Assembly (NCBI RefSeq): GCF_058153355.1
Contig: NZ_CM177019.1
DNA length: 64,000 nucleotides
Reading direction: 5' to 3' (one strand)
Part shown: piece after piece, positions 1-64,000 of the stretch
How the letters are laid out: every line of letters starts with the position of its first letter
Position numbering within the stretch: the stretch's first letter is position 1
Program-made: the position numbers and the translations under genes
Notes under the pieces: generated by a model
Seen by the model: the letters and a program-made list of their open reading frames with translations, nothing else
What the model was told of the DNA's origin: nothing
The model's database searches: none

Positions 1-630
1 CAACAGCTTGCATCTTCAGCCAAACGTTATGGCTTCGATGCCGTCTCCGCCGTCACGCCGTTCTACTACCCTTTCAGCTTTGAAGAACACTGCGATCACT
101 ATCGGGCAATTATTGATTCGGCGGATGGGTTGCCGATGGTGGTGTACAACATTCCGGCGTTAAGCGGCGTTAAACTGACCCTGGATCAGATTAACACTCT
201 GGTTACGTTGCCTGGTGTCGGCGCGCTGAAACAGACCTCTGGCGATCTCTATCAGATGGAGCAGATCCGTCGTGAACATCCGGATCTGGTGCTCTATAAC
301 GGTTACGACGAAATCTTTGCTTCTGGTTTGTTGGCGGGCGCTGATGGTGGTATCGGTAGTACTTACAACATTATGGGCTGGCGTTATCAGGGTATCGTGA
401 AGGCGCTGAAAGAAGGCGATATCCAGACCGCGCAGAAGCTGCAAACCGAATGTAATAAAGTCATTGATTTACTGATCAAAACGGGCGTATTCCGCGGCCT
501 GAAAACGGTCCTGCACTATATGGATGTCGTTTCTGTGCCGCTGTGCCGCAAACCGTTTGGTCCGGTCGATGAAAAATATCTGCCAGAACTGAAGGCGCTA
601 GCCCAGCAGTTGATGCAAGAGCGCGGGTGA
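1..630 (+). CDS. nanA: N-acetylneuraminate lyase, 3' portion (5' end lies outside the window)
   Basis: Frame-1 translation from position 1 is continuous to stop at 628-630 and matches the NanA C-terminal region (…[22 protein letters not shown]…); followed by nanT as in the nan operon. Confidence 0.9.
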
Positions 631-738
631 GTTGTTTCCCCTCGCTCGCCCCTACCGGGTGAGGGGAAATAAACGCATCTGTACCCTACAATTTTTATAC
701 CAAAGCGTGTGGGCATCGCCCACCGCGGGAGACTCACA

Positions 739-2229
739 ATGAGTACTACAACCCAGAATATCCCGTGGTATCGCCATCTCAACCGCGCACAATGGCGCGC
801 ATTTTCCGCTGCCTGGTTGGGATATCTGCTTGACGGTTTTGATTTCGTTTTAATCGCCCTGGTACTCACCGAAGTACAAGGTGAATTCGGGCTGACGACG
901 GTACAGGCGGCAAGTCTGATCTCCGCAGCCTTTATCTCTCGCTGGTTCGGCGGCCTGATGCTTGGCGCTATGGGCGACCGCTACGGGCGTCGTCTGGCAA
1001 TGGTTACCAGTATCGTTCTCTTCTCGGCCGGGACGCTGGCCTGCGGCTTTGCGCCAGGCTACATCACCATGTTTATTGCTCGTCTGGTCATCGGCATGGG
1101 GATGGCGGGAGAATACGGCTCCAGCGCCACCTATGTCATTGAACGCTGGCCAAAACATCTGCGTAACAAAGCCAGTGGCTTTCTGATTTCCGGCTTCTCG
1201 GTGGGTGCCGTCGTTGCCGCTCAGGTCTACAGCCTGGTGGTTCCGGTCTGGGGCTGGCGAGCGCTGTTCTTTATCGGCATTTTGCCAATCATCTTTGCTC
1301 TCTGGCTGCGTAAAAACATTCCGGAAGCGGAAGACTGGAAAGAGAAACACGCAGGTAAAGCACCAGTACGCACGATGGTAGACATTCTTTACCGTGGTGA
1401 ACATCGCATTGCCAATATCGTAATGACGCTGGCGGCGGCTACTGCGCTGTGGTTCTGCTTCGCTGGTAACCTGCAAAATGCCGCAATCGTCGCTGTTCTC
1501 GGGCTGTTATGTGCCGCAATCTTTATCAGCTTTATGGTTCAGAGTACGGGCAAACGCTGGCCAACGGGCGTAATGCTGATGGTGGTTGTGTTATTTGCTT
1601 TCCTCTACTCATGGCCGATTCAGGCACTGCTGCCAACGTATCTGAAAACCGATCTTGCTTATGACCCGCATACTGTTGCCAATGTGCTGTTCTTTAGTGG
1701 CTTTGGTGCGGCGGTGGGGTGCTGCGTCGGTGGCTTCCTCGGTGACTGGCTGGGAACCCGCAAAGCGTACGTTTGCAGTCTGCTGGCCTCACAGCTGCTG
1801 ATTATTCCGGTATTTGCGATTGGTGGCGCAAACGTCTGGGTGCTCGGTCTGTTACTGTTCTTCCAGCAAATGCTTGGACAAGGGATCGCCGGGATCTTAC
1901 CGAAACTGATTGGCGGTTATTTCGATACCGACCAGCGTGCAGCGGGCCTGGGCTTTACCTACAACGTTGGCGCATTGGGCGGCGCACTGGCCCCAATCAT
2001 CGGCGCGTTGATCGCTCAACGCCTGGATCTGGGTACTGCGCTGGCATCGCTTTCGTTTAGCCTGACGTTCGTGGTGATCCTGCTGATTGGGCTGGATATG
2101 CCTTCTCGCGTTCAGCGTTGGTTGCGCCCGGAAGCGTTGCGTACTCATGACGCTATCGACGGCAAACCATTTAGCGGTGCCGTGCCGTTTGGCAGCGCTA
2201 AAAACGATTTAGTCAAAACCAAAAGTTAA
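739..2229 (+). CDS. nanT: Sialic acid (N-acetylneuraminate) MFS transporter
   Basis: ORF 709..2229; conserved N-terminus [13 protein letters not shown] begins at ATG 739; 496 aa polytopic membrane protein; synteny nanA-nanT-nanE. Confidence 0.9.
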
Positions 2230-2275
2230 TCCTGTTGCCCGGTCTTCTACCGGGCCTTTCGCTAAGGGAAGATGT

Positions 2276-2961
2276 ATGTCGTTACTTGCACAACTGGATC
2301 AAAAAATCGCTGCTAACGGTGGCCTGATTGTCTCCTGCCAGCCGGTTCCGGACAGCCCACTCGATAAACCTGAAATCGTCGCCGCCATGGCATTAGCGGC
2401 AGAGCAGGCGGGAGCGGTTGCCATTCGTATTGAAGGTGTGACAAATCTGCAAGCCACGCGTGCGGTGGTGAGTGTGCCGATTATCGGGATTGTGAAACGC
2501 GATCTAGAGGATTCTCCGGTACGCATCACGGCATATATTGAAGATGTCGATGCGCTGGCGCAGGCAGGCGCGGATATCATCGCGATTGACGGCACCGACC
2601 GACCGCGTCCGGTGCCTGTTGAAACGCTACTGGCACGTATCCACCATCACGGTTTACTGGCGATGACCGACTGCTCAACGCCGGAAGACGGCCTGGCATG
2701 CCAAAAGCTGGGAGCCGAAATTATTGGCACTACGCTTTCTGGCTATACCACACCTGAAACGCCAGAAGAGCCGGATCTGGCGCTGGTGAAAACGTTGAGC
2801 GACGCCGGATGTCGGGTGATTGCCGAAGGGCGTTACAACTCGCCTGCTCAGGCGGCGGATGCGATGCGCCACGGTGCATGGGCGGTAACGGTCGGTTCTG
2901 CTATCACGCGTCTTGAACACATTTGTCAGTGGTACAACACAGCGATGAAAAAGGCGGTGCT

Positions 2962-2965
<4 letters not shown>
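2276..2965 (+). CDS. nanE: N-acetylmannosamine-6-phosphate 2-epimerase
   Basis: 229-aa ORF; stop overlaps nanK start (ATGA); nan operon synteny. Confidence 0.9.
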
Positions 2966-4298
<1,333 letters not shown>

Positions 4299-4317
4299 AA
4301 CTTAGTTCGTTTTAAAG

Positions 4318-4342
4318 ATTCTGCAGACACTGTCTGCAGAAT
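4318..4342. repeat. Perfect 25-bp palindrome ATTCTGCAGAC-ACT-GTCTGCAGAAT between yhcH and the yhcG-like gene
   Basis: Read directly; same GCAGAC-N3-GTCTGC core as the three palindromes at 4829-4932. Confidence 0.9.
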
Positions 4343-4367
4343 TCGAAACCGCTGAAATTAACGGCGT

Positions 4368-5234
4368 CTATAGCCTTCCTCTAGCACCGCCTGTGTTCGA
4401 ACGAGTTCGGCGGTGGAAAAACAGCAGATCGACACGAAACCAGTTGTCATCAATGCGTAACCTTCGCTGCCGACCAACAAAGGCAAAATCATCCCCAAGT
4501 TCCAGCATTAAATCCATCAGGTGATTGATCAGCGCCTCCTCAAAATCGGATTCTGAGTATTCATCTTTCAATTCCAGAAATTCGAGCACAAAGGGATCGC
4601 GTATCGCCTGTTGCGGAAGAATATGCGTCTCGGCAGGAGCGTGTTGTTGCAGCATGGCTGATTTGTCATGTGACAGTAGTGTTCGCTCATAAAATTGGGT
4701 CGCAATTTGCCGCTCTAGCTGGCGGACAGACCAACCACAGCGGAGCGCCTCTTTTTCATAAAAGCTGCGGGCGTCAGCGTTTTTAACGGAAAGTAGACGG
4801 ACGTAGGTGGACCAAGGCAGGGGGAACGATTTGGCAGACAGCGTCTGCCAAATCTTTGCCGATGGGAATTCTGCAGACGGTGTCTGCGGAATTCCCAATG
4901 GTGTTAATTCGCCAGACACTGTCTGGCGAATTTCAACATGTTGAAAAAAGAGGTAAAAAAGCCTCATTTGGCGTAAGTTTTTTGCAGAGAACCCACGCTT
5001 ATACCTTAGACTTAAATCCTTTGATAGTCGCTTGATTAGCTGCGCACCATACGCAGCTCTGGCCTCGCCACCTTGTTCAAATTCGACAATTCGTCGGCCA
5101 ATTTCCCAGTACGTCGCGGTCATCAGCGCGTTAACGCTACGTACCGTTTCCGTTCGGGCGCTATCGACCAGATGAATAATGCCGTCGTGGATTTGCTGGT
5201 AGCCTGCTGTGGTTCCTTCTGAGAGCGATTCCAT
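4368..5234 (-). pseudogene. yhcG: YhcG-like DUF1016 (PD-(D/E)XK nuclease family) gene, apparently 3'-truncated and carrying an in-frame palindrome expansion
   Basis: 288-aa ORF with DUF1016-like N-terminal region (…TYWEIGRRIVE…, …NLRQMRLFY…, IWQTLSAK motif). It stops shortly after VDLLFFH, before the expected catalytic E-x-K segment. Only 69 bp separate its stop from the yhcH stop. Confidence 0.55.
4829..4945. repeat. Cluster of near-perfect palindromes inside the yhcG-like coding sequence (4829-4853, 4864-4896, 4906-4932, plus CAACATGTTG at 4934-4943)
   Basis: Read directly: TTTGGCAGAC-AGC-GTCTGCCAAA; GGGAATTCTGCAGAC-GGT-GTCTGCGGAATTCCC; AATTCGCCAGAC-ACT-GTCTGGCGAATT. Each unit encodes a variant of the IWQTLSAK motif in frame. 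Confidence 0.85.
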
Positions 5235-5417
5235 TATCTTTCCCTTTATATGGCGCAGTGTTGAATAATGGAATCAGCTATACGCCGGGCATCTGCCGGT
5301 AACAATCCAGATGTGCGTATTACATTGGTTTTCTTCAGATTATGCGAGGCGCTTTCCAGAACGAAAGGAGAATTTCAGCGCCGACTCTTTTCTGAGGAGG
5401 CGGCGCTGGGACAGAGC

Positions 5418-6848
<1,431 letters not shown>

Positions 6849-9800
6849 TTACTGCGCCTGCACGCGCAACTCTGCTGCGCTACGACTACGGTGACCCAGC
6901 AGTGCTTTTACATCACTGGACTTCGGTTTAACCAGCGCGAATTTCGTGGCGAAGGTTGACCAGTTCGCCAGAATCTCTTCACCGCGCTGGGAACCGGTAT
7001 GCTGCACATGCTCGGTGATAAGACCACGCAGATGCTCTTCATGGATCGCCAAATCGTCAACGCTTAAGACCTCGACCAGTTCCGGGTTAACGCGTTTGCG
7101 GAAATCGCCGCTTTCATCGAGAACGTAAGCGAAGCCGCCGGTCATGCCCGCGCCGAAGTTAACGCCGGTTTTACCCAGAATACAGACAATACCGCCCGTC
7201 ATATATTCACAGCCGTTGTCGCCAATGCCTTCTACCACGGTGATAGCACCGGAGTTCCGCACGCCGAAACGTTCACCCGCGCGGCCTGCGGCATACAGAC
7301 GACCACCGGTCGCGCCATACAGGCAGGTGTTGCCGATAATGCTTGCTTCATGGCTGCGGAAGGCGGAACCAACCGGAGGACGAATGGCGATTAAGCCGCC
7401 CGCCATGCCTTTACCGACATAGTCGTTGGCATCACCGGTCAGGTACAGTTCCACGCCGCCCGCGTTCCACACACCGAAGCTCTGGCCTGCGGTGCCGTTG
7501 AAGTACGCTTTGATCGGATCGGCTGCCAGACCCTGATCGCCGTGCGTCTGAGCGATATAGCCTGAAAGCGACGCGCCGACAGAACGGTCGGTGTTGCGAA
7601 TATCGAACCAGAAGGTTTTGCTCTGACGCTCATCGACAAACGGTTTTGCCTGTTGCAGCAACTGCGCGTTCAGCAGGCCATTATCAAACGGCGGGTTGTT
7701 TTCGGTACAGTAGAGCGCCTTACCTGGATGCGGCTCGGCAGTCTCCAGCAGCTTCGACAGCGCCAGTTTCTGCTGTTTGGCGGTGAAACCGTCCAGCTCT
7801 TTGAGCAGGTCGGTACGGCCAATCAGATCCACCAGGCGCGTTACGCCCAGTTGCGCCATCAGCTCGCGGGTTTCACGGGCGATAAACTCAAAGTAATTGG
7901 TCACTTTGAACGGCAGGCCGTGATAGTGATTCTTACGCAGCTTGTCATCCTGAGTTGCTACACCGGTGGCGCAGTTGTTCAGATGGCAGATTCGCAGGTA
8001 TTTACAGCCGAGCGCCACCATCGGGCCAGTGCCGAAGCCGAAGCTTTCTGCGCCGAGAATCGCCGCTTTGATGATATCGACACCTGTTTTCAGGCCGCCA
8101 TCGACCTGCAAACGGATCTTATGACGCAAGCCGTTGGCAACCAGCGCCTGTTGTGTTTCAACAAGCCCCAGTTCCCACGGGCAGCCTGCGTATTTCACCG
8201 ATGAAAGCGGACTTGCGCCGGTGCCGCCGTCATAGCCTGCGATGGTGATCAAGTCCGCATAAGCTTTCGCCACGCCAGTCGCGATGGTGCCAACGCCCGG
8301 TTCAGAAACCAGCTTCACGGAGATCATCGCTTTCGGGTTAACCTGCTTGAGGTCGAAAATGAGCTGCGCTAAGTCCTCGATAGAGTAGATATCATGGTGC
8401 GGCGGCGGAGAGATCAGCGTCACTCCGGGCACCGAATAGCGCAGTTTGGCGATGTAAGGAGTGACTTTATCGCCCGGCAACTGACCGCCTTCGCCCGGTT
8501 TCGCGCCCTGGGCGACTTTAATCTGAATGACGTCAGCATTGACCAGGTACGCCGGAGTAACGCCGAAGCGACCAGAAGCCACCTGCTTGATGCGCGACAC
8601 TTTGTTAGTGCCGTAGCGCGCCGGATCTTCACCACCTTCACCGGAGTTCGAGTTACCGCCGATGCTATTCATCGCTTCCGCCAGCGCCTCGTGGGCTTCC
8701 GGGCTTAACGCGCCGATAGACATCGCAGCGGTATCGAAGCGTTTAAACAGTTCGCTTGCCGGTTCAACATCGGCAATGTTGACTGCGTTTTCACCCGGCG
8801 TAATTGCCAGCAGATCGCGCAGCGTGGTTGCCGGACGCTCATTAACCAGCTTCGCGTATTCCTGATAGTCGCTGTACTCGCCGCTTTGTACCGCCTGTTG
8901 CAGTGTGCGCACGACGTCCGGGTTGTAGGCGTGGTATTCGCCACCGTGCACGTATTTCAGCAAGCCGCCCTGGCTGATGGGCTTACGCGCCAGCCAGGCA
9001 CGTTTCGACAGATTCAGCAGATCCTGCTGGAAGTCTTCAAAGCTTGCCCCACCAATGCGGCTAACCGCGCCCTGGAAGCACAGGCCCACTACATCATCGT
9101 GCAGACCGACCGCTTCAAACAGTTTCGAGCCGCGGTAAGACGCGATGGTGGAGATGCCCATTTTGGACATGATTTTGTACAAGCCTTTGTTGATGCCGTT
9201 ACGGTAGTTGAGCATCACGGTACGATAATCTTTGGCAATCGCGTGGGTGTCTACCAGGCGGCCCAGCGTTTCATAGGCCAGGTACGGATAAATAGCCGTC
9301 GCGCCGAAGCCCAGCAACACGGCGAAGTGGTGCGGGTCGCGGGCGCTGGCGGTTTCGACGATGATATTGGCATCGCAACGCAGGCTTTGATCGACCAGAC
9401 GAGTCTGGATCGCGCCAACCGCCATCAGAGCCGGAACCGGCAGGCGATCTTTAGCGATATTCCGGTCAGAAAGCACCAGCAGCACGGTGCCGCTACGCAC
9501 CATCTGCTCTGCTTTGTCGCACAGCTCTTTGACCGTCGCTTCGAGCGTGGTTTTAGTGACGTCAAAGGTGATATCCAGCGTATTTGCGCGGTAGTGCTCC
9601 TCTTTCATCGTCGTGAGCTGTTTGAAATCGGAGTAGAGCAGAATCGGCGATTTAAAGCTTAAACGGTGCGCCTGGCCTTCTGCTTCACAGAAGACGTTCA
9701 TTTCACGCCCGATGCTGGTGGCGAGCGACATAACATGCGCTTCACGTAGCGGGTCGATTGGCGGGTTAGTGACCTGCGCAAACTGCTGGCGGAAGTAGTC

Positions 9801-11309
9801 GTAAATAATGCGCGGCTGGCTGGAGAGCACGGCGAATGGGGTATCATCGCCCATCGAACCGACGGCTTCCTGACCGTTTTCACCCAGTACGCGAATTACG
9901 GAGTCCAGCTCTTCCGCGCTGTAGTTAAACTGTTTCTGGTAGCTGGCAAGTGTGTCGTCGTCCAGTTCGCGGCTACCCACTTCTTCATCGGGCAGATCTT
10001 CAAACGGTACCAGACGGCGGACGTTTTTCTCCATCCACTCTTTATATGGATGGCGGCTTTTCAGATCGTCATCGGTTTCTGCCGAGTGCAGAATACGCCC
10101 ACTGCGGGTGTCGATAACCATTAGTTCGCCTGGCCCCACGCGGCCTTTTTCGACTACTTCGTCAGGCTGATAATCCCAGATACCGACTTCAGAGGCGCAG
10201 GTGATGAGCTTATCTTTGGTGATGACGTAGCGCGCCGGACGCAGACCGTTACGGTCGAGGTTACAGGCAGCAAAACGACCATCGGACATTACGATGCCCG
10301 CCGGGCCATCCCACGGCTCCATATGCATGGAGTTAAAGTCGAAGAACGCGCGCAGCTCCGGGTCCATATCCGGGTTGTTCTGCCAGGCGGGTGGCACTAA
10401 CAGACGCATGGCGCGGATGATATCCATCCCGCCCGCCAGCAGCAGTTCCAGCATGTTATCCATGGAACTGGAGTCAGAGCCGGTTTCGTTGACGAACGGC
10501 GCGGCGTCGTGCAGGTCAGGGATCAGCGGTGTCTGGAATTTATAGGTACGCGCTCGCGCCCATTGGCGGTTACCGGTGATGGTGTTGATTTCACCGTTAT
10601 GCGCCAGGTAGCGGAACGGCTGCGCCAGCGGCCAGCGCGGTACGGTATTAGTGGAGAAGCGCTGGTGGAACAGGCAGATGGCCGATTCCAGACGCAGGTC
10701 CGCGAGGTCCAGGTAGAAGCGCGGCAGATCCGCCGGCATACACAGACCTTTATAGATGTTCACCAGATTCGACAGGCTACAGACGTAGAAGTCTTTGTCA
10801 GCTTCGAGACGCTTTTCAATACGGCGGCGGGCGATAAACAGACGGCGCTCCATATCGCGCGGACGCCAACCTGCCGGGGCGTTCACAAAAATTTGCTCAA
10901 TGCGTGGCAGAGAGGAGAGGGCGATTTCACCCAGCACGCCTTCGTTAGTGGGGACATCACGCCAGCCGACAATCGACAACGTTTCGCGTTGCAGCTCTTC
11001 TTCAACGATGCGGCGTGCGGTCGCGGCGAGTTCAGGATCTTTATTCAGGAAAAGCATCCCGACGGCGTAGTTTTTCGCTAAACGCCAGCCTCGCTCCTGC
11101 GCAACAATGCGAAAAAAGCGATCCGGTTTTTGTAACAGCAAGCCGCAACCGTCACCGGTTTTACCATCGGCGAGAATCGCGCCACGGTGCTGCATGCGGG
11201 CCAGTGCGTGTATTGCAGTACGCACTACCTTGTGGCTAGGTTCGCCTTCTATGTGGGCGATCAGGCCGAAACCACAGTTATCCCTCTCAAGGGATTTATC
11301 GTACAACAT
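6849..11309 (-). CDS. gltB: Glutamate synthase large subunit
   Basis: ORF 6849..11417; conserved start [15 protein letters not shown] (propeptide followed by the amidotransferase Cys) at ATG 11309, giving 1486 aa. Confidence 0.9.
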
Positions 11310-11417
11310 ATCGTGAACCTCCCCCAGGCTCTGCGGGAACCCCACTTCCGAACCGCTGCGCACGGGCACAGAAAGAGCGTGGCGACGGGGTTTGCGTTTC
11401 ATACGCGCGCCTCGCAT

Positions 11418-11984
11418 TCGCCCCCTTGTTGTCCTTTTCGCATCGATTAATACGGTGAAGAGGGGATCTCAATTACTGCATAAATATGATGAGCAGGCTG
11501 CTCATCCAGAAAGCTTCCAGCGGATTTCCAACTTATCGGGAAAGCTGATACAGGTCAAATGGCAAGCTTATTGGTACAGAAATGTGCTTTAGCGCAAAAT
11601 TCTTTATTAATTTATTGAAATTAAAAAGGATTTGTTAATTAAGTTGAAAAGAGGCGTCGTTAGGGAAACAGTCAATTCCTGACTGTCATAAAGGCGTGTT
11701 AACCCTTATCCTGCCTTGAACTGACGAGAAAGGCAGTATTTTATACTGCATTAATTGGTAATGACGTTTCATGCTACTGTTTTTTGCCTAAAATCCATAA
11801 GGAGATAAAAAAATCTGACACAAGATAAGCAAAAGTGATTTATGTGATTATGCATGAAATTTCGGTAATTTTGATTGATTATGCAATTGATAAAAGCAGG
11901 CTGGGACGATTGATCCAGGTCATCGCCGAATTGAGCTAAAAATGGCAGGCTTTGGCCTCTTTTCAAGGCGCGGTCTATCAGATT
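11418..11984. promoter_or_regulatory. Long AT-rich divergent control region between gltB and yhcC (gltBD promoter and upstream regulatory region)
   Basis: About 570 bp non-coding, AT-rich with A/T tracts, upstream of gltB on the minus strand. Individual binding sites not resolved by eye. Confidence 0.5.
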
Positions 11985-12914
11985 ATGCAGTTACAGAAAT
12001 TAGTCAATATGTTTGGTGGTGATCTCACCCGTCGTTATGGGCAAAAGGTGCATAAGCTGACGCTGCACGGCGGTTTTAGCTGCCCTAACCGTGACGGTAC
12101 CATCGGGCGTGGTGGCTGCACATTCTGTAATGTTGCCTCGTTTGCCGATGAAGCGCAGCAGCATCATTCCATTGCCGAGCAACTGGCGCACCAGGCGAAT
12201 TTAGTTAACCGCGCTAAACGCTATCTGGCCTACTTTCAGGCGTATACCAGCACCTTTGCGGAAGTTCAGGTGCTGCGTTCTATGTATCAGCAGGCGGTGA
12301 GCCAGGCCAATATTGTCGGTTTGTGTGTTGGTACCCGCCCGGACTGCGTGCCGGATGCGGTGCTGGATCTGCTTTGCGAATATAAGGACCAGGGCTACGA
12401 AGTGTGGCTGGAGCTGGGGCTACAAACCGCCCACGACAAAACGCTGCATCGCATCAATCGCGGTCATGATTTTGCCTGCTATCAGCGCACGACGCAGCTG
12501 GCGCGTGAGCGCGGGCTGAAGGTGTGTTCTCACTTAATTGTCGGCCTGCCTGGCGAAGGGCAGGCTGAATGTTTGCAAACGCTGGAGCGAGTGGTTGAAA
12601 CCGGCGTGGACGGCATAAAGCTGCATCCGCTACATATAGTAAAAGGCAGCATTATGGCGAAAGCCTGGGAAGCGGGGCGTTTGAACGGTATTGAACTGGA
12701 CGATTACACGCTCACTGCCGGAGAAATGATTCGCCATACGCCACCGGAAGTGATCTACCACCGCATTTCCGCCAGCGCCCGTCGCCCGACGCTGCTTGCT
12801 CCGCTGTGGTGCGAAAATCGATGGACGGGAATGGTCGAGCTGGATCGCTATCTGAATGAACATGGCGTACAGGGATCGGCGCTGGGACGTCCGTGGCTAC
12901 CTCCAACGGCGTAG
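11985..12914 (+). CDS. yhcC: Radical-SAM family protein YhcC
   Basis: ORF 11952..12914 (TTG-extended in track); conserved start MQLQKLVNMFGG at ATG 11985; CxxxCxxC-type Cys cluster (CPNRDGTIGRGGCTFC). Confidence 0.8.
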   Translation: MQLQKLVNMFGGDLTRRYGQKVHKLTLHGGFSCPNRDGTIGRGGCTFCNVASFADEAQQHHSIAEQLAHQANLVNRAKRYLAYFQAYTSTFAEVQVLRSMYQQAVSQANIVGLCVGTRPDCVPDAVLDLLCEYKDQGYEVWLELGLQTAHDKTLHRINRGHDFACYQRTTQLARERGLKVCSHLIVGLPGEGQAECLQTLERVVETGVDGIKLHPLHIVKGSIMAKAWEAGRLNGIELDDYTLTAGEMIRHTPPEVIYHRISASARRPTLLAPLWCENRWTGMVELDRYLNEHGVQGSALGRPWLPPTA

Positions 12915-13009
12915 GCCATTGAGGGGAATTCCGCATTTCTCACACAATTTATAACGTAACTGTCAGAATTGGGTATTATTGGGGCAGGTTGTCGTGAAGG
13001 AATTCCCTA

Positions 13010-15346
13010 ATGAAGCAAATTCGTCTGCTGGCGCAGTATTATGTTGACCTGATGATGAAGTTAGGTCTGGTGCGCTTCTCAATGTTGCTGGCGCTGGCCC
13101 TCGTCGTTCTTGCCATTGTGGTACAAATGGCAGTGACCATGGTGCTGCATGGTCAGGTCGAAAGCATTGATGTTATTCGTTCTATCTTCTTTGGTTTGCT
13201 GATTACGCCGTGGGCGGTCTACTTTCTATCGGTGGTCGTTGAGCAATTGGAGGAGTCACGACAACGTCTGTCACGGCTGGTGCAAAAACTGGAGGAGATG
13301 CGCGAGCGCGATTTGAGCCTCAACGTTCAGTTAAAAGATAATATTGCCCAGCTAAATCAGGAAATTGCCGTTCGTGAAAAAGCGGAAGCAGAACTGCAGG
13401 AAACCTTCGGCCAACTGAAAATTGAAATTAAAGAGCGCGAAGAGACACAAATTCAGCTCGAGCAGCAATCCTCATTCTTACGTTCCTTCCTTGATGCTTC
13501 ACCCGACCTGGTTTTTTATCGTAACGAAGATAAAGAGTTTTCCGGCTGTAACCGCGCGATGGAGCTGCTGACCGGAAAAAGCGAAAAACAACTGGTTCAT
13601 TTAAAACCTGCTGATGTTTACTCGCCGGAAGCTGCCGCGAAAGTTATTGAAACCGATGAAAAAGTATTTCGTCATAATGTGTCTCTGACCTATGAACAGT
13701 GGTTGGATTATCCCGACGGACGCAAAGCCTGCTTTGAAATCCGTAAAGTGCCGTACTATGACCGCGTGGGTAAACGTCACGGTTTAATGGGTTTTGGTCG
13801 CGACATTACCGAGCGTAAGCGGTATCAGGATGCGCTTGAACGCGCCAGCCGCGACAAAACGACGTTTATCTCCACCATCAGTCACGAATTGCGTACACCG
13901 CTGAACGGTATCGTCGGCCTGAGCCGCATTTTGCTGGATACTGAACTTACCGCTGAGCAGGAAAAATATCTCAAAACAATCCATGTTTCGGCCGTCACGC
14001 TGGGGAATATCTTCAACGATATTATTGACATGGATAAGATGGAGCGGCGCAAGGTCCAGCTTGATAATCAGCCAGTTGATTTCACCAGCTTCCTTGCCGA
14101 TCTGGAAAATCTCTCCGCATTGCAGGCGCAACAGAAAGGGTTGCGCTTTAATCTGGAACCGACGCTGCCATTACCGCATCAGGTCATTACTGATGGGACG
14201 CGTTTACGGCAGATCCTGTGGAACCTCATCAGTAACGCCGTCAAATTTACCCAGCAGGGCCAGGTTACCGTGCGCGTGCGCTACGATGAAGGCGATATGC
14301 TGCATTTTGAAGTGGAAGACTCTGGTATCGGCATTCCGCAGGATGAGCTGGATAAAATCTTCGCCATGTATTACCAGGTGAAAGACAGTCATGGCGGTAA
14401 ACCTGCCACTGGCACCGGTATTGGTCTGGCCGTTTCTCGTCGTCTGGCGAAAAATATGGGCGGCGATATTACGGTTACCAGCGAACAGGGCAAAGGTTCA
14501 ACCTTTACGTTGACGATCCACGCACCGTCGGTAGCAGAAGAGGTTGATGATGCGTTTGATGAAGACGATATGCCTTTACCGGCGCTGAATGTGCTGCTGG
14601 TGGAAGACATTGAACTGAACGTGATTGTCGCACGCTCTGTGCTGGAAAAATTAGGTAACAGCGTTGATGTCGCCATGACCGGCAAGGCGGCGCTGGAGAT
14701 GTTTAAACCGGGCGAATACGACCTGGTGTTGCTGGATATTCAGTTGCCAGATATGACCGGGCTGGATATCTCTCGTGAACTGACGAAGCGTTATCCGCGC
14801 GAGGATTTACCGCCGCTGGTGGCCTTAACCGCTAACGTGCTGAAAGACAAACAAGAGTACCTCAATGCTGGAATGGATGATGTGCTGAGTAAGCCGCTTT
14901 CTGTTCCGGCGCTAACCGCGATGATCAAGAAATTCTGGGATACCCAGGATGATGAGGAGAGTACGGTGACGACAGAAGAGAACAGTAAATCAGAAGCATT
15001 GCTCGATATTCCCATGCTGGAACAGTATCTCGAACTTGTAGGACCGAAGCTGATCACCGATGGGTTAGCGGTGTTTGAGAAGATGATGCCGGGATATGTC
15101 AGCGTGCTGGAGTCGAATCTGACGGCGCAGGATAAAAAAGGCATTGTTGAGGAAGGACATAAAATTAAAGGTGCGGCGGGGTCAGTGGGGTTACGCCATC
15201 TGCAACAGCTGGGTCAGCAAATTCAGTCTCCTGACCTTCCAGCCTGGGAAGATAACGTCGGTGAATGGATTGAAGAGATGAAAGAAGAGTGGCGTCACGA
15301 CGTAGAAGTACTGAAAGCGTGGGTGGCAAAAGCTACTAAAAAATGA
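13010..15346 (+). CDS. arcB: Aerobic respiration control sensor histidine kinase (hybrid kinase with receiver and HPt domains)
   Basis: 778-aa ORF; N-terminal TM segments, H-box (SHELRTPLN), receiver domain and C-terminal HPt; adjacent to ArcZ. Confidence 0.95.
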   Translation: MKQIRLLAQYYVDLMMKLGLVRFSMLLALALVVLAIVVQMAVTMVLHGQVESIDVIRSIFFGLLITPWAVYFLSVVVEQLEESRQRLSRLVQKLEEMRERDLSLNVQLKDNIAQLNQEIAVREKAEAELQETFGQLKIEIKEREETQIQLEQQSSFLRSFLDASPDLVFYRNEDKEFSGCNRAMELLTGKSEKQLVHLKPADVYSPEAAAKVIETDEKVFRHNVSLTYEQWLDYPDGRKACFEIRKVPYYDRVGKRHGLMGFGRDITERKRYQDALERASRDKTTFISTISHELRTPLNGIVGLSRILLDTELTAEQEKYLKTIHVSAVTLGNIFNDIIDMDKMERRKVQLDNQPVDFTSFLADLENLSALQAQQKGLRFNLEPTLPLPHQVITDGTRLRQILWNLISNAVKFTQQGQVTVRVRYDEGDMLHFEVEDSGIGIPQDELDKIFAMYYQVKDSHGGKPATGTGIGLAVSRRLAKNMGGDITVTSEQGKGSTFTLTIHAPSVAEEVDDAFDEDDMPLPALNVLLVEDIELNVIVARSVLEKLGNSVDVAMTGKAALEMFKPGEYDLVLLDIQLPDMTGLDISRELTKRYPREDLPPLVALTANVLKDKQEYLNAGMDDVLSKPLSVPALTAMIKKFWDTQDDEESTVTTEENSKSEALLDIPMLEQYLELVGPKLITDGLAVFEKMMPGYVSVLESNLTAQDKKGIVEEGHKIKGAAGSVGLRHLQQLGQQIQSPDLPAWEDNVGEWIEEMKEEWRHDVEVLKAWVAKATKK

Positions 15347-15458
15347 CCCCGGCTAGACCGGGGTGCGCGAATACTGCGCCAACACCAGGGAAATCTTGGC
15401 TGCGCCGTAAATTATTATGATGAGTTACAAGGGCACAGCACTGTTTTTCAGGCCGCAC
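15338..15458 (-). ncRNA. arcZ: ArcZ small RNA (Hfq-dependent), antisense to the arcB 3' end
   Basis: The reverse complement of ~15338-15458 matches the ArcZ sequence as I recall it (GTGCGGCCTGAAAAACAGTGCTGTGCCCTTGTAACTCATCATAATAATTTACGGCGCAGCCAAGATTTCCCTGGTGTTGGCGCAGTATTCGCGCACCCCGGTCTAGCCGGGGTCATTTTTT), with terminator hairpin CCCCGG/CCGGGG and T-run overlapping the arcB stop. Confidence 0.75.
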
Positions 15459-15575
15459 GCAGTTAAGATAGCAAAACTTAAATGATTTGTTACATGAATC
15501 AGTTAAATGTGTGATGCGTAGCATTTTTATTAAAAAAATTAATGTGTTTCAGTCAATTGCGAAAGGATGATCACA

Positions 15576-16229
15576 ATGAAGAAAATTGGCGTAATTCTGA
15601 GCGGATGCGGCGTCTATGACGGTTCTGAAATTCATGAAGCGGTGTTGACGTTGTTAGCTATTTCACGCAGCGGTGCGCAGGCGGTCTGCTTTGCACCGGA
15701 TAAGCAGCAGGTTGATGTTATCAACCATTTAACTGGCGAAGCGATGACGGAAACGCGCAATGTGCTGATTGAAGCGGCACGAATAACGCGCGGTGAAATC
15801 CGTCCTCTGGCTCAGGCCGATGCCGCTGAACTGGATGCGTTGATTGTGCCGGGGGGGTTTGGCGCGGCGAAGAATTTAAGCAATTTTGCCAGTCTTGGTA
15901 GCGAATGCACCGTTGACCGTGAATTAAAGGCGCTGGCACAAGCGATGCATCAGGCCGGAAAACCGCTTGGTTTTATGTGTATTGCCCCGGCGATGCTGCC
16001 GAAAATTTTCGATTTCCCGCTGCGTTTGACCATCGGTACTGATATCGATACCGCAGAAGTGCTGGAAGAGATGGGCGCGGAGCATGTGCCGTGTCCTGTC
16101 GATGATATCGTGGTTGATGAAGACAATAAGATTGTCACCACCCCGGCATATATGCTTGCGCAGAACATTGCAGAAGCGGCGAGCGGCATTGATAAGCTGG
16201 TTTCCCGCGTGCTGGTTCTGACTGAATGA
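15576..16229 (+). CDS. elbB: DJ-1/PfpI-family glyoxalase-like protein ElbB
   Basis: ORF 15567..16229; conserved start [16 protein letters not shown] at ATG 15576; 217 aa. Confidence 0.85.
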
Positions 16230-16954
16230 GTAAAAGCCGCTTAACGGTGTTTAGTTTCGTTCGCCGTTTTCTTCTACGGTTAATGGTTGTCCTCGCCATT
16301 TTCTGGGGCGGGGGCATCGCGTTGTTTAGCGTTGCGCCTGTTCCTTTCTCAGCGGTAATGGCCGAGCGACAAGTCAGCGCCTGGCTGCATGGCAATTTTC
16401 GTTACGTGGCACATTCTGACTGGGTCAGTATGGATCAAATCTCGCCGTGGATGGGACTGGCGGTGATTGCCGCAGAAGATCAGAAGTTTCCTGAGCACTG
16501 GGGCTTTGATGTCGCTTCCATTGAGCAAGCCCTGGCGCACAACGAGCGCAATGAAAACCGTATTCGCGGCGCATCAACGATTTCTCAGCAAACAGCCAAA
16601 AATCTCTTTTTATGGGATGGACGTAGCTGGGTACGAAAAGGGTTGGAAGCCGGATTAACGCTGGGGATAGAAACAGTCTGGAGCAAAAAGCGTATCCTGA
16701 CGGTTTACCTGAATATCGCCGAATTTGGCGACGGTGTGTTTGGCGTCGAAGCTGCGGCACAACGTTATTTCCACAAACCCGCGAGCAAACTTACCCGGTC
16801 GGAAGCTGCGTTACTGGCTGCCGTATTACCTAATCCACTGCGTTTCAAAGTCTCCGCGCCATCGGGCTATGTGCGTAGCCGTCAGGCGTGGATTTTACGG
16901 CAGATGTATCAGTTAGGCGGTGAGTCGTTTATGCAACAACACCAGCTGAATTAA
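16226..16954 (+). CDS. mtgA: Monofunctional peptidoglycan glycosyltransferase
   Basis: 242-aa ORF with N-terminal TM anchor and transglycosylase motifs (…[12 protein letters not shown]…); ATGA overlap with elbB. Confidence 0.9.
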
Positions 16955-17583
16955 GCTTCGCGCGAAGTGAGGGCCAGCGTTTTGCTCTCACGTGGTTGCA
17001 GATCTTTCTGTAGGGCAATAGCCAGTGCCGGCTGGGCGATAAACCGTTTCCATAACCGCTCTTGCTTTCGCTGACAACACCACTTTGACCAGGTCGCCAG
17101 TGGAATCAACGTGCTTTCACCAATGTTGTCGCAGACGACGGGGATAACCTCTGACTCACTGATGCGGTGACAGAGGATATTCTGCGGCTTCAACGACATC
17201 GTCACGATATGGTTATCCTGCAAATAACGTTTCAGCTGTTTCAGTAACTGGCGCAGCTGTGCAACGTCTTCTTCGTAACGGCATTGTTCTGCAAATTCGG
17301 TCAGCGTAACGGAGGGCTTACCGTCGAAATCGGCAATCACATCGTAGACATAACCCGTTCCGCAATCCGTCTCCACGGTACCGTGATAGCGCGGTATTCC
17401 ACTCCAGTCTTTTAACCGGCGACCAAGATGCGCGTAATACTTTAACTCACGGCGGATCTCTTTATCACCACCATCACCACGGTGGTAGACAATCTTGATA
17501 CAGCGTTGGGCATCTTCCGGATGCGCATAACATTTCCGATGTCTTCCGGTGCCCAAGGGATTTTGTTCAGATAAGCGAATCAT
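16951..17583 (-). CDS. yrbL: PhoP-regulated protein YrbL
   Basis: ORF 16951..17640; conserved start [24 protein letters not shown] at the ATG on the minus strand ending at 17583; PhoP box lies just upstream. Confidence 0.75.
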
Positions 17584-17633
17584 ACCATCTCTTGGAAATA
17601 TTTTCTGACGATCTCCAGTATGGTCGAATAACT

Positions 17634-17650
17634 TAAACAAAACCTAAACA
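17634..17650 (-). promoter_or_regulatory. PhoP box (direct repeat TGTTTA-N5-TGTTTA) upstream of yrbL
   Basis: Minus-strand sequence TGTTTAGGTTTTGTTTA read directly, about 50 nt upstream of the yrbL start. Confidence 0.6.
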
Positions 17651-17795
17651 ATGCCTCTTAAGGTTTTCTTAAGGTTCTTCTGAAAGTGAAAAGCGCACAA
17701 AATGTACAATTTCCGTCATTAATAACGATTTCAGTACGCGCTTTTTTTATTGTCGGGGGGAGCTTGAAGGGATTTGTATGTCAAAGTGATGAAAA

Positions 17796-18068
17796 TTAAT
17801 CTTCATCAAAACCAGAGTTAAAGAGGGCGATAACGGCGGCCAGTGCTTCCTCTTCCTGTGGACCGGTCGCTTCGACTTCAATCTGCCGTCCTTTGGCAGA
17901 ATCCAGCATCAGCAGCGCAATAACGCTGTTGGCTTCAGCTTCAGTGCCTTCATCGTTACGTAACAGCACTTCAGCGTCAAAACCCTGCATTAATTCAAAC
18001 AGCTTCATTGCAGGCCGGGCATGCATGCCCAGCTTGTTTGTGATTTCAACAGTTTGCTTGACGGTCAT
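17796..18068 (-). CDS. ptsO: Nitrogen-PTS phosphocarrier protein NPr
   Basis: 90-aa HPr-like ORF (…GMHARPAM…); last gene of the rpoN operon. Confidence 0.9.
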
Positions 18069-18919
18069 GGTTTACGTTTTTCCAGCGTACGATGGCGTGA
18101 CTGGACGTTTTTACCGCGTGAACGGAAGTAGTCTGCCAACTGCTCTGCAATATACACCGAACGGTGCTTCCCGCCAGTACAACCAATGGCGACCGTCAGG
18201 TAGCTACGGTTGTTGGTTTCCAGCATAGGTAACCATAGCTCAAGATAGCTTCGCGTCTGGTAAATAAAATTGTGTACTTCTGTGTGGCGGTCGAGGAACG
18301 CGGCGACAGGCTTATCAAGACCTGTCATCGGACGCAGTTTTGGATCCCAGTGCGGGTTCGGCAAGAAGCGCACGTCAAAGACGTAATCTGCATCGATAGG
18401 GATACCGTGTTTGAAGCCGAAAGACTCAAAGACCATGGTCAGTTCGCGTTCACGTTTACCCAGTAAACGGGTACGCAACATTTCTGCCAGCTCGTGAACG
18501 GACATTTCTGAGGTATCGACAATCAGATCCGCTCGCGAACGCAGTGGTTCCAGTAGATCGCTTTCTTTGTCGATAGCACTTTCCAGCGACAGGTTTTTGC
18601 TGGAAAGGGGATGCAGGCGGCGCGTGTCACTGTAACGACGAATTAAGGTATTACGGTCGGCATCCAGGAACAGGAGTTGCGGTGAGAAAGCGTCAGGTAG
18701 GTTACTCATCGCCTGTTCGAATATTTCTGGTGACTCCGGCATATTACGAACATCAATGCTGACGGCGGCAGAAATCTCGCGATCGGCCAGAGTTCGAGCC
18801 AGATCGGGTAACAACACTACGGGGAGGTTATCCACGCAGTAAAAACCCATATCTTCCAGCGCACGAAGGGCGACAGATTTACCTGAACCTGAACGTCCGC
18901 TGACGATCATCAGTACCAT
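18065..18919 (-). CDS. rapZ: RNase adaptor protein RapZ (P-loop NTPase)
   Basis: 284-aa ORF with Walker A GRSGSGKS; between ptsN and npr. Confidence 0.9.
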
Positions 18920-18964
18920 GTACTGTTTCTCCTCACAACGTCTAAAAGAGACATTACCGAATAA

Positions 18965-19456
18965 CTACGCTTCATCCGGAGTACCTTCGGTATCCGTAAT
19001 GATTTGATACAGCTCTTCATCGCTCTGGGCTGCGCGTAAACGGCGGCAGATGGTTTTATCCGCCAGACGTTTCGCCACCAGCGACAGAGTATGCAGGTGC
19101 GTTTTGGTTTGGTCAGCCGGAACCAGCAACGCAAACAGTAAATCTACCGGTTGGTTGTCAATGGCATCGAAAGCTATGGGCGTTTCGAGCTGAACGAAAA
19201 CGCCAACGGCGCGCAGAGTATCTTCTTCCAGTTTGCCATGCGGAATGGCTATACCATTGCCGATACCGGTACTGCCCATTTTTTCCCGCGTCAGGATAGC
19301 TTCAAAAACCACCTGAGGCGGCAGGCTAAGTTGTTTCGCCGCCAGCTCGCTGATGATTTCCAGGGCGCGTTTTTTGCTCTGACAGTGGACGCGGCTTCGC
19401 GTACATTCCCTGTTAAGAACAGTGCTAAGCTGTAGAGTTGTATCATTATTTGTCAT
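18965..19456 (-). CDS. ptsN: Nitrogen-PTS EIIA(Ntr)
   Basis: ORF 18965..19480; conserved start MTNNDTTLQLS at the ATG ending 19456; 163 aa. Confidence 0.85.
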   Translation of the reverse strand: MTNNDTTLQLSTVLNRECTRSRVHCQSKKRALEIISELAAKQLSLPPQVVFEAILTREKMGSTGIGNGIAIPHGKLEEDTLRAVGVFVQLETPIAFDAIDNQPVDLLFALLVPADQTKTHLHTLSLVAKRLADKTICRRLRAAQSDEELYQIITDTEGTPDEA

Positions 19457-19573
19457 AATTTCACCTAAGAACCTGCTCACTCAAACGGTGGAACAGGTTC
19501 GGAGCATTAACTGTACAAATGGCCCGTTGTGCCGCACAACAGGCCGCCATGCACATGCTAATTGCCCGGACAA

Positions 19574-19861
19574 TTAGTGTTGTTTCAGTTTATCTTTATG
19601 TTTGGTCAACTGGCGTGCCAGCTTATCAATTAAGCCATCAATGGCAGCGTACATGTCCTGACCTTCCGCGCTGGCATGAATTTCACCACCGTTTACATGC
19701 AGTGTTGCATCTGAGGTATGGGTGACTTTCTCCACTTTCAGAACAACATAGACCTGGTTGATTCGGTCAAAATATTGCTCAAGTTTGGCAAATTTAGCAG
19801 TAACAAATTCGCGCAGTGCCTCGGTGATCTCGACGTTATTTCCGGTAATGTTGAGCTGCAT
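19574..19861 (-). CDS. hpf: Ribosome hibernation promoting factor
   Basis: ORF 19574..19945; conserved start MQLNITGNNVEITEALR at the ATG ending 19861; 95 aa; immediately downstream of rpoN. Confidence 0.85.
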   Translation of the reverse strand: MQLNITGNNVEITEALREFVTAKFAKLEQYFDRINQVYVVLKVEKVTHTSDATLHVNGGEIHASAEGQDMYAAIDGLIDKLARQLTKHKDKLKQH

Positions 19862-19883
19862 AGTGTCTTCCTTATCGGTTGGG

Positions 19884-21317
19884 TCAAACGAGCTGTTTAC
19901 GCTGGTTTGACGGCGGAATGGATAAAGACTCTCGGTACTTCGCAACAGTGCGGCGTGCCACCATGATACCTTGTTCCGACAGCAAAGAGGTTAACTTGCT
20001 GTCGCTCAACGGTTTCGCTGGGTTTTCCGCCGCGATTAATTTCTTCACCAGCGCACGAATTGCCGTTGAGGAAGCTTCGCCGCCGCCCTCGGTATTGACG
20101 TGACTGGAAAAGAAATACTTCAGTTCAAAAATGCCTCGTGGACTATGCAGGTATTTTTGCGTGGTCACGCGAGATATCGTCGATTCATGCATTTCGACAG
20201 CCTGGGCGATATCGGCCAGTACCATCGGTTTCATATATTCTTCGCCTTGCTCAAAGAAGGCTTGCTGCTGTTCAACGATACAGCGACTCACGCGTAGTAG
20301 CGTATCGTTACGGCTTTCCAGACTCTTGATCAACCATTTGGCATCCTGCAGATTGCTGCGGATAAACTGGCTGTCACCGTCGTTGCGCGCGTTATTGCAC
20401 ATCGAGGCGTAGTGCTGGTTGATTTGCAGACGCGGAATGCTGTCGCTATTGAGTTCTACCGTCCAGTGACCGTTATGCTTACGTACCAGTACATCTGGAA
20501 TGACATACTCCGGTTCGCCAGTCTGGATCGACTGTCCGGGGCGTGGATCGAGCGACTGGATCAGATTGACGGCTTCTTTCAGCACATCTTCTTTCAGTCG
20601 CGTGACGCGCATTAAGGTACGGAAGTCGTGATTGGCTAACAGATCGAGATGATCGCTAATGATCAGTCTCGCCTCTTCCAGCCACGGCGTAGTTTTATCG
20701 AATTGGGAGAGTTGGATCAGCAGGCAGTCACGCAGATCTTTCGCCGCTACGCCGACCGGATCAAACCGTTGGATCCGCTTCAGGACGGCTTCAACTTCAT
20801 CGATGTCGATTTCTTCATCGCCCATACTTTCGAGAATATCTTCCAGCGGAACAGTCAGATAACCGGTGTCATCAACGGCATCGACGATAGAGGTAGCAAT
20901 AGCGCGGTCAGTGTCGGAAAACGGTGTCAGCTCGACTTGCCACATCAGGTAATCTTGCAAGGTCTGCGTTGTTTCGCCCTGATAGACCGGCAGCTCGTCG
21001 TCAATGTAGTCACCGCTGGTGCCGGAGGGTGTACCAGCGGTGTAAATGGTGTCCCAACTGGCATCGAGCGGCAGCTCTTCCGGCATCTCTTTTTGTTCGA
21101 GTGCGTCGGCGGTGTCCAGTGTTTCACTGTCTTGCGTTTCGCGGGTGTCGATTTCTTCATGAGTGTCGATTTGCTCAAGCAGCGGATTACTCTCCAGCGC
21201 CTGCTGTAGCTCCTGCTGAAGTTCCAGCGTCGACAACTGCAACAGACGAATAGCCTGTTGGAGCTGTGGCGTCATCGCCAGTTGTTGGCTAAGCCTGAGT
21301 TGCAAACCTTGCTTCAT
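19884..21317 (-). CDS. rpoN: RNA polymerase sigma-54 factor
   Basis: 477-aa ORF; Gln/Leu-rich N-terminus ([33 protein letters not shown]) and C-terminal RpoN box ([10 protein letters not shown]). Confidence 0.95.
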
Positions 21318-21364
21318 GTTCAGAATCGTACTCTCCTGATAAAACGTCGCAAACTTCTACCCTA

Positions 21365-22090
21365 TCAGAGTCTGAAGTCTTCCCCAAGGTATACACGCTT
21401 AACATGTTCGTCTTGTAAGATTTCTGTAGGCGTGCCGTGGGCGATCAAATGCCCCTGACTGACGATATAAGCGCGTTCACAAACCGCCAGCGTTTCACGC
21501 ACGTTATGGTCGGTGATCAGCACGCCCAGGCCGCTGTCGCGCAAGTGCTCAATGATGCGTTTGATGTCGATAACCGAGATCGGGTCAACCCCGGCAAACG
21601 GTTCATCAAGCAGAATAAATTTCGGATTCGCAGCCAGTGCACGGGCAATTTCTACACGGCGACGTTCACCCCCGGAGAGTGACTGCCCCATGCTGTCACG
21701 CAGGTGTTCGATGTGAAACTCTTCCATCAGCTCGTTCGCGCGGTCTTCACGTTGTTCAGCAGACAAGTCGTCACGAATTTGCAGTACCGCCATCAGGTTA
21801 TCGTAAACGCTGAGGCGACGAAAAATGGAGGCTTCCTGCGGCAGATAGCCGATACCGCGGCGCGCGCGCGCATGCAGAGGCAGCAGACTGATATCGTCAT
21901 CATCAATAATGATATTGCCCGCATCGCGCGGCACAATGCCAACAACCATGTAGAAAGTGGTGGTCTTACCGGCACCGTTTGGCCCCAGCAGACCGACAAT
22001 TTCCCCGGAGTTGACGGTCAGGCTGACGTCTTCTACCACGCGGCGGCCTTTATAGGCTTTTGCAAGGTTCTTTGCAGTTAATGTTGCCAT
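21365..22090 (-). CDS. lptB: LPS export ABC transporter ATPase
   Basis: 241-aa ORF with Walker [10 protein letters not shown] and ABC signature LSGGERRR. Confidence 0.95.
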
Positions 22091-22096
22091 AACGAA

Positions 22097-22654
22097 TTAA
22101 TTACCCTTCTTCTGTGCCGGGGTCTGGCCTTTGTTGTTTTTGTCCTGCAGCTGCGACGGCACCAGAACGGTGGTTACGCGCTTGCCTTTGTCGCTGAACG
22201 CCTGCATTTTCTGCTCTTTCACCAGGTAAGTGATCTTATCACCCTTAATGTTGCTATCGACCTGCTGCAGATAAGCATTACCCGTCAGAACGACAAAATC
22301 TTTTGCCAGTTCGTAGTGCATCTGGGAAGCGTGACCTTCAACGGGTTTACCGTTGTCCTGCATCTGGTAGAACGTTGCCGGTTTACCGTAGCCGTCAATC
22401 ACTTCTTTACCTTGTTCGCCGCCCGGACGGGTAACGACCACTTTGTCGGCATTAATTTTGATGGTGCCCTGGGTGACGATGACATTACCGGTAAAGGTAA
22501 CCACGTTGCCTTGCATATCAAGAGATTGCTGGTCCGATTCAATGTGGATCGGCTGATCAGTGTCTCCGGTTACGGCAAATGCCGGAATGCTGGCGGCCAG
22601 AAGTGAGCTGGCAAGCACAAGATTAAGGCTGAGTTTGTTTGTTTTGAATTTCAT
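22097..22654 (-). CDS. lptA: Periplasmic LPS transport protein
   Basis: ORF 22097..22675; conserved start MKFKTNKLSLNLVLASSLLAASIPAFA (signal peptide) at the ATG ending 22654; overlaps lptC 3' end. Confidence 0.85.
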   Translation of the reverse strand: MKFKTNKLSLNLVLASSLLAASIPAFAVTGDTDQPIHIESDQQSLDMQGNVVTFTGNVIVTQGTIKINADKVVVTRPGGEQGKEVIDGYGKPATFYQMQDNGKPVEGHASQMHYELAKDFVVLTGNAYLQQVDSNIKGDKITYLVKEQKMQAFSDKGKRVTTVLVPSQLQDKNNKGQTPAQKKGN

Positions 22655-23198
22655 AGGATGTTCTAACCTTTTCAATCAGCTCGGCGTTCTTGCTGCGTAA
22701 GTTGCCGCGCATTTTCAGACCGCTGGAGTTAAATGTTGTTCCGTATAACGTGACAAGGTCTTCAGAGGTAACATCCTGCGTCACCAGATTGATCTGCGCG
22801 TTATCCGTCGTGATTCTGCGAAGTTGAGAGTCCGGCACGAGTGCGTTGACTTCAACGTGTCCATATAAATAGAGCATCCGGTCATTGGTCAGCTTGGCTT
22901 TATCTGCTTTTACGGACCATGTCGGGATTTTATCCTTATCAAACGTGGTAAGTACCGGCTGCGTAAACCACGAAACGGCCTGATCGGAATAATATTCAAC
23001 GTGTTGAGCAATCAATCGATAGCTTAGTGCCCCTTCTGGGTTATAGACGAGCGTGTCCGTATGCTCGCTTTTATAGGTGGGATCATTGTTGTTGACGACC
23101 ACCTGGGCGGTATCGTCTTTTTCGGCCATATTAATGCCGATCATCACCAGAACCGCCAGTGATAGCACAATGATAACCCAACGTCTGGCTTTACTCAT
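22623..23198 (-). CDS. lptC: LPS transport inner-membrane protein
   Basis: 191-aa ORF with N-terminal TM anchor; ATGA overlap with kdsC. Confidence 0.9.
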   Translation of the reverse strand: MSKARRWVIIVLSLAVLVMIGINMAEKDDTAQVVVNNNDPTYKSEHTDTLVYNPEGALSYRLIAQHVEYYSDQAVSWFTQPVLTTFDKDKIPTWSVKADKAKLTNDRMLYLYGHVEVNALVPDSQLRRITTDNAQINLVTQDVTSEDLVTLYGTTFNSSGLKMRGNLRSKNAELIEKVRTSYEIQNKQTQP

Positions 23199-23761
23199 AT
23201 CGATTGCCCTTTGGCTTCATCCAGTTTGCCCTGCGCCAGGAGTAATAAGTCGCAAACTTCTCGCACTGCGCCACGACCGCCAGCAATGCGCGTCACGTAA
23301 TCGGCGCGCGGGAGCAACAGTGGATGCGCATCGGCCACGGCGATGCTTAAACCCACTTTTTCCATTACCGGCCAGTCAATGAGATCATCGCCGACATAAG
23401 CCACATTTTCCGGGGCAATTGCCAGTTTTTCCAGCAGATCGCTAAAGGCGATCAGTTTGTTTGACTGCCCCTGATACAAGTGAGTGATCCCCAATGTGGC
23501 ACAACGATCTTCTACCAGTTTAGCCTTTCGCCCGGTAATGATAGCGACTTCAATATCAGAGGTGAGCGCACAACGAATGCCATAACCGTCACGAACATTG
23601 AACGCTTTCAGCTCTTCGCCATTATTGCCCATATAAATCAGGCCATCTGACAGTACGCCATCGACATCGAGGATCAGCAGACGAATGTTCTCTGCTTTTG
23701 CCATAACGTCGGCGCTGACAGGGCCGTAACAGGTCGCAAGCGACGCACCTGCTTTGCTCAT
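23195..23761 (-). CDS. kdsC: KDO-8-phosphate phosphatase (HAD family)
   Basis: 188-aa ORF with HAD motif LILDVDGVL. Confidence 0.9.
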   Translation of the reverse strand: MSKAGASLATCYGPVSADVMAKAENIRLLILDVDGVLSDGLIYMGNNGEELKAFNVRDGYGIRCALTSDIEVAIITGRKAKLVEDRCATLGITHLYQGQSNKLIAFSDLLEKLAIAPENVAYVGDDLIDWPVMEKVGLSIAVADAHPLLLPRADYVTRIAGGRGAVREVCDLLLLAQGKLDEAKGQSI

Positions 23762-23781
23762 TGTTGTTTATCCTTGAATCT

Positions 23782-24768
23782 TTACACTACGCCTGCACGC
23801 AGTAAATCATGCATATGTAACACACCGAGTAAATGGTCGCCATCGGCAACCATCACGGAGGTGATATGGCGGGACTGCATTAAGTTCAGTGCCTCAACGG
23901 CCAGAATGCCAGGGCGTACACGTATTCCCCCCGGCGTCATCACATCGGCAATACTTAACTGACGAACATCCACACCCATATCGAAGACACGGCGTAAATC
24001 ACCGTCGGTAAAGATGCCTTCAATCATCATATTGTCATCGCAAATGACCGTCATACCAAGATTTTTGCGGGTAACTTCCAGCAACGCGTCGCGCAGGCTG
24101 GCCGTTTTCTTAACATGCGGGATCTCATCGCCCGTATGCATAATATCGTTTACGCGCAGCAGAAGTTTACGACCCAGTGCGCCGCCGGGGTGTGAGAGCG
24201 CAAAATCTTCAGCAGTAAAGCCGCGTGCTTTTAACAGCGCGACAGCGAGCGCATCGCCCATAACCAGCGTGGCGGTCGTGCTGCTGGTCGGTGCCAGCCC
24301 TAACGGACAGGCTTCTTTCGCTACTTTAACACACAGATGCACATCTGCGGCGCGCGCCATGCTGCTCTCCGGGCGACCGGTGATGCAGATTAACGGCACG
24401 TGAAGACGCTTAAGCACTGGAATTAAGGCCGTGATTTCGCTGGATTCACCGGAGTTAGAGATAGCAATCACCACGTCCTGCGGGGTGACCATACCCAAAT
24501 CACCATGAGCAGCTTCACCTGGATGGACGAAAAATGAAGGTGTACCAGTGCTGGCAAACGTTGCCGCCATTTTGCGCCCAATATGCCCCGATTTCCCCAT
24601 CCCCATGACGACAACTTTCCCTTTACACCAGAACATCTTTTCACAGGCAAGCGTGAAATTCTGATTGATGTATTGATCAAGCTCCGCCAGGCATTCACGT
24701 TCAATCGCCAGGACTTCTTTACCTGCTTGCTGAAAGTCAAAACCCGGTTGTAACTCTACGTGCGACAT
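23782..24768 (-). CDS. kdsD: D-arabinose-5-phosphate isomerase (SIS + tandem CBS)
   Basis: ORF 23782..24789; conserved start MSHVELQPGFDFQQAG at the ATG ending 24768; 328 aa. Confidence 0.85.
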   Translation of the reverse strand: MSHVELQPGFDFQQAGKEVLAIERECLAELDQYINQNFTLACEKMFWCKGKVVVMGMGKSGHIGRKMAATFASTGTPSFFVHPGEAAHGDLGMVTPQDVVIAISNSGESSEITALIPVLKRLHVPLICITGRPESSMARAADVHLCVKVAKEACPLGLAPTSSTTATLVMGDALAVALLKARGFTAEDFALSHPGGALGRKLLLRVNDIMHTGDEIPHVKKTASLRDALLEVTRKNLGMTVICDDNMMIEGIFTDGDLRRVFDMGVDVRQLSIADVMTPGGIRVRPGILAVEALNLMQSRHITSVMVADGDHLLGVLHMHDLLRAGVV

Positions 24769-24781
24769 AATACGTTTCCAG

Positions 24782-25759
24782 TTATTCAACGAGTATTGGC
24801 GATAACCAGTACAACATCGCCAGCCATACGATAAATCCGCCAGTTAATAATACCCCTACACCACGGCCTGGTTGCGGGGAGCGCCGCCAGCACAGCAACG
24901 CAAAAATAATGCTCACCAGCAACATCACGCTGTAGTCACGACTGTACGCCAGTGGATCAATCTCTCCAGGCGTTATCAGCGCGGGTAAACCCAACACGAT
25001 GACAATATTAAAAATGTTTGCGCCAATGATATTCCCGACAGCAATGTCGTTTTCACCTTTGCGAACCCCCGCGATTGCGGTTGCCAGTTCTGGCAGACTG
25101 GTTCCGATAGCGATTGCCGTCAGACCCATCGTCAACTCGCTGATGGCAAAGTAATTCGCCAGCACCGTGGCGTTATCAACCACCATCCGCGTGGCCACTG
25201 GCATGATGATCAGCGCAATGCCGAGCCATAAAAACGCGACGGGCAATCCGCCTTCACGCGGCAGCTCTGCAAGCTGCTCTCTGGTCAGGCTGTCAGTCCC
25301 CTGACATTCAGCCAGACGTGCAAGTTTAACAATGAACAGCAGCCATAGCACAGCCAGAAAGAGGAGAAAGATACCATCGCTGCGACTAAGTTGTCCGTCA
25401 TAGAGTACGGAACCGGCCACTACACTGACCAACAACATTAAGGGTAATTCGCGGCGCAGAACATCGGAATGGACGGTAAAAGGACGTACCAGCGCAGCCA
25501 GACCGAGGATCAGCAAAATATTGATAATGTTTGATCCGAGGGCTACACCAACGGCTAAATCGCGTTGTTCGTGCAGTGATGCGGCAAGCGAAACGATGAT
25601 TTCTGGTAACGATGTGCCAATACTGACCACCGTCATGCCGATGATCAGTGGCGGTATGCCAAAGGATCGGCAAAGAATGGACGCGGCAAATACCAGGCGG
25701 TCGGCACTGTAAACGACCAAAAGTAAACCAACAATTAACAGTGCCGTAGCTAAAAGCAT
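24782..25759 (-). CDS. yrbG: Ca2+/Na+ antiporter family inner-membrane protein
   Basis: 325-aa hydrophobic ORF with duplicated GTSLPE motifs; divergent from mlaF. Confidence 0.85.
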   Translation of the reverse strand: MLLATALLIVGLLLVVYSADRLVFAASILCRSFGIPPLIIGMTVVSIGTSLPEIIVSLAASLHEQRDLAVGVALGSNIINILLILGLAALVRPFTVHSDVLRRELPLMLLVSVVAGSVLYDGQLSRSDGIFLLFLAVLWLLFIVKLARLAECQGTDSLTREQLAELPREGGLPVAFLWLGIALIIMPVATRMVVDNATVLANYFAISELTMGLTAIAIGTSLPELATAIAGVRKGENDIAVGNIIGANIFNIVIVLGLPALITPGEIDPLAYSRDYSVMLLVSIIFALLCWRRSPQPGRGVGVLLTGGFIVWLAMLYWLSPILVE

Positions 25760-25968
25760 CTAACGTCCTTTCTTCAGGTATACTCGCCGGTCCGCTGAAG
25801 ATTTTCAGAAAGCCGTAACGGATTCTTAATTTTGACTTTATGCGGCTAAAAAGTAAAACAAATGCCAGCTTTCGCTAACCACGGCGGGTAATATTCTGTA
25901 AATATGTTGGGTTCAAGGTTAAATTGAGCGCCATGCTTAGAAAATCAACGCAAGACGAAGGGTGAATT

Positions 25969-27568
<1,600 letters not shown>

Positions 27569-27572
27569 GTTC

Positions 27573-28124
27573 ATGCAAACGAAAAAAAATGAAATTTGGG
27601 TGGGTATCTTTTTATTAGCAGCACTGCTGGCGGCGCTGTTTGTTTGCCTGAAGGCGGCGAACGTGACGTCCATACGTACTGAACCGACCTATACGCTTTA
27701 TGCGACGTTCGATAACATTGGCGGCCTGAAAGCGCGCTCTCCGGTCAGCATTGGTGGCGTTGTTGTGGGCCGGGTGGCGGATATTACGCTGGACCCGAAA
27801 ACCTATCTGCCACGCGTAACGCTGGAAATTGAACAACGTTATAACCACATTCCTGATACCAGTTCGCTGAGCATCCGTACTTCCGGCCTGCTGGGGGAAC
27901 AATATCTGGCATTAAACGTCGGTTTTGAAGACCCGGAACTGGGGACTGCTATCCTGAAGGATGGCGATACAATCCAGGACACTAAGTCTGCGATGGTGCT
28001 GGAAGATCTCATTGGTCAGTTCCTTTACGGTAGTAAAGGCGATGACAATAAGAATAGTGGCGATGCGCCAGCTGCTGCGCCAGGTAATAATGAAACCACT
28101 GAACCTGTGGGTACAACGAAATAA
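27573..28124 (+). CDS. mlaD: Mla MCE-domain substrate-binding protein
   Basis: ORF 27558..28124; conserved start MQTKKNEIWVGIFLL at ATG 27573; 183 aa. Confidence 0.85.
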   Translation: MQTKKNEIWVGIFLLAALLAALFVCLKAANVTSIRTEPTYTLYATFDNIGGLKARSPVSIGGVVVGRVADITLDPKTYLPRVTLEIEQRYNHIPDTSSLSIRTSGLLGEQYLALNVGFEDPELGTAILKDGDTIQDTKSAMVLEDLIGQFLYGSKGDDNKNSGDAPAAAPGNNETTEPVGTTK

Positions 28125-28777
<653 letters not shown>

Positions 28778-28778
<1 letters not shown>

Positions 28779-29071
28779 TGAGCGAGTCACTGAGCTGGAT
28801 GCAGACGGGTGACACGCTGGCGTTATCCGGAGAGCTGGATCAGGACGTTCTGCTACCGCTTTGGGAAATGCGTGAGGAGGCGGTGAAGGGGATTACCTGC
28901 ATCGATCTTAGCCGTGTATCCCGCGTTGATACAGGTGGACTGGCGCTGCTGCTCCATCTTATCGATCTGGCGAAAAAGCAGGGCAACAATGTGACGCTTC
29001 AGGGGGTAAACGACAAAGTGTATACCCTGGCGAAATTGTATAATTTGCCTGCTGATGTTCTGCCTCGTTAA
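28778..29071 (+). CDS. mlaB: STAS-domain Mla accessory protein
   Basis: ORF 28682..29071; conserved start MSESLSWMQTGDTLAL at ATG 28778; 97 aa. Confidence 0.8.
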
Positions 29072-29081
29072 ATTTTTTCAG

Positions 29082-29111
29082 GCCGGATAAGGCGTTAACC
29101 GCCTGTCCGGC
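29082..29111. repeat. REP-like palindromic element downstream of mlaB
   Basis: GCCGGATAAGGCGTTAACCGCCTGTCCGGC read directly; resembles the REP family (GCCGGATG…CATCCGGC type). Confidence 0.5.
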
Positions 29112-29230
29112 AAACCTGCCTGCAAGTTGAGCCTTGTCTGATTTATCAGCGAGGCTTTTTGCTTATTTATGCCAGCGCAACTTTGCTCTAAGATGTTTCG
29201 CTGGTTTATTAACTGATGATTGAAGATCCC

Positions 29231-29485
29231 ATGGAAAATAATGAAATTCAGAGCGTGTTGATGAACGCTCTCTCCCTCCAGGAAGTCCACGTTTCCGGCG
29301 ATGGCAGCCACTTTCAGGTTATTGCCGTGGGTGAGTTGTTTGACGGCATGAGTCGGGTTAAAAAACAGCAGACGGTCTATGGTCCGCTGATGGAATATAT
29401 TGCGGATAACCGCATACATGCTGTGTCGATTAAAGCGTATACCCCTGCGGAGTGGGCGCGCGATCGCAAACTGAACGGCTTTTGA
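29231..29485 (+). CDS. ibaG: BolA-family acid-stress protein
   Basis: ORF 29216..29485; conserved start [14 protein letters not shown] at ATG 29231; 84 aa. Confidence 0.8.
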
Positions 29486-29539
29486 GCTATGGGCGATTCG
29501 CCGGTAGCGGATATGAATTGTTAACTGAGAACAAACTAA

Positions 29540-30799
<1,260 letters not shown>

Positions 30800-30846
30800 T
30801 CGTCCGAGAGCTGGCAGCCCCGTTCGCGGGGCTACCGCCAGACCAC

Positions 30847-31125
30847 TCATTTTTTCGGTTTAGTGTAGCTACGCATCAACTGCGTTCTGTCGATAAACTC
30901 ATGGGTCTGCGGATCATGGTAGCGTGATGGCCAGATAACCCAGGGGTCAGTTCCCAGGGCTTTCGCAATAATCATCTCTCCTTTCGGCCATGGGCGCGAT
31001 AATGCGTTCGCCAGCGTTGAGGAACTCAAACCATTTCTACGAGATTCCGCCGCCATTGACGTTCCTTTCTTGCGTAAACCCGCAATGATGTCAGCGGGAT
31101 GCCAGTCAATGAAATTACTTTCCAT
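30847..31125 (-). CDS. sfsB: Ner-like DNA-binding transcriptional regulator
   Basis: 92-aa ORF; small basic HTH protein in the expected position between murA and ispB. Confidence 0.8.
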   Translation of the reverse strand: MESNFIDWHPADIIAGLRKKGTSMAAESRRNGLSSSTLANALSRPWPKGEMIIAKALGTDPWVIWPSRYHDPQTHEFIDRTQLMRSYTKPKK

Positions 31126-31353
31126 CTTTCCTCACTCCTTAAGTTAGTCGCTTTCATTCAGAACACTTCTTCTGTCGAGCATCACTATACTCCTGATGGC
31201 CTATTGCTCTAAAAAGTTCCTGTAAAGAGTGTGAATATTCAGAATATATAAAGATACATACACTGGTTTTTCAGGCGTTATTACGCTGAATAAGTGTTTT
31301 TATGGAACTTATTGGAATCATCCCGCGCACTGCGCGGGATGAGGGGGAGGGGA

Positions 31354-32325
31354 TTAACGATCGCGTTGAACAGCGATGTGCGCGAGGCCGATGAGTGCTT
31401 CTCGCCACGGGGTGTCCGGGAGCACCTGTAACGCTGCGATGGCTTTGTCTGCTTCTTCCTCGGCACGCTGACGCGTCCATTCAAGAGAGCCACAAGCGTT
31501 CATTGCTTCCAGAACCGGTTCCAGAAGATGACGACCGTTACCCTGTTCGATGGCGGTACGAATCATCTGTGCCTGTTCTGGTGTGCCATGATGCATTGCA
31601 TGCAGCAGCGGCAGCGTCGGTTTACCTTCGTTCAGATCGTCGCCGACGTTTTTACCTAACTGTTCGCCATCGGCATTGTAATCGAGTAAATCGTCAATCA
31701 ACTGGAAAGCGGTGCCGAGATAACGCCCATAATCCTGCAGGCCTTTCTCCTCCTCCGGCGTACAGCCAGCCAGAATCCCGGAACACTGCGCGGCAGCCTC
31801 AAACAGACGCGCGGTTTTGCTATAGATAACGCGCATGTAGTTTTCTTCGGTGATGTCCGGATCGTTAACGTTCATCAGTTGCAGAACTTCACCTTCTGCG
31901 ATGACGTTTACGGCTTCTGACATGACTTCCAGCACTTTGAGCGAACCGAGGCTGGTCATCATCTGGAACGCGCGGGTATAAATAAAATCGCCTACCAGCA
32001 CGCTGGCGGCATTGCCAAATGCGGCGTTGGCGGTAGCTTTACCCCTGCGCATATCTGATTCATCCACAACGTCGTCGTGCAGCAGAGTCGCCGTGTGGAT
32101 AAACTCGATCAGGGCAGCAATGGTGACATGCGCATTTCCCTCATAGCCAACAGCTCGTGCAGCCAGTACAGCAATCATCGGACGAATACGTTTACCGCCG
32201 CCGCTGACGATGTAATAGCCTAACTGATTGATCAGTTGGACGTCGGAATTAAGCTGCTCAAGGATTGCCGCATTAACACCCGCCATATCTTGCGCGGTTA
32301 ACTCATTGATTTTTTCTAAATTCAT
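31354..32325 (-). CDS. ispB: Octaprenyl diphosphate synthase
   Basis: 323-aa ORF with polyprenyl synthase Asp-rich motifs (LLHDDVVDESD and DDLLDY). Confidence 0.9.
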   Translation of the reverse strand: MNLEKINELTAQDMAGVNAAILEQLNSDVQLINQLGYYIVSGGGKRIRPMIAVLAARAVGYEGNAHVTIAALIEFIHTATLLHDDVVDESDMRRGKATANAAFGNAASVLVGDFIYTRAFQMMTSLGSLKVLEVMSEAVNVIAEGEVLQLMNVNDPDITEENYMRVIYSKTARLFEAAAQCSGILAGCTPEEEKGLQDYGRYLGTAFQLIDDLLDYNADGEQLGKNVGDDLNEGKPTLPLLHAMHHGTPEQAQMIRTAIEQGNGRHLLEPVLEAMNACGSLEWTRQRAEEEADKAIAALQVLPDTPWREALIGLAHIAVQRDR

Positions 32326-32547
32326 CGCAAAAGCCGGGCTTTTCGCCCCGATTACCTTACTGTGAACAAAGGCAACTTAGGGTTTATGGTTAGGAATATA
32401 GGGTGATTGTACTGAAAAAATGGCACAGATAAACGTTACCGTACAAGTTGTGTTTTTTTTCTTCGTGTATTGACTGTAGCACTTGTCAAAGGCGTGCGTT
32501 TTGCGTAATATTCGCGCCCTATTGTGAATATTTATAGCGCACTCTGA

Positions 32548-33173
<626 letters not shown>

Positions 33174-33198
33174 GTTTTTCGCGTCCCGGTAACGGATG

Positions 33199-33228
33199 AA
33201 AGCCCCGCAACACGTTGCGGGGCTTTTT
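33199..33228 (+). terminator. Rho-independent terminator after rpmA
   Basis: AGCCCCGCAA-CACG-TTGCGGGGCT followed by TTTTT. Confidence 0.8.
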
Positions 33229-33299
33229 ACATTCGATAACCGGTAAAAATTCGCATCGTGCGGCGTTAACTCGCAAATGCGTTTTGTAGGGAATACGGT

Positions 33300-34265
33300 A
33301 TGAAGCAGCAGGCAGGCATTGGCATTCTTTTGGCGCTCACCACAGCAATTTGCTGGGGGGCGTTGCCAATTGCAATGAAGCAGGTGCTGGAGGTGATGGA
33401 ACCTCCGACAATCGTGTTTTACCGTTTCTTGATGGCGAGTATTGGCCTTGGTGCCATTCTTGCGGTGAAGAAGAGGTTGCCGCCATTACGCGTGTTTCGT
33501 AAGCCACGCTGGTTGATTTTGTTGGCAGTGGCGACCGCCGGGCTGTTTGGGAACTTCATCCTGTTCAGCTCATCCTTGCAATACCTGAGTCCGACCGCTT
33601 CGCAGGTGATTGGTCAACTCTCGCCAGTTGGCATGATGGTTGCCAGCGTATTTATCCTGAAAGAGAAAATGCGCAGCACCCAGGTAGTGGGGGCATTGAT
33701 GCTCCTGAGCGGCCTGGTGATGTTTTTTAACACCAGTCTGGTTGAGATATTTACAAAGCTCACCGATTACACCTGGGGAGTTATCTTTGGGGTCGGTGCG
33801 GCGACGGTTTGGGTGAGTTATGGCGTAGCGCAGAAGGTTTTATTGCGTCGGCTGGCCTCACCGCAGATCCTGTTTTTGCTGTACACTTTATGTACAATTG
33901 CGCTCTTCCCTCTGGCAAATCCTGGAGTGATAGCGCAGCTTAGCCACTGGCAGCTCGCATGTTTAATTTTTTGCGGACTGAATACATTGGTAGGATATGG
34001 CGCCCTGGCGGAAGCGATGGCTCGCTGGCAGGCAGCGCAGGTGAGCGCGATCATCACGCTCACCCCACTGTTTACGCTGTTTTTTTCAGATCTTTTATCA
34101 CTGGCCTGGCCCGATTTCTTCGCCAGACCGATGTTAAACCTTTTAGGTTATCTCGGTGCGTTTGTCGTGGTTGCGGGCGCGATGTATTCCGCCATTGGTC
34201 ATCGTATTTGGGGCGGATTACGTAAGCATACAACGGTGGTATCGCAACCCCGCGCAGGCGAATGA
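33300..34265 (+). CDS. yhbE: EamA/DMT-family inner-membrane transporter
   Basis: 321-aa polytopic ORF upstream of obgE. Confidence 0.8.
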   Translation: MKQQAGIGILLALTTAICWGALPIAMKQVLEVMEPPTIVFYRFLMASIGLGAILAVKKRLPPLRVFRKPRWLILLAVATAGLFGNFILFSSSLQYLSPTASQVIGQLSPVGMMVASVFILKEKMRSTQVVGALMLLSGLVMFFNTSLVEIFTKLTDYTWGVIFGVGAATVWVSYGVAQKVLLRRLASPQILFLLYTLCTIALFPLANPGVIAQLSHWQLACLIFCGLNTLVGYGALAEAMARWQAAQVSAIITLTPLFTLFFSDLLSLAWPDFFARPMLNLLGYLGAFVVVAGAMYSAIGHRIWGGLRKHTTVVSQPRAGE

Positions 34266-35453
<1,188 letters not shown>

Positions 35454-35460
35454 TCAGCTA

Positions 35461-35490
35461 AACCCCGGCCATGTGCCGGGGTTTCTCTTT
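35461..35490. terminator. Hairpin between convergent obgE and dacB (probable bidirectional terminator)
   Basis: CCCCGGC-CATGT-GCCGGGG followed by TTTCTCTTT. Confidence 0.6.
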
Positions 35491-35493
35491 AGA

Positions 35494-36927
35494 CTAATTA
35501 TTCTGATAAATATCTTTATACAAACGGCTTTCAAAACGCACTAACGGAATGCGGCGATTACGCTGATCCGCGGGTTCTACCGCATAGCCAGAAAGATATT
35601 GTACAAACGCCATTCGTTGCCCGCTCGCTGTGGTAATGAATCCCGCCAGGTTATATACCCCCTGCAAAGAGCCGGTTTTTGCTGAGACTTTTCCGTCCAC
35701 GCCAGCCTGATGCAGGCCCGCACGGTACTGCAAAGAGCCGTCATAGCCTGCCAGCGGCAGCATAGAGATAAAGTTAAGTTCATTGTCATGTTGGGCAATG
35801 TATTGCAGCACCTGCATCATGGTGGCAGGTGCAATCAGGTTATGCCGCGAAAGCCCTGAACCATCGGCAATAATCGTGTTACCAATATCGATACCAGCTT
35901 GCTGACGCAGGATCTGACGTACGGCGTCCGACCCGGCCCGCCATGTTCCGGGCACATTGAAGCGCGCATGGCCTATCATGCGGAAAACCGTATCGGCAAT
36001 CATGTTGTCTGACTTTTTCAGCATAATCTTAAGCAGATCGTGCAACGGGGCCGACTGTTTACTGGCAACTACCGTTCCGGGTTCATTAACCTGAGTCTGG
36101 CGCAGTAGTGTTCCGCTCCAGGTGATACCTGCCTGTTTTAACTCATCTTTCAGAATTGCACCGGCATAGCTGGCTCCATCCTGTATGGCAAAAGCCAACG
36201 GGAGCGGCTCAGAACGTTGTGGCAGGCATCCGGTCAGCGTAAAGCGGTTCAGGTCGCCTGGCACCACATCCAGCTCGCAATATTGCGCTTCGGCAGAACC
36301 ACGGGGGAGGGTGCGTACCTGGCTGAACATCGTAACGGGGTAATAAGATGCCACGCGTATAAAGGCCATATCACCGGGTTTTTGGGCACTGTAGAGCGAG
36401 ACGGAGAAACAGTTGCGGTCAACTATGGCGGCGGCAGGCGGAGCGCTAAAGCATTGTGTCATGTCATTCCACGGCCAGCCGGGGGCTTTATCGTGGCTGG
36501 CAAAAATGGAGGTGTCTATCAACACATTACCATCAATTTGGTTGACGCCAGATTTTTTCAAAGTCGTGACCATATTGCGAATATCCTGACGTTTTAACGT
36601 CGGATCGGCACCAAATCGCGCCACTAAGTCACCCCTGAGTACGCCGTTTTCCACATTGCCTTTGGTTTCAAGCGTAGTAGTAAAACGAAAATCGGGGCCG
36701 AGTTGAATCAACGCCACCAGCGCAGTAATCACTTTCTGCGTACTGGCGGGCAGCGCCATCTGCTGACTGTGGTAATCAATAGCGGGGGCCGATGCGCCGA
36801 CTTTTTGCACCATCAGGGCAAGGTTGGCACCAGCGGGAAGTTGAGTAATGTACTCATCAACATTTGCGGCCTGAACACTGAACGCTATACAGCTGGTCAA
36901 TCCGATGATAAATCTGGAAAATCGCAT
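35494..36927 (-). CDS. dacB: D-alanyl-D-alanine carboxypeptidase/endopeptidase PBP4
   Basis: 477-aa ORF with signal peptide and S-x-x-K motif (STQK). Confidence 0.9.
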   Translation of the reverse strand: MRFSRFIIGLTSCIAFSVQAANVDEYITQLPAGANLALMVQKVGASAPAIDYHSQQMALPASTQKVITALVALIQLGPDFRFTTTLETKGNVENGVLRGDLVARFGADPTLKRQDIRNMVTTLKKSGVNQIDGNVLIDTSIFASHDKAPGWPWNDMTQCFSAPPAAAIVDRNCFSVSLYSAQKPGDMAFIRVASYYPVTMFSQVRTLPRGSAEAQYCELDVVPGDLNRFTLTGCLPQRSEPLPLAFAIQDGASYAGAILKDELKQAGITWSGTLLRQTQVNEPGTVVASKQSAPLHDLLKIMLKKSDNMIADTVFRMIGHARFNVPGTWRAGSDAVRQILRQQAGIDIGNTIIADGSGLSRHNLIAPATMMQVLQYIAQHDNELNFISMLPLAGYDGSLQYRAGLHQAGVDGKVSAKTGSLQGVYNLAGFITTASGQRMAFVQYLSGYAVEPADQRNRRIPLVRFESRLYKDIYQNN

Positions 36928-37009
36928 AATCTCGCGCTAACAACCTGGAATCGAGCCGTCATACTACGGCGCAACGCCCTATAAAGTAAACGATGACCCT
37001 TCGGGAACT

Positions 37010-37080
37010 TCAGGGTAAAATGACTATCAAAATGTGAATTGTAGCTGACCTGGGACTTGTACCCGGGTCGGTATTTTTTT
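37010..37080 (+). ncRNA. graL: greA leader region with intrinsic attenuator (GraL-type leader RNA)
   Basis: Hairpin GACCTGGG…CCCGGGTC followed by TATTTTTTT about 100 nt upstream of the greA start; a leader-derived sRNA is described for greA. Exact ends not determinable from sequence. Confidence 0.4.
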
Positions 37081-37174
37081 GCTTCTGGTCCCGGTGAGGA
37101 GTTTTGCCGGGCAGGCCGAACAGCCGGGGTGGGTGAAGACTTGCCCCATCAGGAATATTCAAGAGGTATAACAA

Positions 37175-37651
<477 letters not shown>

Positions 37652-37693
37652 GAATTACCCAATACTCAAGATGTTGATGTATTGTAAAGAAAG

Positions 37694-37720
37694 GAAAAAG
37701 GCCGCTATGCGGCCTTTTAT
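37694..37720. terminator. Bidirectional rho-independent terminator between greA and yhbY
   Basis: AAAAAGGCCGC-TAT-GCGGCCTTTTAT. Confidence 0.75.
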
Positions 37721-37806
37721 CAACGAACAGAGCGTGGCATTTTGCTCTCCTGCCTGCGGAAAACCCCTCGTTTTACACAGCAAATGTGTGTAACTTTAGG
37801 ATAATC

Positions 37807-38100
37807 TTAGCGTGGCAACGAGATTTTACGTTCTTTAGTTGGGCGATAAAGCACCAGCGTTTTACCGATGACCTGTACATTACAGGCGCCGGTTTCGCGC
37901 ACGATAGCTTCCACGATCAAGGTTTTAGTTTCGCGATCTTCGGTGGCGATTTTCACCTTGATGAGTTCATGGTGCTCTAACGCTTGTTCAATCTCGGCCA
38001 GCACCCCTTCGGTCAAACCATTACTGCCAAGCAGAACAACTGGCTTGAGCGGATGTGCCAGACCTTTCAGGTGCTGTTTTTGTTTAGTACTCAGATTCAT
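37807..38100 (-). CDS. yhbY: CRS1/YhbY-family RNA-binding protein
   Basis: 97-aa ORF; divergent from rlmE. Confidence 0.85.
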   Translation of the reverse strand: MNLSTKQKQHLKGLAHPLKPVVLLGSNGLTEGVLAEIEQALEHHELIKVKIATEDRETKTLIVEAIVRETGACNVQVIGKTLVLYRPTKERKISLPR

Positions 38101-38225
38101 CGTATTTTTTGCTTACGTTGGGATTGAAAACGGGTCATTCTACCGCCATCTCCCATATATCACCAAATAGGCGCGTAAAAATTTACGCAATTGGTTACGA
38201 TGAGTTATCCCCATGGGAAAGTTAA

Positions 38226-38855
38226 ATGACAGGTAAGAAGCGTTCTGCCAGCTCCAGCCGCTGGCTTCAGGAACACTTTAGCGATAAATATGTTCAACAG
38301 GCACAGAAAAAGGGGTTACGTTCCCGTGCCTGGTTTAAACTTGATGAAATACAGCAAAGTGACAAACTCTTTAAACCGGGAATGACGGTTGTCGACCTTG
38401 GTGCTGCTCCGGGTGGTTGGTCACAATATGTGGTCACCCAAATTGGCGGCAAAGGCCGCATCATCGCTTGCGATCTTTTACCTATGGATCCTATCGTTGG
38501 TGTGGACTTTCTTCAGGGCGATTTTCGTGATGAACTGGTGATGAAAGCACTGCTGGAGCGCGTTGGCGACAGCAAAGTCCAGGTTGTCATGTCCGATATG
38601 GCACCAAACATGAGCGGAACACCGGCGGTGGATATCCCCCGTGCCATGTATCTGGTGGAACTGGCGTTAGAAATGTGTCGTGATGTATTAGCGCCAGGTG
38701 GCAGTTTTGTAGTGAAGGTGTTCCAGGGCGAAGGTTTCGATGAGTATCTAAGGGAAATTCGCTCCCTGTTTACGAAGGTCAAAGTTCGTAAGCCGGACTC
38801 TTCTCGTGCACGTTCGCGGGAAGTGTATATTGTAGCGACCGGGCGTAAACCCTAA
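38226..38855 (+). CDS. rlmE: 23S rRNA 2'-O-ribose U2552 methyltransferase
   Basis: 209-aa ORF with SAM-binding motif [12 protein letters not shown]; directly upstream of ftsH. Confidence 0.9.
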
Positions 38856-38954
38856 CCGGGAGATTTCAGACGAAAGTTTGAAAGATGCTGGATATAGAGT
38901 ATCCTGACGCTGTTTTTAACACAGTTGTAATAAGAGGTTAATCCCTTGAGTGAC

Positions 38955-40889
38955 ATGGCGAAAAACCTAATACTCTGGCTGGTCATTGCCGTTGTGCTGA
39001 TGTCAGTATTCCAGAGCTTTGGGCCCAGCGAGTCTAATGGCCGTAAGGTGGATTACTCTACCTTCCTACAAGAGGTCAATAACGACCAGGTTCGTGAAGC
39101 GCGTATCAACGGACGTGAAATCAACGTTACCAAGAAAGATAGTAACCGTTATACCACTTACATTCCGGTTCAGGATCCGAAATTACTGGATAACCTGTTG
39201 ACCAAGAACGTCAAGGTTGTCGGTGAACCGCCTGAAGAACCAAGCCTGCTGGCTTCTATCTTCATCTCCTGGTTCCCGATGCTGTTGCTGATTGGTGTCT
39301 GGATCTTCTTCATGCGTCAAATGCAGGGCGGCGGTGGCAAAGGTGCCATGTCGTTCGGTAAGAGCAAAGCGCGCATGCTGACGGAAGATCAGATCAAAAC
39401 GACCTTTGCTGACGTTGCGGGCTGCGACGAAGCAAAAGAAGAAGTTGCTGAACTGGTTGAGTATCTGCGCGAGCCGAGCCGCTTCCAGAAACTCGGCGGT
39501 AAGATCCCGAAAGGCGTCCTGATGGTCGGTCCTCCGGGTACCGGTAAAACGCTGCTGGCGAAAGCGATTGCAGGCGAAGCGAAAGTTCCGTTCTTTACTA
39601 TCTCCGGTTCTGACTTCGTAGAAATGTTCGTCGGTGTGGGTGCATCCCGTGTTCGTGACATGTTCGAACAGGCGAAGAAAGCGGCTCCGTGCATCATCTT
39701 TATCGATGAAATCGACGCCGTAGGCCGCCAGCGTGGCGCAGGTCTGGGCGGTGGTCACGATGAACGTGAACAGACTCTGAACCAGATGCTGGTTGAGATG
39801 GATGGCTTCGAAGGTAACGAAGGTATCATCGTTATCGCTGCGACTAACCGTCCGGACGTTCTCGACCCGGCGCTGCTGCGTCCTGGCCGTTTCGACCGTC
39901 AGGTTGTGGTTGGCTTGCCAGATGTTCGCGGTCGTGAGCAGATTCTGAAAGTTCACATGCGTCGCGTACCATTGGCACCCGATATCGACGCGGCAATCAT
40001 TGCCCGTGGTACTCCTGGTTTCTCCGGTGCTGACCTGGCGAACCTGGTGAACGAAGCGGCACTGTTCGCTGCTCGTGGCAACAAACGTGTTGTGTCGATG
40101 GTTGAGTTCGAGAAAGCGAAAGACAAAATCATGATGGGTGCGGAACGTCGCTCCATGGTGATGACGGAAGCGCAGAAAGAATCGACTGCTTACCACGAAG
40201 CAGGTCACGCGATTATCGGTCGCCTGGTGCCGGAACACGATCCGGTGCACAAAGTAACGATTATCCCGCGCGGTCGTGCGCTGGGTGTGACCTTCTTCTT
40301 GCCTGAGGGCGACGCAATCAGCGCCAGCCGTCAGAAACTGGAAAGCCAGATTTCTACGCTGTACGGCGGTCGTCTGGCTGAAGAGATCATCTACGGGCCG
40401 GAACATGTTTCTACCGGGGCGTCCAACGATATTAAAGTTGCGACCAACCTGGCGCGTAACATGGTTACCCAGTGGGGCTTCTCTGAGAAACTCGGTCCGC
40501 TGCTGTATGCGGAAGAAGAAGGTGAAGTGTTCCTCGGTCGTAGCGTAGCGAAAGCGAAACATATGTCCGATGAAACGGCACGCATCATCGACCAGGAAGT
40601 GAAAGCACTGATCGAGCGTAACTATAATCGTGCGCGTCAGCTTCTGACCGACAACATGGATATTCTGCATGCGATGAAAGATGCTCTCATGAAATATGAG
40701 ACTATCGACGCACCGCAGATTGATGACCTGATGGCACGTCGCGATGTACGTCCGCCAGCGGGCTGGGAAGAACCAGGCGCTTCTAACAATTCTGGCGACA
40801 ATGGTAGTCCAAAGGCTCCGCGTCCGGTTGATGAACCGCGTACGCCGAACCCGGGTAACACCATGTCAGAGCAGTTAGGCGACAAGTAA
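38955..40889 (+). CDS. ftsH: ATP-dependent zinc metalloprotease FtsH
   Basis: ORF 38946..40889 (TTG-extended in track); conserved start [13 protein letters not shown] at ATG 38955; Walker [14 protein letters not shown] zinc motif; 644 aa. Confidence 0.95.
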
Positions 40890-40920
40890 GTTCCCGCATT
40901 AGATGACTGTATTTGTACTG

Positions 40921-40952
40921 AAAACCCCGGGGCGTGCTCCGGGGTTTTTTCT
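40921..40952 (+). terminator. Hairpin with T-run after ftsH
   Basis: AAAACCCCGG-GGCGTGCT-CCGGGGTTTTTT. Confidence 0.7.
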
Positions 40953-40978
40953 TATCAATTCATACCAGGGATAACATC

Positions 40979-41827
40979 ATGAAACTCTTTGCCCAGGGCA
41001 CTTCACTGGACCTTAGCCATCCTCACGTAATGGGGATCCTCAACGTTACGCCTGATTCCTTTTCGGATGGCGGCACGCATAACTCGCTGATAGATGCGGT
41101 GAAACATGCGAATCTGATGATTAACGCTGGCGCGACGATCATTGACGTTGGTGGCGAGTCCACGCGCCCAGGGGCGGCGGAAGTTAGCGTTGAAGAAGAG
41201 TTGCAGCGTGTTATTCCTGTGGTTGAGGCAATTGCTCAACGCTTCGAAGTCTGGATCTCGGTAGATACTTCCAAACCAGAAGTCATCCGTGAGTCAGCGA
41301 AAGTTGGTGCTCACATTATTAACGATATTCGCTCCCTTTCCGAACCTGGCGCTCTGGAAGCTGCTGCAGAAACCGGTTTGCCAGTTTGCCTGATGCATAT
41401 GCAGGGAAATCCAAAAACCATGCAGGAAGCCCCGAAGTATGACGATGTCTTTGCGGAAGTGAATCGCTACTTTATTGAGCAGATAGCTCGTTGTGAGCAG
41501 GCGGGTATCGCAAAAGAGAAATTGTTGCTCGACCCCGGATTCGGTTTCGGTAAAAATCTCTCCCATAACTATTCATTACTGGCGTGCCTGGCTGAATTTC
41601 ACCATTTCAACCTGCCGCTGTTGGTGGGTATGTCACGAAAATCGATGATTGGGCAATTGCTGAACGTGGGGCCGTCCGAGCGCCTGAGCGGTAGTTTGGC
41701 CTGTGCGGTCATTGCCGCAATGCAAGGCGCGCACATCATTCGTGTTCATGACGTCAAAGAAACCGTAGAAGCGATGCGGGTGGTGGAAGCCACTCTGTCT
41801 GCAAAGGAAAACAAACGCTATGAGTAA
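40979..41827 (+). CDS. folP: Dihydropteroate synthase
   Basis: ORF 40934..41827; conserved start [32 protein letters not shown] at ATG 40979; 282 aa. Confidence 0.9.
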
Positions 41828-43157
41828 TCGTAAATATTTCGGTACCGATGGGATTCGTGGTCGTGTAGGGGATGCGCCGATCACCCCTGATTTTGTACTT
41901 AAGTTGGGTTGGGCCGCCGGTAAAGTGCTGGCGCGCCACGGCTCCCGTAAGATCATTATTGGTAAAGACACGCGTATTTCTGGCTATATGCTGGAGTCAG
42001 CACTGGAAGCGGGTCTGGCGGCTGCGGGCCTTTCCGCACTCTTTACAGGCCCGATGCCTACACCTGCCGTGGCTTATCTGACGCGTACCTTCCGCGCAGA
42101 GGCCGGGATTGTAATTTCTGCATCGCATAACCCATTCTACGATAACGGCATTAAATTCTTTTCTATTGACGGTACTAAGCTGCCGGATGCAGTTGAAGAA
42201 GCCATCGAAGCGGAAATGGAAAAAGAGATCAGCTGTGTTGATTCGGCAGAACTGGGTAAAGCCAGCCGTATCGTTGATGCTGCGGGTCGCTATATCGAGT
42301 TTTGCAAAGCCACGTTCCCGAACGAACTTAGCCTCAGTGAACTGAAGATTGTGGTGGATTGCGCAAATGGCGCGACTTATCACATCGCGCCGAACGTGCT
42401 GCGTGAACTGGGGGCGAACGTTATCGCTATCGGTTGTGAGCCGAACGGCGTAAACATCAATGCCGAAGTGGGGGCAACTGATGTTCGTGCGTTACAGGCG
42501 CGCGTACTGGCTGAAAAAGCAGATCTTGGTATCGCCTTTGACGGTGACGGCGACCGCGTGATTATGGTTGACCATGAAGGCAATAAAGTCGATGGCGACC
42601 AGATTATGTATATCATCGCGCGCGAAGGTCTGCGTCAGGGCCAACTGCGTGGTGGCGCGGTGGGTACATTGATGAGCAACATGGGGCTGGAACTCGCCCT
42701 GAAACAGCTAGGAATTCCGTTTGCTCGTGCGAAAGTGGGCGATCGCTACGTACTGGAAAAAATGCAGGAGAAAGGCTGGCGTATCGGTGCAGAGAATTCT
42801 GGTCATGTGATCCTGCTGGACAAAACCACAACCGGTGACGGCATCGTTGCTGGTTTGCAGGTGCTGGCGGCGATGGCGCGTAACCATATGAGCCTGCACG
42901 ACCTTTGCAGTGGTATGAAAATGTTCCCGCAGATTCTGGTTAACGTGCGTTACACCGCAGGTAGTGGCGATCCGCTGGAGCATGAATCAGTCAAAGCTGT
43001 AACCGCAGAAGTTGAAGCGGCGCTGGGTAGCCGTGGACGTGTGCTGTTGCGTAAATCCGGCACCGAACCGTTAATTCGCGTGATGGTGGAAGGCGAAGAC
43101 GAAGCGCAGGTGACTGAATTTGCACACCGCATCGCCGATGCAGTAAAAGCCGTTTAA
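41820..43157 (+). CDS. glmM: Phosphoglucosamine mutase
   Basis: 445-aa ORF; active-site serine motif ISASHNP; overlaps folP 3' end. Confidence 0.95.
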
Positions 43158-43384
43158 CGCGTTATATAACTGTCTAAAAAGGCGGCGATTGTCGCCTTTT
43201 TTCTCGGTGAACATATCGGTTTTGCTGTTTTTTTCCGCAGTTGATACAATGCGATAAAATTGCCCTTGCGAAGGCCATTCGCTTTGGTTAGTATTCACAC
43301 CCGCTTCAGTGGGAAAGATTAGAAATTCCCGCTTTATTGGTTGAAGCATTGGTACGCGGCAACTCCGCAAGGAACAGGTTGATT

Positions 43385-43717
43385 ATGTACGAAGCTCTTT
43401 TAGTAGTTTTCCTTATTGTGGCAATTGGCCTTGTTGGTCTGATCATGCTGCAGCAAGGTAAAGGCGCTGATATGGGAGCCTCCTTCGGAGCAGGCGCTTC
43501 CGCTACGCTGTTTGGTTCAAGTGGTTCTGGTAACTTCATGACCCGCATGACGGCGCTGCTGGCAACGTTATTCTTCATCATCAGTCTGGTGCTGGGTAAC
43601 ATCAATAGCAACAAAACCAATAAAGGTAGTGAATGGGAAAACCTGAGTGCACCGGCCAAAACCGAACAAACTCAGCCAGCTGCTCCGGCCAAGCCGACCA
43701 GCGATATCCCGAACTAA
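43385..43717 (+). CDS. secG: Protein-export membrane protein SecG
   Basis: ORF 43337..43717; conserved start MYEALLVVFLIVAIGLVGLIMLQQGKG at ATG 43385; 110 aa. Confidence 0.9.
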   Translation: MYEALLVVFLIVAIGLVGLIMLQQGKGADMGASFGAGASATLFGSSGSGNFMTRMTALLATLFFIISLVLGNINSNKTNKGSEWENLSAPAKTEQTQPAAPAKPTSDIPN

Positions 43718-43730
43718 AAAGTAGTATCCG

Positions 43731-43817
43731 TGCCGAGGTGGTGGAATTGGTAGACACGCTACCTTGAGGTGGTAGTGCCCAATAGGGCTTACGGGTTCAA
43801 GTCCCGTCCTCGGTACC
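43731..43817 (+). tRNA. leuU: tRNA-Leu (anticodon GAG)
   Basis: GCCGAGGTGGTGGAATTGGTAGACACGCTACCTTGAGGTGGTAGTGCCCAATAGGGCTTACGGGTTCAAGTCCCGTCCTCGGTACCA; cloverleaf with long variable arm, anticodon loop UUGAGGU, encoded CCA end. Confidence 0.9.
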
Positions 43818-43826
43818 AAATTCCAG

Positions 43827-43853
43827 AAAAGAGACGCTGAAAAGCGTCTTTTT
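43827..43853 (+). terminator. Rho-independent terminator after leuU
   Basis: AGACGCT-GAAA-AGCGTCT followed by TTTTTT. Confidence 0.8.
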
Positions 43854-44274
43854 TCGTTTTGGTTCTGGTCTGAGGAATGGTTGTCAGGTATCTGTATCTC
43901 GTCCAGTTGCTTTACTCGTAGCTGGTACTTTGAAACGATGGTGCCGGTACGCCTTAGTTATAAACTTTTCCCTACTGCTGACATAATTGGCACTTTATTG
44001 TGTCAACTCCAGTTCCGGTACGAATACGGATATGTTTACTTCTCGATAAACCATCCTGCTCCTGTCAGTATAACTACTGATGGCTACGTTCTGCGTAATG
44101 TTTAGAGACGCATTGATAATGTTATTTAATTACTGAGAACAATGGCCGCATCATTTAAAAAGAAAAAACTAACAGTGTTTCGGTCTGATATGGATCAGCG
44201 TTGAAAAACATGTCTGATATAAAATTGAACATTGTTGATAATTGTTTATATTGGTTGTGAACTTGGATTTCTGG

Positions 44275-45900
44275 ATGACAGTATTCAACAAATTTGTTAG
44301 AAGTTTTAAATCTCATTGGTTGTTGTATCTTTGTGTTATTGTTTTTGGTATTACGAACTTAGTCGCCTCTTCCGGAGCGCATATGGTTCAGCGATTGCTG
44401 TTCTTCGTTCTGACCATCCTAGTTGTTAAACGTATATCATCCCTTCCGCTTCGCCTGCTTGTTGCCGCACCATTTGTGTTACTGACAGCGGCAGACATGA
44501 GTATTAGCCTCTATTCATGGTGTACCTTTGGTACAACTTTCAATGATGGATTTGCGATTAGTGTGCTGCAGAGTGATCCGGATGAAGTTGTCAAAATGCT
44601 GGGGATGTATATCCCTTATCTATGTGCTTTTGCCTTTTTATCCCTTCTTTTTTTGGCAGTAATAATAAAATATGATGTTTCCTTGCCGACGAAAAAAGTG
44701 ACAGGAATATTATTGCTGATTGTCATTTCGGGCAGTTTATTTTCCGCTTGTCAATTTGCTTATAAAGATGCAAAAAATAAAAAAGCGTTCAGTCCATATA
44801 TACTAGCGTCGCGATTTGCTACCTATACACCGTTTTTCAATCTCAATTATTTTGCTTTAGCAGCGAAAGAGCATCAAAGATTACTCTCAATTGCAAACAC
44901 GGTGCCGAATTTTCAATTATCAGTCAGGGATACAGGTATTGATACCTACGTGTTGATTGTGGGGGAGTCTGTACGTGTCGACAATATGTCTTTGTATGGA
45001 TATACACGCTCTACGACACCGCAAGTCGAAGCACAAAGAAAACAGATCAAACTGTTTAATCAAGCAATAAGCGGTGCACCTTACACTGCGCTGTCGGTTC
45101 CCCTTTCTTTAACTGCTGATTCTGTTTTGAGTCATGACATTCATAATTACCCGGACAACATTATTAATATGGCTAATCAAGCAGGATTTCAGACTTTCTG
45201 GCTAAGCTCGCAATCCGCTTTTCGGCAGAATGGTACAGCAGTTACCAGTATCGCCATGCGCGCCATGGAAACAGTCTATGTCAGAGGATTTGATGAATTG
45301 TTGTTGCCGCATTTATCGCAAGCGTTACAGCAAAAGACGCAGCAAAAGAAACTGATTGTTCTTCATTTAAATGGAAGCCATGAACCGGCTTGTAGCGCCT
45401 ATCTGCAATCCAGCGCCGTGTTTCAACCACAGGACGATCAGGATGCCTGCTATGACAACTCCATTCATTACACAGATAGTTTGCTAGGTCAGGTTTTTGA
45501 ATTATTAAAAGATCGCCGAGCCTCGGTCATGTATTTTGCCGACCATGGCCTGGAACGCGACCCGACGAAGAAGAACATTTATTTTCATGGAGGCAGGGAG
45601 GCCAGCCAGCAGGCATATCATGTTCCGATGTTTATCTGGTATAGCCCCGTTCTTGGGGATGGCGTGGATCGCACAACGGAAAACGATATCTTTTCCACTG
45701 CTTACAATAATTACCTTATTAATGCGTGGATGGGGGTAACAAAGCCGGAACAGCCGCAAACGCTGGAGGAAGTGATTGCACACTATAAAGGAGACTCACG
45801 GGTTGTAGATGCAAACCATGATGTTTTCGATTTTGTGATGCTAAGAAAGGAGTTTACTGAGGATAAGCAAGGTAACCCCACCCCTGAAGGGCAGGGTTGA
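44275..45900 (+). CDS. yhbX: Inner-membrane sulfatase-domain protein, phosphoethanolamine-transferase (EptA/EptB/OpgE) family
   Basis: ORF 44242..45900; conserved start MTVFNKFVRSFKSHWLL at ATG 44275; N-terminal TM helices then sulfatase-like domain; strongly AT-rich relative to neighbours. Confidence 0.75.
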   Translation: MTVFNKFVRSFKSHWLLYLCVIVFGITNLVASSGAHMVQRLLFFVLTILVVKRISSLPLRLLVAAPFVLLTAADMSISLYSWCTFGTTFNDGFAISVLQSDPDEVVKMLGMYIPYLCAFAFLSLLFLAVIIKYDVSLPTKKVTGILLLIVISGSLFSACQFAYKDAKNKKAFSPYILASRFATYTPFFNLNYFALAAKEHQRLLSIANTVPNFQLSVRDTGIDTYVLIVGESVRVDNMSLYGYTRSTTPQVEAQRKQIKLFNQAISGAPYTALSVPLSLTADSVLSHDIHNYPDNIINMANQAGFQTFWLSSQSAFRQNGTAVTSIAMRAMETVYVRGFDELLLPHLSQALQQKTQQKKLIVLHLNGSHEPACSAYLQSSAVFQPQDDQDACYDNSIHYTDSLLGQVFELLKDRRASVMYFADHGLERDPTKKNIYFHGGREASQQAYHVPMFIWYSPVLGDGVDRTTENDIFSTAYNNYLINAWMGVTKPEQPQTLEEVIAHYKGDSRVVDANHDVFDFVMLRKEFTEDKQGNPTPEGQG

Positions 45901-45907
45901 TGTCGAA

Positions 45908-47266
<1,359 letters not shown>

Positions 47267-47299
47267 TTAATTAACTGATGATGAGCCTGGATTTCCGCT

Positions 47300-47350
47300 C
47301 TAACTGAATTTTTATGCAAAATAAATGAGTTTTCATTTAATCATCTTTTA
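47300..47350. promoter_or_regulatory. Putative ArgR operator (ARG boxes) in the argG promoter region
   Basis: AT-rich TGAATTTTTATGCA … ATGAGTTTTCATTTA resembling paired ARG boxes upstream of argG; assignment by pattern only. Confidence 0.4.
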
Positions 47351-47476
47351 TCGGTGACAGGAAGAGTTTAGTGTGTTTTTTGTAAAATAATGCGCTTAAG
47401 GAGGAGCAGTAGAGGGCAAAAGTATTCGACAAACGAAAGTGAACTGGATATTCATTCACGCGATTAGCAATAAATG

Positions 47477-47506
47477 TTGACAAAATGTGGCGTGGATCAC
47501 TATAAT
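47477..47506 (+). promoter_or_regulatory. Sigma-70 promoter (upstream metY promoter): TTGACA-18 bp-TATAAT
   Basis: Consensus hexamers TTGACA (47477-47482) and TATAAT (47501-47506) read directly. Confidence 0.6.
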
Positions 47507-47554
47507 GACTGCAGATTTTACGTCCCGTCTCGGTACACCAAATCCCAGCAGTAT

Positions 47555-47583
47555 TTGCATTTTTTACCCAAAACGAGTAGAAT
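47555..47583 (+). promoter_or_regulatory. Sigma-70 promoter immediately upstream of metY: TTGCAT-17 bp-TAGAAT
   Basis: Hexamers at 47555-47560 and 47578-47583; -10 is ~15 nt before the tRNA 5' end. Confidence 0.65.
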
Positions 47584-47598
47584 TTGCCACGTTTCAGG

Positions 47599-47675
<77 letters not shown>

Positions 47676-47797
47676 CTTTCCCTTAGAGTCCTTTTTCAAA
47701 TATACTGTGAAGACTTCGGCCTTCGTAGTGGGATTTGAAAAAATCCTTCTGGAAAGTGCTCCAGACCGCAGTTGCGGTTATAGGGTTCAGTTATATA

Positions 47798-47822
47798 AAG
47801 CCCCGATTTATCGGGGTTTTTT
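47798..47822 (+). terminator. Intrinsic terminator/attenuator between metY and rimP
   Basis: AAAGCCCCGA-TTTA-TCGGGG followed by TTTTTT. Confidence 0.65.
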
Positions 47823-47881
47823 GTTATCTGACTACAGAATAACTGGGCTTTAGGCCCTTTTTTTATGTCTTGGGGGTGGGC

Positions 47882-48334
47882 TTGTCCACATTAGAGCAAA
47901 AATTAACAGAGATGATTACTGCGCCAGTTGAGGCCCTGGGTTTTGAACTGGTTGGCATCGAGTTTATTCGCGGTCGCACATCCACACTGCGCATCTATAT
48001 TGATAGTGAAGATGGCATCAATGTTGATGATTGTGCTGATGTGAGCCACCAGGTAAGTGCTGTGCTGGATGTCGAAGATCCCATCACCGTGGCTTATAAC
48101 CTGGAAGTCTCCTCACCGGGTCTCGATCGCCCACTGTTCACGGCTGAACACTACGCCCGTTTCGTCGGAGAAGAGGTGACTCTGGTTCTCCGTATGGCGG
48201 TACAAAACCGTCGTAAATGGCAGGGCGTTATCAAAGCGGTAGACGGTGAAATGATCACAGTTACCGTCGAAGGTAAAGATGAAGTGTTCGCGCTGAGTAA
48301 TATCCAGAAGGCGAACCTGGTTCCCCACTTTTAA
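47882..48334 (+). CDS. rimP: Ribosome maturation factor RimP
   Basis: ORF 47870..48334; conserved N-terminus (M)[22 protein letters not shown] begins at TTG 47882; 150 aa. Confidence 0.8.
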
Positions 48335-48361
48335 TAGTCTGGATGAGGTGAAAAGCCCGCG

Positions 48362-49849
<1,488 letters not shown>

Positions 49850-49873
49850 TAAACTGTAGCAGGAAGGAACAGC

Positions 49874-52546
49874 ATGACAGATGTAACGATTAAAACGCTG
49901 GCCGCAGAGCGACAGACCTCCGTGGAACGCCTGGTACAGCAATTTGCTGATGCAGGTATCCGGAAGTCTGCTGACGACTCTGTGTCCGCACAAGAGAAAC
50001 AGACTTTAATTGACCACCTGAATCAGAAAAATTCAGGCCCGGACAAATTAACGCTGCAACGTAAAACCCGCAGCACCCTTAACATTCCTGGTACCGGTGG
50101 AAAAAGCAAATCGGTACAAATCGAAGTCCGCAAGAAACGCACCTTTGTGAAACGCGATCCGCAAGAGGCTGAACGCCTTGCTGCGGAAGAGCAGGCGCAG
50201 CGTGAAGCGGAAGAGCAAGCCCGTCGTGAGGCAGAAGAATCGGCCAAACGCGAGGCGCAACAAAAAGCTGAACGTGAGGCCGCAGAACAAGCTAAGCGTG
50301 AAGCCGCTGAACAAGCGAAACGTGAAGCTGCGGAAAAAGACAAAGTGAGCAATCAACAAGACGATATGACTAAAAACGCCCAGGCTGAAAAAGCCCGCCG
50401 TGAGCAGGAAGCTGCAGAGCTCAAGCGTAAAGCTGAAGAAGAAGCGCGTCGTAAACTCGAAGAAGAAGCACGTCGCGTTGCTGAAGAAGCACGTCGTATG
50501 GCGGAAGAAAACAAATGGACTGATAACGCGGAACCGACTGAAGATTCCAGCGATTATCACGTTACTACTTCTCAACATGCTCGCCAGGCAGAAGACGAAA
50601 GCGATCGTGAAGTCGAAGGCGGCCGTGGCCGTGGTCGTAACGCGAAAGCAGCGCGTCCGAAGAAAGGCAACAAACACTCTGAATCAAAAGCTGATCGTGA
50701 AGAAGCACGCGCAGCAGTACGTGGCGGTAAAGGCGGGAAACGTAAAGGTTCTTCGCTGCAGCAAGGCTTCCAGAAGCCAGCTCAGGCCGTTAACCGTGAC
50801 GTTGTGATTGGCGAAACCATCACCGTTGGCGAACTGGCGAACAAGATGGCGGTTAAAGGTTCTCAGGTCATCAAAGCGATGATGAAACTGGGCGCAATGG
50901 CAACCATCAACCAGGTTATCGATCAGGAAACCGCACAGCTGGTTGCTGAAGAGATGGGCCACAAAGTTATCCTGCGTCGTGAAAACGAGCTGGAAGAAGC
51001 GGTAATGAGCGACCGTGACACGGGTGCTGCGGCTGAACCGCGCGCGCCGGTTGTGACCATCATGGGTCACGTTGACCACGGTAAAACCTCTTTGCTGGAC
51101 TACATTCGTTCAACGAAAGTGGCCTCTGGCGAAGCGGGCGGCATTACCCAGCACATTGGTGCATACCACGTTGAAACTGAAAACGGCATGATCACCTTCC
51201 TGGACACCCCGGGGCACGCCGCGTTTACTTCAATGCGTGCACGTGGTGCGCAGGCAACGGACATCGTAGTCCTGGTTGTTGCTGCCGACGACGGCGTAAT
51301 GCCGCAGACCATCGAAGCAATTCAGCACGCGAAAGCGGCAGGCGTGCCGGTTGTGGTTGCAGTGAACAAGATCGACAAACCAGAAGCCGATCCAGATCGC
51401 GTTAAGAACGAACTCTCTCAGTACGGCATCCTGCCGGAAGAGTGGGGCGGTGAAAGCCAGTTCGTACACGTGTCTGCGAAAGCAGGTACCGGTATCGATG
51501 AACTGCTGGACGCTATCCTGTTGCAGGCAGAAGTTCTGGAACTGAAAGCGGTACGTAAAGGTATGGCGAGCGGTGCGGTTATCGAATCCTTCCTCGATAA
51601 AGGTCGTGGTCCGGTTGCTACTGTTCTGGTACGTGAAGGTACTCTGCACAAGGGCGACATCGTTCTGTGTGGTTTCGAATACGGTCGTGTTCGCGCAATG
51701 CGTAACGAAATGGGTCAGGAAGTGCTGGAAGCAGGTCCGTCCATTCCAGTTGAAATCCTTGGCTTGTCCGGTGTTCCGGCAGCGGGTGACGAAGTTACCG
51801 TAGTGCGTGACGAGAAGAAAGCACGTGAAGTTGCACTGTATCGTCAGGGCAAATTCCGTGAAGTTAAACTGGCACGTCAGCAGAAATCGAAACTCGAGAA
51901 CATGTTCGCCAACATGACCGAAGGCGAAGTTCACGAAGTGAACATCGTTCTGAAGGCAGACGTTCAGGGTTCCGTGGAAGCGATCTCCGACTCCTTGCTG
52001 AAACTGTCTACTGACGAAGTTAAAGTGAAGATCATCGGTTCTGGCGTAGGTGGTATCACCGAAACCGACGCTACCCTGGCTGCGGCGTCCAACGCCATCC
52101 TGGTTGGCTTCAACGTACGTGCTGATGCCTCTGCACGTAAAGTGATTGAAGCGGAAAGCCTGGATCTGCGTTACTACTCCGTCATCTATAACCTGATCGA
52201 CGAAGTGAAAGCGGCGATGAGCGGTATGCTGTCTCCGGAACTGAAACAGCAGATTATCGGTCTGGCGGAAGTTCGTGATGTGTTCAAATCACCGAAATTT
52301 GGTGCCATCGCAGGTTGTATGGTTACTGAAGGTGTGGTTAAACGTCACAACCCGATCCGCGTTCTGCGCGACAACGTGGTTATCTACGAAGGCGAGCTGG
52401 AGTCCCTGCGCCGCTTCAAAGATGACGTTAACGAAGTCCGTAACGGTATGGAATGTGGTATCGGCGTTAAGAACTACAACGACGTCCGCACTGGCGATGT
52501 GATCGAAGTATTCGAAATCATCGAGATCCAACGTACCATCGCTTAA
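49874..52546 (+). CDS. infB: Translation initiation factor IF-2
   Basis: 890-aa ORF; repetitive charged N-terminal region, GTPase domain ([18 protein letters not shown]). Confidence 0.95.
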
Positions 52547-52562
52547 GGTTTTTAGGGTTCTA

Positions 52563-52636
52563 TGCGGGATAAGGCGTTTACGCTGCATCCGGCATGGATT
52601 GCCTGATGCGACGCTGGCGCGTCTTATCAGGCCTAC
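52563..52636. repeat. Pair of inverted REP elements (BIME-like) between infB and rbfA
   Basis: TGCGGGATAAGGCGTTTACGCTGCATCCGGCA and GCCTGATGCGACGCTGGCGCGTCTTATCAGGCCTAC read directly. Confidence 0.75.
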
Positions 52637-52668
52637 GTGAACAGCCCTTCCACCTGAAATTAATTTTA

Positions 52669-52693
52669 AAAAGGGGCTAACAGCCCCTTTTTT
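52669..52693 (+). terminator. Hairpin with T-run just upstream of rbfA
   Basis: AAAAAGGGGCT-AAC-AGCCCC followed by TTTTTT. Confidence 0.6.
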
Positions 52694-52709
52694 GTCAGGA
52701 GAATTTATT

Positions 52710-53111
52710 ATGGCGAAAGAATTTGGTCGCCCGCAGCGCGTAGCGCAGGAAATGCAAAAAGAGATCGCTCTCATCCTGCAACGCGAAATTAAAGATCCTC
52801 GTCTGGGCATGATGACCACCGTTTCCGGTGTCGAAATGTCTCGTGACCTGGCGTATGCAAAAGTATATGTGACGTTCCTTAACGACAAAGATGAAGACGC
52901 GGTTAAAGCGGGTATCAAAGCATTACAAGAAGCCTCTGGTTTCATCCGCAGCCTGTTGGGGAAAGCGATGCGACTGCGCATCGTGCCGGAACTGACCTTC
53001 TTCTACGACAACTCACTGGTTGAAGGGATGCGTATGTCAAACCTGGTGACCAGCGTGGTCAAACATGACGAAGAACGTCGTGTTAACCCGGACGACAGCA
53101 AGGAGGACTAA
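52710..53111 (+). CDS. rbfA: Ribosome-binding factor A
   Basis: ORF 52692..53111; conserved start [20 protein letters not shown] at ATG 52710; 133 aa. Confidence 0.9.
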
Positions 53112-54055
53112 TGAGTCGTCCTCGTCGTCGCGGTCGCGACATTAACGGCGTTTTGTTGCTGGATAAACCACAGGGTATGTCCAGCAACGATGCGCTGCAA
53201 AAAGTGAAACGGATTTATAACGCCAACCGTGCCGGACACACTGGCGCGCTGGATCCGCTGGCGACCGGCATGCTGCCGATTTGCCTCGGGGAAGCCACCA
53301 AGTTTTCCCAGTATCTGCTGGACTCTGACAAACGCTATCGGGTGATTGCGCGTCTTGGACAGCGTACCGATACTTCTGATGCCGACGGACAAATCGTTGA
53401 AGAACGTCCGGTAACCTTTAGTGCAGAGCAACTGGCGGCGGCACTGGATACTTTCCGTGGTGATATCGAACAGATCCCATCGATGTATTCAGCACTGAAA
53501 TACCAGGGCAAAAAACTGTACGAATATGCGCGTCAGGGAATTGAAGTCCCGCGTGAAGCACGCCCGATTACCGTTTATGAATTGCTGTTTATTCGCCACG
53601 AAGGCAATGAACTGGAGCTGGAAATTCACTGCTCAAAAGGCACCTATATCCGCACTATCATTGACGATCTCGGCGAAAAACTCGGCTGTGGCGCGCATGT
53701 TATTTACCTGCGTCGCCTGGCTGTAAGTAAATATCCGGTTGAACGGATGGTGACTCTGGAACATCTGCGTGAACTGGTTGAGCAAGCCGAGCAGCAGGAT
53801 ATTCCGGCAGCGAAGTTACTTGATCCATTACTGATGCCAATGGACAGTCCAGCTTCGGACTATCCGGTGGTGAACCTTCCGTTAACGTCTTCTGTTTACT
53901 TCAAAAATGGTAACCCGGTTCGTACATCTGGCGCGCCGCTGGAAGGACTGGTTCGCGTTACAGAAGGTGAGAACGCCAAGTTTATCGGTATGGGTGAAAT
54001 TGACGATGAAGGCCGCGTTGCGCCTCGTCGCCTGGTGGTTGAATACCCGGCGTAA
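53111..54055 (+). CDS. truB: tRNA pseudouridine-55 synthase
   Basis: 314-aa ORF; catalytic Asp motif GHTGALDP; TAATG overlap with rbfA. Confidence 0.95.
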
Positions 54056-54107
54056 TGTTAACCGTCTTGCGATAACAAGTCGCTACGAGTAGAATACTGC
54101 CGCTTAA

Positions 54108-54473
<366 letters not shown>

Positions 54474-54490
54474 TTCTTGCGAGTTTCAGA

Positions 54491-54516
54491 AAAGGGGCCT
54501 GAGTGGCCCCTTTTTT
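54491..54516 (+). terminator. rpsO rho-independent terminator
   Basis: AAAAGGGGCC-TGAGT-GGCCCC followed by TTTTTT. Confidence 0.85.
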
Positions 54517-54519
54517 CAA

Positions 54520-54718
54520 ACTGACGGCAGCAATTCACTGGAAACTAATGTATTGTTGCTATGAATGATCTTCCGTTGCAGAGGTTCGCGCGGCTAATGA
54601 GAGGCTTTACCCACATTGGGCTGGGTTAGGGTTGTCATTAGTCGCGAGGATGCGCAGAAGATCGGGTATTAACACCAGTGCCGTAAGGTGCTGTCTAAGA
54701 AAGAGAAAGGATATTACA
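54520..54718 (+). promoter_or_regulatory. pnp promoter/leader with long stem-loop (autoregulatory RNase III-processed leader in E. coli)
   Basis: ~200-nt untranslated region ending at a UUG start; extended pairing potential across 54590-54680; function assigned from what is known of pnp regulation. Confidence 0.55.
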
Positions 54719-56854
54719 TTGCTTAATCCGATCGTTCGTAAATTCCAGTACGGCCAACACACCGTGACTCTGGAAACCGGCATGATGGCGCGTCAAGCCA
54801 CTGCCGCTGTTATGGTTAGCATGGATGACACCGCGGTATTCGTTACCGTTGTCGGCCAGAAAAAAGCCAAACCAGGTCAGGACTTCTTCCCGCTGACCGT
54901 TAACTATCAGGAGCGTACCTACGCTGCTGGTCGTATCCCGGGTAGCTTCTTCCGTCGTGAAGGCCGCCCAAGCGAAGGCGAAACGCTGATCGCGCGTCTG
55001 ATTGACCGCCCGATTCGCCCGCTGTTCCCGGAAGGTTTCGTCAACGAAGTTCAGGTTATCGCCACCGTGGTTTCTGTTAACCCGCAGGTTAACCCGGATA
55101 TCGTCGCGATGATTGGTGCTTCTGCGGCGCTGTCTCTGTCTGGTATTCCGTTCAATGGTCCGATTGGTGCTGCCCGCGTAGGTTACATCAATGACCAGTA
55201 CGTACTGAACCCGACTCAGGACGAGCTGAAAGAGAGCAAACTGGACCTGGTTGTTGCCGGTACAGAAGCTGCCGTGCTGATGGTTGAATCTGAAGCTGAA
55301 CTGCTGAGCGAAGACCAGATGCTGGGCGCAGTGGTGTTCGGTCATGAACAACAGCAGGTTGTTATTCAGAACATCAATGAACTGGTGAAAGAAGCCGGTA
55401 AACCGCGTTGGGATTGGCAGCCGGAGCCGGTAAACGAAGCGCTGAACGCGCGCGTTGCTGCGCTGGCTGAAGCTCGTCTGAGCGATGCTTATCGCATCAC
55501 CGACAAACAAGAGCGTTATGCGCAGGTTGATGTCATCAAATCTGAAACCATCGCGACGCTGCTTGCTGAAGACGAAACCCTGGACGAAAACGAACTGGGT
55601 GAAATTCTGCACGCTATCGAGAAAAATGTTGTTCGTAGCCGCGTACTGGCAGGCGAACCGCGTATCGACGGTCGTGAAAAAGATATGATCCGTGGTCTGG
55701 ATGTGCGTACTGGCGTGCTGCCGCGTACTCACGGTTCTGCGTTGTTCACCCGTGGTGAAACGCAGGCACTGGTTACCGCAACGCTGGGTACTGCACGTGA
55801 CGCACAGGTTCTTGATGAACTGATGGGCGAACGTACTGACACCTTCCTGTTCCACTACAACTTCCCTCCGTACTCCGTAGGCGAAACCGGCATGGTCGGT
55901 TCTCCGAAACGTCGTGAAATTGGTCACGGTCGTCTGGCGAAGCGCGGTGTGCTGGCAGTCATGCCGGATATGGACAAATTCCCGTACACCGTACGTGTTG
56001 TGTCTGAAATCACCGAATCCAACGGTTCCTCTTCTATGGCTTCCGTGTGCGGCGCGTCTCTGGCGCTGATGGACGCAGGTGTGCCAATCAAAGCTGCTGT
56101 TGCGGGTATCGCAATGGGTCTGGTGAAAGAAGGCGACAACTACGTTGTACTGTCTGACATTTTGGGCGACGAAGATCACCTGGGCGATATGGACTTCAAA
56201 GTTGCGGGTTCCCGCGACGGTATCTCTGCATTGCAGATGGATATCAAAATTGAAGGTATCACCAAAGAGATCATGCAGGTTGCGCTGAACCAGGCTAAAG
56301 GTGCGCGTCTGCATATCCTGGGCGTAATGGAACAGGCGATCAACGCGCCGCGTGGCGATATCTCTGAGTTCGCACCGCGTATCCATACCATCAAGATCAA
56401 CCCGGACAAGATCAAAGACGTTATCGGTAAAGGCGGTTCTGTTATCCGTGCTCTGACCGAAGAAACTGGCACCACCATCGAAATCGAAGATGACGGTACT
56501 GTGAAAATCGCAGCGACCGACGGCGAGAAAGCGAAACATGCTATTCGTCGTATCGAAGAAATCACCGCAGAAATCGAAGTAGGCCGCGTCTACAATGGTA
56601 AAGTGACTCGTATCGTTGACTTTGGCGCATTTGTTGCCATCGGCGGCGGTAAAGAAGGTCTGGTGCACATCTCTCAAATCGCTGACAAACGTGTTGAGAA
56701 AGTGACCGACTACCTGCAGATGGGTCAGGAAGTACCGGTGAAAGTTCTGGAAGTTGATCGCCAGGGCCGTATCCGTCTGAGCATTAAAGAAGCGACTGAG
56801 CAGTCTCAACCTGCTGCAGCACCGGAAGCTCCGGCTGCAGAACAGGGCGAGTAA
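54719..56854 (+). CDS. pnp: Polynucleotide phosphorylase
   Basis: ORF 54632..56854; conserved N-terminus (M)[20 protein letters not shown] starts at TTG 54719, preceded by GAAAGG Shine-Dalgarno; two RNase PH domains, KH and S1; 711 aa. Confidence 0.9.
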
Positions 56855-56962
56855 GGTTGCCATTTGCCCTCCGCTGCGGCGGGGGGCTTTTAACCGGGCA
56901 GGACGCCTTGTTAGCAACCGGGAACAGGACGTTCATTCAACCGTGGTCTTCGGGAGTGGGAA

Positions 56963-57847
56963 ATGAAGCCTTTTTTGCGCTGGTGTTTCGTTGCGACAGC
57001 ACTTACGCTTGCAGGATGCAGTAATACTTCCTGGCGTAAAAGTGAAGTCCTCGCGGTACCATTGCAACCGACTTTACAGCAGGAAGTGATTCTGGCACGT
57101 ATGGAACAAATCCTTGCCAGTCGGGCTTTAACCGATGACGAACGCGCACAGCTTTTATATGAGCGCGGAGTGTTGTATGATAGTCTCGGTCTGAGGGCAT
57201 TAGCGCGTAACGATTTTTCGCAAGCGCTGGCAATCCGACCGGATATGCCGGAAGTATTCAATTACTTAGGCATATATTTAACGCAGGCAGGCAATTTTGA
57301 TGCTGCCTATGAAGCGTTTGATTCTGTACTTGAGCTTGATCCAACTTACAACTACGCGCACTTGAATCGCGGGATCGCATTATATTACGGCGGTCGTGAC
57401 AAGTTAGCGCAAGATGATCTGCTGGCGTTTTATCAAGACGATCCCAATGATCCTTTCCGTAGTCTGTGGCTTTATCTCGCCGAGCAGAAGCTCGATGAGA
57501 AGCAGGCTAAAGAAGTGTTAAAACAGCACTTCGAAAAATCGGATAAGGAACAGTGGGGATGGAACATTGTCGAGTTCTACCTGGGCAACATTAGCGAACA
57601 AACGTTAATGGAAAGGCTCAAGGCGGACGCAACGGATAACACCTCGCTCGCTGAGCATCTCAGTGAAACCAACTTCTATTTAGGTAAGTACTACCTAAGT
57701 CTGGGGGATTTGGACAGCGCCACGGCACTGTTCAAACTGGCGGTTGCCAACAACGTTCATAACTTTGTTGAGCACCGATACGCATTGTTGGAATTATCGC
57801 TCCTGGGCCAGGACCAAGATGACCTGGCAGAATCGGACCAGCAATAG
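56963..57847 (+). CDS. nlpI: TPR-repeat outer-membrane lipoprotein NlpI
   Basis: 294-aa ORF with lipoprotein signal (…LTLAGCSN…) and TPR repeats. Confidence 0.9.
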
Positions 57848-57953
57848 CTGACGTACACATCAGCCCGTAATCTTTTTTGATTGCCATCACCTTAACGGGT
57901 GAGGGCGTTGTTGTTCGTTAATACACCTACTTTGAGCCGGTTCACACTTTTCA

Positions 57954-58034
57954 ATGAAAATTGCTGATCAATTTCATGATGAGTTATGTAGACTGGCCGC
58001 CATTAATTTTGAGGCACACGTACTACATGGCTGA
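57954..58034 (+). CDS. yrbN: Small ORF (26 aa) in the deaD leader, overlapping the deaD start codon
   Basis: ATG 57954 … TGA 58032-58034 encodes [26 protein letters not shown], consistent with the small protein YrbN as I recall it; below the ORF-track size cutoff. Confidence 0.5.
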
Positions 58035-59916
58035 ATTCGAAACCACTTTTGCAGATCTGGGCCTGAAGGCTCCTATCCTTGAAGCCCTTAACGATCTGGG
58101 TTACGAAAAACCATCTCCAATTCAGGCAGAGTGTATTCCACATCTGCTGAATGGCCGCGACGTTCTGGGTATGGCCCAGACGGGGAGCGGAAAAACTGCA
58201 GCATTCTCTTTACCTCTGCTGCAAAATCTTGATCCTGAGCTGAAAGCACCACAGATTCTGGTGCTGGCACCGACCCGCGAACTGGCGGTACAGGTTGCTG
58301 AGGCAATGACGGATTTCTCTAAACACATGCGCGGCGTAAACGTGGTTGCCCTGTACGGCGGCCAGCGTTATGACGTGCAATTACGCGCCCTGCGTCAGGG
58401 GCCGCAGATCGTTGTCGGTACTCCAGGCCGTCTGCTGGACCACCTGAAACGTGGCACTCTGGACCTCTCTAAACTGAGCGGTCTGGTTCTGGATGAAGCT
58501 GACGAAATGCTGCGCATGGGCTTCATCGAAGACGTTGAAACCATTATGGCGCAGATCCCGGAAGGTCATCAGACCGCTCTGTTCTCTGCAACTATGCCGG
58601 AAGCGATTCGTCGTATTACCCGCCGCTTTATGAAAGAGCCGCAGGAAGTGCGCATTCAGTCCAGCGTGACTACCCGTCCTGACATCAGCCAGAGCTACTG
58701 GACTGTGTGGGGGATGCGTAAAAACGAAGCACTGGTACGTTTCCTGGAAGCGGAAGATTTTGATGCGGCGATTATCTTCGTTCGTACCAAAAACGCGACT
58801 TTGGAAGTGGCAGAAGCTCTTGAGCGTAACGGCTACAACAGCGCTGCACTGAACGGTGACATGAACCAGGCGCTGCGTGAGCAGACGCTGGAACGCCTGA
58901 AAGATGGTCGTCTGGATATCCTGATTGCGACCGACGTTGCGGCCCGTGGCCTGGACGTTGAGCGTATCAGCCTGGTAGTTAACTACGATATCCCGATGGA
59001 TTCTGAGTCTTACGTTCACCGTATTGGTCGTACCGGCCGTGCGGGGCGTGCTGGTCGTGCGCTGCTGTTCGTTGAGAACCGCGAGCGTCGTCTGCTGCGC
59101 AACATTGAACGCACTATGAAGCTGACCATTCCGGAAGTAGAACTGCCGAACGCAGAGCTGCTGGGCAAACGCCGTCTGGAAAAATTCGCCGCTAAAGTAC
59201 AGCAGCAGCTGGAAAGCAGCGATCTGGATCAATACCGTGCACTGCTGAGCAAAATTCAGCCGACTGCAGAAGGTGAAGAGCTGGATCTCGAAACTCTGGC
59301 AGCCGCACTGCTGAAAATGGCACAGGGTGAACGTACTCTGATCGTGCCGCCAGATGCGCCGATGCGTCCGAAACGTGAATTCCGCGACCGTGACGACCGT
59401 GGTCCGCGCGATCGTAACGACCGTGGCCCGCGTGGCGACCGTGAAGATCGTCCGCGTCGTGAACGTCGTGATGTTGGCGATATGCAGCTGTACCGTATTG
59501 AAGTGGGCCGCGATGATGGTGTTGAAGTTCGTCATATCGTTGGCGCGATTGCTAACGAAGGCGACATCAGCAGCCGTTACATCGGTAATATCAAGCTGTT
59601 TGCTTCTCACTCCACCATCGAACTGCCGAAAGGTATGCCGGGTGAAGTGCTGCAACACTTTACGCGTACTCGCATTCTTAACAAGCCGATGAACATGCAG
59701 TTGCTGGGCGATGCACAGCCGCATACTGGTGGTGAGCGTCGTGGCGGTGGTCGTGGTTTCGGTGGCGAACGTCGTGAAGGCGGTCGTAACTTCAGCGGTG
59801 AACGCCGTGAAGGTGGTCGTGGTGATGGTCGTCGTTTTAGCGGCGAACGTCGTGAAGGCCGCGCACCGCGCCGTGATGACTCTACCGGTCGTCGTCGTTT
59901 CGGTGGTGATGCGTAA
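58027..59916 (+). CDS. deaD: Cold-shock DEAD-box RNA helicase
   Basis: ORF 57961..59916; conserved start [21 protein letters not shown] at ATG 58027; motifs [25 protein letters not shown]; Arg/Gly-rich C-terminal tail; 629 aa. Confidence 0.9.
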
Positions 59917-59941
59917 TCATCGCTGATTAGCGAACACAATC

Positions 59942-59959
59942 TGTAAAATAATATATACA
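59942..59959. promoter_or_regulatory. TyrR box (TGTAAA-N6-TATACA) upstream of mtr
   Basis: TGTAAAATAATATATACA read directly; mtr is a TyrR-regulated gene. Confidence 0.55.
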
Positions 59960-59990
59960 GCCCCGATTTTAACCATCGGGGCTTTTTTTC
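59958..59990 (+). terminator. deaD rho-independent terminator
   Basis: AGCCCCGAT-TTTAACC-ATCGGGGCT followed by TTTTTTT. Confidence 0.8.
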
Positions 59991-59998
59991 TGTCTTTT

Positions 59999-60018
59999 GT
60001 ACTCGTGTACTGGTACAG
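59999..60018. promoter_or_regulatory. TrpR operator-like palindrome in the mtr promoter
   Basis: GTACTCGTGTACTGGTACAG (trp operator-like GTACT…GTAC half-sites) about 50 bp upstream of the mtr ATG. Confidence 0.6.
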
Positions 60019-60069
60019 TGCAATACATAACAACGTAGTCGCACTATTTTTCACTGGAGAGAAGCCCAC

Positions 60070-61314
60070 ATGGCAACACTAACCACCACCCAAACGTCAC
60101 CGTCGCTGCTTGGCGGCGTGGTGATTATCGGCGGCACCATTATTGGCGCAGGGATGTTTTCTCTGCCAGTGGTCATGTCCGGTGCGTGGTTCTTCTGGTC
60201 AATGGCGGCGCTGATCTTTACCTGGTTTTGTATGCTGCATTCCGGCTTGATGATTCTGGAAGCTAACCTGAATTACCGAATCGGCTCGAGCTTTGACACC
60301 ATCACCAAAGACTTGCTGGGCAAAGGCTGGAACGTGGTCAACGGCATATCCATTGCCTTTGTGCTCTATATCCTGACCTATGCCTATATTTCTGCCAGTG
60401 GTTCGATTCTGCATCACACCTTTGCAGAGATGTCGCTGAATGTCCCGGCACGGGCGGCGGGATTTGGTTTTGCACTGTTGGTGGCGTTCGTGGTGTGGTT
60501 GAGCACTAAAGCCGTCAGCCGGATGACGGCGATTGTACTTGGGGCGAAAGTTATTACCTTCTTCCTCACTTTCGGCAGTTTGCTGGGGCATGTGCAGCCT
60601 GCGACATTGTTTAACGTCGCGGAAAGCAATGCGTCTTATGCACCGTATCTGTTGATGACCCTGCCGTTCTGTCTGGCCTCATTTGGTTATCACGGTAACG
60701 TGCCGAGCCTGATGAAGTATTACGGCAAAGATCCGAAAACTATCGTGAAATGTCTGGTCTACGGTACGCTGATGGCGCTGGCGCTGTATACCATCTGGTT
60801 GCTGGCGACGATGGGCAACATCCCTCGTCCGGAGTTTATCGGCATCGCCGAGAAGGGCGGTAATATTGATGTGCTGGTACAGGCGTTAAGCGGCGTGCTG
60901 AACAGTCGTAGTCTGGATCTGCTGCTGGTCGTGTTCTCAAACTTTGCGGTAGCGAGTTCGTTCCTCGGTGTTACGCTGGGTTTGTTTGACTATCTGGCAG
61001 ATCTGTTTGGTTTCGATGACTCAGCTGTGGGACGCTTGAAAACGGCACTGTTGACCTTCGCACCGCCTGTTGTGGGTGGTTTGCTGTTCCCGAACGGATT
61101 CCTGTACGCCATTGGTTATGCTGGCTTAGCGGCTACCATCTGGGCGGCAATCGTTCCGGCGCTGCTGGCCCGCGCATCGCGTAAACGCTTTGGCAGCCCG
61201 AAATTCCGTGTCTGGGGCGGCAAGCCGATGATTGCACTGATTCTGGTGTTTGGCGTTGGCAACGCACTGGTGCATATTTTATCGAGCTTTAATTTGCTGC
61301 CGGTGTATCAGTAA
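60070..61314 (+). CDS. mtr: Tryptophan-specific permease
   Basis: 414-aa polytopic [36 protein letters not shown]…. Confidence 0.9.
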
Positions 61315-61322
61315 TTGAACGA

Positions 61323-61347
61323 GCCGGATGAGCAGTTTTCATCCGGC
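61323..61347. terminator. Hairpin between mtr and the convergent 176-aa ORF
   Basis: GCCGGATGA-GCAGTTT-TCATCCGGC; no strong T-run, possibly bidirectional. Confidence 0.5.
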
Positions 61348-61373
61348 AATATTCCATAGTGCGCGCGAGGTAA

Positions 61374-61904
61374 TCAAATATATCCTTGTTTATTATAAAG
61401 TTCTTCGGCAAGTGCTTCCCCATGTTCATCGAAAAATGCATTGGCGATCTTTAAATTATTCTCCTCAGGATTTGCCGTTATCCTGCTACCATTGGAATCA
61501 AATTCGAGCGCGATGGCGATCTCCGACCCCCACCAGTAATCATAAATTAGCGCAAAATTATTTTCCCCTGGCGTAATAAATTTCTCGATGCCTCGCACAC
61601 AGGCCATGAGTGGTATGAAGATTTCATAGCTCTCTGAGAGAAATATATGATCCATCGTGACTATCTGTGTTTCTTTATTAAAGTTGATATGTTCGGCATA
61701 AATATTCTTTTCACTTTCACCAGAATTACAAGCTGCAAGATTGTTAAGCATTTTTGCAGGATCGCCGTACAACCGCTGCTTCTCGATAAACCATGGCAAC
61801 CAGTCGTCATGGTCTTTGATATTTGTTGCTGGTGAATGGAAAAACTTCTCGAGGTTACTCTCGGTAATATGTGTATGAAGAAAAAAGGAAGCCGGTTCAC
61901 TCAT
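61374..61904 (-). CDS. Hypothetical protein (176 aa), no recognisable domain; first gene of the AT-rich islet between mtr and yhbW
   Basis: Uninterrupted ORF in AT-rich DNA with a plausible start context; no signal peptide seen; Trp/Tyr-rich (IYDYWWGSEIAIALEFD). Confidence 0.55.
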   Translation of the reverse strand: MSEPASFFLHTHITESNLEKFFHSPATNIKDHDDWLPWFIEKQRLYGDPAKMLNNLAACNSGESEKNIYAEHINFNKETQIVTMDHIFLSESYEIFIPLMACVRGIEKFITPGENNFALIYDYWWGSEIAIALEFDSNGSRITANPEENNLKIANAFFDEHGEALAEELYNKQGYI

Positions 61905-62062
61905 AATGATTTTCTCTGGTAATAAGTCGATTTGTTCATTTCTCTGTTTGGCGATGATAAAACGATGACTATTTTATAAAAGTACAGAACTGGACCTTTC
62001 ATCTATTTCCTATCATAGGAAAATATATACTTGAACTGGATCAGAATAAGCGGAATACGAAA

Positions 62063-62782
62063 ATGGGGTGTAAAGGATTACTCGCTATTGTATTGTTGAG
62101 CCTGTTTATCGCTTTTATTTTAAAAATTTTCTGGCCCACCCCGCACGATGAACATCTTTTCCTGCCCGTTGAAAAACCTTTCGTATCGTCTTTAAAAATC
62201 ATTCGCCCCGGCGACCAGTTATTTATCCGCATTCTGAAAGCGGAAGATAAGCTGGAACTGTGGGCAAGCATCAACAACAAGCCTTACGAACTCTATAAAA
62301 CCTGGACTATATGCGCGTGGTCTGGTGGCTTAGGGCCAAAACACAAACAGGGGGATGGTAAAAGCCCGGAAGGTTTTTATGCCACCAACAAAGGGTTGCT
62401 TAACCCAAACAGCCGCTATCATCTGGCATTTAATATTGGTTACCCGAATGCTTACGATCGGGCAAACGGCTACACCGGTGATTTCATTATGGTTCACGGA
62501 AACTGCGTTTCGGCGGGCTGCTATGCCATGACCGATGCTGGTATTGAAGAGATTTATCAACTGGTGGCGCAGGCGCTGAATAGCGGACAGAAGAGCGTGC
62601 CGGTGCATATCTTCCCGTTTGCGATGAACGACGAAAATATGCGCCAGGCGCAGGCATGGCCGGAATATAATTTCTGGCGTATGTTGAAGCCCGGCTATGA
62701 TTACTTTGAAAAAAATCGCCGATTGCCAACCATCAACGTTGAAAACCGGCGTTATAAAATCAGCCCAACAACTCTTCCTTAA
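62063..62782 (+). CDS. YafK/DpaA-like L,D-transpeptidase-fold (YkuD) protein with N-terminal membrane anchor or signal
   Basis: 239-aa ORF; hydrophobic N-terminus ([18 protein letters not shown]); YkuD catalytic signature [14 protein letters not shown] (His … Ser-x-Gly-Cys) and YafK-like motifs [32 protein letters not shown]. Confidence 0.65.
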
Positions 62783-63767
62783 CATCCATCGCCAGTTCAA
62801 ACGAATGCAGGCGCGCCTGGTGGTCGAAAATCTGCCCGTTAACCATAATCTCATCCGCGTCGGTTTCGCGCAGGATCGACTGCAAACCATGACGCACTTT
62901 CGCTTTATCACCCACCAGCGACATACTCAGCGCCTGCTGCACGCCATACTGCTCAGACGGTGACCAGAACTGATCCATATTTTGAATCGGTGGCGGCAGT
63001 TGCCCGGTTTCACCGCGGCGCAGCTTCACAAAGGCTTGCTGCATTGAGGTAAACAGAAATTCAGCGTCGCGGTTGCTGTCGGCGGCGATAATATTGATGC
63101 ACACCATCGCGTACGGTTTCTCCAGCCGCGCTGACGGTTTGAAGTTACTGCGATAAAGATGCAGCGCCTGGAATAGCATATCCGGTGCGAAGTGTGAGGC
63201 AAACGCGAACGGCAGACCAAGCTGCGCCGCCAGTTGTGCACTGTAAAGACTGGAGCCTAATAACCACACGGGGATTTTCTCGCCATAGCCCGGTACAGGG
63301 CGCACATGCGGATTGGGATCACGGGCGTCAAACCAGTCCACCAGCTCCGCGACATCGCGGGGGAAATTATCAATATCGCCGCTCATATGGCGACGTAGTG
63401 CCATCATTGTCCGTTGGTCACTACCTGGCGCACGACCCAGCCCCAAATCGATTCGCCCCGGATAGAGCGTATTGAGCGTACCGAACTGTTCGGCAATCAC
63501 CAACGGTGAGTGGTTTGGTAACATCACGCCGCCAGACCCCAGATGCAGCGTGGTGGTATTTGCCGCCAGATAGCCAATCAATACTGATGTTGCAGCACTG
63601 GCAATGCCAGTCATATTGTGGTGTTCCGCCAGCCAGTAGCGATGATAGCCGCGCTTTTCAGCCAGACGGGCGAGGTCGAGAGAGTGGGAGAACGCTTCTC
63701 GCGCTGAAGAACCTTCGGGGATGGGGGCCAGATCGAGTAGCGAAAACGCAATGGTTTTATCAGTCAT
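62760..63767 (-). CDS. yhbW: Luciferase-like (LLM class) flavin-dependent monooxygenase
   Basis: 335-aa [29 protein letters not shown]…; its 3' end overlaps the convergent YafK-like ORF by 23 bp. Confidence 0.85.
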
Positions 63768-64000
63768 AACAGCTCACTTTGTTACCGATTAATCTTTAAT
63801 ACTGCATTAAAGGGTAGTTAAAGTTGTTAACAAAGTGAGCTATTTGCTTAGGCTTGCAGTTCCAGCCCAGCCAGCCGTCTCCAGTAGCCATTACAGTCGC
63901 TGTTTGCCGTCAACGGGAGTGGTGCAGCGCCATTTTCATTAGCGCGGAAGGCGTCGAGCATCGCGAAAGTGTCAGTACCCTGCGGTGACAGGCGGACCAC

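Follow-up and report, generated by a model that had tools for sequence, protein, structure and literature searches.

Stop-codon shift as the likely source of a 23-bp convergent overlap between a YafK-like L,D-transpeptidase-family gene and yhbW in Escherichia coli

A YafK-like gene of the L,D-transpeptidase family (ldt) and the core gene yhbW converge and overlap at their 3' ends in a stretch of 64,000 nucleotides from contig NZ_CM177019.1 of NCBI RefSeq assembly GCF_058153355.1 (hereafter the window). The overlap likely came about as a side effect when the stop codon shifted in an old two-gene module that is patchily kept and stands tail-to-tail with yhbW. In other genera, the YafK-like stop codon is built from the antisense of the Phe/Leu-Ser codons that end yhbW, and the overlap is 8 bp long. 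The Escherichia yhbW next to the module ends in Leu-Gly, so that the gap-free plus-strand frame gives CCA in place of the stop, and the ORF goes on for five codons to a TAA antisense to the yhbW Lys-Val codons. The YhbW protein itself stays the same throughout. Transcripts of yhbW or ubiUV-yhbW are predicted to end at a terminator within the YafK-like coding sequence, and with the terminator embedded there the pair would need no intergenic spacer. The YafK-like gene, which has no recognisable intrinsic terminator, would be read into yhbW until Rho acts.

The first-pass annotation had placed the YafK-like stop codon inside the 3' end of yhbW, and the overlap is present both in the ORF listing of the window, where the two genes have 23 bp in common, and in the sequence itself (Table 1). 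The plus-strand frame at the 3' end of the YafK-like gene reads ...AAA ATC AGC CCA ACA ACT CTT CCT TAA, and yhbW ends on the minus strand with ...GTT AAG GAA GAG TTG TTG GGC TGA, codon positions 1, 2 and 3 of ldt lying opposite positions 1, 3 and 2 of yhbW (phase 123:132). PGAP/RefSeq annotates the identical 23-bp overlap in E. coli R32_14_1F (99.2% identical to the window), AST217, 042, SCU-113, and GN25. Both partners are genuine coding genes by family matches, homologues and RefSeq annotation, and they share 3'-end nucleotides, as a convergent overlapping pair does. In convergent overlaps of ≥5 nt, no phase is more frequent than 123:132, which accounts for 49% in prokaryotes and 46% in E. 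coli (PMC2174442). Since 58 convergent overlaps have been counted in E. coli (Lillo & Krakauer 2007, PMC2174442), an overlap of 23 bp is statistically not unusual; it adds one more unexceptional case to a known kind of overlap and would not surprise a specialist.

Table 1. Coordinates of the features at the mtr-yhbW locus, numbered from the first letter of the window
Feature	Position	Strand	Remarks
Islet, 1448 bp	61316..62763		Absent from ~97% of complete E. coli genomes
Hairpin GCCGGATGA-N7-TCATCCGGC between convergent mtr and orf176	61323..61347		Starts 9 nt past the mtr stop
orf176, "cytoplasmic protein", second module gene, divergent from the YafK-like gene	61374..61904	-	No family match
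YafK-like L,D-transpeptidase-family gene, 239 aa	62063..62782	+	YkuD domain, N-terminal hydrophobic anchor
U7 tract, 1 nt past the hairpin	62709..62715	-	A7 on the plus strand, in GAA AAA AAT of F-E-K-N
Hairpin, 35 nt, candidate yhbW terminator stem	62717..62751	-	8 + 5 bp stem, 7-nt loop, -16.5 kcal/mol
yhbW, luciferase-like monooxygenase, 335 aa, core gene	62760..63767	-	NCBIfam PRK10508
Convergent overlap, 23 bp	62760..62782		Phase 123:132; identical RefSeq annotation
Ancestral stop position of the YafK-like gene	62765..62767	+	Gap-free DNA comparison and protein alignment; CCA here
Present stop TAA of the YafK-like gene	62780..62782	+	Antisense of yhbW Lys-Val codons AAG GTT

The yhbW product scores 733 bits against its NCBIfam model PRK10508 (cutoff, 540). 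The YafK-like protein scores 28.8 bits against Pfam YkuD (PF03734), above the gathering cutoff of 23.4, and residues H145, G146, and C153 of its catalytic motif are unvarying in a protein alignment of 14 homologues; the score and the conserved His/Cys motif place it among proteins of the YkuD fold. YafK, also named LdtF or DpaA, is a YkuD-fold amidase that frees Braun's lipoprotein from peptidoglycan. The window protein resembles YafK in its YkuD domain, where the His...Cys motif is conserved, but differs from it as an accessory paralogue with a sub-cutoff score, whose N-terminal hydrophobic anchor looks uncleaved. Its match to the LdtF_DpaA_YafK model (NCBIfam NF040599) spans residues 50 to 235 and, at 252.1 bits, does not reach the equivalog cutoff of 365; PDB entry 8ikr_A likewise aligns to residue 235 (E=4e-65). 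The protein is thus a paralogue and not the LdtF/DpaA/YafK equivalog, and it may act as a YafK/DpaA-like amidase or as a transpeptidase. Homologues number in the thousands, with 1047 members in its own cluster.

The gene order deaD-mtr-(orf)-ldt-yhbW-ubiV-ubiU was found in four other lineages, namely, Superficieibacter electus (locus L004), loci L011/L014/L029/L030, a Klebsiella-type lineage (L007-L010, L031, and L032), and L013, an Escherichia-like contig with ~90% identity. A single-protein scan of genome contigs gave three loci, and contexts were taken from the contigs encoding the protein. In all four, YafK-like proteins end in RYKIN*, RYRIN*, RYKFN*, or RYTLVTP*, at or just past the last conserved motif. 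Five aligned relatives (RYKIN*/RYRIN*/RYKFN*) stop five residues before the window protein, and orthologues of other genera at the mtr-yhbW locus end in ...RYKIN*, with an 8-bp overlap. A TAA or TGA stop stands at the ancestral position in Superficieibacter, L011/L014/L029, and L013. In the DNA comparison, Superficieibacter reads ATT AAC TAA ACA GCT CTT CTT TAA versus ATC AGC CCA ACA ACT CTT CCT TAA in the window, with 0 indels.

The ancestral stop is the antisense of the final two yhbW codons, Phe/Leu-Ser (ACT-AAA, ACT-AAG, and ACT-GAA), which sets the overlap at 8 bp. All Escherichia yhbW genes examined end in Leu-Gly (GCC-CAA), that is, in TTG-GGC, versus TTT/CTT-AGT elsewhere, and the window reads CCA at the ancestral stop because its yhbW ends in Leu-Gly, not in Phe/Leu-Ser. 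With the stop absent at 62765-62767, the ORF continues for five codons to the in-frame TAA at 62780-62782. A Ser-to-Gly change at the end of YhbW, if that was its direction, may reflect either a point substitution or recombination with a yhbW allele already resident there. The first-pass annotation had considered that the true end of one of the ORFs might differ; this holds for the orthologues, which end five residues earlier, but not for the window, where that stop is absent and the ORF reaches 62782.

The last five to six codons of the YafK-like gene (SPTTLP) form a lineage-specific read-through tail, which is seen only in Escherichia and in Salmonella-labelled alleles and is missing from the other orthologues. 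The TAA at 62780-62782 is already present in the islet-free strains K-12 and UTI89. Where the yhbW Val codon is GTG, as in NCTC9022 and SC477, TCA takes the place of this TAA. The SC477 type, represented by three environmental E. coli isolates, has no TAA and a 259-aa ORF, with an 83-bp overlap and a tail 20 residues longer; its YafK-like gene is marked as a pseudogene by PGAP, a flag to which the stop-codon shift has led. Residue 234 is Ser or Thr, as set by the synonymous Gly codon of yhbW. Since the second codon positions of ldt oppose synonymous third positions of yhbW, the tail varies with the yhbW allele, and because it merely tracks the adjoining allele, the extra tail appears to be neutral and unconstrained. 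Among the loci of the other lineages, L004, L011, L014, L029, and L030 have an 8-bp overlap, and spacers of 42 bp and 131 bp part the genes in the Klebsiella-type lineage and L013, respectively.

Convergent overlapping genes that arose from stop-codon mutation were reportedly described in Mycoplasma by Fukuda et al. Most convergent overlaps are attributed to mutation of a stop codon, after which translation runs on to the next stop (PMC2174442). In the present case, orthologues retain the stop at the homologous site, the extension ends at the first in-frame stop, and the added tail is neither conserved nor constrained. The pair thus resembles the overlaps of that class in its lost stop, its reading to the next in-frame stop antisense to the neighbour, its 123:132 phase, its short overlap (23 bp), and its unconserved extension (PMC2174442). 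It departs from the model in two respects: the stop of the window pair already sat in an 8-bp overlap, and what destroyed it was a change in the last two codons of the partner and not one in free intergenic DNA.

The YhbW protein is the same with and without the module. A single accession, WP_000130380.1, is common to K-12 and NCTC9022, which have no islet, and to R32_14_1F, 042, and SC477, which have it, and the neighbouring module leaves its C-terminus, ...MDVKEELLG, as it is; the overlap thus has no effect on the YhbW sequence, and the altered C-terminus that the first-pass annotation had envisaged is contradicted by the comparison. Islet-free K-12 and UTI89 match the window exactly from 62764 on, and at the right edge they differ from it only in the yhbW stop (TGA versus TAG) and at the third position of the last Gly codon. 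The core/islet boundary lies at 62763/62764, within the last yhbW codon, as expected of a junction inside or immediately at the yhbW 3' end. At the left edge, similarity to islet-free genomes stops one base past the mtr stop (61315/61316). The last 23 nt of yhbW, with six synonymous differences from NCTC9022, were considered as islet-specific sequence, and this was rejected because the islet-free strains show no difference from the window beyond that boundary; the six differences are ordinary yhbW polymorphism.

A candidate intrinsic terminator of yhbW was found within the YafK-like coding sequence. On the minus strand, the hairpin reads CGCCGGUU-U-UCAAC GUUGAUG GUUGG-C-AAUCGGCG (62751-62717) and is followed by A and U7 (62715-62709). 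It begins 8 nt past the yhbW stop, antisense to YafK-like codons of a conserved motif, and its fold has a z score of -2.2. A 13-bp interrupted stem with U7 one nucleotide on, 3' of the yhbW stop, has the composition of an intrinsic terminator, and the earlier claim that such ends cannot accommodate a terminator for each gene does not hold for yhbW, for which the space is provided by the partner's coding sequence. Hairpins of ≤-14 kcal/mol directly followed by T6 or longer occur at six sites in 128 kb (both strands); the yhbW candidate ranks fourth on this list, which includes obvious gene-end terminators, e.g., that after deaD. Terminator-like sites detected by a generic consensus scan were not above shuffles (5 versus 3.0 ± 1.7), and the scan picked a partial stem.

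The fold of the hairpin was compared with a null of 3000 synonymous recodings with the window's codon usage, which was applied to the other genera as well, and the observed fold lay in the strong tail of this null in the loci without a spacer. The p value was 0.014 for the window, 0.012 to 0.013 for other E. coli and Salmonella-labelled alleles (0.012 in L015), and ≤0.0003 in Superficieibacter L004, L011, and L014; the values are modest in the E. coli alleles (~0.013), and the lineages compared are few and related. Where a spacer parts the genes, the recoding null was not significant (p = 0.33 in L013 and p = 0.19 in Klebsiella-type L007), nor was it in Budviciaceae orthologues adjoining atpC (p = 0.59 to 0.86). 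Across nine aligned loci, 93.7% of cells are paired, two compensatory pairs occur at synonymous sites, and the U7 tract is unvarying. The protein motif RR...RR with EKN itself favours the hairpin (null mean, -10.7 kcal/mol) and the A7 run. The recoding p values, the controls, and the compensatory pairs lend modest support, from few and related lineages, to a structure kept beyond coding need. In 19 of the 58 E. coli convergent overlaps, a rho-independent terminator lies within the coding sequence of the partner (PMC2174442). The candidate resembles these in being a GC-containing hairpin with a U tract past one stop and inside the codons of the other gene; it differs in that it is a predicted element and lies in a conserved motif (EKNRRLP..VENRR) with compensatory changes at synonymous sites. 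A hairpin in the Klebsiella-type spacer was considered as a canonical bidirectional terminator and rejected, having no U tract on either strand.

On the plus strand, folding and a hairpin and T-run scan revealed no hairpin with a U tract and no unusual structure 3' of 62782 (fold z = -0.65). Transcription of the YafK-like gene presumably runs on into yhbW, antisense to it, until Rho acts. Should both genes be expressed, the two mRNAs would have complementary 3' ends of at least ~70 nt (62709-62782), which makes antisense interference between the two genes possible. Excludon-type antisense mechanisms are documented (PMC7154746; Sesto et al. 2013). The pair is like an excludon, or a pair with overlapping 3' untranslated regions, in having no terminator between the convergent genes and predicted complementary 3' ends; it is unlike one in that most strains can do without the partner gene.

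One alternative is that the overlap is a selected excludon or antisense device, in which the shared 3' ends lead to mutual repression, transcription of one gene repressing the other via RNase III duplex cleavage or polymerase collision. Such a device would couple cell-wall remodelling to yhbW/ubiUV expression. The plus-strand result fits it, since the transcript should enter yhbW antisense, as do the location of the predicted yhbW 3' untranslated region wholly within the YafK-like coding sequence, the tail-to-tail adjacency kept across genera, and the documented general mechanism (PMC7154746). However, the extent of the overlap is unconserved (-131, -42, +8, +23, and +83 bp), about 97% of E. 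coli genomes do without the partner gene and have YhbW unchanged, and there is no known functional link between the products, all of which make selection for such a device quite improbable. A bolder proposal, which we regard as unlikely, is that the hairpin and U7 are dual-coding, that is, a yhbW/ubiUV-yhbW terminator selected at synonymous sites across genera, and that the YafK-like transcript acts as a built-in antisense regulator. If this were true, module-bearing and module-free strains would differ in yhbW/ubiUV 3'-end processing.

A further alternative is that the overlap arises only from the annotation of a gene in decay and has no biological meaning, the YafK-like ORF being a pseudogene or unexpressed in E. 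coli. Within E. coli, the dN/dS of the YafK-like gene is 0.28 to 0.43 versus ≤0.01 for the flanks, and because of this high value relaxed selection or decay of the gene is possible. The drifted stop codon, the pseudogene annotation of the SC477-type allele, and the loss of the module from most E. coli strains point the same way. On the other hand, the 239-aa ORF is intact in all but three of the inspected islet-bearing E. coli loci (and in Salmonella-labelled assemblies), the catalytic His, Gly, and Cys residues do not vary across the 14 homologues, and the amino acid replacements within E. coli fall mostly in the N-terminal 50 residues. Decay is accordingly an unlikely explanation of the overlap, and the YafK-like gene is probably functional under relaxed constraint.

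The stop-codon shift took place in a module whose distribution argues for long residence at the locus. The module, with orf176 and the YafK-like gene, is present in 183 of 5426 complete E. coli genomes. Islet-free E. coli strains have a REP/BIME palindromic spacer of 117 to 118 bp between the mtr and yhbW stops, which in K-12 folds at -54 kcal/mol (z = -5.6) and in some strains carries an inserted IS621. REP/BIME palindromes lie between convergent genes (bioRxiv 10.64898/2026.03.23.713779). The islet-free E. coli genomes conform to this arrangement, with the -54 kcal/mol palindrome standing where the module sits here, unlike the window, which is without a REP spacer at the yhbW end; in the window, the embedded hairpin and U7 presumably take over the role of the REP spacer. 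No Pfam, NCBIfam, or PADLOC match was found for orf176, the family of which is narrow (21 clusters), and the gene is missing from the module in L011/L014. The hairpin between mtr and orf176 is kept in Superficieibacter, where compensatory changes turn GGATGA/TCATCC into GGGTGA/TCACCC.

Divergence of the module from the window ranks as that of the flanking core genes does. Identity to the window is 95 to 96% in module and flanks alike in E. coli 042, 91 to 93% in the module and 88 to 93% in the flanks in L013, 71 to 77% and 81 to 83%, respectively, in Superficieibacter, and 68 to 72% and 80%, respectively, in the Klebsiella type. The module has only two ORFs, with no integrase, transposase, or mobility domain and no tRNA, and its borders show no flanking direct or terminal inverted repeats, unlike those of a mobile island. 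These features fit a module that is an old resident of the locus and has been lost or replaced in most E. coli strains.

In two Salmonella enterica-labelled assemblies (L015 and L016), the module is ~95% identical to that of E. coli and the flanks are ~80 to 85% identical. Their mismatch density jumps at ~61200-61250 and ~62841-62850, inside the mtr and yhbW 3' ends, the recombination breakpoint lying ~85 nt inside yhbW at that end. Breakpoints within the mtr and yhbW ends indicate that homologous recombination moves the overlap together with the module. In L013, the ancestral stop is followed by a ~20-nt remnant of a "...ELFS*"-type yhbW 3' end, the right part of a K-12-type REP spacer, and an intact yhbW; the remnant after the ancestral stop indicates that the abutting arrangement is older than the L013 rearrangement. 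A start of the L013 spacer at "TCAGCGGT" after the K-12 mtr stop was considered and rejected, as MAFFT puts the join ~26 nt into the K-12 spacer.

A last alternative is that a foreign islet recently entered the yhbW 3' end by horizontal transfer and that its junction created the overlap. This reading could draw on the core/islet boundary inside the last yhbW codon, the identity contrast and yhbW breakpoint of the Salmonella-labelled assemblies, and the foreign-type yhbW remnant beside the YafK-like gene in L013. A recent arrival is nevertheless not borne out and is highly unlikely, since Superficieibacter, the Klebsiella-type lineage, and another genus have the module at the corresponding locus with a divergence that tracks the flanks, no integrase, transposase, tRNA, or flanking repeat was found, islet-free genomes hold a REP spacer and not an empty site, and the 8-bp overlap already exists in other genera.

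The mtr-yhbW locus provides a clean example of a convergent overlap that widens in steps, from 8 bp through 23 bp to 83 bp, as the terminal codons of the partner change, and it shows that the core protein is unaltered by the overlap and that a terminator, predicted here, can sit within the coding sequence of a neighbour. For annotation, the 239-aa end of the YafK-like protein is what the sequence encodes. In E. coli, the mtr-yhbW interval consists of alternative old haplotypes, either the two-gene module or a REP spacer, some with IS621, and the module is also exchanged with Salmonella-labelled genomes by homologous recombination.

The locus formed by mtr, the YafK-like gene and yhbW is unevenly diverged within Escherichia coli. 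Compared with other E. coli strains carrying the module (042 and SC477), mtr and yhbW show very high synonymous divergence, with dS values of approximately 0.2 to 0.26, and dN values close to zero. In contrast, residues 51 to 232 of the YafK-like gene have a dS of only 0.009 relative to 042, a pattern suggesting that the locus is strongly mosaic and undergoes recombination.

Features of the mtr-yhbW locus and of related loci (window positions unless a locus is named)
Feature	Position	Strand	Remark
deaD terminator, GCCCCGAUUUUAACCAUCGGGGC then U7	59960-59989	+	textbook type, ~45 nt past deaD stop
mtr	60070-61314		
Hairpin GCCGGATGA...TCATCCGGC	61323-61347		between convergent mtr and orf176; starts 9 nt past mtr stop
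orf176	61374-61904	-	annotated "cytoplasmic protein"
yhbW	62760-63767	-	
Klebsiella-type spacer hairpin, CAGGCGGC...GCCGCCTG	L007:3700-3753; L031:612-655		GC rich
L013, Escherichia-like contig (Logan ERR4158237)	L013:1555-1720		ancestral stop of YafK-like gene kept
L020, E. coli SC477 (NZ_LR778152)	L020:2361-3140		YafK-like allele without TAA; likewise LR778146, LR778142

The other gene of the module, orf176, had no match in Pfam, NCBIfam, or PADLOC, and its relatives form only 21 clusters among 5.8 billion proteins. The module of one lineage lacks orf176, and in Chania the gene is found alone, elsewhere than in the module. The hairpin next to orf176 is kept in Superficieibacter, with compensatory changes, and neither of its strands shows a clear U tract. 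The deaD terminator served as the positive control for the scan for hairpins followed by T runs. In the Klebsiella-type loci, 42 bp of spacer separate the YafK-like gene from yhbW, and the hairpin within this spacer has a U tract on neither strand; the hairpin embedded in the YafK-like codons of other loci, a candidate terminator stem for yhbW, is not present in these loci.

The 3' end of the YafK-like gene is also variable. In L013, the DNA after its stop consists of approximately 20 nt left over from the 3' end of a yhbW of foreign type (...ELFS*), then a portion of the K-12-type REP spacer, and then an intact yhbW. The TAA is missing from the SC477-type allele because the yhbW Val codon is GTG; the resulting open reading frame of 259 amino acids overlaps yhbW by 83 bp and is labelled a pseudogene by PGAP. 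In several islet-free E. coli genomes (H27 to H30, H34, and H40), IS621, an IS110-family element, is inserted in the mtr-yhbW spacer, which contains REP and stands where the module would be.

In assemblies labelled Salmonella enterica (L015 and L016), over the stretch that corresponds to window positions of approximately 61200 to 62850, the module is approximately 95% identical to that of E. coli, whereas identity drops to approximately 80 to 85% in mtr and yhbW on either side, with a jump in mismatch density inside the 3' end of each of these two genes. Such a pattern is the signature of inter-genus import via homologous recombination.
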